NCBI GenBank assembly: GCA_965228855.1
Contig: CBDDIJ010000002.1
Coordinates: 928,001-992,000, forward strand
DNA length: 64,000 bases
Direction of reading: 5' to 3'
Source: Candidatus Obscuribacterales bacterium
GTDB lineage: Bacteria > Cyanobacteriota > Vampirovibrionia > Obscuribacterales > Obscuribacteraceae
Shown here: piece by piece, positions 1 through 64,000 of the stretch
Layout: each line of letters opens with the position of its first letter
Numbering within the stretch: position 1 is the stretch's first letter
Notes under the pieces: model-generated
The model's database searches: none
What the model was told of the DNA's origin: nothing
The model's input: the letters and a program-made list of their open reading frames with translations, nothing else
Made by a program: the position numbers and the translations under genes

Positions 1-979
1 CGATCAGGAAGTAGTAAAACACCGGCTCAACTGACTTGTCGCCCATCACGGGAATCGGCGAAGACTCGAGCGCGTTGACACGCGCGAAGCACTTCTCGAG
101 GTCCGCCTGACTTTCCGCGCGAAACACCTCGCCGCCGGCATCGCGGCAGAGGCGCTCCAGGCTCAGTTCGCCCTTGCCGATTTTCTCGCCGACGCCAATG
201 ACGTAGACCTTCATGCGAGCATCATCGATGACCTTGTTCAAGCGCTTCATCACATCGGCGTCCATCTCATTCTCACCGTCGGTGATCAGGATGAGCACTC
301 GAGTAGAAGACTTGCCCTTAAGATCGAAGTGCTCTCTCGCTTTGTCGAACGGACCCGGTATCGTGGTACCGAAATTGGTGCCCACGCCAAGTTGCTGCGC
401 GCCCTTACCCTTTGGTAAGAAGCTGCTGTGGCGTGTGATTTGCTTCAGATCGCGATCCAGCGGCCAACGCAGCTCGGGCTTGTGGTCGAACAGGATGAGC
501 CCGATGTGGTCGCCGGTGTTGGCTGCCTGTCGCGTTTCTGCGAAGGTGACGATCGCGTCCTGGGCGGCGTCGATCCGGCGAAACGGTTTCGGCTCACCCG
601 TTTCGTCCGTTGAGCTCGGTTCGATCTTCTTGCCGGCGTTGGGATCGTACCAGGCGTCGAGCGCGCGCACCTTGCGTTCGCCTTTGTAAGGCTCCGCCAT
701 CGAAGCGGACCAGTCCAGCGCCAAGATGATGTCGCGTCCTTGCACGACCGTCGTCGTCTTCTCGTTGACGCGAATCACGGGTTCGCAGAGTGCCACCGCT
801 GCCAGTGCCACGGCGAGCGTCATGAGCGCACGCGGTAGCGCGGCGAGAGCGACTCCGGATGCCGTAGTCTTGTGGACGCCGCCTGCCGAGACACGGATGC
901 GAGCCGCGTTTCTTGCCAGGTAGAGCACGGGCACCACCGCCAGTACCGCCAACATCCAGGTGAGGTTAACGAAACTCAT
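1..979 (-). CDS. VWA-domain protein, BatA-like (partial, runs off window start)
   Basis: Manual translation from ATG at 979: MSFVNLTWMLAVLAVVPVLYL... with N-terminal TM helices, then IILALDWSASM (MIDAS DxSxS). ATGA overlap with the DUF58 stop codon. Confidence 0.85.
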   Translation of the reverse strand, partial: MSFVNLTWMLAVLAVVPVLYLARNAARIRVSAGGVHKTTASGVALAALPRALMTLAVALAAVALCEPVIRVNEKTTTVVQGRDIILALDWSASMAEPYKGERKVRALDAWYDPNAGKKIEPSSTDETGEPKPFRRIDAAQDAIVTFAETRQAANTGDHIGLILFDHKPELRWPLDRDLKQITRHSSFLPKGKGAQQLGVGTNFGTTIPGPFDKAREHFDLKGKSSTRVLILITDGENEMDADVMKRLNKVIDDARMKVYVIGVGEKIGKGELSLERLCRDAGGEVFRAESQADLEKCFARVNALESSPIPVMGDKSVEPVFYYFLI

Positions 980-1944
980 TGCTGTGCTCCTTCCTGTTTG
1001 AGGTCCAGGCAGCGGCGCCCACCAGAGAGAATTCGGGTGAGCTGGCTCCGCCGCGTTTCGTGCGAGTCTTCCGTGCGCATCGCCGCGAACTTGCAGTTGA
1101 GTTCTGCCAGTTGGCGGAAACGCTCGGTTTCCTGGTCGATGAAACGTTTGCTGTGTGCGGCGCGAGCACGCCTGGTCGTGCAGATCACGCTGGTCGAGCC
1201 ATTGTCATCGACCACGGGGTAGAAACCGGGGATGGGCAGGAACGGAATCAGCCGTTCGGTGGGCAGCTCGCGTTCGCGCAAGTCCGACACGGAGAGAAAC
1301 ACGATCTCGTGGCGAGACCCCATCAGTCTGAGCATCTCACGGTCTTCGGCTGTGAAGTGGTGCAGGTCGGTGACTACGAAGACAAGAGAGCGATTGGGCG
1401 GTAAGCGCCGAAGCGCGCATGCTAAGCCGCTTGTTCCCTTGTCGAGATACGCAGACTCCTGAGTGTCCAGCACCGCAGTTGGTGCCATTGTTGTGAGCTG
1501 ATGTGCGCCGCGCTTGCCGAAGTAGCGCTTGACACCTCGCTCGTCGTAGGTCGCGAAGACGGCGGTGTCGTTGGTGCGTGTCGCCGAGCGCAGCACGGAC
1601 TTGGTGATTACGGCCGCGAGTTCCCGCTTGGAGAGTCCGACCGAGCACATATCCATGCTGCGCGACACGTCAACGAGAACGCAAACGCACGCGTTGCGTT
1701 CCTCCTCCAACAGGGTAATGACCGGCCGTTCCGGCCGCCGCGCCAGCATCTTCCAGTTGATGCGGCTGACCTTGTCGCCTTCCTGGTAATCGCGGAAGTC
1801 GCAGTAGTCGCGACCGTTTCCGCGATACGGGCTGAGGCGCACACCTTCGTGGTGCTGCGTGGAGAGCCAGCCGATCTGGATAAAGCACTCGACTGTCAGC
1901 ACGTTGAGCCTTCGCAGCTGTTCGCTCACCGAGGTGATGTTCAT
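976..1944 (-). CDS. DUF58 family protein
   Basis: DFRDYQEGD..INWK..AR and LVDVSRSM motifs; lies between MoxR and VWA genes. Confidence 0.9.
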   Translation of the reverse strand: MNITSVSEQLRRLNVLTVECFIQIGWLSTQHHEGVRLSPYRGNGRDYCDFRDYQEGDKVSRINWKMLARRPERPVITLLEEERNACVCVLVDVSRSMDMCSVGLSKRELAAVITKSVLRSATRTNDTAVFATYDERGVKRYFGKRGAHQLTTMAPTAVLDTQESAYLDKGTSGLACALRRLPPNRSLVFVVTDLHHFTAEDREMLRLMGSRHEIVFLSVSDLRERELPTERLIPFLPIPGFYPVVDDNGSTSVICTTRRARAAHSKRFIDQETERFRQLAELNCKFAAMRTEDSHETRRSQLTRILSGGRRCLDLKQEGAQQ

Positions 1945-2044
1945 GGTTTACTCCCTGAAAGCCTGACAAGAAATAGAGGAGGCGCGATCACGATGACCGC
2001 GCCTTCCTGCGCTCAAGTCAGGCTCGGGAGTTACCCGTCCTGAC

Positions 2045-3046
2045 TCAGTCCTGGTTGACGACTTTGACGGCTCCGAGGAGCGTCTGAATCACCTGGTCCG
2101 GCTTGACGCCGTGGAGCAGCCGCTCCTCGGTGAGGTAGAGCCGGTGGCGCAGCACCGCCGGGACGAAGAACTTGATGTCGTCCGGCGTGATGTACGTCCG
2201 CGCGTTCATATAGGCGCGGGCGCGGCTGAGGCGCAGAAGCCATTGACCGGCGCGCACCGACACACCGGCCTTAAAGGTCCCCTTCAGGTCCGCGTGCAGC
2301 AGCTCAGCCACCTCCGGTCGCGTCGCGTGGATGAGCTCCTCGACATACGCGACGATGGAGCGGCTGCAGTGCACGCCCTCCAGCTCCTTGCGGATGGAGG
2401 GGATGTCGGTTACCGAAGTGACGCCCTTGAGCGCGGGGTCGAGCCCGTGCCGGTTGAACGCCGTCTTGGCCAGGACGTCGAGCTCCAGCTCCTTGGGCAG
2501 CCGGTCATAGTACAGTTCGACGGCGAACCGGTCGAGCTGCGCCGCCGGCAGCGGATAGGTGCCTTCGAGGTCGATGGGGTTGCGCGTGGCGAGGAGCATG
2601 AAAACTTCGTGCAGCGACTTCACGCCGCGCGGAGTGCTGATCTGCCCTTCCTCCATCGCCTGCAGCAGCGCCGATTGCGTTTTCGGCGTGGTGCGGTTGA
2701 TTTCGTCTGCGTGGAAAAGGTTGACGGTCGGATTGAGCGGCCCGTAGCGAAAACGGAACTTGCTCTTCTCCTTGATGTACACGTTGGTGCCGAGCAGATC
2801 CGCGGGCATCGTGTCGGGAACGAGCTGCTCCCGATGGTAGGTCGCATCACCGATGCACCACGCCACCGCGCGCATGGTGAGCGTCTTGGCCGTGCCGGGT
2901 TCGCCGAGCGCCGAGACGTGTCCGCCGGCGAGCAGAGTGCAGATGATGGTTTCAATCTGGTCGCGGTAGCCGAGGACCGAGGCGTTGAGCGCGTCGCTCA
3001 GAGCCTTGACCCTGGTGCGACCGTTAGTCTGAAGAATCGTAGTCAT
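2045..3046 (-). CDS. moxR: MoxR family AAA+ ATPase
   Basis: GEPGTAKT Walker A, ADEINR Walker B, QSALLQAMEE, NPIDLEGTYPLP.AQLDRF, VLRHRL. Confidence 0.93.
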   Translation of the reverse strand: MTTILQTNGRTRVKALSDALNASVLGYRDQIETIICTLLAGGHVSALGEPGTAKTLTMRAVAWCIGDATYHREQLVPDTMPADLLGTNVYIKEKSKFRFRYGPLNPTVNLFHADEINRTTPKTQSALLQAMEEGQISTPRGVKSLHEVFMLLATRNPIDLEGTYPLPAAQLDRFAVELYYDRLPKELELDVLAKTAFNRHGLDPALKGVTSVTDIPSIRKELEGVHCSRSIVAYVEELIHATRPEVAELLHADLKGTFKAGVSVRAGQWLLRLSRARAYMNARTYITPDDIKFFVPAVLRHRLYLTEERLLHGVKPDQVIQTLLGAVKVVNQD

Positions 3047-3429
3047 CGTACGGTTCCTTGTGAAGCGACTCGCTGAACGAGTCTATGCCTTGAAAAGAAA
3101 ACGTGGCTGAAGAGCCTGTCTTTCCGTTCAGCAACATGCTGAAGGAAGCTTGACGGTATTGCATTGAACTACTGCTAACTTTGCTTGTTTGCAGTTCTCC
3201 TGGTTTGAGGTTTAAACGGTTCGAATTGGTTTAATCGTGACTAAAATTAAGTCCCCTGACAATGGCTTTTAGCCATAGTTTATTAATAATCAGGTGCGTT
3301 CTGTTTTGGTGTCTGGCGACAATATCGATAGTGTCACATGCGGTGCCCGGCTAGACACTTTTATAGTTTTCTATTTTGCCCGAGAGCAATATCAGTTTCT
3401 TGAACTGCATTAATTGACCCGAAAGATTT

Positions 3430-3664
3430 GCTACTATATTAGACAGGATGTGCGAAATCCGGCACGTTCGACCAGGGCCGGATCGTCGGCACTCCTTCCT
3501 GTTGGTCCGCTGTTTTGTCTATGCTGGAATGACGGATTTTGCTAAAAGCGGCAACGTATCGTAGACAAAAGCTTTTTCAGAGCGCTTGTAGCTTGGGGTG
3601 ATTGCTCAAGAGTGGGTGGGGAACGGGGTTTTGTTATCCATGTGATACGGAAGTATATAGTAGC
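3430..3664. repeat. Dispersed intergenic repeat copy with 10-bp terminal inverted repeats
   Basis: GCTACTATAT (3430-3439) and ATATAGTAGC (3655-3664). The core ATGACGGATTTTGCTAAAAGCGGCAACGTATCGTAGACA resembles cores at about 17745 and 59452 (reverse strand). Confidence 0.7.
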
Positions 3665-3674
3665 GATGGTCTTT

Positions 3675-3706
3675 AAAAGAGCGACTGCCCAAGCCGGGCA
3701 GCCGCT
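3675..3706 (-). terminator. Putative intrinsic terminator
   Basis: AGCGACTGCCC/GGGCAGCCGCT stem followed by a short T-run on the minus strand, just after the 3734 stop codon. Confidence 0.55.
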
Positions 3707-3733
3707 TAATTCAGGTGGTCAGCGCTCTACGTT

Positions 3734-4552
3734 TTACGCGGCGATGAAACCGCGGGCGACCAGCGCGGCGCGCAGGGTCTGCGCGTCGTCGATCGAGGCG
3801 ATGCTCACGAGAGCCGGGTCGACAGCGACTTCGTCGCCGTTGGACAGGTCCTTGACCTTGAGCGTGCCGGCCTCGAACTGCGTGATGAATTCGTCGGTCT
3901 TGCGACCGCTGCCGCGCACGAGGATGAGCGGAATCTTGCGTTCGGCCGCCCAGACCAGTTCCTTCCAGGTGGCGCCGCCGCCGTTGAAGCCGAACACGGC
4001 GCAGTTGACGTCCTGCTCCTGCCACTTCTGCATGAGCCCCAGGTACGGGAGGACGTCCTTCGCCCAGTCGACTTCGTCGGTCGGGATGTCGACGGCGTCT
4101 TTCTGGATGACCACGGCGCGGTCCTGGCGGAAGTCGAGCCGATCGTGGTCGGTCACGAGCAGGCCGCCGAAGTCGCGATCGAGCGTCATCTGGGTGGTGC
4201 GTGGCGTGGTCGACATGGCGTACACCCCGTAAGCGCCCTTGAGCAGGCTCGGAATGTAGGTGATGGCGAAGCCGGTGGTTTCGCGGACGGTGCGCTTGGC
4301 GGTTTCGTCGAAGCGGTCCTCGGTCGCGATGGTGCCGCCGGAGAAGGCGACGATCTTGCCGATGCCCTTGTGGGACGTCAGGATGTAGCCGGGCATTGCG
4401 GCTTTCAGTTCGTCGGACAGACCAGCGCAGCCGCCCGCGTAACGGATGACCTTGCGCTCGTTGCCCGGCAGGAACGGTGCGTTGATGAAGTTGGCGTTGA
4501 ACGCCTGACCGTCCGAGACCACGTCGAAAGCGCAGCCGGTTTGGTTTTCCAT
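3734..4552 (-). CDS. SLOG superfamily (LSDAT/TRPM-SLOG-like) protein
   Basis: AGGCAG, FSGGT and FNGGGATWKEL...IPLILVRGSGRKTDE match the SLOG pattern NGG..E...(V)xGSGRxAD. Confidence 0.6.
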   Translation of the reverse strand: MENQTGCAFDVVSDGQAFNANFINAPFLPGNERKVIRYAGGCAGLSDELKAAMPGYILTSHKGIGKIVAFSGGTIATEDRFDETAKRTVRETTGFAITYIPSLLKGAYGVYAMSTTPRTTQMTLDRDFGGLLVTDHDRLDFRQDRAVVIQKDAVDIPTDEVDWAKDVLPYLGLMQKWQEQDVNCAVFGFNGGGATWKELVWAAERKIPLILVRGSGRKTDEFITQFEAGTLKVKDLSNGDEVAVDPALVSIASIDDAQTLRAALVARGFIAA

Positions 4553-4699
4553 ATGGAATTCTCCAGTGAGTTTTTGAGTCGTTGGTCTTCAGCGCGTCCT
4601 TAGACTCTGTTCGGGACGTACTGTTTCGGGTGGTCTCGCGTGAGCGAACACCACGAAGATGAGCCTCTTGAGTCAGTCAGGCTGAGCCCTAGGACCGAC

Positions 4700-5569
4700 T
4701 CAGGCGACTCGTCGAAGCGGAATTATCTTGCCGCTGTCACCGCCGCTGGCAGTGACCGGTACAAGCGCATCGAGCTTGTAGAGCGTTTCGTTGATGTGTT
4801 CGACGTCGTTCTCGGCGACGAACACACCGGGGTGCTCCTTCAGGAATGCCTGGTCTTCCGCGTATTTGTCCGCGATGCGACCGGATTCCTTGATGAGTAG
4901 AACGTTCCACCGCCCCGGGTCCTGACGTCCGGCGTTCGCCCAGAACTTGAGCTCGCGTTCGGAAACCGACCCGCCGTTGTAGACGACGAGAAGGCTCTTC
5001 CAGTTGCGCTCGTGCAGTGTGCGAATGTAGCGGGCGCATTCCTTCCACTCGTCGTCCCAGATCTCTTCGTTGTTCGGCTCCGGTTCGACCAGAAGCACAG
5101 AACGAAGGTCCGGATGGACGGTAGTGATCACGCCCTTCTTGGGCTGGATGTCGAGGATATTTTTGCCGACCAGTCCGCTTTCATTGCTGACGAGCAACTG
5201 GCGAAAGCCGGGTACGATGCCGAGCATAACCAGCCCGGGCAAATGTTGCGCTATCGAAGGGAATATCTCAGTGATACCGGGCACGACTTGTTTGGGGTCG
5301 TGAATGGAAACCATCTGAGTTCCGCCGAACAGCGCAAAACCTTCAAAGCGGGGCAGCTCGTTGCCGCCCTTAAAACCGCGCAGCGCGTCGGCGAGATTGC
5401 GCATGCCGATGGCGTCGGCGGCTGTCATGTCTGCACAGCCGCCAGTCAATCGGAGTACGAACGGACGAGCCGCCTGCTCCGAAAAGCTTAACGCGAAATC
5501 GACGGACGTTTTTCTGCCGATCTGGAAGTGGAGCGATTGCGCGCTTCTCTGCAATTCTTTGTAGTCCAC
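4700..5569 (-). CDS. SLOG superfamily protein, paralog of the adjacent gene
   Basis: TGGCAD, LFGGT and VYNGGSVSEREL...LLIKESGRIADK. Start placed at GTG 5569 behind AGGAGG. Confidence 0.6.
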   Translation of the reverse strand: MDYKELQRSAQSLHFQIGRKTSVDFALSFSEQAARPFVLRLTGGCADMTAADAIGMRNLADALRGFKGGNELPRFEGFALFGGTQMVSIHDPKQVVPGITEIFPSIAQHLPGLVMLGIVPGFRQLLVSNESGLVGKNILDIQPKKGVITTVHPDLRSVLLVEPEPNNEEIWDDEWKECARYIRTLHERNWKSLLVVYNGGSVSERELKFWANAGRQDPGRWNVLLIKESGRIADKYAEDQAFLKEHPGVFVAENDVEHINETLYKLDALVPVTASGGDSGKIIPLRRVA

Positions 5570-5653
5570 AAAAAGACCTCCTTTCTGGCCTGTGCCACCG
5601 GAGGTGGTGCGGGCGTTTTGGTTTTTGCACCTCAACGCCCGCAACGTCGGCGG

Positions 5654-7570
5654 TTACTTCTGCTCGATAACCGGTGCGGTCGGCTGTTCACCGGCGCGCT
5701 TGTCCAGTTCCGGGCAACGGAAGGTATTGACGGCGGTTTCCTCGCCGCCGGTGTCGAGGTAGGTGAACGAGACTTCGTCGCCTTCCTTGACGAGCGGGAT
5801 GCGCAAGTAAGCGTCACGAGTCACGAGGAACGTGTGCTTCTGACCTTCGATGATGAACATGTACGTCGGGGCGCCGCCGAGCTGCGAGGACGGCAGCTGC
5901 GCGATGCGGATGATCTTGCCCGTGATTTCCATGCTCTGCTTCGCGGTCTGCGAAATCGATTCGCCACCCTGACCGCGGCGCGCGAGCTGAGTCGCGTAGA
6001 GCCGCAGCGCAGTCGCCTTATCGGTCGCGTAGATCACATCGGCAGCGTCCTGCGAGTGCGCGTGCAGCATGCCGATGCCACCGAACGACTTGCCGATGCT
6101 CTGGGGCGATGCGTAGATCGCGACCCAGGTCAGCTCGCCGTAGATGTTGTACAGCTGCACGGATTCGACCGGATAGTGCTTGATGTTGTCGCGAGCGTTG
6201 ATCATCGTCTCGTCGACCGAGGCGGGCTCGTTGAAGCCCTTGATACCGGGGTAGAATGTGCCCTGGTTCTTGCCGGTCTCGAAGACCAGCACGCCGATGA
6301 CTGTGTGGTCGCCCGAGTTGGTCGAGGTCATGGGCACGACCCAGACGTTGTGCTCGTCCTTGGTGTAGGCGAGTTGAAGGTCGGCGACCTGCATGGTGCC
6401 CGTCCGGTTGATGCCGAACACGACGTTCCAGTGGTTGGCGCGGGCGTACTCGCCGCCGTACATGCCCCAGTCGTTCGCCCATTCCTTGACGAGGTCGTCG
6501 GAGACGATGCGGTCGACCCAATTGGGCTTGTCGGCCACTTCGAACTCGCTAATCACAGGCGTCGCCGTCGAGACGTCGACAGCGATCACCTTCTCGAGCG
6601 TGCGTCCGGACATGCCACCGAAGGCCCGGTGGACGTAGCTGATCGTGTAGTGCGGCTTCCAGTCGTCGTCGACCTCGAAGAGGGGCTCTTCGAGCAGACC
6701 GTGGCTGTAGCCGTTTGTGTACGCGAAACGCAGCAGGTTCATCGACCATTGCTCGGTCGTGAACAGGCTGATCTGGAAGCCGGTCTTCAGCCAGGCATCC
6801 TTGCCCGGGTTTTCGGCGTCAACGACGACGTAGCCCGGCGAGGTCGCCCGTCCGCCGAAGAGAGGCGTCCAGAATGTGTCGCCCGAGTTGACCGGACGCA
6901 GGGGCGCGATCCAGTAGCGGTGACCATTCACGTATTGCAACGTGTAGGTCTCGGGGTCGATGCCGTAGCGGCTGGCGATGCCGGATTCGGTCGAGAGGGC
7001 GGTCTGACCCTTGAACACGGCGATCGGCTTGTGGACAAGCACCATGCGATCCGGGTCGGTCGGCGGGATCTTCTCCTCCGGACCGGCGATGCGGATGTTC
7101 GGAAGACTCGCATGGCGAGCAGCATTTTCCGGACCCCACGCGTTGAAACCGTATTGAGCGATCGGCACGAAGATCATCGCCAGGGCGAAACCAATGGCGG
7201 TGAACAGCGAGAGCCGGCTGGCATAAGCGTACAGCAGCGATAGCACGAGGGCCGGCGTGAGCGCGAAGGCAAGTACCGGCCAGTAGCCGAAGAAGCTGCC
7301 CTGGAAGGAAGGCTGGACGTAGTACATCAGGAAACGTACCCCGAACAGCGCAATCGGGAAGGTCAGGATCGAGGCGGCCAGAAAGCGAGCTTTCTTGGCG
7401 CCGTATTCCGGGATGTCCAGGAACTTCTCGAACAGACTGCGCTTGCGATTGGAGTCGCGATAGCGGCTGTTCTCCTGAGGTTTGCCCGTTTGGGCAATCA
7501 GGCCGGAGATCACTGCGGCGATCAGCGCCCACAGCAAGGCGAACGGCCAGAATTCAGAGCTGAAAAACAT
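5654..7570 (-). CDS. Hypothetical membrane protein (about 4 N-terminal TM helices, large soluble domain)
   Basis: Long ORF with strong GC3 bias and hydrophobic N-terminus. Start chosen at MFFSSEF (7570). Confidence 0.75.
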   Translation of the reverse strand: MFFSSEFWPFALLWALIAAVISGLIAQTGKPQENSRYRDSNRKRSLFEKFLDIPEYGAKKARFLAASILTFPIALFGVRFLMYYVQPSFQGSFFGYWPVLAFALTPALVLSLLYAYASRLSLFTAIGFALAMIFVPIAQYGFNAWGPENAARHASLPNIRIAGPEEKIPPTDPDRMVLVHKPIAVFKGQTALSTESGIASRYGIDPETYTLQYVNGHRYWIAPLRPVNSGDTFWTPLFGGRATSPGYVVVDAENPGKDAWLKTGFQISLFTTEQWSMNLLRFAYTNGYSHGLLEEPLFEVDDDWKPHYTISYVHRAFGGMSGRTLEKVIAVDVSTATPVISEFEVADKPNWVDRIVSDDLVKEWANDWGMYGGEYARANHWNVVFGINRTGTMQVADLQLAYTKDEHNVWVVPMTSTNSGDHTVIGVLVFETGKNQGTFYPGIKGFNEPASVDETMINARDNIKHYPVESVQLYNIYGELTWVAIYASPQSIGKSFGGIGMLHAHSQDAADVIYATDKATALRLYATQLARRGQGGESISQTAKQSMEITGKIIRIAQLPSSQLGGAPTYMFIIEGQKHTFLVTRDAYLRIPLVKEGDEVSFTYLDTGGEETAVNTFRCPELDKRAGEQPTAPVIEQK

Positions 7571-7796
7571 AGCTTTGTTTCCGTGTTTTAGGGGCGCTTT
7601 GCAGGAAGCGCCGTTTCTTTTCTCGATCGACGCGCGGGTGAAACAGTCACCACGCGCGGTGCCAGAGGCTCGCGGAACAGTCCGCGTCTGCAAGCCCCAT
7701 TTCGGCATGAGCACCATCCGGTCTAAGCCGGAAAGAAATCGGAAGGGCTCAAGACCTTTGCAGTCGAGAACCCTCCGAGTCAAGCGAGCAACTCGC

Positions 7797-8003
7797 TCAG
7801 TGAATCAAAGCGAGAAGGAGCCCGAAGATGAGCGCGGAAATAAGACAGACGGCGCCGCCTCCGACCAGCCAGAACACCGAGAGGAGCGTCCGCGGGATTG
7901 CGGAGAAGCCCTCTTTCTTCGGAGCCAGCCAATTGGAAACGGGCTTCGTCGTCAACATTCCGATGATTGAAATCACCAAACCAACGATGAGGAACGCGTT
8001 CAT
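7797..8003 (-). CDS. Small 2-TM membrane protein
   Basis: 68 aa with two hydrophobic segments, in operon orientation. Confidence 0.6.
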   Translation of the reverse strand: MNAFLIVGLVISIIGMLTTKPVSNWLAPKKEGFSAIPRTLLSVFWLVGGGAVCLISALIFGLLLALIH

Positions 8004-8210
8004 GATTGAATTTCTTTCCAGCCGCCTACTTCTGGCGAGCTGTGTTTATGCTACTTGGGTCTTGGTTGAGACGAACTCACGGAGCGCCCCGACTTTCGTC
8101 GAAGACGCCCCGTGAGGCTGTGGTGTCGAGCAGGTGCTGACGAAATCGCGATGCGAGACCGCTCACGACTCCGCCATCACCTGTGGTGCGGTCGAAACCG
8201 CTGGCGACGC

Positions 8211-8843
8211 TTACTTGCCGCCGGGGATCTGCATGGGTTCGTCGGTGCCGGTCTCGTACGCCTTCTTGGTATCCGAGGTCAGCACGATGATGTACATCTG
8301 GTCGAGAGCCTGCTGGCCGGACTTGACGTTGGAGCCGATGCGCGCCTTGAGGGCGTCGGACGGGAAGAACTTGCCGAGGAAGAAGGACTTGATCAGCCCT
8401 TCCTGGCGCCAGAGGTCGTAGGCGCGCAGCATGTCGATCAGCTTGGACTGCTTCTGCTTGTACGCTTCACGGCCGGCGCGAACGAAGTCGACGATGCGGT
8501 CGTAGAGGTCGAGCTGACCCTTGAGGTCCGGGTAGGCTTCGGTGATCGCCGAGAACATAGCGCCGCCGGTGCCGGGTTCCATCTTGCCCTCGTAGCGGCC
8601 CTTGACGGCGTCTTCGAGGATCTGGTCGAGCTTGTCCGACTTCAGATTGGCGACGCCGATCTGCTCGTAGAAGCTGGACTTGAAGGCCGACAGCTCGTTC
8701 TGGTTGTCCAGATACTGAGCCGACAGCGAGGTCTCCATGCGAATGCCTTCGTTGCGCGTGGAGTTGACGTAGCCGTAGAGGCTGAAGATGCCGATGACGG
8801 CAGCGACGATCACGCCGATGCCGATGAGAAGACCTTTGCTCAT
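8211..8843 (-). CDS. LemA-like protein, copy A
   Basis: N-terminal TM followed by a helical domain with EAYPDLK, similar to the LemA E.YPxLK motif; AGGAG RBS. Confidence 0.65.
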   Translation of the reverse strand: MSKGLLIGIGVIVAAVIGIFSLYGYVNSTRNEGIRMETSLSAQYLDNQNELSAFKSSFYEQIGVANLKSDKLDQILEDAVKGRYEGKMEPGTGGAMFSAITEAYPDLKGQLDLYDRIVDFVRAGREAYKQKQSKLIDMLRAYDLWRQEGLIKSFFLGKFFPSDALKARIGSNVKSGQQALDQMYIIVLTSDTKKAYETGTDEPMQIPGGK

Positions 8844-9051
8844 GTGTATTTTCTCCTGTTGGTTCGCGTGGCGAACCGAGTTTGGAAAGTTGAGAGACAC
8901 GAGCGGTTTCAAACCGCCCTGGAAACGAACAGCGAAACTGACTTCAGCTGTGAGATACGCAGCACCCGCGGTGCAAAACCGCGGGCGCTGGTATCGGATA
9001 CGCCACCACTAGAAGGCGTTGCCGCCGTTCGCGTGGTGGCGCCGGCGACGC

Positions 9052-9684
9052 TTACTTGCCGCCGGGGACCTTCATGGGCTCGTCGGTGCCGGTCTCGTAC
9101 GCCTTCTTGGTGTCCGAGGTCAGCACGATGATGTACATCTGGTCGAGAGCCTGCTGGCCGGACTGGACGTTCGAGCCGATGCGGGCCTTGAGCGCCTGCG
9201 ACGGGAAGAACTTGCCGAGGAAGAAGGACTTGATCAGCCCTTCCTGGCGCCAGAGGTCGTAGGCGCGCAGCATGTCGATCAGCTTGGACTGCTTCTGCTT
9301 GTACGCTTCACGACCGGCGCGAACGAAGTCGACGATGCGGTCGTAGAGGTCGAGCTGACCCTTGAGGTCCGGGTAGGCTTCGGTGATCGCCGAGAACATG
9401 GCGCCGCCGGTGCCGGGTTCCATCTTGCCCTCGTAGCGACCCTTGACGGCGTCTTCGAGGATCTGGTCGAGCTTGTCCGACTTCAGATTGGCGACGCCGA
9501 TCTGTTCGTAGAAGCTGGACTTGAAGGCCGACAGCTCGTTCTGGTTGTCCAGATACTGAGCCGACAGCGAGGTCTCCATGCGAATGCCTTCGTTGCGCGT
9601 GGAGTTGACGTAGCCGTAGAGGCTGAAGATGCCGATGACGGCAGCGACGATCACGCCGATGCCGATGAGAAGACCCTTGCTCAT
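9052..9684 (-). CDS. LemA-like protein, copy B
   Basis: 210 aa, differs from copy A at 4 residues; AGGAG RBS. Confidence 0.65.
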   Translation of the reverse strand: MSKGLLIGIGVIVAAVIGIFSLYGYVNSTRNEGIRMETSLSAQYLDNQNELSAFKSSFYEQIGVANLKSDKLDQILEDAVKGRYEGKMEPGTGGAMFSAITEAYPDLKGQLDLYDRIVDFVRAGREAYKQKQSKLIDMLRAYDLWRQEGLIKSFFLGKFFPSQALKARIGSNVQSGQQALDQMYIIVLTSDTKKAYETGTDEPMKVPGGK

Positions 9685-9786
9685 GATTGATTCTCCTGTT
9701 TCTAACTCTGAGTTGAGATGGTTGAGGATTGAACAGAACGAAACGCAGCCGGCGGCGCTTGCCGACCGGCTTTCAACGTTTCGCGT

Positions 9787-11184
9787 TTAGCGGCGACCGA
9801 AGCGCTCTCTGATCTGACGGTACGTGTCCGGACCGAGGTAGATGCAGAGCCCCCAGGCGATGCCCGAGAGGAAGAACACGACGAAGAGGATGCCGACCTG
9901 CTGACCGGTGGTGGGCTGGAGTTCCTTGAGCAGGTACTCGTAGCCGACTCCGTTGCCCGACTTGTCGGTCATGTGGACCCGCTGGAACTTGTTTTTGCCC
10001 CAGATGATCTTCTCGAGGGCGCCCTGGGTGTTGTGCACCTGGACGCCATCGCCTTGCAGCGTGGCGTACGCGTTGCCCAGAAGGGCTTCCGCGTCGACCG
10101 GCGTGCCTTGCAGCGAGTTGCGGATTTCGAGCATCAGGTGCTCGTTACCCATGGGCATACCGGTTGTGGCTGCTGCCCATGCGACTTTGCCGTCCCTGGC
10201 GCCGAGAACGACGAGAATGCCGTTCTTCGACAGCGCGTCCTTGCCGAACTCCGCCGACTGCCAGTAGGCTGCCAGCGCGCCGATGTAGTTGTCGCGATCG
10301 AGAACCTTGTCGGCAGGCACAATGACGAGGTGCAGGTCGCCTTGCAGCGTCTGACCGAGGGCCGAGTTGAAGCGGCGGCCGGCGTTGCGCCAGTCGCCCG
10401 TGCCGCTCACGCCGCCGACGAAGTAGACGCGGTCAGCGTCGTAGTAGCCGGTGACCTGGCTGTTGATCTTCGGGAGAAGTCCGGCGGTCTTGTATTTGTC
10501 GATCGAGTCGTTGAAGCGTTGAAGAATCGTCGACTGCGACGCGAGGATGTAGTTGTCGTAAGTCATCCGCAAGGTGACCGGACCGGGATTGTTGTGATCC
10601 AGGCGGTCCTTCACGGTGAGGTAATACGGGTGGTAGCCCGTGGTCGACTCGTACTTCCACTCAGGCACGCTGACCAGCCAGCGGAATCGGTACTTGTTGG
10701 GGTTTTCGGGAAGATAGCCCGTCGCGATCGTGACATCGCCGATGGTGGTGTGGACGACGAAGTCCCACTCCTCGGTGGTGTACGGAATCTTGTGGTCGAC
10801 GTTCTTCTTCTTCTGGACCCGACGAGTCTGCTTCTGGCCCTTCGAGTCAGTGTATTCCTCGTCGTCCCAGTAGGTTTCCTCACGGGTTTCGATCCAGTAG
10901 TGCCGCATGAAGCCGTCTTCCGACGTCGACTTGCGCAGCACCTGAGCCTGAACTTCCCAGCCGTTCCAGTTCTCGTTGAAGGTCACCTGGTTGTGAATCG
11001 CCACCTTGATGCCGATCCACGCGGTGAACGGAATGACAAGGACCAGCATGACCGCCATCGCCACACCGAACTCGGTGTTGGTGATTTTGTTCTCGGCGCT
11101 GGCGGACTTCTTGTCAAAGAAAAACTTGAGCGCGACGCCCATCAACGCAGTGATGAGCGCCCCGATCAGAATGAGTGTGAACAT
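9787..11184 (-). CDS. Membrane protein with possible TPM-like domain
   Basis: Two N-terminal TMs and one C-terminal TM. YIGALAAYWQ...KNGILVVLG resembles the TPM (DUF477) W..G...NGVLLLV signature. Confidence 0.6.
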   Translation of the reverse strand: MFTLILIGALITALMGVALKFFFDKKSASAENKITNTEFGVAMAVMLVLVIPFTAWIGIKVAIHNQVTFNENWNGWEVQAQVLRKSTSEDGFMRHYWIETREETYWDDEEYTDSKGQKQTRRVQKKKNVDHKIPYTTEEWDFVVHTTIGDVTIATGYLPENPNKYRFRWLVSVPEWKYESTTGYHPYYLTVKDRLDHNNPGPVTLRMTYDNYILASQSTILQRFNDSIDKYKTAGLLPKINSQVTGYYDADRVYFVGGVSGTGDWRNAGRRFNSALGQTLQGDLHLVIVPADKVLDRDNYIGALAAYWQSAEFGKDALSKNGILVVLGARDGKVAWAAATTGMPMGNEHLMLEIRNSLQGTPVDAEALLGNAYATLQGDGVQVHNTQGALEKIIWGKNKFQRVHMTDKSGNGVGYEYLLKELQPTTGQQVGILFVVFFLSGIAWGLCIYLGPDTYRQIRERFGRR

Positions 11185-11305
11185 AGAAGCTCCTTCTGTT
11201 AGGCGTAAACAGCAGCAGGAACACGCGCAGTTCAGAAGAGAACTGCGCGCGTCTTGCTGCCGAGCACTCGTGCGACGAGCGCGCCTTAGCGGTTGATGAT
11301 TGAGC

Positions 11306-11908
11306 CTACAGAGCGCTTGCGCGCGTCAGGTCCAGACCGTTGTACTTGCACATGCATGCGTCGACGGAGGCGGAGAGCCAGAGCTGGCAGGCTTCCGCCG
11401 TCGTTTCGACAGCGCGCCGGTACAGGTCGCGCAGGTCAGTCGCGATGGGCGACAGAACGAACTTGAACCGTTCCGCACCACCGGGATCCGGACCCACAGC
11501 CACGCGGACCCTGGTGAACGTCATGACGCCACCGAGTTCCGCGATGGTCGATTCGATGCCGTGATGACCGCCCGCACCGCCCTTCGCTGCGAAGCGCAGC
11601 TTGCCGAGCGGCAGCGAGACATCATCGTAAACGATCGCGATGTTGCTCGGGTTGACGCCGAGCTTGTCGACGAGCGCCTTGACGGTGGCACCGCTGTCGT
11701 TCATGCCGGTCTGCGGCTTGACGATGAGCGTGTGCGCATCCGGTCTTGCGACAAGGGCGTTGACCTCGGCGTCGAAGCTGAACTGGCAGTTCAGCCTGGC
11801 GGCGAGCGCGTCCATGACGTCGAAACCGGCATTGTGTCGGGTCCATTCGAATTCGGGACCCGGGTTGCCCAGACCGACGAAGGCCTTGAGCTGTTGTGGT
11901 GTTTCCAT
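11306..11908 (-). CDS. pth: Peptidyl-tRNA hydrolase
   Basis: VGLGNPG, TRHNAGF, KPQTGMNDSG, YDD, GGAGGHHG. Confidence 0.92.
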   Translation of the reverse strand: METPQQLKAFVGLGNPGPEFEWTRHNAGFDVMDALAARLNCQFSFDAEVNALVARPDAHTLIVKPQTGMNDSGATVKALVDKLGVNPSNIAIVYDDVSLPLGKLRFAAKGGAGGHHGIESTIAELGGVMTFTRVRVAVGPDPGGAERFKFVLSPIATDLRDLYRRAVETTAEACQLWLSASVDACMCKYNGLDLTRASAL

Positions 11909-12050
11909 AGCAGGAACCTCCTCTGAAATTATGGGTTTCGGAATCAGAAGATGCGTGCGCAGACACGTGCGCGGGCAGTTTTTACACCACCTGCGCACGT
12001 GTGCGTGATTGCCTGGCTGCCTGCCTGAGCCCGTTGAGGCTCGAAGCGAA

Positions 12051-13037
12051 TCAGCCCTTGAGCGCGTCCGCCAACGAGACAGGCGCCCGGTCCGGAGCGT
12101 TCGGAGGCAGCACGCGGAAAGCCTCGAACTTGCCCTCGACGACGTCGTCGACGGCGACCAGGATGTCGCCGTTGATCAGGCGGGTGCCCTTCTGGAAGGC
12201 GGTGCCGACGACCTTGGCGGGCAGGAAGTTCTTGAGCGTAGCCGGGATGTAGTCGCCGTAGCGGACCGGCTGACCGGTGGAGGCGCGGTAGGAGCCGACG
12301 AAAACGGCGTGGTCGAGCTCGACCGTCGCGTCAAGGTCAGGCACCGTACCGTCGTGACCATCCAGTGTGTAGATCAGGAACTGATCCGGGTACTTCGGCT
12401 CGTAGGCGTAGGCGATCGGCTTGGCTTCGCCGGCGTCCTCGTTGTTGAAGCAGGCGACGGCGAAGGGGCAGTCGTACCACTTCTCGAGCGCGGCGAAGGT
12501 TTCCTTCGCGAGCGGAGGACGCTTGCGCGACTCGATCGCCTTGACCGCGTCCGGGATGAGCGAGGCGCGGCTGGCGAGGACCAGCGTGTAGATGTCGAAC
12601 GACTCGATCACGACGGAATCGGCGCCGAAGCTGATGCCCTTTGCTCCACCGCGTCGCAGACCGCCGCGCGAGGCGGGCGGCTGGACGGCGCGACGGATGT
12701 CCTTGAGCAGGTTGGGCGTGTTGGCGGTTTCGCGCAGCAGGCGAATCGAATCGAAGTTGTCCGTCATGATCGGGATGACCAGCGCGTTGCCCTTGGCGGC
12801 ATCCGAGCCGGGCGTGCGACCGGTGTTCCAGTTGCTCGGGGTCTTCGGAGCGCTGCGGCGACCGCGCGTGGTCGGAGCGGTCATGGACATCATCGGAGCG
12901 CCCCCGGAGCGTCCGCGACGCAGGTTGGAGGCACCGCTGACGGTGTTCTGGTAGAAGATGACGTGGGTGTTATCGTCGGCTTCGTACAGACCGGTGACGG
13001 TGTTGCCGAAGGTGACCGGTGCGATGGAGATGCACAT
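12051..13037 (-). CDS. Hypothetical protein
   Basis: 328-aa ORF with strong codon bias and Arg/Gly-rich inserts; no family recognised. Confidence 0.7.
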   Translation of the reverse strand: MCISIAPVTFGNTVTGLYEADDNTHVIFYQNTVSGASNLRRGRSGGAPMMSMTAPTTRGRRSAPKTPSNWNTGRTPGSDAAKGNALVIPIMTDNFDSIRLLRETANTPNLLKDIRRAVQPPASRGGLRRGGAKGISFGADSVVIESFDIYTLVLASRASLIPDAVKAIESRKRPPLAKETFAALEKWYDCPFAVACFNNEDAGEAKPIAYAYEPKYPDQFLIYTLDGHDGTVPDLDATVELDHAVFVGSYRASTGQPVRYGDYIPATLKNFLPAKVVGTAFQKGTRLINGDILVAVDDVVEGKFEAFRVLPPNAPDRAPVSLADALKG

Positions 13038-13607
13038 GGTATGTTGGCTCGCTTTCGTTGTCAGTGTTTGCTTCGCGTTACGATGGTGTTTCGCGAAGCG
13101 GATTGGTTTCGCCTGAGGAAAGGCGGGAATGCCGAAAATAGATATCCGGCACGACAGCGACGACTGGACGCCGGAGCACCCAGTAAAGCGGAAAGTTTCC
13201 TGTTCTTGAAACAGACTCGATAAACTCGTTTCGCGCTCCGCGGTCGTCGCTCGAACTCACCGAGTGGGTGAATCGAGAGGCGAAGTTGTCGGTAACAGTG
13301 CTGCGGTGCGAGTGGGTGAGATTTTGTCGAGCTGAGAAGGAGGAAACTGTGTGCTTATACCTTGACGCAACTTCTAGAACTCAGTCTAGAGTTATTACCG
13401 ATTCTCAACTTCCAGGAAAGATATAAATCAGTTATCTCGGCTGAGGTTAAGAATCTCCGCGTGGTTATCAAGGGGTAGCGGGCGCTCCAGTAATGGCTTG
13501 GCTGGCTTGGGGTGGCGGTCGCGGCTCTGATGATATGGATTCATATGACAACCTAGTGCTAACTGAGTCAACGGGCAGAAAATCACTCTGTTAAACAGTT
13601 CTCAAGC

Positions 13608-13663
13608 GTGAGCTTGCGCAACTACTCAACCGCGAGTGTGAGCTCGCGCGACCACTCAAACCG
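13608..13663. repeat. Imperfect 30-bp tandem repeat, 2 copies
   Basis: GTGAGCTTGCGCAACTACTCAAC / GTGAGCTCGCGCGACCACTCAAA. Confidence 0.6.
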
Positions 13664-13986
13664 GCAGGTTAGCAGGTGTTTTCGAAGCCAGTGCCGTTAA
13701 TAACTGTTTGGTTCGGATAGACGGTTTAAGTTTCGTGCGCAAAGTAAACATGCGCGCACATCGTTTGTTTTCGGTTACTCCTATTTGCGAGGCTCTGGGA
13801 AGCATTTCCTCTCTCATTCCGAACAAAAACAGACTTTCGAACGCTTAAACACTCCCTTCGGCTTTCTCCTGCGTTGATCGACGCTTGGGGAGGTTCGCGC
13901 ATTCGAGAGTGTACGCAGTTCGCAAGAGAGTGGATTTGCCGTCTCAACCAGGTTCGCGGAACCAAAACAGCAAGGATCGATCAATA

Positions 13987-14448
13987 ATGACCCAACTGCT
14001 CAAACTGCTCCTCATGCTCGGCTGTCTGTTCGGCGGCGCCGTCCTGATCATGCACAACGCCCTGCCGCTCGGACTCGTGCTCGGCGCCGCCGGTCTCGGG
14101 CTGTTCGTGCATCAGCTGCTCGCGCAGAACAAGCAAGGCAAGGTCGACAGCGGCGTCATCTCCGACAAGTACAACGCCTTCGTGAAGGCGCTCAACGAGA
14201 CGCACACGCTGGCGATTCGCAAGCTCGGCACCGCCACCGACGCCGAACTGGCTCCCATCCTCGAGAAGCTGGTCGCGGCCGGCTCGCACATGGGTTCGAA
14301 TCCGGCCTGGCGCAACACGCAGCGCATCACAACCGCCGGCGACGTCATGCGCTGGTATGACGACGGCAAGGCTCTGGCGGACGAGGCTCGCGCCATGATC
14401 GACAAGTTCGAGCCCCGCAAGGGCGGTATCGAAGGCACCCTGCTGTAA
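13987..14448 (+). CDS. Hypothetical membrane protein (2 N-terminal TM)
   Basis: MTQLLKLLL... behind AAGGA; strong codon bias. Confidence 0.7.
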   Translation: MTQLLKLLLMLGCLFGGAVLIMHNALPLGLVLGAAGLGLFVHQLLAQNKQGKVDSGVISDKYNAFVKALNETHTLAIRKLGTATDAELAPILEKLVAAGSHMGSNPAWRNTQRITTAGDVMRWYDDGKALADEARAMIDKFEPRKGGIEGTLL

Positions 14449-14482
14449 GTCGGTTGACGATTCAGCCATAGTGCTTTGAACT

Positions 14483-14522
14483 GAGGCAGGAACGATCGCC
14501 CGAACGGCGCTCTTCCTGCCTC
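14483..14522 (+). terminator. Hairpin after gene
   Basis: GAGGCAGGAA/TTCCTGCCTC stem; no clear T-run. Confidence 0.4.
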
Positions 14523-14538
14523 CTGGTCCTCAGGTTGT

Positions 14539-14765
14539 CTACTATAGAAGACGGTAAAAGTTTTAGGCGTCAGTTTTCGTTTCCGGCGATTGGCGCGGAT
14601 TGTTTGCCTCCTCTGTCTATCTGGGAACGACGGATTTGCGGAAAACTGTCTATCGGTCGTTGCCAAACGAGGTCTTGGCAGCTCGTTGTTCCTGTTGTTG
14701 AACTGGGGAAAGGCTGTTGCAGCCCTCGTTTCGTGGGTTGTCGAAGATATGAGGCTATATAGTAG
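14539..14765. repeat. Dispersed intergenic repeat copy
   Basis: CTACTATA (14539-14546) and TATAGTAG (14758-14765), with internal GACGGATTTGCGGAAAACTGTC. Confidence 0.65.
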
Positions 14766-14858
14766 GAGGGTTCCAGGGTTTTAAAAAGGCGCATCCAGAG
14801 GGAAGCCATGCAGCTCCCCTCTGGACTCGTTTGCCGGAAAAGTAAATTGGCGCCTACA

Positions 14859-15248
14859 TCAGGTCAGGCGTTGCAGATTCTCGAACGGCTTGAGGACGCG
14901 TTGCGCGACGCTGATGCCGATGCCGGACATCAAACCGAACGCGCTGATCAGTCCCAGGCCGAAGAGTGAGAAGCCGGCATTCCAGCCAGCGTAGACATTG
15001 ACCAGGTACATCACCGCGCCGAAGATTGCGCCCGCGATGAGGTAGAACAGCACGCTGGTCTTGCCGGTGAGAGCCGAGGCGACGCCGACGACGAACGAGC
15101 CCACGGCGCCGAAGATCGCGCCGATGACGATGGCGGAGAGGAAGCTGTAGCCGATGAGCTGTGCGCCGGCGACGAAATTGGTGACGGTGGCGAAGGCGGC
15201 CGACAGCAGCGCTCCGACGATGATTCCGAGGCAGATGGTCAAACGCAT
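14859..15248 (-). CDS. Small Gly-rich multi-TM membrane protein
   Basis: 129 aa with about 4 hydrophobic helices and GxxxG motifs. Confidence 0.75.
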   Translation of the reverse strand: MRLTICLGIIVGALLSAAFATVTNFVAGAQLIGYSFLSAIVIGAIFGAVGSFVVGVASALTGKTSVLFYLIAGAIFGAVMYLVNVYAGWNAGFSLFGLGLISAFGLMSGIGISVAQRVLKPFENLQRLT

Positions 15249-15664
15249 CTTGATTCCCTTTGTGTGCGTTTCGATTTTTCTCGCTTCAAGTCGACGCAGA
15301 CGGCTGACGCAATCAGGTTTCTGAGCTGCGCGAGCGTTTGCGGTTTGAAACCGGCCGACAACACGTGACCAAAAATTCTTGGAGATGGTGAAGTCGAATT
15401 TTGTTTTTGGACCGGCGACTGGAAGGAGAAGGTGAACAACCAGTTATTACCAACTTCAAGGCTCATAACCTAATTACTTATGTAATCTGGTTTTGTTCCA
15501 AGAACGAAACAGTTGCGTTGCGCCTGAGTAGGCAACAGTTTCTAGCATTCAGCGATTCCCCAATTAGAGCGATTTTAATTCGTGAAGCTATCGCCGGCTC
15601 GACTGCAATGTGAAGCAAATGCGTTAAACTCTGTCATCAGTTTGAAAGTCCGATTCGAATTAAA

Positions 15665-16342
15665 ATGTCCCACGTCCTCGATAATGCTGTTTGGAATGCT
15701 CTGAATACGAGGCAGTCAGAGCTCGCTGTCGGTGGAAAACTTGCGCGCAAGTACAGACCGGAATTTACGATTTTAGCCGGTGTTGCGATTGAGACGCCCG
15801 AAGCGTTTGATGAACTGAAACAGATTACAGCGGCTGGAGAATTCGTCGGGCTGCGCTCTTTAGCTGACCTTGCCAATGTCGAGGGTTGGACTTGTCGCGC
15901 GCAGTTTCCCATTCTGCAAATGGTTTGCGAGGAGTTGAAACCTTGCCGTCCCGTTGAGTTTGAAACGCTCACCCCATCGGATGTCCCGGCAATGCGTGCA
16001 TTGGCGAAGCTAACCCAACCTGGTCCGTTCTCAACTCGAACGAATGAGTTCGGCACATTCATTGGTATCAAGGACGGTGGCAAGCTGGTCGCGATGGCGG
16101 GTGAACGCATGAAAGTTCGCGGATTCGACGAGATCAGTGCCGTTTGCACTCATCCGGATTATCAGGGACGGGGATACGCTCGAGCACTGGTTTTCGAAGT
16201 GGCGCGTTTGATTCAGGAGCGGGGCAATGTGCCGTTTCTCCATGTTAAAAGGGAGAACGATGCCGGTATAAAAAGCTACGAATCAATTGGTTTTAAAACC
16301 CGTGAGGAGCTTGGTTTCTTCGTCCTGTCGCCCGATAAATAA
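15665..16342 (+). CDS. GNAT family N-acetyltransferase (FR47-like)
   Basis: LDNAVW, PGPF, AMAGER, EISAVCTHPDYQGRGYA, PFLHV..N....YE.IGF. Confidence 0.9.
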   Translation: MSHVLDNAVWNALNTRQSELAVGGKLARKYRPEFTILAGVAIETPEAFDELKQITAAGEFVGLRSLADLANVEGWTCRAQFPILQMVCEELKPCRPVEFETLTPSDVPAMRALAKLTQPGPFSTRTNEFGTFIGIKDGGKLVAMAGERMKVRGFDEISAVCTHPDYQGRGYARALVFEVARLIQERGNVPFLHVKRENDAGIKSYESIGFKTREELGFFVLSPDK

Positions 16343-16382
16343 CCGGTGTGTTGTTTTCGAGTGTCCGGGGTATAACGAATCC

Positions 16383-16451
16383 GATTACGGTTAATGACTA
16401 GCGAGTCGCTAGTCGAAATCCCTAGATTTCTCTTCCTACTCCCGCGTAATC
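16383..16451 (+). ncRNA. Candidate compact retron-like ncRNA (msr/msd) or operator
   Basis: GATTACG (16383-16389) pairs with CGTAATC (16445-16451), enclosing the palindrome GACTAGCGA-G-TCGCTAGTC and the hairpin GAAATC/GATTTC, directly upstream of the RT. Confidence 0.35.
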
Positions 16452-16458
16452 CAGGCAG

Positions 16459-17628
16459 ATGCCCGAATCGCAAACTCAATTGCAGCTAAACGACATCTGT
16501 TCCGAGCTGGGGCTTTCGCCCCAGTTCTTGTTTGAACTTGCGGCTCGTGGCGATGAGCTGTACGAAACGTTCGAGCTTCCCAAGCGAGGCGGTGGCAAGC
16601 GTCGCATCGCGGTCCCGAAAGATGTTTTGAAAAACGTTCAGCGGACGCTGCTGCATGGGTTACTTTGCAGGTATGCGATGCCGAAACATGTGCATGGTTG
16701 CGTGAAGGGGCGTTCGGCGGTTTCAAACGCTGAAGGGCACGTGAAGAAGCCGTTTGTTATAAACATCGATCTGTCTGATTTTTTTGGATCGATCAAGGCG
16801 GAAACTGTTCAAAAGATTTTTGAGACTGCGTTCAAATGCGACTTTGAAACCGCTGCGATTCTTTCTAAACTCTGCACCTTTGGCGGCGTGCTTCCACAGG
16901 GGGCTCCCACGAGTCCTACTCTTGCGAATTTGTGTGCGCTGGACCTCGACAAAGAGTTGATTGCGGTTTGCGAAAAGTCCTTTGAAAACTACGCGCACCA
17001 CTACACTCGCTACGTGGACGATATCACCATATCTGGTGGCCCGGAGTTGGCGTTTTACCTGGCTGATTTCTATCGAGCCATTGAGCGATGCGGTTTTCGC
17101 GCTAATCCAAATAAGTTGAAGATGGCACGACCGAACTCGAGGCAGAAGGTAACCGGTTTGGTCGTGAATCAGAAACTGAATCCGCCCAAGAAGCTTGTCC
17201 GTCGCGTCCGGCAGCAGCTGTACTTCGCGACGAAGTTTGGTTTGATCAGTCACTGTGATAAACGTGATACCACTCCCGAATTGTTCTGGCAGCAGATTAG
17301 AGGTTTGATCGGCTACATCCGCATGACGAGACCTGATCTGGCGGATCAGTTCAATCTTCAGTTATCGCAAATATACGCTGATGCTCGGGTTGCTACACCG
17401 AATGATGAGGATTTGAAACTGCACACGCTGCGGGAGATGATTGTCGAAGAGCAGATCGCCACGTTTTATTACAAGGAACGATACTGCAAAGTCGCACCGG
17501 TCGAGATAACGCTCGATTCCGATGGGACCAAGATTCTGCGAGCGTTTCAGATGTTTCCCAATCAGCGCTGGCGCAAATTCAAAATTGCCGAAATGAAATT
17601 CCTTGCCAACGACGAGGACACGACCTAG
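16459..17628 (+). CDS. Retron-type reverse transcriptase with C-terminal WYL-like domain
   Basis: PKRGGGKRRI, NAEGH (retron region X, NAxxH), IDLSDFFGSI, LPQGAPTSP, YTRYVDDITISG and QKVTGLVVN (region Y, VTG), plus an extra about 65-aa C-terminal domain. Confidence 0.9.
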   Translation: MPESQTQLQLNDICSELGLSPQFLFELAARGDELYETFELPKRGGGKRRIAVPKDVLKNVQRTLLHGLLCRYAMPKHVHGCVKGRSAVSNAEGHVKKPFVINIDLSDFFGSIKAETVQKIFETAFKCDFETAAILSKLCTFGGVLPQGAPTSPTLANLCALDLDKELIAVCEKSFENYAHHYTRYVDDITISGGPELAFYLADFYRAIERCGFRANPNKLKMARPNSRQKVTGLVVNQKLNPPKKLVRRVRQQLYFATKFGLISHCDKRDTTPELFWQQIRGLIGYIRMTRPDLADQFNLQLSQIYADARVATPNDEDLKLHTLREMIVEEQIATFYYKERYCKVAPVEITLDSDGTKILRAFQMFPNQRWRKFKIAEMKFLANDEDTT

Positions 17629-17635
17629 GTTTCCC

Positions 17636-17965
17636 CCAAACTTGTCTACTATAAGACAGGGTATGTGTAAATGAACGAAACCGGCTGCCCAGGCTCGTTT
17701 CGAAGTCCGGCTGCTCCTGAATTGGAGAACTTGTCTATCCTGCTATGACGGAATGTCGAAAAATCGGCAATGCTGCATAGACACGAATCAAAGCCGAGCT
17801 CCAAACTTTTCTACTATAAGATGGCGTATGGACGAATGGTCGAAACCGGCTGACCAGGCTCGTTTCGAAGTCTGGCTGTTCCTGAATTGGTGAACTTGTC
17901 TATCCTGCTATGACGGAATGTCGAAAAATCGGCAATGCTGCATAGACACGAATCAAAGCCGAGTT
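17636..17965. repeat. 165-bp tandem repeat, 2 copies (member of the dispersed family)
   Basis: CTACTATAAG at 17646 and 17811; the units are nearly identical in their 3' two-thirds. Confidence 0.92.
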
Positions 17966-18041
17966 CAGTGACAAAACAATCACTCAACATAAATCATGGT
18001 TTTCGGGTGTTGTGCAGTGTTTATATTTTTCGAGTAACTCC

Positions 18042-19259
18042 ATGAGCAAAGCCGTATTTGATTTCACCAGAGAGTCACCTTCTCAAAAGTCAGGAGAGCC
18101 GGGCGAGCAGCGCGATCTGTTTCAACGCATGTTTGATGAGCGTGGCAGTCAGTACGATTGGTTTAAAACAGTTGATGGTGATCGCAATGGTGTTCTGTCG
18201 CAAGCGGAAATGCAGGCGGCGAGCGGGAATTACGCCTTGACCAATTCGGAGCGCGAATTTTTGGCTGCTGCTGCGGAACATTACGAGCTGGCTTCGCAGA
18301 TGGCTGGTCCATCTAAAGAGCAAGGCGTTTCCCGGGAAGACATTAATTCCATGCAGCTACTTCAACAAGCTAGAACTGATGCGCTTTTGCACACGGATGA
18401 AACCCGTGAAGTCGTCCTTCGGAACTTTGAAAGGCTTGACTCGAATAACAATGGCGAGATCAGCCGTAAGGAGATAAAGAGTGCGCTCAGTCAGCTTCCA
18501 AAAGAGGCGGAGTATAGTCAGGGCGCTAAAGACGCACTGCGGGCGGTGAAAAATTTGCAGGGCATTTTAGAAGCGCGCGATGTGATGCGTAATGCCGGCC
18601 TGCTCAACCAGCAGTCGGATGGTATTACTAAAGCAGGTGTTGAAGCGCTGCGGGTGAGCGATGTTGAGAGTTGGAAGCAGCAGTCAGTTATTGCAGAGCG
18701 GATTGAGGACGACCATAGTGGGCTGAAATGGAGAGATCTGATGTTCGCCGTGGGTGGTGGCATCGCCGGGTATTTCCTTAAGGGTGAAAAGGGAATTACG
18801 TCGGGTGGTCTTATGGGTTTTGGAATATCCAGAAAAATTGATAAGTATGAGCGTCCTTACTACGTCGCGACCGATGCCATGGATATCTACAAAGGTTACC
18901 GCGATGCTGGTATGGAATCGATGATGGCGAAATTTGACCCTGCCGGAGCGCTTCCGGAACCGGCGGCTGGTCAGGGGCCTGTTGCGAAATCGGAGTCGCC
19001 GTCGATTAAAACACCGGCAGCGAATTCGGAGCAGCCTTCGATTGAAACACCTGCTGCAGAGCCGCCTTCGATGGATAAACCGATTGTGCAGTCGGAACCG
19101 AAACAAATTCCGAATGATGCGTTCGATTTTTTCGTGCCGAAATCTACAGCGGAGAAAACATCCGCCGGTCGTCAACCTGTTGGTGACTCGGTTCTGGATA
19201 AGTCGAAGTCTCTGCAGAATCGTCGAAAGGAAACCGATTTCTTTGATTTTAAGAGCTAG
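18042..19259 (+). CDS. EF-hand-containing protein with Pro/Ser-rich repeat tail
   Basis: EF-hand loops DGDRNGVLSQAE and DSNNNGEISRKE; PSI(K/E)TPAA repeats. Confidence 0.75.
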   Translation: MSKAVFDFTRESPSQKSGEPGEQRDLFQRMFDERGSQYDWFKTVDGDRNGVLSQAEMQAASGNYALTNSEREFLAAAAEHYELASQMAGPSKEQGVSREDINSMQLLQQARTDALLHTDETREVVLRNFERLDSNNNGEISRKEIKSALSQLPKEAEYSQGAKDALRAVKNLQGILEARDVMRNAGLLNQQSDGITKAGVEALRVSDVESWKQQSVIAERIEDDHSGLKWRDLMFAVGGGIAGYFLKGEKGITSGGLMGFGISRKIDKYERPYYVATDAMDIYKGYRDAGMESMMAKFDPAGALPEPAAGQGPVAKSESPSIKTPAANSEQPSIETPAAEPPSMDKPIVQSEPKQIPNDAFDFFVPKSTAEKTSAGRQPVGDSVLDKSKSLQNRRKETDFFDFKS

Positions 19260-19279
19260 CTTTGTTTCGTGTTGCCTCG

Positions 19280-19434
19280 GCTTGTGTCTGCGTGGCGTAG
19301 ACAGATTTTCGAGATTTCGTCGCTCTGGCGTAGCCAAACCCCGCTTTTGAGCTATTCGCCGGCGGGGCGAATCAACGAAAACTGCCGCAACGCCGACGGT
19401 TTGGGTTTATTGGGGTCACGTCGGCATATAGTAG
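19280..19434. repeat. Degenerate partial copy of the dispersed repeat
   Basis: GTCTGCGTGGCGTAGACAGATTTTCGAGATTTCGTC core, ending in TATAGTAG (19427-19434). Confidence 0.5.
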
Positions 19435-19448
19435 GTGGAGTTGAAGGG

Positions 19449-19481
19449 GAAACACCGGAGCGGCTTGGGCTCCGGTGTTTC
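19449..19481 (-). terminator. Terminator-like hairpin after citrate synthase
   Basis: 13-bp perfect stem GAAACACCGGAGC/GCTCCGGTGTTTC. Confidence 0.6.
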
Positions 19482-19489
19482 TGACGGGA

Positions 19490-20632
19490 TTAAACGAGGG
19501 GCTGAGCAGCGGCGCCGCTGTAGTGGGACAGCGGGCGGAACAGTTTGTTGTCCTTCAGCTGTTCGCGGATGTGCTCGCTCCAGCCGATGATGCGGCTCGT
19601 GCAGAAGGTCGAGCTGTAGAGTTCACGCGGGATGCCGGCGTGCTCGAGAGCGACGGCGGTCCAGAACTCCACGTTGACGCGCAGGGCGCGGACCGGCGTT
19701 CCGACGGCGGCCTTCGCCTTCTGGTGGGCGTCGAGAGCCGACAGCACTTCGTGCTCGACGGCGCGAGCCAGCTCGATGCGCGGGCCCTTCTGCTTCTCGG
19801 CGACGCGCTTCAGCGTGAGCGCGCGCGGATCATCCGTGCGGTAGACGCGATGTCCGAAGCCCATGATGCGGCGCTTGGCGGTGAGCTGATCCTTGACCCA
19901 GTCCTTGGCCTTATCGACCGAGCCGATCGAGTCGAGCATGTCGAGAACCGGACCCGGAGCGCCGCCGTGCAGCGGACCGGACAGCGTGCCGATCGCCGCG
20001 GTGATGGCCGCGCCGACGTCGGCACCGGTCGAGGCGCAGACGCGGCCGGCGAAGGTCGAAGCGTTGAGACCGTGGTCCATGGTGAGGATCAGATAGGTCT
20101 CGACCGCCTGACGCGCTTCCTTCTTGGGCTTGTGACCGAGGATGCCCCAGAGGTAGCGCTCGGCGTAACCGAGGTTGTTGCGCTTCTTGAGCGGCGCCTT
20201 GCCGGTGTGGATCACCTCGACGATGGCGGGAGCGAGCGCGGAGAGCGCAAGCAGCTCCTCCTCGACTTCGGCTACGTCACGGTTGAGCCACGGTTTGTAG
20301 CCGCGCTGCGAGGCGATCGCGGAGAGAATGCTGCGGAAAGCCGAGAGCGGCTCGCCGGCGCGCAGTCCTTTCATGATGCGGATTTCCTGCGCGTTCGGGC
20401 GGCCGAGCTTCTCGACTTTGGCCTTGAACGCGTCGAGTTCCGCGTCGGTCGGCAGGCGGTTGTAGTGCAGCAGGAACCAGACTTCTTCGATGGTCTTCTT
20501 CTCGGCGAGGTCGACGGCGTTGTAGCCAGCGAAGGTGAGCTTGCCGTTGGTGCCGTCGACGTCGCTCAGCCGAGTCGCACAAGCGATAACGCCTTCGAGA
20601 CCGGCGGCAAACGATGGTGCGGGAGTGTTCAT
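19490..20632 (-). CDS. Citrate synthase / methylcitrate synthase (short dimeric type)
   Basis: GLEGV, DHGLNASTF, GPLHGGA, IMGFGHRVY..DPR, NVEFW. Start placed at MNTPA (20632). Confidence 0.93.
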   Translation of the reverse strand: MNTPAPSFAAGLEGVIACATRLSDVDGTNGKLTFAGYNAVDLAEKKTIEEVWFLLHYNRLPTDAELDAFKAKVEKLGRPNAQEIRIMKGLRAGEPLSAFRSILSAIASQRGYKPWLNRDVAEVEEELLALSALAPAIVEVIHTGKAPLKKRNNLGYAERYLWGILGHKPKKEARQAVETYLILTMDHGLNASTFAGRVCASTGADVGAAITAAIGTLSGPLHGGAPGPVLDMLDSIGSVDKAKDWVKDQLTAKRRIMGFGHRVYRTDDPRALTLKRVAEKQKGPRIELARAVEHEVLSALDAHQKAKAAVGTPVRALRVNVEFWTAVALEHAGIPRELYSSTFCTSRIIGWSEHIREQLKDNKLFRPLSHYSGAAAQPLV

Positions 20633-20717
20633 GGTGGTTTCCTTATGGGCAGTGTACTGGGATGGACGCAGTAAGAAGGCGCCTGTAAAGCAGACGCCGA
20701 AGCGCATGCCTAAACGC

Positions 20718-20787
20718 GAGCGCTGAAACGTAAGCGCCGTAACTTAAGCGCCGTAACGTAAGCGCTGAAACGTGAGCGCCGGAACGC
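20718..20787. repeat. 14-bp minisatellite, 5 copies
   Basis: gagcgctgaaacgt aagcgccgtaactt aagcgccgtaacgt aagcgctgaaacgt gagcgccggaacgc. Confidence 0.85.
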
Positions 20788-21021
20788 GGGCTCTAAGTTG
20801 AAGTCCGCTTTTCCAGCGGCGGTATAGCGTCGGACCGTTTCCTATACCGCGCGAGGGAAACCGATAATGGCATTCTCTTCGCGGTATGCAAAAACAGCTT
20901 CGTCTATACCGCCGTCGGTATGAGTAGTCGATTGCAATAATAGTAAGTGGTTGACGCTAAGCCTTCGGGGCGGCGTTCAGGGCGTCGGTCTTTGGGGCGT
21001 CGGCGTTCGCGTCGTCGGCGT

Positions 21022-24000
21022 TCAGGGCTTCGGCTGGTCCGCCATCAAGCTGGCGAGCAGCTCGACATTGGAGTGGATATTCTCCGCCGAGGCGTGGAGC
21101 GCCTTGAGCTCGTCGTCGTTGAGCTTGAGGTTGACGATGCGTTCGACACCCTTCTTGCCGAGGATGATGGGAAGCCCGATGAAGACCGGCGGCAGACCGT
21201 GCTTGCCGAGGCTGTGCACTGAGCACGGCACGAGCTTGCGACCGCCCGTGAGAATGGTCTCGACCATCTGCGCGGTAGCCGCACCCGGAGCGTACCAAGC
21301 GCTGCCGGTCTTCAGGTGCTGAACGATTTCCGCGCCGCCGTTGCGCGTGCGATCGCTCATCTCGGCGATGCGCTTGGCGGAAATCAGCTCGGTGACAGGC
21401 ACGCCGTTGACCGTGCTGAAGCGAGGCATCGGCACCATCAGGTCGCCGTGTCCGCCGAGCACCATGGCGCGAACGTCATCGCTCGCCACATCGAGTTCTT
21501 CTGCGATGAACGACTGGAAGCGCGCACTGTCGAGCACGCCGGCCATGCCGATCACCTTGCGGGCGGCGACGCCGGTCACCTTCCAGACGAGGTACGCCAT
21601 GACGTCGAGCGGGTTGGAGACGACCACGAAAGTCGCGCGCGGCGACATCTTATGGCTCTCGCGTGCAGCGGTTCCGACAATCGAGGCGTTGATCTTGAGC
21701 AGGTCGTCGCGCGTCATGCCCGGCTTGCGGGGGCTGCCGGCGCAGATGACGACCACATCGGAGTTCTTGGTGTCGGCGTAATCGGAGGTGCCGGTGATGC
21801 GCACCGAGCCGCCGTTGAGCGCGACTGCCTGGGAGAGGTCGAGTGCCTTGCCCTTGGCGACGCCCTCGTTGATGTCGAGGAGGACGATGTCCGCGGCGTT
21901 GTGCAGCGCGAGCATTTGACCGACCGTGGCGCCGACGTTGCCGCCGCCGCCGATGATGGATACCTTCTTCATGGAGGATCTCTTCGTGGTTGAGCGCCGT
22001 TTCGGGCGCGAGGCTGCAGGAGCTTTTGTCGGGGAGGAACCGTTTGCGCTGTCACCGCTGGTGGTGGCGGCGGGTTTGGCGTCGCTTGTGGTTTCACCGC
22101 CGGTGGTGGTCTGTGCGGCAGGCGCCGTTCCGTTCGCGTCGGCAGGCGCGGTCTCACTCGCGCAGGCTTTCGCTGTTTCATTCGCGGTCGAAACCGACTT
22201 CGCTGCCTGCTCGGCTTTCCGACGTTCGTGCACGAGATTGAGAGCGGAACCGGCTTTGAACCAGCCGATTTGCTCTTCGGTCATCGTGTGTTTCGCTTCC
22301 AGGCGATCGACCGTGCCGTCTTCGTGAGTGACGGAAACGTCGACCAGCTTGCCGGGAGCGAGTTCCGAGAGTCCTTCGATCGACACGCGATCCCTGTCGC
22401 GAATCAGGTCGTAGTCGGACGAGTTCTTGAACGTGAGCGCGAGAACGCCCTGCTGTTTCAGGTTCGTCTCGTGAATGCGAGCGAAACTGCGGGCGATGAC
22501 CGCGCGGCAGCCGAGATGGCGGGGCGACATCGCCGCGTGTTCGCGACTGGAGCCTTCGCCGTAGTTCAGATCTCCGATTGCCACCCAGCTGACGTTGCTC
22601 GCCTTGTAGGCGCGCGCCAGCGTAGCGAGGCGCATGGTCTCGCCGGTCAGGACATTGAGACCTTCGCCGGGCTTGGCAGAGAAAGCGTTGTTCGCGCCAA
22701 GGAACATGTTCTCGCTGATGCGGTCGAGGTGTCCCCGGTATTTCAGCCACGGGCCGGCAGGCGAGATGTGGTCGGTCGTGCATTTGCCGGCTGCTTTGAG
22801 CAGCACCGGCATCCCCGAGAAGTCCTTGCCGTCCCACTTGGCGAAGGGGAGGAGAACCTCGAGGCGCTGCGAGTCCGGCTTGATGGCGACCTCTATGGTC
22901 TCGCCGGTGGTGGCGCGATTGGCGCGTTCGGTTTCAGCATCGAGATAACCGAAGTCGACCTCGCTGAAGCCCTTGGCCGGAAGCCCGCCCTGTCCCGGTG
23001 GCTCGAGCATGAATTTCGTGCCGTCAGGCGCCTCCAGGGTGTCCGTGAGGGGGTTGAAATCCAGGCTGCCCTTGAGCGCGAAGGCGGTGACGATTTCCGG
23101 GCTTGCGATGAACGCGAGCGTTTCCGGGTTGCCGTCGTTGCGGCGCGGGAAGTTGCGGTTGAAGGACGTGATGATCGAGTTGGCGTCGCCTTCCTTGATG
23201 TCATCGCGCTTCCACTGCCCGATGCACGGACCGCAGGCGTTGGCCAGAACATTGGCGCCGACACTTTCCAGGTCCTTGAGCTGACCGTCGCGGGTGATGG
23301 TTTCATGCACCTGGATTGAGCCAGGCGTTACCATGAAACCGACCGCAGTCTTGATGCCCTTCTCGGCCGCCTGCCGCGCCACATCCGCCGCGCGAGTCAT
23401 GTCCTGGTAGCTGGAGTTGGTGCAGCTGCCAATCAGAGCGTAGCGCAGAGCGCTCGGGTAGCCCTTCGCAGCGACTTCAGCTTTGAACTGCGAGATCGGT
23501 CGCGCCAGGTCCGGCGTGTGCGGACCGACGATATGCGGTTCCAGCGTGGAAAGATCGATTTCGATGACCCGGTCGAAGAACTTGTGCGGGTCGGCTTCGA
23601 CCTCCGGATCGGCAGTGAGGAAGCGCTCGTTCGCCTTGGCGAGGGCGCCGATCTGCTCGCGTCCGGTGAGTGCCAGATATTCGAGGATGTGGTCGTCGAG
23701 TGGGAAAACGGAGGTCGTCGCGCCGAGTTCCGCGCCCATATTCGTGATGGTCGCCTTGCCGGTCGCGCTGATGGAGCGCGTTCCTTCGCCGAAGTATTCG
23801 ACGATGGAACCGGTGCCGCCATCGACCGTGAGGATGCCGGCGAGCTTGAGAATGATGTCCTTGGGCGCGGCCCAGCCGTTGAGCTTGCCGGTCAGTTTCA
23901 CACCAATCAGCTTCGGCCAGCGCAGTCCCCAGGGTTCGCCCGCCATGGTGAAGGTCGCGTCTGCGCCGCCCACGCCGATGGCGAGCATGCCGAGACCGCC

Positions 24001-24510
24001 GGCGTTGGGCGTGTGCGAGTCGGTGCCGATGAGCAGGCTGCCCGGGAAGGCGTAGTTCTCCAGCACCACCTGATGGATGATGCCCGAACCGGGCTTCCAG
24101 AAACCGACACCGTATTTGGTGCTGGCCGTGCGCAGGAAGTCATAGACTTCCGAGTTGGTATCGAGCGCGTTGAGTAGATCCAGTTTCGCTCCGACGCGCG
24201 CCTGGATCAGGTGATCGCAGTGGACGGTGGAGGGAACGAAAACCTTGTCGAGATTCGCTTGCATAAACTGCAACAGCGCCATCTGCGCCGTCGCGTCCTG
24301 CATGGCGACTCGGTCAGGTCGAAGGAAAACGTAGGAACTGCCGCGTGTCGGGAAGGTTTCGCCCTCGTTCCATCGGTCGAGGTGCGCGGAGAGAATCTTC
24401 TCGGCGAGCGTCAGGGGGCGCTCGGCGCGTCCGCGTGCGACGCGATATTTTTCGGGCAGAGAATCGTAGAGAGGCGTGACTTCCGCCAGAGTAGTTTGTC
24501 GTTTCGTCAT
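21022..24510 (-). CDS. Aconitate hydratase (mitochondrial-like type) fused in frame to malate dehydrogenase
   Basis: Aconitase motifs [30 protein letters not shown] and [10 protein letters not shown]; an Ala/Thr/Pro linker; then MDH from 21972: [37 protein letters not shown]. Confidence 0.9.
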
Positions 24511-25127
24511 ATGTGTCACCAACTCCAGTGAGGATGCTGTTTAAAGAAAAACAGCCACAGTTGTTCCGCCGAATCTTCTCCGCGCGCTATCGAAGCGCAT
24601 CTAGGGAAAGGTTCTCGATGGGAAACAACTCTGGTGAGTTAAAGAGCCAAGGTCTGGAATAAACGATGTATGCAGAATGTTTCTAGCTTATAAACAGGTG
24701 TGATTTGAGCTTTAATCATGAACACAAGATGAAGACTTGGATAAACGTTTACTGACCCTTGAAAAGTGGCGACCGGCGCGGCTCTTGCCTGCTCTGCAAT
24801 TCGAGGTTGCCAGTTGGAATTTAGGGTCAAGCTAGCGCGGCGTGCGCAAGAAGCCAGTTGGCTAACAATGTATATGCGAACGAAACCGCTTGGCAGGTGC
24901 AACTTATTGATTGATCGATTGACCTGATTGGTGCCAGTCGAAACTTGAACAAACGGATTTTTAGACGGATTGAGTTTGTCACAAACCGCTGATATCGGTT
25001 TGGTTAGATATTCACACGCAGCACACACCAATCGAATGTCACCCGAGCGGACTTGCCGAATATGGCTTCCAGTGCGGTGTACGCCGACGTCAGGTACGGG
25101 CACTCGATGATTCAGGAGGTCACTCAG

Positions 25128-25700
25128 ATGACAGCACGGATGGAGCAGTTAGAGCCAACGCAAGCCGCAGCCGCTCCGAGTCAACCGTTCGAGGCATCCT
25201 CTCCTTCGTTGAATGAAGTCAAAACGGCCACTGCGGGGGCCACGGATAGGGCTCAAAGCACTATCGATAGGACTTTTGGAACTCCTGAGATTCAGAACGA
25301 GAACATGGGCGCCGGTCTCGGTTCAAAAAACAGCTCCGAGCGTCCTATGCTCGATCCGGATCAGCTCATGGGTGCTTCGGAAGTCGGACGCCTCGGCGAC
25401 ACGCTTGCCAGGCAAGGTGTTGACACAAACGATGACAAAGCGGTCAAGGATTACATGGAAAAATCGTACGATCAATACATCGAAAAGGGGCTCCGGCTCT
25501 CGGGTGTGGACTTGCCAAAGAATCCGACCGCAGAAGATCTCGGCAAAGCGTTGATTGATAAAGTGAAGGGTGCTCAAAACCATGACTTGAAAGCGGCTCT
25601 GGAAGACAATCCGGCTGAAGGCTACAAGTCGATGCGCGGTGTTTATATTGACGCGCAGATGCAGGCGTTGAGCAACGAACGGGCTCGTAAAGGGCATTAG
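25128..25700 (+). CDS. Hypothetical protein
   Basis: ATG behind AGGAGG; disordered N-terminus and helical C-terminus. Confidence 0.65.
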   Translation: MTARMEQLEPTQAAAAPSQPFEASSPSLNEVKTATAGATDRAQSTIDRTFGTPEIQNENMGAGLGSKNSSERPMLDPDQLMGASEVGRLGDTLARQGVDTNDDKAVKDYMEKSYDQYIEKGLRLSGVDLPKNPTAEDLGKALIDKVKGAQNHDLKAALEDNPAEGYKSMRGVYIDAQMQALSNERARKGH

Positions 25701-25764
25701 ATAAAGGTTTTTACAGCGAGTGAGTGAGCTGGATGTGCGATTAGCACATCCAGTTTCTCCATAT

Positions 25765-26292
25765 TTACTACTATAGAAGATGGTGGTCTGTGAAATCCCT
25801 ATGAGCAGATAAGGCATGGTATTCCGGAATTCGCCAGAGGGCGGACTTTGCCAAAATTACTACTATAGAAGATGGGGTCGGTAAAATCCCCAAGTGCAGA
25901 CAAGGTAGGGTATTCCGGGATTTGCCAAAGGGCGACTTGTGTCAAAAGGAGTGTGTTGTCTTCGTGGGAATGCCGGATTCTCGGAAATCCGTCATTGTGG
26001 CATAGACAAACGGAGGCAGGGGTGGATGTTTAAGGGGCGAGAAGTCAGGTAGGCTCATGGTTCGCGGGATTTTGTTGACACTGTCTGATATAGTAGAAAT
26101 GTTTCCTTCGGGATTTGCCAGAGGGCGACCTCTGTCCAAAGGAGCGTGTTGTCTTCGTGGGAATGCCGGATTTTCGGAAATCCGTCATCCTGGCATAGAC
26201 AAACGGAGGCAGGGGTGGATGTTGAAGTGGTGAAAAGCCAGCGGAGTTCGGCGGTCGCTGGATTTTGTGTAAACTATCTGGTATAGTAGAAA
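25765..26292. repeat. Compound array of the dispersed repeat (about 92-bp and about 193-bp duplications)
   Basis: CTACTATAGAAGATGG at 25768 and 25860; TATAGTAGAAA at 26089 and 26282; duplicated core CGGAAATCCGTCAT..TGGCATAGACAAACGGAGGCAGGGGTGGATGTT. Confidence 0.9.
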
Positions 26293-26419
26293 GGTTTTTA
26301 GGCACAAGGCACCAGGAGGGAGCCAGGGGATGGGACCCTGGGCTCACTTTCGAGGTGCGATGTGGTTTCGTTAGCTAGCCTGGGACTTATCGTCCGAGGC
26401 CGGGGCTAACGAGGGGCGC

Positions 26420-27517
26420 TTACTTCAGCCCTTTGCGGGTGAGCGACACGCGGCCGCGTTCGCGGTCGATGCTGTTCACCTGGACTTCGATGTTCTGACC
26501 GGAGGTCAGAGTCTCGCGGCGTCCGTTTTCGGAGCCGTAGTCCGCGATGTGCAGCAAGCCGTCGATGCAGTTGCCGATGCTCACGAAGGCGCCGTAGTTT
26601 TCGAAGCGAGCCACCACACCCGTGATGACATCACCCTCCTTCAACGTGCGCAGGAACTCATCCTGACGAGCGGCGCGAATGCTGAGCGACACCTGGCTCT
26701 TCGCCAAGTTAATCGACACGACTTTCACGTTCACTTCGTCACCGGAGCGGAAGAGCTTGGACGGTTCAGCGTTGCGGTCGCCGCTGACTTCGGTGCGATA
26801 GACGAGACCGGTGAGACCACCGCCAACGTCCACAAGCACACCAGCGTCAATGACTTTGACCACGGTGCCGGGAAGGACATCGTCCTTCTTCACTTCCGCC
26901 AGGCGTTCATCGCGCTGCTTCGCGAGGGCGCGAGTCTGGCTGAGGATGACTTCACCGCCGCGACCTTTGTTGGAGTCGGCGCTGAGAATCACCACGGAGA
27001 TTTCCTTGCCGGCCAGGTCATCGAGACGACCGTGCTGCTGGGTTTCGCTGCGAGGGATAAAGCAGCGGGTTTCTTCGAAGTAAGCGATCAGACCGCCAAC
27101 CGAGTCCTTGGCTCGCGAACGAACCACGGCGCGCTTGGGATCGCGATGCACCTGAGCCGTCACGATGGTTCCGTCCTCCTGAAGTTTGGAGAACTTTTCC
27201 CACTTAGCGGCCTGGCGATAGGACAGCTGGTTTTCTTCGTCGGCTTCGGTGTCGTCAAGGACATAGAAGTTGTACGTCTGACCGACCACGAGTTCCCCCG
27301 GGGCGGCGTCGCGCACAAAACTGTCGCTCTTTGCTCCGGTGCTGACGAGATAACCTCCTTTCACGGAGGCGACCACTTCACCTTTGATGATCGCTTTGCG
27401 GGCCAGAGCGGCGGGCATTTCGTACTGTGCCATCAGTTCAGCCATGCTGAAGCCGGTGGACGATTGAGAGTTGTCGCCGTCGAAGGCGAAGTCGCGGAAT
27501 TGATTTGTCTGTTTCAT
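26420..27517 (-). CDS. Ribosomal protein S1-like multi-S1-domain protein
   Basis: About four S1 repeats, e.g. GTVVKVIDAGVLVDVGG.LTGLV and GVVARFENYGAFVSIG.IDGLLHI..., RVSLTRK. Confidence 0.85.
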   Translation of the reverse strand: MKQTNQFRDFAFDGDNSQSSTGFSMAELMAQYEMPAALARKAIIKGEVVASVKGGYLVSTGAKSDSFVRDAAPGELVVGQTYNFYVLDDTEADEENQLSYRQAAKWEKFSKLQEDGTIVTAQVHRDPKRAVVRSRAKDSVGGLIAYFEETRCFIPRSETQQHGRLDDLAGKEISVVILSADSNKGRGGEVILSQTRALAKQRDERLAEVKKDDVLPGTVVKVIDAGVLVDVGGGLTGLVYRTEVSGDRNAEPSKLFRSGDEVNVKVVSINLAKSQVSLSIRAARQDEFLRTLKEGDVITGVVARFENYGAFVSIGNCIDGLLHIADYGSENGRRETLTSGQNIEVQVNSIDRERGRVSLTRKGLK

Positions 27518-28266
27518 AACTGCAAAGTTTGCTCCTTTTCGGAATTTTTGGTTTGTGTTGTTTAAAAAAGAACCGTTGCAACCCGTTCCAACACGCCGCT
27601 CGGCACGAAGCGAAACCTCCCCAAGTCGTCGGGATGACTACTTGAGGAGGCTAAAACTTTCGTTTGAACTAACTACAGTTGTGTGTTTCGAACCAGTGCG
27701 GTGAAGTTGTAAAGGTGTAAGCCGACCCTACATTGCGCGCCATATCGAAAGCAACGAAATTTGAAGCAAAATGCGACTTTCGAACCCCATCGGAGGTTAG
27801 CGCGACGGACCTCGGTATTCGAGAAACTCGGCATTCCGTCAATATCGTTAGCTGCGATAGGTAATGAAATTGCCACGGGGGTGGCGTTTTCGGTTTTTAA
27901 TCAAAAACAGTTGCAATCGATGAAAGATTAGACGGAGCGCCAGTTTCGCTAGTCTCTAATCTTCAGCGCAACAATTATTGGAGAAGCTGCTTAACAATTG
28001 AATCTGAGGGCTGGCACTCACCGTGGTGAAATTCTGTCCTTATTTTCGTTCCGTTAATAGGGGAACTATTCGTCGGGTCGCAGGGACTTCTTGCGAAGGT
28101 AGTATCGGTAAGGGGTCGCGGTTTATTAGCCCAGGTTGCGAGTTTAAAAATGCCGTTTCACGGTTGCATAACCAACGATTTCATTGGCTTTCGGGTCGAG
28201 GATGATGTCCCCTGTCAGGTGACACGATATAAGAGTTGCCGCAAAGACCTGTAAGCCGAAACCATT

Positions 28267-28272
28267 TATAAT
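28267..28272 (+). promoter_or_regulatory. -10 box of the rnpB promoter
   Basis: Perfect TATAAT a few bases before the P1 helix. Confidence 0.65.
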
Positions 28273-28276
28273 TTCG

Positions 28277-28622
28277 GTTGAAGCAATGCGGATCGTCGCG
28301 TCCGAGAGGATGAGGAAAGTCCGGGCACCACAGGGCTGGTTGCTGGGTAACGCCCAGTGCGCGTGAGCGTGAGGATAGTGCCACAGAAATGAAGACCGCC
28401 AGGCTTGCCTGGTAAGGGTGCAACGGTGCGGTAAGAGCGTCACCAGCAAAGTCGAGAGGCTTTGGCTAGGTAAACCCCGCTGAAGGTGCAAGGCTAAGGT
28501 ATAGCTCGAGAGAACGGCGGCCCGTCGCCTTGAGTTGCCGATGCTGCTAGAGGGTTCAGGAAACTGGGCTCCAAGAGAGATGACGGTCGTAATACAGAAC
28601 CCGGCTTATGCGTTGCTTCAAC
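28277..28622 (+). ncRNA. rnpB: RNase P RNA (type A)
   Basis: GAGGAAAGTCCGGGC, AGTGCCACAGAAA, GGTAAACCCC, ACAGAACCCGGCTTA; P1 pairing GTTGAAGCAATGC/GCGTTGCTTCAAC. Confidence 0.97.
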
Positions 28623-28660
28623 TTTTAAATCTGCGTGTGTGCTCTGCGGCCGCCAGTTCT

Positions 28661-29431
28661 CTAAGGCTGTTTCTTGCCTTTGCTTTGCCACAGACCCGAC
28701 TCTTTCAAGCCGGACTTGCCGCGTGAGGCTTGCTCTGTGGCTTGCGCCGCGACCAGGCGCCAGAGTCCCGAGGCTGTGCCAACGTTGGCGTAGACCTGCT
28801 CGGCTTCTTCTGCGCGGTTTGTCGCGTAAAGCAATGCGGAATAGTTTTCCATTAGCAAGCCGGTTTCGTTGTGGTTGTAGCCAAGAACCTTCTGTTTAAT
28901 TGAAATCGCGCGGTCGTAGAATGTTTCAGCCTTCTCGTAATTGCCCTGACCGTGATAGATGTATGCGAGAAAGGTCGCAATCATCGCCAATCCAAGGTGT
29001 TCGCTGCCGAAGATTTTTTCGTAAATGTCCATGATGCGCTCTGAAAGCGGCTGCGCTTCAGGGAATTTACCCATCGAGTAATAGAGCTCGGCTAAGCTGT
29101 TGAGAGAATTGGCAACTTCGATGTGATCTTTGCCGTTGACGTTTTCGCGAATCATCACCAGGTGCTGGCGAATTGGAATAGCTTGAGCGCGTTTTCCCAG
29201 CTGGCAAAGCGACTCGGCGAGCTGGTCCAACGTCATGGCGACGCGGGGGTCTCGGTCTTCCACGTAGTCCAGTTGCTCCAAAGCCTGCTGCCACAGACCG
29301 GATGCTTTTGCAAAGTTGCCGAGACTGACGGCCTGGTCGGCTTCGAATTTTAGTTTTTCCCAGCTGGAATCCAAAGCTGGATCTCCTGAAACAGCTACGA
29401 GAGCGTAGTAAACAAAATGCCCATAGTTCAA
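28661..29431 (-). CDS. TPR protein (kinesin light chain-like repeats)
   Basis: HIEVANSLNSLAELY...G...EA-type 42-aa repeats; start codon uncertain. Confidence 0.85.
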   Translation of the reverse strand: MNYGHFVYYALVAVSGDPALDSSWEKLKFEADQAVSLGNFAKASGLWQQALEQLDYVEDRDPRVAMTLDQLAESLCQLGKRAQAIPIRQHLVMIRENVNGKDHIEVANSLNSLAELYYSMGKFPEAQPLSERIMDIYEKIFGSEHLGLAMIATFLAYIYHGQGNYEKAETFYDRAISIKQKVLGYNHNETGLLMENYSALLYATNRAEEAEQVYANVGTASGLWRLVAAQATEQASRGKSGLKESGLWQSKGKKQP

Positions 29432-29542
29432 AAATTCCCTAGTTTAAATCAGTTTAATCATTCTTCGAAAGTATTTCATATTAAGTCTTCCGGACGGTTG
29501 TTAGATGCCGATTCTGCATAGATACCGGTATGATGTCCTGTC

Positions 29543-30274
29543 ATGCTTACTTTTAACGTCATTACGCTTTTCCCTGAGCTGATCTCGAACTATGTCGAAA
29601 CCAGCATCATCGGCCGGGGAATCAAAGCCGGCAAGTTGTGTGTGCGGACTTACAATCCTCGCGACTTTACGACGGATAACTACCGAAAGGTCGATGACAC
29701 TCCATATGGTGGCGGGGTCGGAATGGTTTTGAAACCGGAGCCGTTTTTTGCTGCCTTCGAAAGCATTCCGAGAAGCACTGATTCGCCGGTATTGTTGATG
29801 TCTCCGCAAGGTGAGAGGTTCGCGCACTCTAGCGCTAGCAAGCTGAGCGATTCTCTGGAAATCACCATTCTGTGCGGGCACTATGAGGGTTTCGACGAGC
29901 GCATTCGCACGCTGGCGACGCATGAATTTTCTATCGGCGACTATGTTTTAACCGGTGGCGAGCTCGCTTCACTGGTAATCATAGATGCCGTGGGGCGGCT
30001 TGTTCCTGGCGTGGTCGGGAAACATCTTTCTGTGCAAACGGAGTCCTTTAGCGACGGTCTGCTTGAGGGACCGAGTTACACCAAACCAGTGGAGTTTCGC
30101 GGCATGCAGGTTCCCGAGGTCGTGCGCGGCGGGAATCACAAGGCTATTGCAGCCTGGCGACGCCAGGAGGCGCTTAGGCGCACGTTCGAGCGCCGCCCCG
30201 ATCTGCTTGAAACAGCGGAGCTATCGGATGAAGATCGGCGCTATATCAAGTTTCTCAGCGAACAGACGAGCTGA
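29543..30274 (+). CDS. trmD: tRNA (guanine37-N1)-methyltransferase
   Basis: ITLFPE, VDDTPYGGGVGMV, CGHYEGFDER, SIGDYVLTGGE. Confidence 0.97.
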   Translation: MLTFNVITLFPELISNYVETSIIGRGIKAGKLCVRTYNPRDFTTDNYRKVDDTPYGGGVGMVLKPEPFFAAFESIPRSTDSPVLLMSPQGERFAHSSASKLSDSLEITILCGHYEGFDERIRTLATHEFSIGDYVLTGGELASLVIIDAVGRLVPGVVGKHLSVQTESFSDGLLEGPSYTKPVEFRGMQVPEVVRGGNHKAIAAWRRQEALRRTFERRPDLLETAELSDEDRRYIKFLSEQTS

Positions 30275-30942
30275 TATTTGTGCTCATATCGCTAGCTTGC
30301 GCAGCATCGCTAATCTGACAATTACCGTTTCAGCTACAACCGTATTGCTTGGCAACCAGGGATATTGCTACTCTGAAGAGCCTTTTCACATCGCCTGCTC
30401 TGTTGGAAAACATACCCGGATCGTCCATTCCGACTATCATCTGAGAATCTTAGATAAAGCACGCGATGCATGAGGAAAGCCGTCTGCCAGTGATTTGTCG
30501 TCTTCGACGATGACTCACTGCGGCAAATCACACACTTCTCCTCTGGGAGATGGGCAAGCACCTACTGGGGAGCAGGTGGTCTTGCAGAGAAACTGTCGTA
30601 CGCGAAATGCTTCTGACTCTCTATCAGAGTGGCTTTGTTCGTTGAACGAGCGAGAAACATCTGCAGCTCAATTTAGATGACCTTACAGTCCTCGATCTGG
30701 CGCAAGCAGCCAATTGCGGACGGAGTCGAAATGTCTGTTTCGCCTCTTTATGCGGTCACATAGAACGATTCCCTCGCCGACCGGGAAGGCTGGGACTCAC
30801 CCTTGAACGCTTCGCCGTACTCCTCTTCCGACATTCGGATGGGTGTTCGTGCGAGCGCTCTTGCTGCTTTCGTTTTCCTCTTCCTGCAGCGCTTCGCTTG
30901 CTGGAAGTCTCTTCAACCCCAACCAAACTGAAGGAGCCAACC

Positions 30943-31305
30943 ATGGCGCGTTTCGACCAATTCCGCGGACTCAACGACTGGGCCCGCAAAACCGTTCTCA
31001 AGCGTGACAAGGTGCGTATCGTCGGCGAGATGATCTTCCAGGACGGGAAGCGCAAGCGCTTCTCGCGATGGGCGAAAGTTCCGGCGGCGCGCATCAAGGT
31101 CATCGGAACGATCGCGGGCGTCTGGAAGCCCTACGTCGCCGACCTGCACCGGTACACCATGCCGGACGGTCGCGTGTACGAGGAGTACGTCCAGTGCAGC
31201 CCGTGGTCGAGCGGTCCGGTCTACCACCTCGCGTTGAAAGACGTGAAGACCGGTCGCCCCGTGAGCCAGTCGCTCTGGACGGAGGATGAAATCGCCGACG
31301 CTTAA
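30943..31305 (+). CDS. Hypothetical protein
   Basis: ATG behind AAGGAG; strong codon bias. Confidence 0.7.
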   Translation: MARFDQFRGLNDWARKTVLKRDKVRIVGEMIFQDGKRKRFSRWAKVPAARIKVIGTIAGVWKPYVADLHRYTMPDGRVYEEYVQCSPWSSGPVYHLALKDVKTGRPVSQSLWTEDEIADA

Positions 31306-31405
31306 GGCGACTAATCCGCATCGGCGCGCAAGCTGCTGATGTAGTCCGGTAGACAGTTTCTCCAGAGGCAGCCCACAAGGCTGCCTCTGTCTTTCCCGAT
31401 TTTTA

Positions 31406-31937
31406 CTACTATAAATTTTGGTAGGCCTCTAAATCCCGAAATGACTCCTGGAGTGGGCTTTAGGGATTTGGCTTCTCCGGATTGACGCTGCGAACCACCG
31501 GTTTGGCGGCGTAGCATAGACGGATTTGCTGAAATCCGTCATTCCAGGATAGCCATACTTTTGCTACTATAAATGTTGGTAGTCTTCGAAATCCCGAAAT
31601 GACTCCTGGAGTGGGCTTTAGGGATTTGGCTTCTCCGGATTGACGCTGCGAACCATCGGTTTGGCGGCGTAGCATAGACGGATTTGCTGAAATCCGTCAT
31701 TCCAGGATAGCCAAACTGGATGGTTGTCGGCTGTCCAAGAGGTTGTGAATCCTGAGATGCACCACTGGATGAGCGATTGCGGCAGAGTGCTAATACCAAA
31801 TAGTCTAGTAGGCGGTTTCCTCGGTGTTCCAGGATAGCCAGACCGGACTTTGCCGGCTGTCCAAGAGGACGTAAATCCTGGAAAGCACTGCTATGAAAGG
31901 TTTTGCCGAGAGCTGTTGGTACTGTCGAATTTAGTAG
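31406..31937. repeat. Compound array of the dispersed repeat (158-bp and about 127-bp duplications)
   Basis: CTACTATAAA at 31406 and 31564; core TAGACGGATTTGCTGAAATCCGTCATTCCAGGATAGCCA twice; degenerate right ends TCTAGTAG (31804) and TTTAGTAG (31930). Confidence 0.9.
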
Positions 31938-31996
31938 CAAAACTTTCAGAAGTGAACTGGAAGGAGGGGGACCTTCCAGTTCACGAAAAACGGGTG

Positions 31997-32758
31997 TTAC
32001 TCGCCGCTACCGCCCAGGGCGATTTCGAGAGCCTTCAGCTTCGCTTCGGCCGGCTTGTAGTCGGTCGCGGCGAGGGCAGCCTCGGCGGCGGCGAAGTCGG
32101 CTTTCAGGTGCGGATGCGACTCGGCGACCAAAAGACCGGCGTGCTTGTTCAGAACGCTGGCCCGGTCCCAGTCGGAGAACTTCTTGGAGAAGATCGCCGA
32201 GAGTGCGTGCCGACCGTTGGAGAGTGCGGTGGCAGCGATTTTGTTGCGCTGGTCCTGGGTGAGACCGTCGGAGAGCGGTTTCTCGGTGACCGTCGCGGAC
32301 GCCTTCAGGATCTCGGAAAGACCAGTCAGGAAGGCGTCGAGCGTCGGACCATCGGTGTGCTGGTAGACGGTGGTCGTGTGCGGAGCGACAGCGGCGGTGA
32401 GCTCCCTGGCGAAACCGCCGATGACCAGCGCCTTGGCGATCGCATCTGCATCGTTCGCATCCCGAGCCAACTGGACGAGAAGCGCCGAGCTGCGTGCGAT
32501 CACCTGGACGTTGGTGTCGAGCTTGCCGAACAGACCATTGCCACGCATGACGGCGCGACGGGTTTCCACGGTAGCCTTGATCAAAACGCCGGTCACGGCT
32601 TCGGTGACCTTGGCGCGCAATTCGCTGTCCGTGGTCTTCGAAGCCGCCTGTACAGCCTGCTCGGCCCAGTTGCAAGCATTTCCGAGATCGCCGGACGACG
32701 CGGCGGAAGAAGTAGAAGAAATCATCGTGGACAGGCTGTCCTTGATAGAATTGCTCAT
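31997..32758 (-). CDS. Hypothetical Ala-rich helical protein
   Basis: ATG behind AGGAG; biased codon usage. Confidence 0.7.
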   Translation of the reverse strand: MSNSIKDSLSTMISSTSSAASSGDLGNACNWAEQAVQAASKTTDSELRAKVTEAVTGVLIKATVETRRAVMRGNGLFGKLDTNVQVIARSSALLVQLARDANDADAIAKALVIGGFARELTAAVAPHTTTVYQHTDGPTLDAFLTGLSEILKASATVTEKPLSDGLTQDQRNKIAATALSNGRHALSAIFSKKFSDWDRASVLNKHAGLLVAESHPHLKADFAAAEAALAATDYKPAEAKLKALEIALGGSGE

Positions 32759-33068
32759 ATCAGTCTCCTGAGATGTGGTTTCGGTTCGCAGCACGGGGAG
32801 TGCGCGGACGATTCGTGGGGGAGTGAGATAAGACGGGTTGAAGCGGTTTGAGGTCTGTAGGGAAGGGTGAGAAACGTTGTGACGGTAACAAACACCAGAT
32901 CTCGATTCCTATAGTCATTAAGCTCACTAAGTACAAGTAATCTAAGCCAAGTTATCTCAGGAGCCCGGTTTGAACGGCCGACAGATGGCCGAAAGCACCG
33001 GCAGTGTTTGGTTCACCACCGATGCATTCGCGCGGATTGTGAGCGATTTCTTCGCTTGTGAAGCTGAG

Positions 33069-34319
33069 CTAGCCCTTCACGCAAACGATTTGACGCAGCT
33101 CATAAACAACGTCTACGAGGTCTTTCTGCGCTTCCATCACTTTGTCGATCGGTTTGTACGCGGACGGAGTTTCATCGATGACGTCTTTGTCTTTGCGGCA
33201 TTCGATGCCCTTTGTCGCCTTTACGTGGTCGTCGATAGTGAACCGACGTTTCGCTTCTTCTCGCGACATCGCCCGACCTGCGCCGTGCGAGCAGCTATGG
33301 AAGCTCTCGTGGTTTCCCTTGCCTCGCACGATGTACGATCTCGCGCCCATCGAACCGGGGATGATGCCCATGTCACCCTCTCTTGCACGCACGGCGCCTT
33401 TTCGAGTGACAAAAACATTCTCGCCGTAATGCTGCTCAATGGAGACGTAGTTGTGGTGGCAGTTTATAACCTCCAGACCGACTTCGAATTCCGGCAAGCC
33501 GCATCGTCTTGCCGCTTCGATCACGGCGTCCAGCATTAATTTGCGATTGGTCATCGCAAAATCTTGAGCCCAGTGGACGGCTTCCACGTATTCATCGAAG
33601 TGCTCGGTGCCTTCCGGCAGATAGGCAAGGTTTTGGTCCTTCAGGTTGATAAACCACTTTTGCATATCCTTCTTCGCCATCTCGATGAAGTAAGTGCCGA
33701 TGCGGTTTCCCACGCCTCGTGAGCCGGAATGCAGCATGAACCAAACGCGATTTTCACTGTCCAGGCAGACTTCGATGAAGTGGTTGCCTGTTCCGAGTGT
33801 CGACAAATGATTGACGTGGTTGCCGCGGTCCAGCTTGGGATGGCGTGCCAAAATTCGGTCGTAACCTGCTTTCAGTTTTGCCCATTCGGCTTCGACCGGT
33901 CTCGGTGCGTCCCGCCAGGCGCCGCGATCGCCAGGTCCGCCATTGTTTGTTCGACCGTGCGGAACGGCCGCTTCGATTTTTGCTCGCAGTTTGCCCAGGT
34001 CATCCGGCAGTTGATCAGCCTTAAGACTGGTTCTAACCGCGACCATGCCGCAACCGATGTCGACGCCCACAGCCGCCGGAATGATTGCTTTCTTTGTCGC
34101 TATGACACTGCCGACGGTGGCGCCCATGCCCCAGTGTACATCCGGCATCGCCGCTATCCACTTGTACACGAACGGCATGACGGCTATGTTTGCCAGCTGT
34201 TGCGCAGCCGGATCTTCCAACGCGACTCCGCGAGTCCACAGTTTGACGGGCACGCCGCCTTTAGTGCTCAAAACGTTGTAGTTCCGGTCTTTCGCTTCGT
34301 TTACTGTGTACTCCGCCAT
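33069..34319 (-). CDS. rtcB: RNA 3'-phosphate/5'-OH ligase RtcB
   Basis: MPDVH, VGVDIGCG, TLGTGNHF, HSGSRG, HHNY, PGSMG, SHGAGR, DETP.AYK. Confidence 0.96.
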   Translation of the reverse strand: MAEYTVNEAKDRNYNVLSTKGGVPVKLWTRGVALEDPAAQQLANIAVMPFVYKWIAAMPDVHWGMGATVGSVIATKKAIIPAAVGVDIGCGMVAVRTSLKADQLPDDLGKLRAKIEAAVPHGRTNNGGPGDRGAWRDAPRPVEAEWAKLKAGYDRILARHPKLDRGNHVNHLSTLGTGNHFIEVCLDSENRVWFMLHSGSRGVGNRIGTYFIEMAKKDMQKWFINLKDQNLAYLPEGTEHFDEYVEAVHWAQDFAMTNRKLMLDAVIEAARRCGLPEFEVGLEVINCHHNYVSIEQHYGENVFVTRKGAVRAREGDMGIIPGSMGARSYIVRGKGNHESFHSCSHGAGRAMSREEAKRRFTIDDHVKATKGIECRKDKDVIDETPSAYKPIDKVMEAQKDLVDVVYELRQIVCVKG

Positions 34320-34481
34320 GATTCCTCCTCGAGGCATTAGTTCGAGCGCCAGGCCAGGCATTCGGTTCGCACAGAAGCCCTTTATCGACTTGCACTGTTT
34401 ATTTCATGCGAACAGACGCTCGTTGCACAATCTGAGTAAACCACAACGACAACAGTTATCTATGTTTGTTTACCGAACTCT

Positions 34482-35879
34482 CTAGCTCTGGAAACCAAAC
34501 AGCCGCAATGCCGCTGCCAGCGGCTTGTCGCGATACACAGCCGTGTCATCCGGAGATTCAGTAACCGCGATGTCTGGTTCGATTCCCTCGCCACTCGCGT
34601 GCGTGCCTTCGTACCCGTTTTTCCCTCTGCCAAGAAAGCGCCCGCCTGGCGTGAGGTAGTGAACGCACGTCACCGTGAGCACCGTTCCATTCGCTATCGG
34701 AATCCCGGCTTGAGCAACTCCTTTCCCGAACGAGCGAGAACCGATTGTCACTCCGCGGTTGTTGTCGGTGAGCGCCGCTGCGAGCATCTCGGATGCGCTG
34801 GCGCTATCTTCGTTTATCAAAATAGCCAGAGGACGTTTGCCTGCGATCGGTCGCAAGCGTGGCAGCTCCTTGCGTTCCACAACGGCGCCTTCGGCATTCG
34901 TTTTCTTTAACTCAATGCAGTCTGCGCGAGCAATGTACGAGTTCATCGTATGACCGCCGCCAACTTCTCTGACTTTGAGCGTCACAAGCGGACCTTCGTC
35001 GATAAACGCCGTCGCCAGTTTTAAACATTCGTCGACGCTGCCGCCTGGATTGTTTCTCAAGTCGATGACGATAGCCTGGCGGTGAGCGGTTCTCTTGAGC
35101 AAAGCCATTGCTCGGTCTGCGGTGTTTTTCTTCATGAAGTTGCGAATGACGATATGAGCAACGCGTCTGTCGGATGGCTTCAGCTCTACGTCTTTGCGGA
35201 TAACTGTCAGCGGTTTAAGCACAAGCGAAAGTTTTGAGTCGCCACGTTCAACCACCACCGATGTCGGCTGGTTTTCTCTCTTTCCGACGATTTCGCGAAG
35301 TTTCTCAACCGTCAGGTCGGAGCCCTTATGACCGTCGATGCTCAGAATTTTGTCGCCCTGCCTCAGCCCTGCTTTCAGAGCGGGTCCGTCCGGCATCAGC
35401 CCCTTCACTGCAAGAAACCGTTTGCCGTTGAATGCCGATTTAACCTGCTCCAGAAATACTCCTAAGCCAACGAATTTCTCGTTCTGTAGACGAGCAATCC
35501 TGTCCAGCTCGTCCTTGCTGTGGAGCGCTGTGTACGGGTCTCCCAGCGTCTTCAGCATTTTGTTGGCGTAAAGAACGGCATCGGCGTCCGTTTTGATCTT
35601 GTTGTCAAAACAATGTTCAAACCGCGTCCATTCTCGCAACTGTTCCTTATCAAAAAAATTGTCGCGCGCGGTCTGCCAGGTCCTGTGATAAACCTCTACC
35701 GGACTCGCGTACATCAAGTTGTACCAGAACCAGCCGATATAGCCGGCTGCTACTACCAGCGATACCATCATGGCCGTGAAGACTTTCCTGGAGTCGAAGT
35801 TTCGCTTGAACAGCGGTTTACTTGAACCGCTCATGTCGATGTACGAAGTCTCGGTCATTTCTTCGCTCCTGCCGCTCAT
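34482..35879 (-). CDS. S41 family C-terminal processing protease with PDZ domain
   Basis: LGDPYT, PDZ (GPA.KAGLRQGD), DLRNNPGG, SASASE, SFGKG. Confidence 0.92.
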   Translation of the reverse strand: MSGRSEEMTETSYIDMSGSSKPLFKRNFDSRKVFTAMMVSLVVAAGYIGWFWYNLMYASPVEVYHRTWQTARDNFFDKEQLREWTRFEHCFDNKIKTDADAVLYANKMLKTLGDPYTALHSKDELDRIARLQNEKFVGLGVFLEQVKSAFNGKRFLAVKGLMPDGPALKAGLRQGDKILSIDGHKGSDLTVEKLREIVGKRENQPTSVVVERGDSKLSLVLKPLTVIRKDVELKPSDRRVAHIVIRNFMKKNTADRAMALLKRTAHRQAIVIDLRNNPGGSVDECLKLATAFIDEGPLVTLKVREVGGGHTMNSYIARADCIELKKTNAEGAVVERKELPRLRPIAGKRPLAILINEDSASASEMLAAALTDNNRGVTIGSRSFGKGVAQAGIPIANGTVLTVTCVHYLTPGGRFLGRGKNGYEGTHASGEGIEPDIAVTESPDDTAVYRDKPLAAALRLFGFQS

Positions 35880-35988
35880 TAACTATCTAGCTCGAACGGC
35901 TGTTCGAGAAGAAGTGACTTAAGTCATGTTGTTGAAAACGTGAGTCACTTATTAGCTTTTATGCAAAACAGGAGAAGGATTCTTCGTC

Positions 35989-37119
35989 TTATGCGATTGG
36001 CTCGTTAAGCCTTATTACCCACTTAGCGACGCTAGCGAGGTAGCTGGACTTTGTTAGCGCTAACTTCTGCGAGCACGGGAAAAGCAGCTCGAAGCCTTTG
36101 ATTCGCTCCGTAAGTGCTTGCTCTGCGGAGGTGACGGCGTGGAAATTCGGGTCGCCTATGTCTTTGGGATTCCAGAAGACATCAGGCTTAAACCCATATG
36201 CGAGCGTTTCCATATCGATGCGCATCGGTTTATTGGAAAACTTGTCGAGGCTCTTTTCGTAAGTCTCCAACAGCGTTTCCAGTTTAGCCGCTACTATCAT
36301 GGGTATGCATGTTGGATCGAGCAAAGCTCTCGCTTCATGCCCCTCGCCTGTGTGCCCGCGGGTCGAAAAGTAATAAGACAGCTGGGTGAGTTCCTCTCGC
36401 GCCCTCTTGCCGCCGATCAGACCCTGTTCAAGGTCGTGAACGGACTTTGGTGTCATTTGAGCGTATCCCAACGGTTCTAGACTTTGCGCGCCGATCTCTT
36501 TTTCCCTCGCCTCCGCGTCGCGCTTTATGAGTTTTGGCGAATAATTATGAATTTCGTTCAGAACCAGCGCCTTCATGAGCACGGAGGCGTCCTTGAGAGA
36601 CAGACCTTCGCGCATTCTCGGATAAGACAGGTACGCGTTCTTCCAGACCTTTGAACTGGCCTGCGCACACTTTGACAGATGGGAAAATTCAATGCCTCTG
36701 TACGGAAAGTTCTCCTTGTCCGCGCGCCTGGTGGCCGGTCGAGGAGTCGAGCCGCACGCGCCATCTTCGTTTACTTCCGACTCCGAGAACGCTGCCGAAT
36801 GCTCCTGCGCCTCCTGCTGCCACTCGCGAAACTTCCTTTCCATGTACTCGTTGGAGTGGTCCAGCTGAAGCGCGTCACGCAGCTCCGCTGGCAAGTCGGA
36901 GCTGTTTATCGCCTGAAGACCTTCAGCGTAAGAGGGGCGCAGGTCGTGCTTGATGCGTTTTCTCTTTTCGTCGCCGGGTCTGCGAGCTTTGTCGTTGGCT
37001 GGTTCTGCGCTGTTTTCTTCGGTCATTTTCGGATAGCGTTTTCCACTGACGAGGCTATTATTCCCGGTCTTTCGGAAACCGCCGAGCTTGATATTGTCAA
37101 GCGCGACGAGTGTTTCCAA
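35989..37119 (-). CDS. Hypothetical protein
   Basis: 376-aa ORF; start uncertain; no family recognised. Confidence 0.6.
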   Translation of the reverse strand: METLVALDNIKLGGFRKTGNNSLVSGKRYPKMTEENSAEPANDKARRPGDEKRKRIKHDLRPSYAEGLQAINSSDLPAELRDALQLDHSNEYMERKFREWQQEAQEHSAAFSESEVNEDGACGSTPRPATRRADKENFPYRGIEFSHLSKCAQASSKVWKNAYLSYPRMREGLSLKDASVLMKALVLNEIHNYSPKLIKRDAEAREKEIGAQSLEPLGYAQMTPKSVHDLEQGLIGGKRAREELTQLSYYFSTRGHTGEGHEARALLDPTCIPMIVAAKLETLLETYEKSLDKFSNKPMRIDMETLAYGFKPDVFWNPKDIGDPNFHAVTSAEQALTERIKGFELLFPCSQKLALTKSSYLASVAKWVIRLNEPIA

Positions 37120-37269
37120 TACCTAAAAAGTACGTCTATTCATTACGAGCAGGCACCGATTGCGATAAACTCTTGTGCTGTGCAAATATGAGCCTCGTTC
37201 CCTCAAGGATGAAAGGCTTATTGCGGCGCCTGCCGTAACGCATCACTCCTGCACCACGAGGAACTGGCA

Positions 37270-37452
37270 ATGTTGAAATCCGACGCAGAAAGAGCGATCA
37301 GAAAAGCAATCGAAGAAAACGAAGCTGAATTCACCGAAGAGCAAATCAAGGCTTTGAGCGCCATGATTCTCAAAATTTCGTCGACCATCGTCGAAGAAGC
37401 GTTCGCGAGCTGGAAGCCTGGTTCTGGCGGCAGACCGCAATTCTTTGCGTAG
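37270..37452 (+). CDS. Small hypothetical protein
   Basis: 60 aa, GAGGA RBS, stop codon 6 bp before the amidohydrolase start. Confidence 0.6.
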   Translation: MLKSDAERAIRKAIEENEAEFTEEQIKALSAMILKISSTIVEEAFASWKPGSGGRPQFFA

Positions 37453-37458
37453 AGCGCC

Positions 37459-38646
37459 ATGACTACTCAAGCGACAATGCTCGATAGCGCACGAAAGCTG
37501 CAAAAGGAAATCGTCGAAATTCGGCGCCATATTCACGAGCATCCAGAGCTCAGTTTTTTGGAAACCGAAACCGCTAAACTCGCCGCCGCCAGGCTTCAGG
37601 ACATGGGCTACAAGGTTCGCGAGCGGGTTGGTAAAACGGGTGTGACGGCAGATTTCGGCAATGGAACCATGATTGCCATCCGTGCAGACATGGATGGGTT
37701 GCCGATCGAGGAGACAAATGCTGTTGGTTACCGCTCGAAGAACGTCGGCGTGATGCATGCCTGCGGGCATGATGCACACGTCAGTTGCGCGTTGGCCGCT
37801 GCGAAGATCTTGAGCGCGGAAAAACTCAACGGCTCGATTCGCATGCTAATGCAGCCTGCAGAAGAGTATGGCGATGAGGAAGGCGTCTCCGGCGCTGTGC
37901 GCATGATGGAAGACGGCGCGCTCGAGGGCGTCACCGCCTGTATCGGGCAGCATATCGATGCCAGTCTTCCAGCAGGAAAGGTCGGAATTTTGCACGGTCC
38001 GGTAATGGCCGCCGTCGATGGATTCTCGCTGGTGATCAAGGGCAAGGGCGGACACGGTGCGTATCCGGAAACATGTGTCGATCCAATTGTAATAGCATCG
38101 CAGGTGGTGCAAGCAATTCAGCAGGTCGTGTCGCGACGCGTTTCCGCGTTGGATCCTGCTGTGATTACAGTCGGCGCATTTCACAGTTCCAGCACTAGAG
38201 GTAACGTTATCTCCGAAGACGTTCGCATTGAAGGGACGATCAGGAGTTTCAACGAGGATGTGCGGGCGCATTTGAAGGTGGAACTCGAGCGCGCCTGCCG
38301 GGTGGCCTGCGCACTGGGCGGCGACTATGTTTTGAAATACGAGCAGGGTTATCCGGCAACCGTTAATGACTCTGAAATCGTTGATGTGATGCGAGCCGCA
38401 GCGATCGACCTGATCGGCGCTGACAATGTCGTCGACATAAGACCTAAAACCTGGAGCGAAGACTTCGCGTTTTTCGGCGAGAAGGTTCCAAGCGCATTCA
38501 TGTTTCTCGGTGCCGAGATAGCAGGCGATAGGCGCAGCCACCATAGTCCGACGTTCGATATAGATGAATCCGGACTATATGTTGGAACGGCGATTTTGGC
38601 TGAAACAGCCAAGCGCTTGATTCATCACTTCGACGCTAAGAAGTAG
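37459..38646 (+). CDS. M20D family amidohydrolase
   Basis: HEHPELSF.E, RADMD.LP, MHACGHD, QPAEE, GKGGH, SEDF, HHSP.F. Confidence 0.93.
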   Translation: MTTQATMLDSARKLQKEIVEIRRHIHEHPELSFLETETAKLAAARLQDMGYKVRERVGKTGVTADFGNGTMIAIRADMDGLPIEETNAVGYRSKNVGVMHACGHDAHVSCALAAAKILSAEKLNGSIRMLMQPAEEYGDEEGVSGAVRMMEDGALEGVTACIGQHIDASLPAGKVGILHGPVMAAVDGFSLVIKGKGGHGAYPETCVDPIVIASQVVQAIQQVVSRRVSALDPAVITVGAFHSSSTRGNVISEDVRIEGTIRSFNEDVRAHLKVELERACRVACALGGDYVLKYEQGYPATVNDSEIVDVMRAAAIDLIGADNVVDIRPKTWSEDFAFFGEKVPSAFMFLGAEIAGDRRSHHSPTFDIDESGLYVGTAILAETAKRLIHHFDAKK

Positions 38647-38662
38647 AGACGAAAGGAATTTT

Positions 38663-39859
38663 GTGAATAGAAACCTTGATAGGTGCCAGCCTTATCCGTT
38701 CGAAAAGCTTGCTGAACTGCTGGCTGATACCCGTCCTGATGAAACTAAGTCGCCTATCAAGTGGTCCATTGGTGAGCCCGCTCATGCCTCGCCCGAGTTC
38801 GTGAAAGAGGCTTTGAGAAACAGTCTCGACGGTTTGAGCAAGTATCCGGTGACCATTGGTTCTCCTGAATTGCGGACGGCGATCGCAAACTGGTTGACGA
38901 CCAGATTCGCTCTGCCGGCTGGTTCTCTGGACCCGGAGAAAAACGTTTTGCCGGTCTCCGGCACGCGCGAAGCGCTGTTTTCATTTGCTCAGAGCGTAGT
39001 GAACGCCGCAGCTGATGCGCTGATTCTTATGCCCAATCCGTTCTATCAAATCTACGAAGGTGCTGCGTTTCTCGCCGACTGCGATCCGTTCTTCTTAAAC
39101 CTTACTGCTGAAAACGGCTTCCAGCCCAATTTTAAGGCTGTCGACCCGTCTGTCTGGATGCGCTGCCAGCTGCTCTATGTGTGCTCACCGTCTAATCCGA
39201 CCGGCGCTTGTCTGAGCATGGAAAAGTGGCATGAGCTCCTGGCAATAGCTGAGAAGCATGATTTCGTCATTGCTTCTGATGAGTGTTATTCCGAGATTTA
39301 TTTCGATGAGACTAAACCACCCGTGGGCTTGTTGGAAGCCGCCAACGACTATGGGCTCAGTGACTTCAAGGGATGTGTAGTGTTTCACAGTCTGTCGAAA
39401 CGCTCGAATTTGCCTGGTTTGCGTTCAGGTTTTGTTGCCGGCGACGCGAAGATCCTCGACAAATATCGCCTCTACCGCACTTATCACGGTTGCGCGTTGC
39501 CGCCGCCGACCCAGGTTGCGAGCACCGTGGCCTGGCAAGATGAAGAGCACGTCAAAGAAAATCGGAAGTTATACCGAGCGAAATTTGACGCCGTTCTCGA
39601 TATCTTGCAACCGGTCATGGATGTTCAAAAGCCGCAGGCCGGGTTTTACCTCTGGCCGCATGTGCCGATTGACGATAAACTTTTCGCCAGGCGTTTATAC
39701 GCTGAAGAAAACCTTGTTGTACTGCCGGGCTCGTATATCTCTCGTGTTAATGAGGGTGTTGACCCCGGTGCTCAAAGGGTGCGAATGGCGCTTGTTGCAC
39801 CGTTTGACGAGTGTGTCGAGGGCGCCAAGCGTATGGCGAGTTTGATGAAGCGTTTGTAG
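38663..39859 (+). CDS. dapC: Succinyldiaminopimelate transaminase
   Basis: QPYPFEKL, SIGEP, GTREALF, PNPFYQIYEGAA, SDECYSE, SLSKRSN.PGLRSG; adjacent to dapD. Confidence 0.9.
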   Translation: MNRNLDRCQPYPFEKLAELLADTRPDETKSPIKWSIGEPAHASPEFVKEALRNSLDGLSKYPVTIGSPELRTAIANWLTTRFALPAGSLDPEKNVLPVSGTREALFSFAQSVVNAAADALILMPNPFYQIYEGAAFLADCDPFFLNLTAENGFQPNFKAVDPSVWMRCQLLYVCSPSNPTGACLSMEKWHELLAIAEKHDFVIASDECYSEIYFDETKPPVGLLEAANDYGLSDFKGCVVFHSLSKRSNLPGLRSGFVAGDAKILDKYRLYRTYHGCALPPPTQVASTVAWQDEEHVKENRKLYRAKFDAVLDILQPVMDVQKPQAGFYLWPHVPIDDKLFARRLYAEENLVVLPGSYISRVNEGVDPGAQRVRMALVAPFDECVEGAKRMASLMKRL

Positions 39860-39945
39860 ATTCTTTAGTTGAAATGGAAGAACGAATGCAGGTTTGAAAC
39901 GAAAGGCCTTGAGCCGGTTTAAGCGAACAAGACTGAGGAGAAACC

Positions 39946-40767
39946 ATGTCCGACATACAATCAATCATCGAGGAAGCTTTTGAGAACCGTGCTGATATCA
40001 AGCCGGGAACTGCTGACCGTAAAGTGCAAGAGGCTGTTGCCGAGGCTCTGGACCTGCTTGATGGCGGCAAGGCAAGAGTCGCCGAAAAAATCGATGGTCA
40101 GTGGCGGGTGAATGAGTGGTTGAAGAAGGCGGTTTTATTGTCGTTCCGCCTGGAAGATAATACGATCATGCCGGGCGGCTATACTTCCTACTGGGACAAG
40201 GTGCCAAGCAAGTTTGCTGGATACACGGAACGCGATTTTAAGGCGGGCGGCTTTCGAATTGTGCCACCGGCAGCGGTGCGTCGTGGTTCCTTTATCGCAT
40301 CGGACGTTGTGGTGATGCCGTCGTTCATCAACATCGGCGCGTATGTCGATAGCGGCACCATGGTTGACACCTGGGCGACCGTCGGCAGTTGCGCGCAGAT
40401 AGGGAAGAACGTGCACTTGTCTGGTGGTGCCGGTATCGGCGGGGTGCTGGAACCATTGCAAGCCAGTCCGACGATCATCGAGGACAACTGCTTCATTGGC
40501 GCCCGTTCGGAAGTCGTCGAAGGCGTAGTCGTCGAAGAAGGCTCCGTGATTTCAATGGGCGTCTTCCTGGGGCAGAGCACGCGGATCTTCAATCGCGAAA
40601 CCGGCGAAGTCACTTATGGACGAATTCCAGCAGGTTCCGTCGTGGTATCGGGCAGTTTGCCGAGTTCCGATGGTTCGTGCAGCCTCTATTGCGCGGTTAT
40701 TGTGAAACAGGTCGACGCGAAGACGCGCAGCAAGGTTAGTTTAAACGAACTGCTGCGAACGCCTTAG
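39946..40767 (+). CDS. dapD: Tetrahydrodipicolinate N-succinyltransferase
   Basis: [40 protein letters not shown]. Confidence 0.97.
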
Positions 40768-40876
40768 TTGAAACTATTACTGGGTAGCTGGAAGTGCAGC
40801 TGTTTTCATGCGAATGCCTGAGCTTGGAACCAGCACCTGATCAACTGGAAGCGCATCTGTTTTCAAAAGGAAAAGT

Positions 40877-42004
40877 ATGTCTGAAACTCTGGACCTGACG
40901 ATTGAGCTCGTGAAACGACCGTCGATAAGTCCCGATGACGCGGGCTGTCAGGACATTATCATCGCCAGGCTCGAGAAGCTTGGCTTCAAGATCGAGCGGT
41001 TGAATTACGGTAAGACGTCTAATCTGTGGGCGACTCATGGAGAAGGCGCGCCGATTTTCGCCTTTGTGGGGCACACGGATGTTGTGCCGACTGGGCCTTT
41101 GGAACAATGGACATCGCCTCCGTTTGAGCCGGAAATCCGCGACGGCATTTTGTATGGCAGGGGAGTCGCCGATATGAAGTGCGGAGTGGCTGCTTTCGTG
41201 ACCGCTGTTGAACGTTTTCTGCGCGCAGAGGGTTCGCATAAGGGGACGCTTGCGTTACTGCTCACAAGCGACGAGGAAGCCGATGCCAGTGACGGGACGA
41301 TCAAGGTCGTCGAGCACCTTACTTCAAAAGGGATCAAAATCGATTACTGTCTCGTCGGAGAGCCCAGCTCATCTGACACCATTGGCGATACTATTAAAAG
41401 CGGCCGGCGCGGCTCGCTCCACTGTTTGTTAAAGATCAAAGGGCAGCAGGGTCACGTAGCCTATCCGGAGAAGGCGCTCAATCCTGTCCATAAAGCCCTG
41501 GCTGCTTTGAACGAACTCGCTTCCAAAGAGTGGGACAACGGGAATAAATACTTCCCTCCGACGTCATTTCAGATTTCGAATATCCACGCTGGAACCGGCG
41601 CTGACAACGTCATTCCGGGCGAATTGGACGTAGTCTCGAACTTCCGTTTTTCAACCGAGCAAACAGCGGAGGGTCTGCAAGCGGCGACAGAAGCTATTCT
41701 TGATAAATACGATTTAGAATACGATGCAAAATTCAGATTATCCGGCCATCCGTTCCTGACAGATGGAGGGAAACTTCTGGATGCCGTTGTTAGCAGCATC
41801 AGAGAAACTGTTGGAATTGAAACAACATTGTCCACAGCTGGAGGTACATCGGACGGGCGTCTCGTGGCGCCAACCGGCGCGGAAGTTATTGAACTTGGTG
41901 TAATTAACGCTTCGATACACAAAATCAATGAACATGCAGATGTACGCCAGATGGACATATTGAGCGATATGTTCGAATTGATTACGCGAAAAATGCTGCG
42001 TTAG
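40877..42004 (+). CDS. dapE: Succinyl-diaminopimelate desuccinylase
   Basis: GHTDVVP, GRG.ADMK, SDEE, GEPS, GRRGS, GHVAYP, GGTSDGR, IHK.NE. Confidence 0.96.
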   Translation: MSETLDLTIELVKRPSISPDDAGCQDIIIARLEKLGFKIERLNYGKTSNLWATHGEGAPIFAFVGHTDVVPTGPLEQWTSPPFEPEIRDGILYGRGVADMKCGVAAFVTAVERFLRAEGSHKGTLALLLTSDEEADASDGTIKVVEHLTSKGIKIDYCLVGEPSSSDTIGDTIKSGRRGSLHCLLKIKGQQGHVAYPEKALNPVHKALAALNELASKEWDNGNKYFPPTSFQISNIHAGTGADNVIPGELDVVSNFRFSTEQTAEGLQAATEAILDKYDLEYDAKFRLSGHPFLTDGGKLLDAVVSSIRETVGIETTLSTAGGTSDGRLVAPTGAEVIELGVINASIHKINEHADVRQMDILSDMFELITRKMLR

Positions 42005-42476
42005 CGCTAACACGAAAAGCTAGCGCGAACCCCCCGGATCGTTCATTGGAAAGCGCCCGCGGCATCGATTCTGTTTGAATTTTCACGATTGTGTATTTTA
42101 TCGTGCATACTTTTCCGGACCCAATATCAGTGAAACGGTCTGTTCGCGCCAGTTGCGTAACGTCAAGTCTTTGTTAGAACCAGGGTCGGATAATGTTTTT
42201 TTTGCGTGTGATTAGTTAACGCATGGCTGAAAAGGTCGATAGGGTGAGTCGTTTGCGGTTTACTCAATAAAAGTATTAATGCGCGCTAACTTCGCGCTAG
42301 TCGCTGCTTTGCCTTAACAAATGGGCGTCTCCGCTTGGTTCCTATATAGACGATTGGAGATAGTAACTGCGTTTCTTCCCAACTCACTTTTCATCGGCAA
42401 TCCCGCAAACGTACCAATAGGAAGCCCCAACAACCGAATTCACCTGAAGAGCTTGCTCTCCCGACTTGCACCGCAA

Positions 42477-42594
42477 CGCCGAGCACTCCCGTTCCAGCTG
42501 TTCACGCGGACGCCGAGCGCACTCGTTTCTTAACACCGCTAGGCTGTGCGCCATCGTTCGATCTGCCCGAGTCGACGCCGAGCGCACTCCCGTT
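42477..42594. repeat. Three imperfect short direct repeats
   Basis: CGCCGAGC(GC)ACTC(CC)GTT at about 42477, 42511 and 42576, upstream of the 42678 gene. Confidence 0.6.
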
Positions 42595-42677
42595 GTGTCC
42601 CGCTTTAGCCAGAGTCCATGTGCCGCAAGCCATGGCGTCTGAATACTCTCAACCGCCGAAAACCTAGGAGGTCGCCA

Positions 42678-43016
42678 ATGACCACGCTTGCACAATCCAA
42701 GATTATTCGCGAGTACCCTCTGCCCTGTGGTCCGGAAGTGGTCTGCTATGACTTCACCGGCAGCTGGCAAGTACTCCGCGTCGAGGCTCGCTTCGCGAAG
42801 CCGAACCTCTACGTGCTCGAAGACGCCGTCGGTCCGAGGACGTCCGTCGAATTCGCTGTCGTCAACACCAATGCGCCGTTCGACGGTGAAACGGTGCTCG
42901 CCGACGGCAACACTTACCTGGGTTCGTACCTCGTTCACGTGCCCACGAACGTTCTGCACGTTTTCGGTCCGACCAGCGCGCAGCACCTGAAGAGCGAAGG
43001 CGCCAGCCAGACCTGA
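42678..43016 (+). CDS. Hypothetical protein
   Basis: ATG behind AGGAGG; followed by a terminator-like hairpin. Confidence 0.7.
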   Translation: MTTLAQSKIIREYPLPCGPEVVCYDFTGSWQVLRVEARFAKPNLYVLEDAVGPRTSVEFAVVNTNAPFDGETVLADGNTYLGSYLVHVPTNVLHVFGPTSAQHLKSEGASQT

Positions 43017-43047
43017 GCCTACCGGCGCTTTTCACTGTTCCGTCAAC

Positions 43048-43084
43048 AACAAGGATCGCCGCGAACCGGCGGTCCTTGTTTGTT
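43048..43084 (+). terminator. Intrinsic terminator
   Basis: AACAAGGATCGCCG/CGGCGGTCCTTGTT stem followed by a T-rich tail. Confidence 0.6.
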
Positions 43085-43273
43085 GGCATTTTCTCAATGT
43101 CAGTCTCACCTAAAGTTGCCGACTTGGCGATATTCCCACCCGCGAATATTTGTTTTCAGGAGTTTTTTGTTGAGGCGCCTGACCCCTGTCTTTGAATTGG
43201 TAGAACGTTTTCTTTAACCAAAAGGTACTATATAGTGTCGGAGTTGTGAATCTCGTTTTCTTGCTTGAAGGAG

Positions 43274-43963
43274 CTATTTCAAGAAGCCCTGCCGGAGAGC
43301 TTTTACTGCCGCTTGTGTGCGGTCCGTCACTGCCAGTTTGTTGAGTATGTGAGTCATGTGACTTTTGACGGTGTCGATACTTAGATTCAGCATTTCCGCA
43401 ATCGCGTAATTCGAATGACCGTCGATGACCATCTGGAGAACTTCGAGTTCGCGATCTGTTAGAGGCGTGTGAATATCTTGCTTTGCTAGTTTTTGTTCGG
43501 CTGATTTCCCTGCCGCTTGTTCCACGGACGTTTTCACAACTGTCCTGGCAATTTGAGGATCAAGCCAACAACCGCCGCTCTTGACGGTTTCGATCGCCAG
43601 GCAAAGACGTTCGACAGGCGCCTCTTTAACGCAGTATCCATCAGCTCCGGCGGCGAGTGCAGCGAACATATGTTCCTCGACATCATTGGAAGTTAGGATG
43701 AGGACGTGAATGCTTGGCATTTCCGTTTTTATTCTTCTAGTCGCCTCGATGCCATCCATCACCGGCATGCGAATGTCCATAAGCACCACGTCCGGTGCGG
43801 CTTCACGACACTTTTCGATAGCGGACTGACCGTTGGAAGCTTCCGCAATTATTGAAAATTTAGGAAACGCACGCAGCAAGGTTTTTAGTCCCAGTCTAAG
43901 AATTTCGTGATCGTCCGCGACGAGTAGCGTGATAGTTTCTATCGATGACTTGGATTCGGTCAT
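43274..43963 (-). CDS. NarL/LuxR family response regulator
   Basis: REC domain (ADDH, LMDIRMP) plus LuxR HTH (LTDRELEVL...TVKSH..IL.KL). Confidence 0.95.
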   Translation of the reverse strand: MTESKSSIETITLLVADDHEILRLGLKTLLRAFPKFSIIAEASNGQSAIEKCREAAPDVVLMDIRMPVMDGIEATRRIKTEMPSIHVLILTSNDVEEHMFAALAAGADGYCVKEAPVERLCLAIETVKSGGCWLDPQIARTVVKTSVEQAAGKSAEQKLAKQDIHTPLTDRELEVLQMVIDGHSNYAIAEMLNLSIDTVKSHMTHILNKLAVTDRTQAAVKALRQGFLK

Positions 43964-46116
43964 GAGATGGTCGCTCGCTCTGAGGTAATTGCGGAAAATG
44001 CTGGTAGCCTCACTGTCACGATGGTCCCTTTGCCGAGTTCGCTTTGGAAATCAATTTCGCCTCTATGAGCATCGATAATCAATTTCGAAATATATAATCC
44101 GAGCCCGGTTCCACTTTGGAGGCGCTTGCCGACCCTTCCTTGAAAGTAGCGATGAAACAGAGTTGACTGTTCATTCGGGTGCATGCCGACGCCGTTGTCG
44201 GTTACTCGGAAGAGCACATGCTCACCCTCGGAATGCGAGCTTAGAACGACAGTCCCGCCTGGAGTGGTGAACTTTATCGCGTTATACATCAGATTGAGAA
44301 TGACGCGGCTTAGAGCAACCTCGTCCGCAAACAAGTCAGGGGTAGATGGCGAAATTTCATCGCAGAGGTTGATCTCGTTGCTGGCGGCGAATGGTCGCAA
44401 CTGTTCGATGCACTGGCGTAAGAGACGTACGGCTTTAACTGGCTCGGGTTGAATGCTTTGCGCCACTGAATCGTAGCGGTACATATCGACCAGGTTTTGA
44501 ACGAGCCTTATTAAATTTCTGGTGCTCGATAGTAACGATGAGACTGAGCGGCGCGCGGACTCTGGCATATCTTCCAGATCTTCGGACAGTCCTCCCAATA
44601 CACGTTCGGCTCCGATGAGGGGGTTCTTGATATCGTGGGCCACGGCTGCTACGAGGTCTTCTTTTTGTTGTTCCAGTGAAACCTGCTGGGTGTCGTCGAC
44701 GACCATGGCGGCCGCTCCCACGAGTTCATTCCCCTCGCCTGTAATAGGCCAAATTGAAAATGACAGGTATTGATCCTCGCCTACTGTCGTACCTGCCAAT
44801 CGGAGTCGCTTGACTGTGTAGGTTTGCCGCGTTTCAATCAAACTGCGAATCTCATCGGCGGGCAAGAAGGGAAGAATTTCGAATAGGCATTTGCCCTGCG
44901 GTTCGGGATCTGTTTTGATGAAGCGCAAGAACGCATTATTCGCATTAATGACTGAGAGCTTGGAATCCAGTCGAACTATGCCGGCAGAGGCGTGTTGAAT
45001 GACGTGATTCGCCACCTGTCTCTCGCTTTTTTCACTGGCTAAAAGAGCCTGTTCTGCGCGCTCACGCAGAATGGCATGTGCAATTTGTGATCCTATGACA
45101 TTGAGGTGGCGAATGAGCTGATCGTCGGTTTCGTGCTGTTTAGTTGAGAAAAACTCCATGACACCAAATAAGGTGCCATGGGTGACAATTGGGACAAACA
45201 TCCCAGTTTTCATTCCTGCTTTTACGGCGGCTTGACAGTGAGATCGGTCGAATTTTTCCTGGGTGCTATTTGATTGTGTAGAGGCCGAACAGACTGAAGC
45301 CAGATCTGTGACGATTTCGGTACTTTTATTTTCGATGGCGGGCTGTGGGTACCAGCGCCGACTCGCTAATAGCCCCGAGCTGTCTGGTTTGCTAAAGGCT
45401 TTAGTTTGAGGAGTGTCGTCAGGTGAGTCCCCGATTGCTTCCAGGTTAATAAACTTCGTCGTCCGAATTGCAGAGCGATTTTTTTTGCCATCTCCGTTTT
45501 TCTTGGAACTTAAGGAGTGAGCTTCAAACTCGCCTGAGTCAATGAACGATTGGGCCACACTGGCCGGCCATCTTGTTGTGACTACTGCATCGCCGCCTTC
45601 ATCAAAGTAGAAGAAGCAACCAAAATCCCAGCCTAATTCCTGGCAAACGCTTTTGATAATGATTTCGAGAGCCTCTGCCACTGACTCACAAGACATTAAA
45701 GCTTCTGCCGACTTTGACTGCAAATTCAAGCGCTTCAGGACGTTTTTCCGCTCGATAGCGTAAAGCATTGTCCGAATCAAAGAATCGCTGTTGAATGTGC
45801 CTTTCGTGATGTGGTCTGCTGCTCCGAAGTTCACTGATTGCAGGGCCACATCCATGTCATCATGTCCTGTGAGGATAATGACCGGAGCTGTGCTGAGTTG
45901 CAGCATTCGGTCTACGGTTTCCAAGCCATCTGAATCCGGAAGCGTCATGTCAAGCAGGATTACGTCGGGTTGTGCCTTGGCAAGTTCTAGCTCTGCTTGC
46001 TCCAACGATCGGGCGCTCAAAAAGTCGACGTTCTGGTCTGCCATGAGTTCGTGAACGAACTCAGCTTCCAGGAGGTTGTCCTCCACGAGCAGAACCTGAA
46101 TTGTCTTATTAATCAC
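43960..46116 (-). CDS. Hybrid sensor kinase (REC-GAF-PAS-HisKA-HATPase)
   Basis: VEDN..LLDMTLPD; GAF (VPIV..FGVMEFF); AHDIKNPL; NAIKF, DNGVG, GTGLGL. Confidence 0.92.
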   Translation of the reverse strand: MINKTIQVLLVEDNLLEAEFVHELMADQNVDFLSARSLEQAELELAKAQPDVILLDMTLPDSDGLETVDRMLQLSTAPVIILTGHDDMDVALQSVNFGAADHITKGTFNSDSLIRTMLYAIERKNVLKRLNLQSKSAEALMSCESVAEALEIIIKSVCQELGWDFGCFFYFDEGGDAVVTTRWPASVAQSFIDSGEFEAHSLSSKKNGDGKKNRSAIRTTKFINLEAIGDSPDDTPQTKAFSKPDSSGLLASRRWYPQPAIENKSTEIVTDLASVCSASTQSNSTQEKFDRSHCQAAVKAGMKTGMFVPIVTHGTLFGVMEFFSTKQHETDDQLIRHLNVIGSQIAHAILRERAEQALLASEKSERQVANHVIQHASAGIVRLDSKLSVINANNAFLRFIKTDPEPQGKCLFEILPFLPADEIRSLIETRQTYTVKRLRLAGTTVGEDQYLSFSIWPITGEGNELVGAAAMVVDDTQQVSLEQQKEDLVAAVAHDIKNPLIGAERVLGGLSEDLEDMPESARRSVSSLLSSTRNLIRLVQNLVDMYRYDSVAQSIQPEPVKAVRLLRQCIEQLRPFAASNEINLCDEISPSTPDLFADEVALSRVILNLMYNAIKFTTPGGTVVLSSHSEGEHVLFRVTDNGVGMHPNEQSTLFHRYFQGRVGKRLQSGTGLGLYISKLIIDAHRGEIDFQSELGKGTIVTVRLPAFSAITSERATIS

Positions 46117-46507
46117 CCTTTTCCGTCCTTTGGAAAGCGTTTTTGGGACGAGTCTACGAAATTACACCTGGTTACATTCAGGATGTGGACGGTGAAAAAT
46201 TTCGCCGCAGGGTACCAGGCGAATGTTCATGACAAGGCCGCAGGGTGAACCAATCCCTTGAGTGATCCAACAATCTGGGATTCCAGTTAGGCGTTCGACC
46301 GGCGAACCTGATGACGATGCTTAACTAAATGCTTCCGAAGAGACATTAACAGGCGATTCTTTCAAACTCTGGAGTTGGAGCTTGCTTATCACTTGAGACC
46401 CAGTATAGTAACAAATTTCGGGCCAGGCATCGTCTTTGAATGCTACATGATGTACGTCTCCAAAAGGACTCGAAAGACTATCTCTGTGGGCGATTTCAAA
46501 TCGCCAA

Positions 46508-48451
46508 TCACCCATTTGGGTGATCCTTAACAGAAATGCTCGATCCGCCGTTACTAGTCGGAATAGAGAAGTGGAAGGTCGAACCCTCGCCCAGTTTGGA
46601 TTCGGCCCATATTCGCCCTCCGTGCCTTTGAACAATTCTTCTGCAGACGGCTAAACCAATTCCCGTTCCTGGATACTCATCGCCAACATGCAAGCGTTTG
46701 AAAACCGAGAATATTCTGTCTGCGTGTTTGGTATCGAATCCGATACCATTGTCTTGGACGCTGATGATGCATTCGTGCTCTTTGATCTGTGAGGTGACGC
46801 TGACTCTAGGGGCATCTTGACCTCTATACTTGATCGCGTTGCCAACAAGGTTTTGGAAGAGCAGGGAGAGCTGAGAATTGTCCATAAGCAGGGGGGGGAG
46901 CTCTTCTCTCTCGATGGCGGCGCCTGATTCTTCGATGCTCTGCCGCAAATGCAGGAGTGCAATATCGAGTGCTTTGTTCGTAGAGACGGGCTCAATTGGT
47001 TTTGGTTGATTATCGAGTTTGGTGTACGAGAGCAAGTCTCTAATCAACGTTTTCATTCGTGTGGCTGTCTCGACGACGATGTTGATGTATCGGCTGCTCT
47101 GCTGGTCTAGCGATTTCTCTTTCTTTTCGAGTAGTCCAAGGAAGCCGGTCATGGTTCGGAGTGGCTCTTGAAGGTCGTGGGCGACTGCGGCCGCAAACGC
47201 CTCGAGTTCCTTATTCGAGGCGTTTAGCTTTGCGGAGATGGTTTCAAGTTTGTGCTCATAATCCTTTCGGGTGGTGATGTCTCGAATTACGATTACCCCG
47301 CAATTTAGCTCCGTCCTGGTGGGAACAGTGATCGGAGCACCGCTCACCTCCAACCATCGGCAGTCCTTAAGTTCCGGTCTCTTCAGGTAAATTTCCTTTG
47401 CCTGAATCGACTCGCCTGCTGCTGCTCTGTACAAAGGTAAATCATTCCGTGGATATGGTGTTGCCATGTCGGGCATGTAAAGTCCGAGAACCTCGCTGTA
47501 GGTCTCTGCCGGGATGGGTCCTTCCAGGATTTTGGGATTGTTCTTTGCCGCGACGGTATTGTAGTAGAGAATTTTCCCACTGCTGTCGCCCACGATGACT
47601 CCATCGTTCATGTTGTTTAAAACCGTTTCGTAGAAATCTTTCAAGCCTTCGATTTCGTTTTCAATGCGTTTAAGGTCGGTGATGTCTTTGGTGACTTTGC
47701 TGAAACCGCGTAGTGCTCCGTCTTTGAAGACAGGTGTGATCACAATGTTCGCGAGAAATGTTGAGCCGTCTTTTCTAACGCGCAATCCAGTATCAGTTAT
47801 TTTCCCTTCCCGAATTGCTTGTTCCAGCTCCCTTCGGGGCTTGTCATCGTTGATATCTTCTTGCGTGTAAAAAACGGAAAAGTGTTTTCCAATTATTTCG
47901 GACTGTTCATAGCCTTTAATGGCAGCGGCGCCATCGTTCCAGCTGATGACCGTACCGGTTTCGTCGAGCAAAAATATTGCATAATCCTGTATCGATGAGA
48001 TGGCTAGACTTAGCTGCTCCACCTGCGATTCTGACCTGGTCGCCTGTTTTTGCAAGTCTGCCATGAGGGCGCGGTCTTTCATAAGCTGCGTCGGCGAGGG
48101 AATCTTCAGCGCGAGTGGCAAAACTCGCCACACGGCAATAGCGGTTGCGAAACTAGTCAGACCGGTAAATAGGTCTAATCCGGCTTCCAGCCAGTAATCC
48201 TGGTGCCAGAACGTCCAGATTTTGATTACATGTGTGAAACCGCATGCGGTGATGAATGTGGCAAAAAGGAGGAACAGCCACTTAAATGCCAGATCTTCAC
48301 GTTTGCTTTGAAACCAGAACAACGAGATGGGAATGGAAAAGTAGGAGAGTGCGATAAGTAAGTTGCCAACGACGAAAGTTGTTAGCAGTGGAACGTTCCA
48401 CTGGAGGCAATAGCCGTGCGGCATGAAATTCGAATTTAAAACATCTGGCAT
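46508..48451 (-). CDS. Sensor histidine kinase with ethylene-receptor-like 3-TM domain and 2 PAS domains
   Basis: IALSYFSIP and FITACGFTH (ETR1-like); PAS (SWN.GA..IKGY); AHDLQEPLR; NAIKY, DNGIG, GTGIGL. Confidence 0.88.
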   Translation of the reverse strand: MPDVLNSNFMPHGYCLQWNVPLLTTFVVGNLLIALSYFSIPISLFWFQSKREDLAFKWLFLLFATFITACGFTHVIKIWTFWHQDYWLEAGLDLFTGLTSFATAIAVWRVLPLALKIPSPTQLMKDRALMADLQKQATRSESQVEQLSLAISSIQDYAIFLLDETGTVISWNDGAAAIKGYEQSEIIGKHFSVFYTQEDINDDKPRRELEQAIREGKITDTGLRVRKDGSTFLANIVITPVFKDGALRGFSKVTKDITDLKRIENEIEGLKDFYETVLNNMNDGVIVGDSSGKILYYNTVAAKNNPKILEGPIPAETYSEVLGLYMPDMATPYPRNDLPLYRAAAGESIQAKEIYLKRPELKDCRWLEVSGAPITVPTRTELNCGVIVIRDITTRKDYEHKLETISAKLNASNKELEAFAAAVAHDLQEPLRTMTGFLGLLEKKEKSLDQQSSRYINIVVETATRMKTLIRDLLSYTKLDNQPKPIEPVSTNKALDIALLHLRQSIEESGAAIEREELPPLLMDNSQLSLLFQNLVGNAIKYRGQDAPRVSVTSQIKEHECIISVQDNGIGFDTKHADRIFSVFKRLHVGDEYPGTGIGLAVCRRIVQRHGGRIWAESKLGEGSTFHFSIPTSNGGSSISVKDHPNG

Positions 48452-48499
48452 TTCCTGACCTGTTTAAATCAAGCTGCGTCTTGCTGGATAATGGTACTA

Positions 48500-48910
48500 C
48501 TAATGGTGCTGATGTGCGTGCCCGGACTGCGAGTTCAAAGCCTGGTGCAGTGACCCGTGTAAAACCTCGACGTCGAACTCACCCTTTTGAAGAACGTTGA
48601 AACCAAGCTCGCGTACGCGGTTGATCGTGCTGATTTCTTCAAATCCGGTGACAACGAGAATCGGTATTCGTCCGGCAAGGCTTTGGACGGCAAGCAGGGT
48701 CTCTAAACCGTCGGAATCTGGTAGTCCCAGATCCAGGCATATAACGTCGGCCTTTTTGTTTTCTAAGGCTATTTTGCAGTCAGCCAGGCTGAGAGCAATT
48801 TTGAACGAATACGATACATCGCTTTCGCGAGATTCGAGCAATTCGCTCAAGTAAAAGGAGTCTGCGTAATAGTCTTCAACGATTAGAACGTTGACTGAAG
48901 TTTCGTGCAT
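48500..48910 (-). CDS. Single-domain response regulator
   Basis: IVED, CLDLGLPD, VVTG, QKG. Confidence 0.88.
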   Translation of the reverse strand: MHETSVNVLIVEDYYADSFYLSELLESRESDVSYSFKIALSLADCKIALENKKADVICLDLGLPDSDGLETLLAVQSLAGRIPILVVTGFEEISTINRVRELGFNVLQKGEFDVEVLHGSLHQALNSQSGHAHQHH

Positions 48911-49122
48911 AGATACCGCTCGTTAATAACCCTATTGCTACCACGCGCTCCAGGTCGAATACGTCACCCGTAAGTGCCATTTCCTCTAGAATTCGGGTCG
49001 GTAGGCTTAGTGACGGATACACTGGGACGCCTGCGCTTTGAATAGATGGTTGTCGATGGGGTTTCCCTTATGGCCAATTAGGCGGATTGATTCTGGAAAA
49101 CCTCAGTGTTCCGATGCCAGCT

Positions 49123-49980
49123 CTACCCGAGACTGCGTCGGCATGCGGGATGCGGGCGGTCTCTTCCGGGCTGCAATTTGAAGTAGTTGACTACACCTTG
49201 CGAAATCGTTCGCGCTTCTCGAGCCAGATGTGCGGGTGAACTCATCAGTGCTCGGTCTTGGGGGTTCATGGCATTTGCCGCTTCGACCAGAACTCCGACT
49301 GCGTTAACTCCTCGAAGTCCCTTCAATTGTCCGTTTTGCGTCGTTGTGTCGCTGTTTATGCACTGGGAAACATTTGCGCGTTCGCGAACCTGCCAGGCGG
49401 AGCCTTGAATCGACTTAGCCAGAGGCATTGCCTGATCCCATTTGTTGTCGGCAATGTAGACGCACTGTCCGCCCTTCTTGGTGTTATCCATGTCGTGATG
49501 AATGCTCAGGTAGATCGAGTCGTCGCAGTACTTTGATATGTCATTGTTTACCACTGCATTTCGGCGAGCCAGGTCTTCTTGCTTCGGAACCGGCGGCGGC
49601 TTTTGCTCGCTAAACGGATTCCATGTCGGAATCACCTGAAAGCCTGCATCAATCAAGTTACGCGCGACCATTTTGCCGACGGCGGTGTTGAGCTGACATT
49701 CGGTGTAGTCTTTGGTGACGAAACCCTGGTCGACTTTGCCGGTAAAGGGGTCTTTCTCTGCGCTGGTGCAGTGACCGACATCGAGGTAAACGGTTTTTGT
49801 TGAAGTTTGTTTTGCTTGTGCGACGTCAAACGGTTGATCGCTTGCCGGTGTCGCTGAGCTCTCTTGGGTGGCTGGGTTTGCGCTTTTCGAAGGAGGCGTG
49901 AAGTCTTGAATGTCGGTTATGTTTAAACCGGGCTGGGTCTGCTTCGTATCAGCTTTTGCGTCTAGTTGTTCGAATGGCAT
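49123..49980 (-). CDS. N-acetylmuramoyl-L-alanine amidase (Amidase_3)
   Basis: VYLDVGH, TECQLN, LSIHHD and VLVE zinc/catalytic residues. Confidence 0.85.
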   Translation of the reverse strand: MPFEQLDAKADTKQTQPGLNITDIQDFTPPSKSANPATQESSATPASDQPFDVAQAKQTSTKTVYLDVGHCTSAEKDPFTGKVDQGFVTKDYTECQLNTAVGKMVARNLIDAGFQVIPTWNPFSEQKPPPVPKQEDLARRNAVVNNDISKYCDDSIYLSIHHDMDNTKKGGQCVYIADNKWDQAMPLAKSIQGSAWQVRERANVSQCINSDTTTQNGQLKGLRGVNAVGVLVEAANAMNPQDRALMSSPAHLAREARTISQGVVNYFKLQPGRDRPHPACRRSLG

Positions 49981-50062
49981 AGAAACGTTCCTGAGCGGTG
50001 CTGCGTTCCTGAACGATACAAACCCAACGTGACCCGTCCGTGACAGCTCCGACTATATGAAG

Positions 50063-50402
50063 CCATGCTCCGTGACAGTCTGCTTGTATAAAACACCGCA
50101 GAATGAGCCACCGCCCCATGCTCCGCAACAGTTTCTACTATAAAACACCGCAGGATGAGCTACCGCCCCATGCTCCGCAACGCTGGTGGCGCAAGCCATT
50201 CCACCGACTGCTTATTGCTCAGTCATCAATTCGAGCATTTTTGTCTACGGCTCGTAGACGCTTTTCCGAAAATCCGTCTACGAGAGAAAGACAAATGTCG
50301 CTGCTCGTGCTGTTCGCTACCGAAAGCGGTCCCGACAAGGCTAGCTGGGACCTGTTTCTGGGGCTTCAGGTGGGAAAAGAGTAATACGAAGGAATATAGT
50401 AG
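50063..50402. repeat. Dispersed repeat copy with about 53-bp tandem repeats at its left end
   Basis: CCATGCTCCG at 50063, 50116 and 50168; CTACTATA at 50135; core GTCTACGGCTCGTAGACGCTTTTCCGAAAATCCGTCTAC; TATAGTAG at 50395. Confidence 0.75.
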
Positions 50403-50416
50403 GCAGGGTGGAAGAG

Positions 50417-50456
50417 GAGAACCGCATGGTGCCGGTGGGCAGACCATGCGGTTCTC
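50417..50456 (-). terminator. Terminator-like hairpin
   Basis: 14-bp stem GAGAACCGCATGGT/ACCATGCGGTTCTC just after the 50463 stop codon. Confidence 0.6.
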
Positions 50457-50462
50457 GGGGCG

Positions 50463-51377
50463 TCAGACCGTCGCTTTGACCGGTCGCTTGAGCGACTCGT
50501 CAGCCTGTTGCGACAGTTCGACGATGCGGTCGAAGACGACCGTCATGGCTGCCTTGTAGTCGTTCGGCAAATCCTCGACGGGGATGGGCTTGCCGAATGC
50601 GATGGCGGCGCCGTACATCGTTTCGCCGTAGAAGTCGCGGAACTTCTTCCAGCCCAAGCCTTCGAGCAGCCGCTGCAGCCAGGTGGCGTGCGTCGGATCG
50701 CGGTCGTAGGCGATGGCTGCCGGCAGGAAGGCCACTGGACGGCTGCTCTTCTCGGCGGTTTTCTTGCCGATCATGAGCGCGCCGTCGAAGAATTGTTCGC
50801 GTTTCAAAACGTTGTCGCGGATGAGTTGTCCTTGCGGAAAGACGATGGCGTCACTGTCTTCGTCTTGTTGCATGATGCGAATCATGCCGCGCAGGGCCGC
50901 ACTCGGATTCTTGTCGTGGTGTACTGCGATTACGCCCAGCCAGGCGGCCGCCGGCACGCGGATGCCGAAGATTTGCGTGACTGCCATCAGAGCCCGCACC
51001 ACCCGCAGTCGCAAGCTGGTCGGGATGATAAGCACGTCCCGCTCCGTCTGGTGGTTGATGAGGATGATCAGGCGCCGCTTGTCTCTCATGTGGTGAGAAC
51101 CGATGCGCTTGATCGGACCGATATAGCGCCACGCCATGAAGTTGAAGGCGATCAGTCGGGCGATGCGCGCAAAGATCGGCGCGCGCGGGGTGACGTAGCC
51201 TGGCTGTTCCACCAGCTTCTTGCCCTCGCGCCACCAGAAGCGGACCCGGTAGGCGAGCCCGCCGAGGGCAGCTAGTGCCAGGAGACCGCCGACGATCCAC
51301 AGCGCCAGGGCGCCATCGAAAAGAAGAGCCGACTGTCCGTTGGCTCCTTCAAACAGCCGAATCGTGTTGAGTTCCAT
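50463..51377 (-). CDS. Lysophospholipid acyltransferase (PlsC-like)
   Basis: NHQTERD (HxxxxD) and VFPQG motifs; N-terminal TM. Confidence 0.82.
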   Translation of the reverse strand: MELNTIRLFEGANGQSALLFDGALALWIVGGLLALAALGGLAYRVRFWWREGKKLVEQPGYVTPRAPIFARIARLIAFNFMAWRYIGPIKRIGSHHMRDKRRLIILINHQTERDVLIIPTSLRLRVVRALMAVTQIFGIRVPAAAWLGVIAVHHDKNPSAALRGMIRIMQQDEDSDAIVFPQGQLIRDNVLKREQFFDGALMIGKKTAEKSSRPVAFLPAAIAYDRDPTHATWLQRLLEGLGWKKFRDFYGETMYGAAIAFGKPIPVEDLPNDYKAAMTVVFDRIVELSQQADESLKRPVKATV

Positions 51378-51442
51378 GATAGGTTCTGTTCTCCTACTCT
51401 ATTTCTTGAGGTGAAGGTGAATTAGATTTGCGCGGAGTCGCC

Positions 51443-53158
51443 CTACGCAGGCTGGGTTTCACCGCCGGCGCTTTTGTCCGCTCCGCTCTTCGCGGCATCG
51501 AGCTCCACGGCGATTTTCTTGATCGCCTTGAGGTCGAGCTTGCCGGACGCGGTCTGCGCGAACGGACCAGTCACCTTGTAGAAGTCGCTTGCCTTCGGGA
51601 TCCACAACGCGTGCATCCCGCTTGCGGTCAGCGCTCTGGTGAGCTCAGTCGGATTGACTTTCTCGTCGGTGTAGAGCACGACGAGCTTCTCACCCTTCGC
51701 GACGTCCGGGATGGCGCAGACGGCGATCGAGAGTTCATCCACGCCGGCGAGCGTGCGCAACTCCGCCTCCACGCGGATGATCGGCACCATCTCGGGACCG
51801 ACCTTGGCGAAACGGCTCTCACGGTCGGTGAGGTAGACGAAACCGTCCTCGTCGACCGCACCGATGTCGCCGGTGAAGTACCAGCCGTTCTGAAGGCAGT
51901 TCGCGGTCTCGCGGGGCTTGCCGTAGTAACCCTTCATGATCTGCGGACCGTTGACGAAGATGCGTCCTTCATTCTTCCGCCCTCGCGGCAGAATGGCGTT
52001 AGTCGCCGGGTCGACGACGGCGATGGCCGAGCCTGGCACCATCTGACCGACCGAGCCCTCGCGGGTTCCGCGGACGATTGCACCGGTTGGGCTCTGGACG
52101 TCGAAACTGTTGCAGCTCGACAGGAGCGGCGACGTTTCGGTGCAGCCGTAGCCTTCGAGCGGTTCCTTGCCGAGTTGCACGCGGATGTCGCGGGCCAGTT
52201 CGGGCTTGAGCTTCTCGGAGCCCATCATAAGCAGCTTGACGGACTCGAACTGTTCCTTCTTGCCGCGTTTCAGGTAGTTGCGCATGAAGGTCGGCGTCGT
52301 CGCCATCGCCGTGATGCCGTTTTCCGCGATGAACTCGCAGATGCCGCGGGCGTCGAGCGGGTTGTGGTGCGGGTAGAGTTCCCACCCCAGCACGAGCCCG
52401 GCCCAGAGCGTCACGCCGAAGCCGTACGAGTGGAAGTAGGGCAGGCAGCCCAGCACTTTCTCCTCGCCGACCTTGGCGTGTTCGGCGAGTTGAGCGATGT
52501 TGTAGAGCAAGTTGGAGTTGGTGAGCTGCACGCCCTTGGGCTCACCGGTCGAACCGCTCGTGAACATGATGCTGGCCGTGTCGTCCAGCCCCTTGCCCAT
52601 GCCCGGGAAGACGAACTTCCAGAAGCTCGTCGGCGTCACTTTGTTCAGCACCCAGGCGACCATTTTGGCGGCGTCAGGCACCTGCTGTGCGACGTCCTCG
52701 AGGTGGACGACCTTCGCTGCGATCTTGAAGCCGCCCTTGTCGATCACGCGCTTCGACGTGTAGACCGTTGTCAGCCCGGTCTGCTCGATGGCGCTGTTAA
52801 TCGGACCGTCGCCCGAGCTGTAGTTCAGGTTGATCGGAATCTTGCCGAGCAGCGTGATGGCGATGTTGAGAATCAGGCTGTGCTTCGATGGCGGCAGGAG
52901 AATGCCGACGAAGTCGCTCCCGTCGAGGTCTTCGAGGATGGTGCAGGCGAGCGCCGAAGCCGCGAGAAGTGCCTCGCCGTTCGTGGCGCTCTCTCCGGAG
53001 CTGTCCTTGACGAGCAGCTTATGAGGGTTCTGACGTGCGCGTGTGACGAACGCCGCGAGCGGCGAGGTCCAGTGCTCCGGCAGTACCGGGCAGGGGCGGT
53101 CGGGAAGGACCGCGTCACGGGCTGGGAAAACGAGACCGTTGTCGGTTGAGGTGCTCAA
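51443..53158 (-). CDS. AMP-binding acyl-ACP synthetase (Aas C-terminal-like)
   Basis: FTSGSTGEPKGV, PYFHSYG, EGYGCTE, WYFTGD, RESRFAKVGPEMV. Confidence 0.9.
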   Translation of the reverse strand: MSTSTDNGLVFPARDAVLPDRPCPVLPEHWTSPLAAFVTRARQNPHKLLVKDSSGESATNGEALLAASALACTILEDLDGSDFVGILLPPSKHSLILNIAITLLGKIPINLNYSSGDGPINSAIEQTGLTTVYTSKRVIDKGGFKIAAKVVHLEDVAQQVPDAAKMVAWVLNKVTPTSFWKFVFPGMGKGLDDTASIMFTSGSTGEPKGVQLTNSNLLYNIAQLAEHAKVGEEKVLGCLPYFHSYGFGVTLWAGLVLGWELYPHHNPLDARGICEFIAENGITAMATTPTFMRNYLKRGKKEQFESVKLLMMGSEKLKPELARDIRVQLGKEPLEGYGCTETSPLLSSCNSFDVQSPTGAIVRGTREGSVGQMVPGSAIAVVDPATNAILPRGRKNEGRIFVNGPQIMKGYYGKPRETANCLQNGWYFTGDIGAVDEDGFVYLTDRESRFAKVGPEMVPIIRVEAELRTLAGVDELSIAVCAIPDVAKGEKLVVLYTDEKVNPTELTRALTASGMHALWIPKASDFYKVTGPFAQTASGKLDLKAIKKIAVELDAAKSGADKSAGGETQPA

Positions 53159-53645
53159 GGTTTCGACCTTTCATTCGGAGTGAGACAAGAAGCTCAGCTG
53201 TGGCTCCCTGTCGGTGCGTGGAATGCGGATGCGAAGGAGGCAACGCTCTAGCTATAAGCGATGCGGCTCCAGGGAAGCGTTAACGGTTTTCCTCTCAGGT
53301 CTCTACACAGACAGAATTACCAGGACGATTCCATGAAGAATCGAACTGGATTTGTTGCTGTAGCGGAAACGCTTGACTGTGGTTGGGTGAGACTCAGTGA
53401 TGAGGAAAAAACGCGTATGTTTTAGACTACTTTTGTGCTTTGCTTCCAAACAACCAACGTTACGACAAGCGACGCACGTCGGGCTGAATCCGGCTATTCA
53501 GGCTGGCACTCTTGATATTGATGTAATTGCCGCAAGCTGACGACGGACGATGTGCGGAAATCACCCGGCTGAATCGAGAAATCTTCGAATGCTTTTGACG
53601 TAAATTCGGGTATAAAACGCCCTATGTCGCTCAAGGATTCTTTTT

Positions 53646-54935
53646 TTGAAACATAAACCGAAATACTGTTCATTTGCGATAGCGATTGGACTTGCCACAG
53701 CTTGTGCCGGTGCGGGCTATGCTGACTATCAGGACAATCGCTCCGAGTCTGCGAGGCTTTCATATCAGGCTGGCAATCTCTTGAAGAGTCAGGATTTTGC
53801 CGGCGCGGAGACGCTCTTGCGGCAAGCTGTTTCGCTTGATTCGTCCAACAAACCCGCGCAGTTCAATCTCGGATGGGTGCTCTACAAGCAAAACAAATAT
53901 CGCGACGCCGTGGATCCGCTCCGGCGTGCCGCTGAACTCGCGCCTGATGACGCCGGTGTGAAGTCGATGCTCGCTCACTGTTACAAGGAGACTGGTGATT
54001 ACAGAAATGCGACCAACCTTCTGGAAAGAGGCTTCTCCAGCGCTTCCAGTGCAAAGGATAAATCACAGATGTTGGAACTGATGGCGTTCTGTTATAGCAA
54101 GCTCAAGGATACGCGACGTACTGCCGATGCTTACAGGCAGCTAGTTGTGCTCAATCCGACCGTCGAGAAATACTTGTTTTATTTTGCTGACTCGTTGCAA
54201 AAAAATGGCAATCTGGCGGAAGCGCAAAAGGTTTACACGCTCTACCAGACCCGGTTTACGAGTGGACCCCATCGCGCGGAAGCTGTCCAGGCTGTAGAAA
54301 AATTGAAACATGAAAGCAAGCCGCCTCAGTGGTTGGGTCGGTGGCCGGCGATGCCTGTGAAAGTTTGCTTGCTCGATCCCGTAACGCCGGTCCGAGGTTA
54401 CCACCAGAATTATCGTGCCCTTGTGGGTCGGGCCGCGCAAACCTGGCAGGAACAGTCGGGCGGGCTAATCAAGTTCGTCTTCGTTGATAAGCCGGAAGCG
54501 GCTCAAATACTCATTCATTGGACGGATGACACGAAGTCGCTCAAGGAGGGTGGCAGTGGAAGCCAATCTGTCGGTTTGACTAATTTGAGAAATTTAAAAC
54601 CGGGTCAAATTTCAGCGGCTGAAATTTCACTGTTGACCATAGACAAAAACACAAACCAGCCGTTCCGGGACCTGGCGCTGGAATCGGTGGCGCTTCACGA
54701 ATTCGGGCATGCACTGGGTTTGCCCCATAGCTCGAGTCCAGCCGATGTGATGTTTCCGTGGGAGAACAACGAAGGAAATACGCACACCAGGCTGAGCGCA
54801 AGAGATCTCAGCTGGATAAAAACCTTGTATTCATTTGGAAACCCTGCTGGCGGGAAAACTGCAAATGAAGTAGACACCCGGTCCGCAGCGACTAAGAAGC
54901 CGGCGGTCATTGTGCGCGGAAAGTCAGCTCGTTGA
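53646..54935 (+). CDS. Secreted TPR + matrixin (M10) metalloprotease
   Basis: Signal peptide, TPR repeats, HEFGHALGLPH and Met-turn DVMFP. Confidence 0.9.
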   Translation: MKHKPKYCSFAIAIGLATACAGAGYADYQDNRSESARLSYQAGNLLKSQDFAGAETLLRQAVSLDSSNKPAQFNLGWVLYKQNKYRDAVDPLRRAAELAPDDAGVKSMLAHCYKETGDYRNATNLLERGFSSASSAKDKSQMLELMAFCYSKLKDTRRTADAYRQLVVLNPTVEKYLFYFADSLQKNGNLAEAQKVYTLYQTRFTSGPHRAEAVQAVEKLKHESKPPQWLGRWPAMPVKVCLLDPVTPVRGYHQNYRALVGRAAQTWQEQSGGLIKFVFVDKPEAAQILIHWTDDTKSLKEGGSGSQSVGLTNLRNLKPGQISAAEISLLTIDKNTNQPFRDLALESVALHEFGHALGLPHSSSPADVMFPWENNEGNTHTRLSARDLSWIKTLYSFGNPAGGKTANEVDTRSAATKKPAVIVRGKSAR

Positions 54936-54957
54936 ACGAGCCAATCATTGTTACGAG

Positions 54958-56220
54958 TTACGAGTCGCTTTCGGTATGGCGGCTGTACTGGAACGGTTTT
55001 GGTCCACCGCGCTTCGCTTGCAGGGCTCTAATCATGTTGTCTTGCTGTTGGCGGAAACCGCTCACGCTGCCCTTCCAGCAGAAGATCACGAAGTAAAAGT
55101 CTTGCTCCTGCGCGCGGAACATTCCGACAAGAGCGCTGGTACCACCATCGGTGCCCGGCAGCGTGCCGGTCTTCGCGACCACACTCCCGCGCTCCTGTGC
55201 GTCGGTAAAGCGTTTATCCAGGGTTCCGGGATCGATTCCGGCAACCGGGAAAATGTCCTGATAGTCGAGTTTGCTTGCCTGTAGTTTTGTCCGCAATGAT
55301 TTGAGAATGCGCATCATGTCTTTCGGTTTGACACGGCTTTGGCCAAGACCGCTAGCCGATGCTAGTTTCAGAGACCCGGTCGGAAGTCCTGCTTCTTCGG
55401 TAACAATTGATTCGACTTTGCGTACACCACCGACGGTGCGGCCAATTTGTTCTGCCACACCATTCTGAGAGTAGCTCATCATGCGCTTCAGTGTCTCGCG
55501 CAGCGTTTCCGATTCTATGGAACCGACGTTTTCTCCGGTTGTCGGCGGTGGGGAAACGGCAGCTCCCATCCGTGATGTGACTCTGCTATCAGGTCTTGCG
55601 CTGCGCCAGATCTTCACTAATGCCTTTGCGGACGAAAGAGGATTAGGGCTGGAGCGATACGAGAATGTTGGGTCGACTAGAATTTTTCCGTCAACTTCTT
55701 TGATGCCAGCCTCGACGAGGGTGCGAGAAAGTGCTTCTGCGTCTTTGTGGTCAAATTCGGGATCGTTGCCGGTTACGTACAGGTCTCCTTGAAGCACGCC
55801 GCTTTCCGGATCCAGAATGCCGTCGGTGAGGACAGCTGTTTTGAATCTGTAGTCAGGACCGAATGTCGATAAGGCGCTGTAGGTTGTAATGATTTTGACG
55901 GCTGATGCCGGATTGAACTCCGTTGTAGAGAGTTGATCGAGAACGGTTTCACCGCTTTCAGAATGTACCAGTGCCCCGATCTCCTGACGGGGTCTGGCTA
56001 CGTGCGCGACTTTTGCCTTGCGGCTTCCTTTTGATGAACGCGCCGCTGTTCGCCCCTTCTTAACATGAGAGCTTTTCGTTTTTCCGTGATGTTTGGCTGA
56101 TGCAGTGTGATGCTGTATCACGTGACTGACTCGATGTCTTGCTTCGGCTATGGGAACTGAAAGCGACGCGCAGACTAGTAAAGAAGCCAAAAGACGGCCG
56201 ACCTGCTGACTCACTCGCAT
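54958..56220 (-). CDS. dacB: D-Ala-D-Ala carboxypeptidase/endopeptidase (S13)
   Basis: PASAVK (SxxK), SQN, SGL and AKTGTL motifs; signal peptide. Confidence 0.85.
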   Translation of the reverse strand: MRVSQQVGRLLASLLVCASLSVPIAEARHRVSHVIQHHTASAKHHGKTKSSHVKKGRTAARSSKGSRKAKVAHVARPRQEIGALVHSESGETVLDQLSTTEFNPASAVKIITTYSALSTFGPDYRFKTAVLTDGILDPESGVLQGDLYVTGNDPEFDHKDAEALSRTLVEAGIKEVDGKILVDPTFSYRSSPNPLSSAKALVKIWRSARPDSRVTSRMGAAVSPPPTTGENVGSIESETLRETLKRMMSYSQNGVAEQIGRTVGGVRKVESIVTEEAGLPTGSLKLASASGLGQSRVKPKDMMRILKSLRTKLQASKLDYQDIFPVAGIDPGTLDKRFTDAQERGSVVAKTGTLPGTDGGTSALVGMFRAQEQDFYFVIFCWKGSVSGFRQQQDNMIRALQAKRGGPKPFQYSRHTESDS

Positions 56221-56485
56221 AAGATTCCTCCGCTACACACAGCTGAACATCGCGGTTTCACACCTTCCGAATTCTTTTGTACCCATGAACATGCCGGTCC
56301 TCTCGCCGCGCGAGAGCAAATTTGAACTTTCATATCCAAGTCGTATTGCCGAATCTGTGCGCCACCCCATGAACTATAGATGTTAGTAACCTTCTATAAA
56401 AAGTCAAGATGGTTTGGGCTGGGACGGCTATTTTTGAAGCTGTACAATATGTCCTCAGTCGACTTTATATATTGGAGAGGATGCC

Positions 56486-58189
56486 ATGCAGCTTGTCGAG
56501 TGCGTGCCGAATTTCAGCGAAGGCCGCGACGAAAGAATTATCAACGCAATAGCAGATGCAATGCGGAAGGTTTCAGGAGTCAGTCTTCTGGACGTCGACC
56601 CGGGTGTGAGCACGAACAGAACGGTCATGACTCTGGTAGGTGGGCCGGAAGCAGTCGTAGAAGCTGCTTTTCAGGGCATTGCCTGCGCTGCCAGTTTAAT
56701 CGACATGCGCAAACACACCGGAGAACATCCTCGCATGGGCGCCACGGATGTTTGTCCTTTCGTTCCGGTTGCGGGTGTGACGATGGCTGATTGTGTGAAA
56801 CTTGCAGAAAAGCTTGGTGAGCGCGTCGGAAAAGAGTTGGGTATTCCGGTCTATTTGTACGGTGAAGCCGCCCGAAAAGAAGAGCGCAAGAGTCTCGCGG
56901 ACATTCGTAAGGGCGAGTACGAGGCGCTGCCAGAGAAGATGAACGATGCCGGGTTCAAACCGGATTTCGGTCCTGCTAGTTTTAACGCTGGCGCCGGCGC
57001 CACCGTAATTGGTGCGCGGCAGTTTTTAATCGCCTACAACGTCAACCTGAATACGAAATCGAAGAAGTTGGCAAACGAAATCGCGTTGACCATTCGAGAG
57101 GCGGGTCGTTCTAAGAGAAACGCCGAAGGCGCGATCGAACGTGATGCGGAAGGCAAAGCGGTAATGGTGGCAGGTACATTGAAATCGTGCCGTGCTGTTG
57201 GTTGGACTGTCGATGAGTACCGGCGAGCGCAAGTTTCAATCAATTTGATCGATCCGTCGGTGACATCATTACATCATGCTTTTGATGAGGTTGTGCGTGT
57301 GGCGGACGGGCTCGGGATTCGGGTCACCGGCAGCGAAATCGTAGGGCTTGTGCCGCTCGGTCCGATGCTGGAAGCTGGTCGCCATTATTTGAAAAAACAG
57401 AATCGCTGCACCGGTGTTTCAGAAGAGGAACTTTTAGAAATAGCGGTTCAGTCGCTGGGACTGGCTGAGTTGGCTCCTTTTGAGCCCAAAAAGAAAATTA
57501 TCGAATATACTGTGGCACCGCAGGCGGTGAATCTTCGTGACATGACGGTCTCGGCCTTCATCGACGAGTTGGCGTCCGAATCGGCTGCGCCAGGGGGCGG
57601 AAGCGTTGCTGCCCTGGCTGGTGCAACTGCTGCGGCATTGACTTCAATGGTCGCTTGTTTGACGTTCGACAAAAAAGGTTTCGAAGCGCAAAAGCCGGTG
57701 ATGAATGATTTGGCGGAACATGCGCAGAAGCTGAAGGCGGAGTTGGTTCGCGCGGTTGATGATGATAAAAATGCGTTCAATAGCATCATCGATGCCAGGC
57801 GCATGCCCAAAGGCAATTCCGAGGAAATCGCTCGCCGGGATCAAGCAATTCTCGATGCGAATAAACATGCCACGCTCGTTCCTCTGCGCGTGATGAAGGT
57901 CTCAGCCAGCACTTTTGACCTGATTGAGGCAGCGGTCGAGAAAGGAAATCCCAATTCCTTGAGCGATGCGGGCGTGGCTGGATTGATGGCGCTCGCGGCG
58001 ACGGAAGGGGCATACTACAACGTTCTCATTAACCTGGATGGCTTTGATAAAGCCGATAAGGGGCAGAGTGAATTCGTCAAGGCAACTGAGAAAGAGGCGA
58101 GCGACGTGATGGAAAAAGCGCGGCAGCGAGCGGAGAAAGTGCGCAAGGCTGTTTTACAGAGATTGTCTCCGCAGGTTTCTCTTGCGTAA
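56486..58189 (+). CDS. ftcD: Glutamate formimidoyltransferase / formiminotetrahydrofolate cyclodeaminase
   Basis: VECVPNFSEGR, HPRMGATDVCPF; C-terminal cyclodeaminase motifs APGGGSVAA and SDAGVA. Confidence 0.93.
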   Translation: MQLVECVPNFSEGRDERIINAIADAMRKVSGVSLLDVDPGVSTNRTVMTLVGGPEAVVEAAFQGIACAASLIDMRKHTGEHPRMGATDVCPFVPVAGVTMADCVKLAEKLGERVGKELGIPVYLYGEAARKEERKSLADIRKGEYEALPEKMNDAGFKPDFGPASFNAGAGATVIGARQFLIAYNVNLNTKSKKLANEIALTIREAGRSKRNAEGAIERDAEGKAVMVAGTLKSCRAVGWTVDEYRRAQVSINLIDPSVTSLHHAFDEVVRVADGLGIRVTGSEIVGLVPLGPMLEAGRHYLKKQNRCTGVSEEELLEIAVQSLGLAELAPFEPKKKIIEYTVAPQAVNLRDMTVSAFIDELASESAAPGGGSVAALAGATAAALTSMVACLTFDKKGFEAQKPVMNDLAEHAQKLKAELVRAVDDDKNAFNSIIDARRMPKGNSEEIARRDQAILDANKHATLVPLRVMKVSASTFDLIEAAVEKGNPNSLSDAGVAGLMALAATEGAYYNVLINLDGFDKADKGQSEFVKATEKEASDVMEKARQRAEKVRKAVLQRLSPQVSLA

Positions 58190-59345
58190 CTTCTCGCGTT
58201 TGAAAGAAAAAGTTAAGACGCATTTCGCGTCGAGCACCGCTTTGCTGTCGGTAAGTCTGGGCCTGGCGATCCTTTCTCCGTGCCTTGTTTCGTGTGTTTC
58301 ACAGGAGGCGACTTCGGAAACCAAAGCGATAAAAAAGAAGAAAAGAAAGAGAAGTAAACCGGAACATGAGGATATGCTGGCTCCTCCGAACATGACTCTG
58401 GGTGAGGCGACGCGCAAGTATATTCCGGCTTCTCGTTTCAACGAGGGCACGCCATTGACCGATGCTGATTATGTCAGAGCCGCGGAGGTTGCGATCCATC
58501 AAAGGGATGACGGCAGTTCGATGATGCTGGCTTCGGAAGCGATTCGGCTTAATCCAAAATCCGCTGCAGCGTATTATGTCCGAGGGCGAGCGCGGTATGG
58601 TGGTTTGGCGGATGGTGAGAAGTCCTCGATTGATGACTTGAAGCGTTCTGTTGAACTCGGTTTGGGAGGGCCGAGCACGGCTGGTGCATGGCATAGCCTT
58701 GCTCGGGCTTATGATGCCCAGAAAGACGTTCCACGCGCGATCGAGGCGATCGAAGAGGCGATAAGGCTTCGTCCGGAAGATCAAGCTGCGTACAGAACAA
58801 AGGCTGCCATTCTTACTGCTAACAACAGGAAACAAGAAGCAATCGGCGCTTACTCGATGGCTCTTAAACTGAAGCCGGAAGACGCGGAAATGTACTTCCA
58901 GCGCGGGCAGTTATTTGAGAACCTCAAGCAATTTGATGATGCGTTGAAGGACTATGAAGGAGCAATCGTTCATGGTCGAGAAGGGAATCAGATGCCTTAC
59001 AAGTTGATGGCTTTGAAGCGTGAAGCCTCGATCTATTCACAAGATGGGAAATTTCAGAAAGCCGCGGATGTCCTTTCCATCGCCATCTCCATGGACAAAT
59101 TCGACGAGGAATTGCATCGCTTGCGCGGTGAGGCTTATGAACGGTTGCACAAGTATGCAGAGGCGGTCGCCGATTATTCGAAGGCAATCGAGATGGCGCC
59201 GGACTTTTCGCAACACTCCTACGAGGCTCGCGCCCGCTGTTACGAGAAACTGGGAAAGGTCGATCTTGCTGCTGCAGATTTGAAAGAGTCGAAACGTCTG
59301 ATGGACGCACCGGCCGAAAAACCGCTATATGAGCTAAAGCATTAA
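58182..59345 (+). CDS. TPR protein (possible lipoprotein)
   Basis: Multiple TPR repeats; hydrophobic leader with LVSC. Confidence 0.82.
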   Translation: MRNFSRLKEKVKTHFASSTALLSVSLGLAILSPCLVSCVSQEATSETKAIKKKKRKRSKPEHEDMLAPPNMTLGEATRKYIPASRFNEGTPLTDADYVRAAEVAIHQRDDGSSMMLASEAIRLNPKSAAAYYVRGRARYGGLADGEKSSIDDLKRSVELGLGGPSTAGAWHSLARAYDAQKDVPRAIEAIEEAIRLRPEDQAAYRTKAAILTANNRKQEAIGAYSMALKLKPEDAEMYFQRGQLFENLKQFDDALKDYEGAIVHGREGNQMPYKLMALKREASIYSQDGKFQKAADVLSIAISMDKFDEELHRLRGEAYERLHKYAEAVADYSKAIEMAPDFSQHSYEARARCYEKLGKVDLAAADLKESKRLMDAPAEKPLYELKH

Positions 59346-59656
59346 GGCTGCCAGAAACGGCAAACTACTATAAGGAATCGTGTGGAGTGAGTTCCCGAAA
59401 CGTCATGGGGGAGATGCTTTCGCCCCCTGGGGGCTGATCGCGAGAGGTGTTTGTCTACGATACGTAGCCGGAATTTCGGGAAAGCGTCATAGCCACGTAG
59501 CCAAGTCGGGAAATTCGGAGCGTCACCTTGGTCGAGAGTGCTGCAAAAGCCGATGGCACAACGAGTTGTGGGCGTACGGAGATATGAAAGTATATAGTAG
59601 GAAGATTTGGCTACGCTACGTAGCCGGAATTTCGGGAAAGCGTTGTACGTTAGAGA

Positions 59657-59880
59657 TTGACAGCAGACCCAATCAATTGACACCAGGTCCTGCTGTCGGC
59701 AAGGCTATCCGAGGACGCGAGGATAGAGAAACGGAAGAAACCAGGAAAAAGCGTATGACCGCGAAGTCAGGCTATGAGGTTTGGACTTCCGTTTCTGTCT
59801 TGTCCTCTGAGGCTGAACACTATCAGATGCAAATCCTAGAACGATTTAGCATGCGTACAAGGCTCGCCCTGACAAGATTC
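59657..59880 (+). ncRNA. Predicted IS110 bridge RNA
   Basis: 5' hairpin; target loop with AAAGCGT (59748-59754) and GGCTATGA (59770-59777); donor loop with ACACTATC (59817-59824) and CGTACAAG (59854-59861). Each loop is closed by a stem and holds an internal hairpin. Ends are approximate. Confidence 0.8.
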
Positions 59881-59925
59881 TATCCGCGTCCTGTGTAGGT
59901 TGGCAAGTCTAAATGGAGGCGCATC

Positions 59926-60891
59926 GTGATATCACTTGGGATAGACATCTCTAAAGAGACTGTGGATTGCTATCTGCTCTCGGAACGAGGGCGGAAGTTG
60001 CACGCTGACAACTCTGACAGCGGATTTCGGCGAATTGAGAAGTGGCTGAATCAGCACACCGAAAGCGAAGTACAAATTTGCATGGAGGCCACTGGAAAGC
60101 TCTGGGAGCCACTCGCAGAATACTTCTGCGACAAAGGTTTTGCCGTCAGCGTCGTCAATCCTGTTCAGATCAAAAACTTTGGCAAAAGCCTGTTGAAGCG
60201 TTCAAAGACGGACGCAATTGATGCCGAGGTAATCGCACAGTTTTGCAAACTGATTCAACCGAAGACCTGGACGCCCCTCCCGGACGTGGTCCGGAAGATT
60301 CGCAACATTGAGCGTCACATTGATGCGCTCAAGACCGACCGAACCAGAACCGTGAATCGTACCGAGTCCGGTCGGCTCGACGAACCTGTGAGTATCTCGC
60401 TTCAGCGGCAAATCGAATTCATCAACAATGAGATTTTGCTGCTGGAACAGGCTCGAGACCTCTTGATCAAGTCCGAACCGCAATTTCAGAACGATCTCGC
60501 CTTACTGCAAACCATCCCTGGAGTCGGTTTGATCTCGGCACTCACGTTTCTCACGGAAATTTCCGGCTTGGATTCCTTCGAGTCGTTGAGAGAAGTCGAG
60601 AGCTACTGCGGCTTGACTCCGGAATTGCGCGAGTCTGGAACTTCTGTTCGAGGGCGTCCGAAGATGTCTAAGAAAGGCTGCAAGCGCCTCCGGAAAGTTT
60701 TCTACATGGCGTCTCTGAGCGCAGTTCGATCAAACCCTGCCATTCAAAAATTCGCGACAAAGTTGGCAGAGAAGTGCAAACCAAGGAAAGTCATCTTGTG
60801 CGCCGCCATGCGCAAGCTACTTCGCATCATGATGGCGATCTACAGGACAAAGACACCATTTAATCCCAATCATCTAAGCGTTCATTGTTGA
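59926..60891 (+). CDS. IS110 family transposase/recombinase
   Basis: DEDD residues in GIDISK, MEATG and KTDAIDA; TIPGVG; GLTP..RESGTS (catalytic Ser loop); AAMRKL. Confidence 0.96.
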   Translation: MISLGIDISKETVDCYLLSERGRKLHADNSDSGFRRIEKWLNQHTESEVQICMEATGKLWEPLAEYFCDKGFAVSVVNPVQIKNFGKSLLKRSKTDAIDAEVIAQFCKLIQPKTWTPLPDVVRKIRNIERHIDALKTDRTRTVNRTESGRLDEPVSISLQRQIEFINNEILLLEQARDLLIKSEPQFQNDLALLQTIPGVGLISALTFLTEISGLDSFESLREVESYCGLTPELRESGTSVRGRPKMSKKGCKRLRKVFYMASLSAVRSNPAIQKFATKLAEKCKPRKVILCAAMRKLLRIMMAIYRTKTPFNPNHLSVHC

Positions 60892-60908
60892 CAGCGAACA
60901 CACTATCT
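60888..60908 (+). promoter_or_regulatory. -35 half of the IS110 circle-junction promoter
   Basis: TTGACA (60888-60893). On circularisation it lies 17 bp from TACGTT (59646-59651). Confidence 0.75.
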
Positions 60909-61391
60909 CATAGCCACGTAGCCAAATCGGGAATTTCGGAGCGTTACCTTGGCCGAGAGTGCTGCAAAAGCTGATAGCACAACGATTTGTGGACGCGTGC
61001 GGATATGAAAGCATATAGTAGAGAGTTTTGTCTACGCTACGCTGCCGGAATTTTGAAAAAGCGTCATGCCTACGCCGCCAAATCGGGATTTAAAGGCCTG
61101 GGCTTTTGAGAGGAAACCCCGTAAAGGCTCATCTGGGCTTTGATTCTGGCGAAGAGGATATATGCTGCCGTATAGTAGGAAGAGTCGGGAGAAGTAACGG
61201 GGGGCTCCGAAGAGCCTCCCGCTACCCGTTCCTGCATCAGCGGTTGGTGAGGATGCAGATGATGATGATGAGCAGAATGGTGACGAGGTCCATGCTCGTG
61301 TTCCTTCTCTACGCAGGTGTCGGCATCCGGCCGGCTTCGGTGAGCTAACGCGATGGCTAGCTCTGCCACCGAGAGTGGTGGCGGCGACGTC

Positions 61392-61724
61392 CTAAATCGT
61401 TCCGAACGCTCTGGCTATCGCCATCGAGCCCAGAACCAGCGAGGTCAGAATGATGAGCGCTGCCTTCTTGCCGAACCTGGCATAAAGGCGCTCAACAATC
61501 GACTTGTGCTGGTATTCCGGGTCGTGACGATGAATCAGCCACTTCACGATCGGATTGAGAGGACAACTCTGCAGATAAAGCTGCAGAGCTACGATCACGC
61601 CGAGGGTGGCGTAATACGCAAGCTCCGACATCCAGAGGCGCCCGAACAAAAGAACTGCTGCTGCCAGGGGCAGATGCAGAACATCGAGCGTCTTCCCCAG
61701 GAGCCAGCAGGCTCGGTTGAACAT
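61392..61724 (-). CDS. Small membrane protein (DUF2784-like)
   Basis: Hydrophobic helices with LH and CPL motifs; AAGGA RBS. Confidence 0.55.
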   Translation of the reverse strand: MFNRACWLLGKTLDVLHLPLAAAVLLFGRLWMSELAYYATLGVIVALQLYLQSCPLNPIVKWLIHRHDPEYQHKSIVERLYARFGKKAALIILTSLVLGSMAIARAFGTI

Positions 61725-61876
61725 CAGCAAATCCTTTCGAACTTTTGTGCGCACCCCTGAGAAGCGGCACGACCAGGCAAGCTTCACAGGTGAAACCGCG
61801 GTCGCCTGGCCTTAACGCTTCTCAGAGGCGCGCACGGGCGAGACTGCGCCAGGACTGGTCGAGTGCATCAGATGCA

Positions 61877-62293
61877 TCAACCGGTACCGGCGAAGTCTCG
61901 CGTGATTTCGACCTTACCGCGCAGCAGCAGGGAAAACAGCTCGTCTTTCGCGACTGCTCCCCGTGCCCCGGCTTCGACCATCAACTTGTTGAGCGAAGGC
62001 AGCCCGCTTATCCCGATTACTGGGATGCCGGCTGCCACCAGATACGAGGTCACTTCCGGCCCGTCGATGGGGCTGCCTTTGAGACGAAAGTCGACGAGCG
62101 CGAGCTCGTAGTCTCCGTCCCGCAACACCGTCTCGGCGCCATCTTCCGACATGAGAGTCAAACCGCTGCCATCGGGCGACAACCGCGCTCGCACGAACCA
62201 CGAAACGCCGTGATTCGTTTTCTCGAAGACGGTCATGAAAAGCTCGCCCAATACCAGGTCATCCTCGACGAAGAGGATTTTTTGTGACGGCAT
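61877..62293 (-). CDS. Single receiver-domain protein
   Basis: ILFVEDD, ALVDFRL, DGPE, GISG, VAK. Confidence 0.8.
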   Translation of the reverse strand: MPSQKILFVEDDLVLGELFMTVFEKTNHGVSWFVRARLSPDGSGLTLMSEDGAETVLRDGDYELALVDFRLKGSPIDGPEVTSYLVAAGIPVIGISGLPSLNKLMVEAGARGAVAKDELFSLLLRGKVEITRDFAGTG

Positions 62294-62330
62294 AGTGCCT
62301 CCCGTTTAGTGCGTGACGCAGGCGAGCTTC

Positions 62331-63155
62331 TCAGCTCGCACTGCGCCATTCCGCGTTCTGGTAGACGAACGTCTCGCCGTTGAAGACGAGTCGGAAGTCG
62401 TAGCCGAGGTAATCGGCAGCCTTCACGCAAGCCTGGAAACGGTCGCTGTAAAGACCCATGATGAGCGAGCCACCGCAGACGCGTGTGTCGATCGTCAGGT
62501 CGAGGCAGATGTCGCCGAGCTTGAGGTTGTTGGCCGGCGCCGGTTTGTCGCGGAAAACGACGTCCGCCTTCTTGATGGCGAAGTTGGCGCGGTCGTGCTC
62601 GCTGCCCTTGCGCAGCGGGATCCAGGTGGCGCGGAAGAGACGCAGCACCGAGAGCACAGCAGCGCGCACGGGGCGCACACGCTCTTCATCACCGACGCAC
62701 TTGTCCGCCAGCACGACGATCGCCCAAGCCGGGTCATCGAACGGCATTTTCAGCACGATCTGCGAGCGGTGGCAGGCGACGATGCGCGCGATCCGGTTGA
62801 TGACCGGGACGGGCAGCGTTTCGGTTTCGCCAGGCAGACGCAGCCGACCGAGGTAGCCCTTGGTCCACTTCGCGCCTGCTTTGGCGTGCTCGTCGACGTC
62901 GATCGCGCGACCGATGTCGTGAAGATATGCGGCGAGCGGCACGACAACGTCGGTCGTCCACTCGTCGAGAAAACCGGGCTTGCGCCCGTTCAGACCGGAC
63001 GAGATCTTCACGGCCAGGTCGCGGACCTGTTCGGCGTGATCGATGTCGTGCTTGGTCTGGTGTTGGCTGAGCTTGTCGCCGGCCGCATAGAGAGCGGAGA
63101 TTTCCGGATCCGAAAAGCACTGCGCAACAAGGAGTTTTGCTTTGATAAGCTCCAT
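62331..63155 (-). CDS. HD-domain phosphohydrolase
   Basis: HDIDHA, YLHDIG, EHA, ACH, LADK. Confidence 0.85.
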   Translation of the reverse strand: MELIKAKLLVAQCFSDPEISALYAAGDKLSQHQTKHDIDHAEQVRDLAVKISSGLNGRKPGFLDEWTTDVVVPLAAYLHDIGRAIDVDEHAKAGAKWTKGYLGRLRLPGETETLPVPVINRIARIVACHRSQIVLKMPFDDPAWAIVVLADKCVGDEERVRPVRAAVLSVLRLFRATWIPLRKGSEHDRANFAIKKADVVFRDKPAPANNLKLGDICLDLTIDTRVCGGSLIMGLYSDRFQACVKAADYLGYDFRLVFNGETFVYQNAEWRSAS

Positions 63156-63776
63156 AAGACACCTTCTGAGCCCTTTGGCTCACTGAATTGTTGTATAGGG
63201 AAGTTTCGTGTCCCAGAGACAACGCCGTTTAGGCACGTCATCCTGAACGCAACTCTCGGTAACCCGCTTGCTGTGACAGTCGCAACGAATTCGCAGAACA
63301 ACTACGCCGCCGAGACCAAGTGTGGTCAGAAATTCGGGGACGTCCAGAGTTCGGCGATACACACGGGAGCCCATTGTGCCTCGCGTATTACCACAGACCT
63401 TGGAAGGCTAGCTTCTCGATGGTGCTGTAGTGCGCGCGCTTTGGGTTTTCCGGGATTACCTTGTTTTTGATATGAGAGTCAGAAACACCTTCTGTGTACC
63501 AGTAATCGAAAAGTCATGACTAGTTACTTCTTGTAAATCTAAGCTCTTTACAGGAGGTAATTAGCGTTGTTTAATTCTTGGCGCCTCAATTAGCGCGGCT
63601 ATCGAGGGTCTTGCAGTATCAATTTCGCTCCCAATATTCGAGCTTGGCAAAGCGCTTGTCTGTTTAGTCTTCCGGGCAGAACATTGGTAGCAATAATCTC
63701 TGTCGAAGGACACTTCTTTCGATGAGTAGTTGGTAATATAGTTCTTCTCTCTCACCCAGGCTCTCTTTGCAATACC

Positions 63777-64000
63777 ATGACAAAAAGTTCTAAAGGTCCA
63801 AAACCAACTTCGACTGCCGGTCGACAACCCATTTCGCGCGCTGCTTCCAGCGCCAAGAGCAAAGGTGGGAAGGCTGCCACGAAGGCAAAACCGGCTGCGA
63901 AAACGAAGACAACCAGCAAGGTAACTGCTTCGAAAGCGAAAAAAGCGACGCCGACGAAGGTCAAGAAGGTTGTGAACCGGAGCACGAAAGTAGCTCCTAA
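63777..64000 (+). CDS. Lys/Ala/Thr-rich (histone H1-like) N-terminus, partial
   Basis: MTKSSKGPKPTSTAGRQ...KAATKAKPAAKTKTTSKVTASKAKK..., open to the window end. Confidence 0.6.
   Translation, partial: MTKSSKGPKPTSTAGRQPISRAASSAKSKGGKAATKAKPAAKTKTTSKVTASKAKKATPTKVKKVVNRSTKVAP

Follow-up and report, generated by a model that had tools for sequence, protein, structure and literature searches.

An IS110 element in the window, a stretch of 64,000 nucleotides of bacterial DNA, appears to be a recently active bridge recombinase of the IS621 type that joins a GT target to a CT donor, two sites with a single core base in common. On sequence comparisons, we give this reading a probability of about 0.88, the recent activity and the unequal-core mechanism being taken jointly. 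The earlier note had treated this element, here named IS-a (Table 1), as an ordinary IS621 copy, and it missed the unequal cores, a retargeted paralog and changes in the guides. The targeting of REP repeats by IS110 elements through a bridge RNA is already established, and IS-a works like IS621; repeat targeting and the retargeting of a paralog are of a known kind, and what is new is a natural element joining sites with one shared core base. In the following, G000 denotes the genome of the window and G007 a sister genome.

Table 1. Features of element IS-a and the adjoining repeats (positions in the window), and copies of the paralog IS-b (positions in G000).
Feature	Position	Strand	Remarks
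IS110 element IS-a, 1265 bp, shared T counted once (right end)	59644..60908	+	copies in G000 and G007
Intact copy of the 54-bp dyad repeat containing the empty target site 59481-59494, core GT	59451..59504	.	
Interrupted repeat, left part, ending in the left target and the target core GT (59642-59643)	59607..59643	.	empty orthologous allele in G007 (L117)
Non-coding left end, 282 bp, source of the predicted bridge RNA	59644..59925	+	
Putative -10 hexamer; its 17-nt spacing to the right-end -35 exists in the circular form only	59646..59651	+	pattern on the computed junction
Target-binding loop, closing stem 59728-59737/59786-59795	59728..59795	+	
Left target guide, 9 nt, GT at its end like the target core	59746..59754	+	
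Right target guide GGCTATGA from 59770, pairing 7 right-target bases and the donor core CT	59770..59778	+	
Handshake guide of the target loop, GT; once strands are exchanged it can pair donor positions 7 and 6	59779..59780	+	putative role, after PMC11208158
Left donor guide ACACTATC, same letters as 60900-60907	59817..59824	+	
Right donor guide CGTACAAG, complement of the core CT and the first 6 bases of the element	59854..59861	+	
Donor-loop handshake guide GC, complement of target positions 7 and 6	59862..59863	+	
IS110 recombinase, 321 aa	59926..60891	+	PF01548 and PF02371; IS621 residue alignment
TTGACA, putative -35 of the circle-junction promoter	60888..60893	+	
Left donor and donor core CT, right end of the element	60900..60908	+	
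Interrupted repeat, right part (right target)	60909..60925	.	
Third repeat copy of the local array, intact	61028..61080	.	
IS-b copies	G000 C2:774694-775949, 858555-859810, 1120764-1122019		

The IS621 bridge-RNA architecture proposed earlier is borne out by both Pfam domains, by IS621 as the nearest solved relative, by a two-loop RNA with compensatory changes and by guides that covary with the flanks. In the recombinase, PF01548 and PF02371 both score above cut-off, and the closest proteins of solved structure are IS621 (E 4.6e-50) and then ISCro4 (E 8.3e-47). Residues D7, E54, D96, D99 and S237 are invariant across 25 aligned proteins and align with the acidic residues of IS621, for which we assume the DEDD numbering, and with its S241. 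The latter residue is named as such in PMC11208158. With 282 bp on the left and 17 bp on the right, the ends have the long-left/short-right form of the IS110 group and not that of IS1111. The element is intact and interrupts the repeat exactly, as previously stated; its insertion leaves no target duplication, and the empty alleles rejoin precisely. Target duplication is not characteristic of the IS110 family (PMC11187229).

Four copies of IS-a are present in G000 at 99.8-100% identity, from which we conclude that insertion was recent and repeated; one copy was found in G007, and the presence of a 99%-identical copy in a Ca. Obscuribacterales genome places the lineage. The claim of same-site targeting withstood the comparison of copies, as 4/4 copies of G000 and the copy of G007 occupy one repeat position, with none in unrelated sequence; one copy matches its left guide at only 6/9. 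On the computed circle junction the pattern TTGACA-17-TACGTT arises, and a promoter scan of the linear sequence gave 2 sites vs 1.5 expected. The junction itself was not found in the contigs of 4 runs, which report presence only and from which rare forms are dropped, and a search for its 14-base pattern gave no match in 5 genomes of relatives; the hits in viral contigs were at chance level (of 80 loci, 79 were scored, the best agreeing at 26/66 flanking bases). No relatives of the element were found in metagenome contigs by a single-protein scan or in viral contigs by an alignment scan.

In the left end of the element a bridge RNA with readable guides had been described, and all of its named motifs lie at the places given for them: the intact target site, the closing stem of the target loop, the left target guide within 59745-59754, GGCTATGA, ACACTATC, CGTACAAG and a second stem (59798-59804/59871-59877). 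The guides can indeed be read, the longest exact guide-DNA matches being 7, 8, 8 and 8 nt; their sum of 31 exceeds that of all 5000 dinucleotide shuffles of the left end (mean 16.9, maximum 29), and the 7-nt match taken singly is equalled in 6% of shuffles. Two claims held in part: the left target guide is in place, but matches the flank in the window at 7/9 positions only and not in full, and the second stem is present, but as an invariant outer extension of 7 pairs, 0 of which show a change on both sides. In the alignment consensus the arm 59798-59804 can pair either downstream (59871-59877) or upstream with an extension of the target-loop stem; both pairings are conserved, and two conformers are possible. 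Over the RNA scaffold, 14/37 pairs are changed on both sides, a value reached in 0/500 shuffles and also above the slid controls, the structure having been predicted from the same 10-sequence alignment that was used to score the compensatory pairs. An Rfam search of the left end returned no meaningful family score, its single match being weak and unrelated (E 0.89). Both loops of IS-a carry handshake guides able to pair positions 6-7 of the opposite substrate, and across relatives the handshake of the donor loop can form at 18 and 16 of 23, a count that includes G-T pairs and lacks a shuffled control. A long ORF across the left end (59380-59898) was set aside, because RNA pairing is conserved there in relatives.

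The junctions of IS-a read GT on the left and CT on the right in 5/5 copies (four in G000 and one in G007). Empty alleles read GT in three cases, namely the sites of the window copy and of copy C5:1462675, both seen in G007, and the filled site of G007, which is empty in G000 at C3:2154358. No empty allele of copy C2:198470 was found in G007, and C5:860952 was excluded from the count, since the empty GT repeat of G007 at that place may be a neighbouring copy. Among 396 oriented intact repeats, the core dinucleotide at the target position is GT in 258, GG in 137, GA in one and CT in none. From the GT empty alleles, the GT/CT junctions and the 0/396 count for CT, it follows that target and donor share only the T. 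The identical target and donor dinucleotide of the canonical IS621 model is therefore absent from IS-a (GT vs CT), which makes this element a variant and not a plain copy of that model. Its right target guide continues with a G, which pairs the donor C and not the target G.

For comparison with relatives, 102 loci with a recombinase match were reduced to 26 that could be parsed (recognisable scaffold and left junction), and the removal of two near-copies of IS-a gave a set of 24 elements; five other duplicates and one locus without a left junction had no part in it. Target base 8 is A in 15 of these, C in eight and G in one; the left target guide equals it in 24/24, and the right target guide base opposite this position is G in 24/24, matching the donor. 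The right junction is CT in all 18 elements with a right end, and the two cores differ in 11/18. Agreement between guides and flanks amounts to 158/192 on the left (24 elements; permuted mean 73, maximum 112) and 62/90 on the right (18 elements with a right end; permuted mean 37, maximum 57), kinship inflating both tests and the left-guide register having been moved one base by hand for L032 and L042. Right flanks match poorly in L042 and L061 (0/5) and in L004 and L044 (2/5). L006 is a clean TT/CT case with guide matches of 9/9 and 5/5, and L046, the one AT-core element with an observed empty site, is flanked by tandem units that are empty, the visible ones reading AT in 5/5; its right flank indicates insertion into a tandem array of about 21-22-bp units, which is its guide target. 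Further, 28 of 56 additional, more distant loci could be resolved, giving 22 CT, one TT (L006) and five with a disagreement between guide and flank at base 8, the latter being probably misparsed. L024 (G003:C17) has a bridge-RNA-like scaffold with no recombinase match in the locus and is possibly a non-autonomous or truncated element.

In a tree of 30 proteins, built without the fragment L022 and the duplicate L002, the AT elements are united with IS-a and IS-b at a support of 99/96, to the exclusion of the other CT elements and of L006. The three core labels need two changes on this tree, whose midpoint root does not give their order. Since the 15 AT-core elements fall mostly in one clade, they are not independent, and the data hold about three switches (AT, GT and TT). 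The residue at the position of A61 in IS621 is Gly in 15/15 AT-core elements and Ala or Ser in 9/9 others, an association that we regard as a lead only, as it may represent one event; in IS621, A61 is linked to a bias toward C or G at this base (base 8; PMC11208158, section 8).

A mechanism modelled on IS621 would accommodate these features. The element would be excised as a circle whose junction would form a promoter for the two-loop bridge RNA; the target loop would pick one position in the host 54-bp repeat and the donor loop would bind the circle junction, target and donor sharing core base 9 (T) only, unlike in the canonical model. The top strands of IS621 are cut between 9 and 10 and the bottom strands between 9* and 10* (PMC11208158), the latter lying, in our reading of the numbering, opposite top positions 6 and 5. 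If the top strands of IS-a were likewise cut after base 9, as in the IS621 structures, and swapped, base 8 would go with its own left arm, and so the G would stay at the left junction and the C at the right. Base 8 would then enlarge a patch of mismatches, at positions 6-7, that is left to repair in IS621 as well, and would need no homology; recombination products carrying mismatches beside the core are described in PMC13626964. The left target guide would be reprogrammed at base 8 and the right target guide would keep its G, which would mispair the target before exchange and pair the incoming donor C after it, with the right donor guide doing the reverse; one mispair before exchange would thus be traded for one after it, and no base pair would be lost overall. 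In IS621, the right guides pair the incoming core once strands have been exchanged (PMC11208158, sections 11-13), and the same paper describes the protein contact to the guide G and the cut geometry (sections 8 and 12). Through point changes in its target guides, the element would spread among repeat variants.

Other origins of the unequal cores have to be weighed against this. An ordinary matched CT core, with the GT of the left junction as a later product of mutation or of conversion from other repeats, would agree with the published rule of matching cores, and repeat families do homogenise; it is nevertheless hardly credible in view of the three empty alleles reading GT, the absence of CT from that position in 396 repeat sites, and a left target guide that itself encodes GT, as it encodes AT or TT in the relatives with those junctions. 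Less easily dismissed, though still unlikely in our judgement, is a tolerated leakage, in which the enzyme would prefer CT and be inefficient on GT or AT, as would every enzyme of the IS621 type, with nothing special encoded. Partial precedents favour it, since 15/117 off-target sites of IS621 were without CT, non-CT cores being less efficient (PMC11208160), and base 8 is termed less conserved (PMC11208158, section 8); IS-a, moreover, keeps Ala at the A61 position. However, guides are programmed for a non-CT base in 16/24 elements of a group about 42-100% identical to the window protein, and leakage would not fix a guide base; the near-identity of the copies, with its implication of recent and repeated insertion, also speaks against a poorly working reaction. 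A bolder reading, which we hold tentatively at somewhat less than even odds, is a branch of bridge recombinases with a one-base core, in which any target base 8 could be combined with a fixed CT donor provided that the left guide of the target loop tracks the target and its right guide the donor, and in which the change from Ala to Gly at the A61 position would adapt the enzyme to AT. Leakage would be compatible with the mechanism favoured above if tolerance were general and the guide arrangement were what matters. Against that mechanism stands the observation that orthogonal CT and GT cores abolished cross-reaction of IS621 (10.64898/2026.04.29.721476, section 8); each engineered RNA there matched its own core, so that a cross reaction loses both pairs, which may reconcile that result with IS-a.

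With IS621 of Escherichia coli (PMC11208160, PMC11208158), IS-a shares the domain order, the active-site residues, the long left end with a two-loop RNA, the handshake bases and a single insertion position within an extragenic palindromic repeat, and the donors are near-identical (ACAGTAT.CT.TGTAT in IS621, 10.64898/2026.08.31.748434; ACACTAT.CT.TGTAC in IS-a). It differs in the single base shared by the GT target and the CT donor, in a right target guide that by nature spans 7 target bases, in the repeat family used and in a host of the Melainabacteria lineage. ISCro4/IS622 follows the same guide logic, whereas the human-genome sites chosen for it were paired only if their cores, CT or GT, were identical (10.1101/2025.05.14.653916). 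ISPpu10 and ISPpu9 of Pseudomonas putida are also IS110 elements inserting in REP repeats, two in one host, ISPpu10 having a CT core (10.64898/2026.03.19.712850); here, paralogs with the same donor use two positions of one repeat. No description of natural unequal target and donor cores was found in the openly accessible text of the bridge-recombinase literature, that of PMC13604230 and 10.64898/2026.08.14.744561 included, and a word search of the accessible text of 10.1101/2025.10.25.684509 did not return the word 'core'. The published boundary pipeline (PMC11208160) took cores to be repeated sequences and gave preference to CT. The bridge-RNA designer of that paper raises a CoreMismatchError if cores differ, the orthogonality of CT and GT is used against cross-talk (10.64898/2026.04.29.721476), and natural enzymes with relaxed core limits are called for in PMC13396178.

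Bridge recombinases are becoming tools for genome editing, with the shared core as their main sequence limit, and IS-a and its relatives offer a concrete guide rule that is cheap to test, together with candidate enzymes. If the one-base-core reading is true, the matching-core rule would be overturned and the sites open to a CT donor would widen about fourfold (T at 24% of positions, CT at 5.8%). The natural elements also caution that the orthogonality of cores may hinge on how the guides are designed.

The genome further shows RNA-guided retargeting under way, with two paralogs dividing one repeat and with guides that change faster than the rest of the element. The paralog IS-b, a second IS110 of G000 (1256 bp, three identical copies, 52% protein identity to IS-a), ends in the same donor sequence as IS-a and differs little from it in the RNA scaffold, but its target guides are different. 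Its sites lie at the foot of the same 54-bp repeat in 3/3 cases, with matching guides and a CT core, about 31 bp from the position of IS-a; the cores of IS-b are equal and those of IS-a unequal. Compared with IS-a, the right donor guide of IS-b has two extra bases and its match is broken after 5 bases, though three identical copies exist. A metagenomic relative, L037, carries a further right-guide variant with a 5/5 match to its repeat variant, and the right flank of L038 is not the repeat. With regard to IS-a itself, copy C2:198470 differs from the window copy at two positions, one of them in the left guide, and the G007 copy at ten, two of them in the left guide, in both cases improving the match to the occupied site; an IS-a variant in the contigs of run X8 has two right-guide changes among ten listed. 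Altogether, 4/20 distinct substitutions fall in the 14 guide bases (P 6e-5, or 9e-4 if the count is restricted to loosely constrained sites), and 9/12 coding changes are synonymous. Empty repeats of G000 matching at least 12/14 guide bases number 12 for the window guide and 19, 22 and 23 for the guide variants, and the simplest reading of this drift would be selection for fresh sites.

A templated process copying the guide changes from the occupied target, in place of mutation and selection, could also be read from the shift of the left guide toward its own flank in C2:198470 and in the G007 copy and from the share of substitutions within the guide bases. We consider it very improbable, given that the matches are still imperfect (8/9), that three other copies have one guide at three different sites, and that with each change more of the empty repeats become well matched, which selection explains; we know of no mechanism for such copying. 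Whether pairing by the guides is sufficient for site choice is a separate matter, as the structure of the repeat or a bound protein might also be needed, for which the target stem-loop of ISPpu10 provides a precedent (10.64898/2026.03.19.712850). Of the sites that match at least 11/14 guide bases, 51 lie in repeats, 105 elsewhere in non-ORF DNA and 359 within ORFs, and the placement of 4/4 copies in repeats has a P of about 0.014 against the non-ORF pool. We nonetheless doubt such a requirement: when the long right guide is counted, 16-base pairing puts 3/4 used sites at 14-15, a score class made up of seven repeat sites and no other non-ORF site, so that pairing alone suffices for those three, and arm-to-arm complementarity in the repeat is barely above column frequencies.

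The dispersed host repeat noted previously does exist, but its unit had been misread, the family repeat being a 54-bp dyad and 157 bp the local tandem period. A search with nhmmer located 221 loci in G000, of which 10 are centred in ORFs of at least 150 aa; grouped in 162 clusters, 17 lie in crude gene calls and 145 outside, and on these calls it is plausible that the repeats act as a 'safe harbour' for IS-a. They are enriched between convergent genes (45/145 vs 434/2891 gaps), and the exact degenerate pattern occurs 89 times in G000, 66 times in G007 and once in G006, the remaining 101 of the 104 genomes of the family having no match. The repeat thus resembles REP/RAYT families in being short, palindromic, mostly intergenic, enriched between convergent genes and restricted to a narrow lineage, and differs from them in the absence of PF01797 from G000 and G007, in little covariation of the arms and in a modular layout of four boxes. 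Y1_Tnp (PF01797) was not found in G000 (95% complete) or G007 (91%); it is present in 3/8 genomes of the genus, and all three are devoid of the repeat pattern. Complementarity of the arms is near column expectation at most of the 27 pairs, with a modest excess at a few. Given the lack of a Y1 transposase and the little compensatory change in the arms, we call the repeat REP-like and not a shown REP/RAYT family. An origin from RAYT or from integron attC, compared through what we take to be the attC motifs, found no support, and a literature search on this repeat returned nothing.

Within the repeat (13 loci at 3515-61080 of the window, and across G000), four short boxes with few variants each assort almost freely between the arms, and in this respect a protein-binding element with several sites seems a closer analogy than a hairpin. 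The neighbours of the array are ordinary, comprising a protein with TPR and a C-terminal M10 peptidase domain (53646-54935) and a TPR protein directly upstream of the array (58182-59345). As for genomic distribution, 180/221 repeats lie within G000 C2:1-1,250,000, where GC falls from 59% to 53% vs about 50% elsewhere, and which may be a distinct replicon or region. Finally, the octamer CTACTATA, found for example on the minus strand at 59594-59601 of the window, has 212 of its 292 genomic occurrences at most 150 bp from a repeat, such neighbourhoods making up 0.9% of the genome; we read it as a second conserved part of a larger element.
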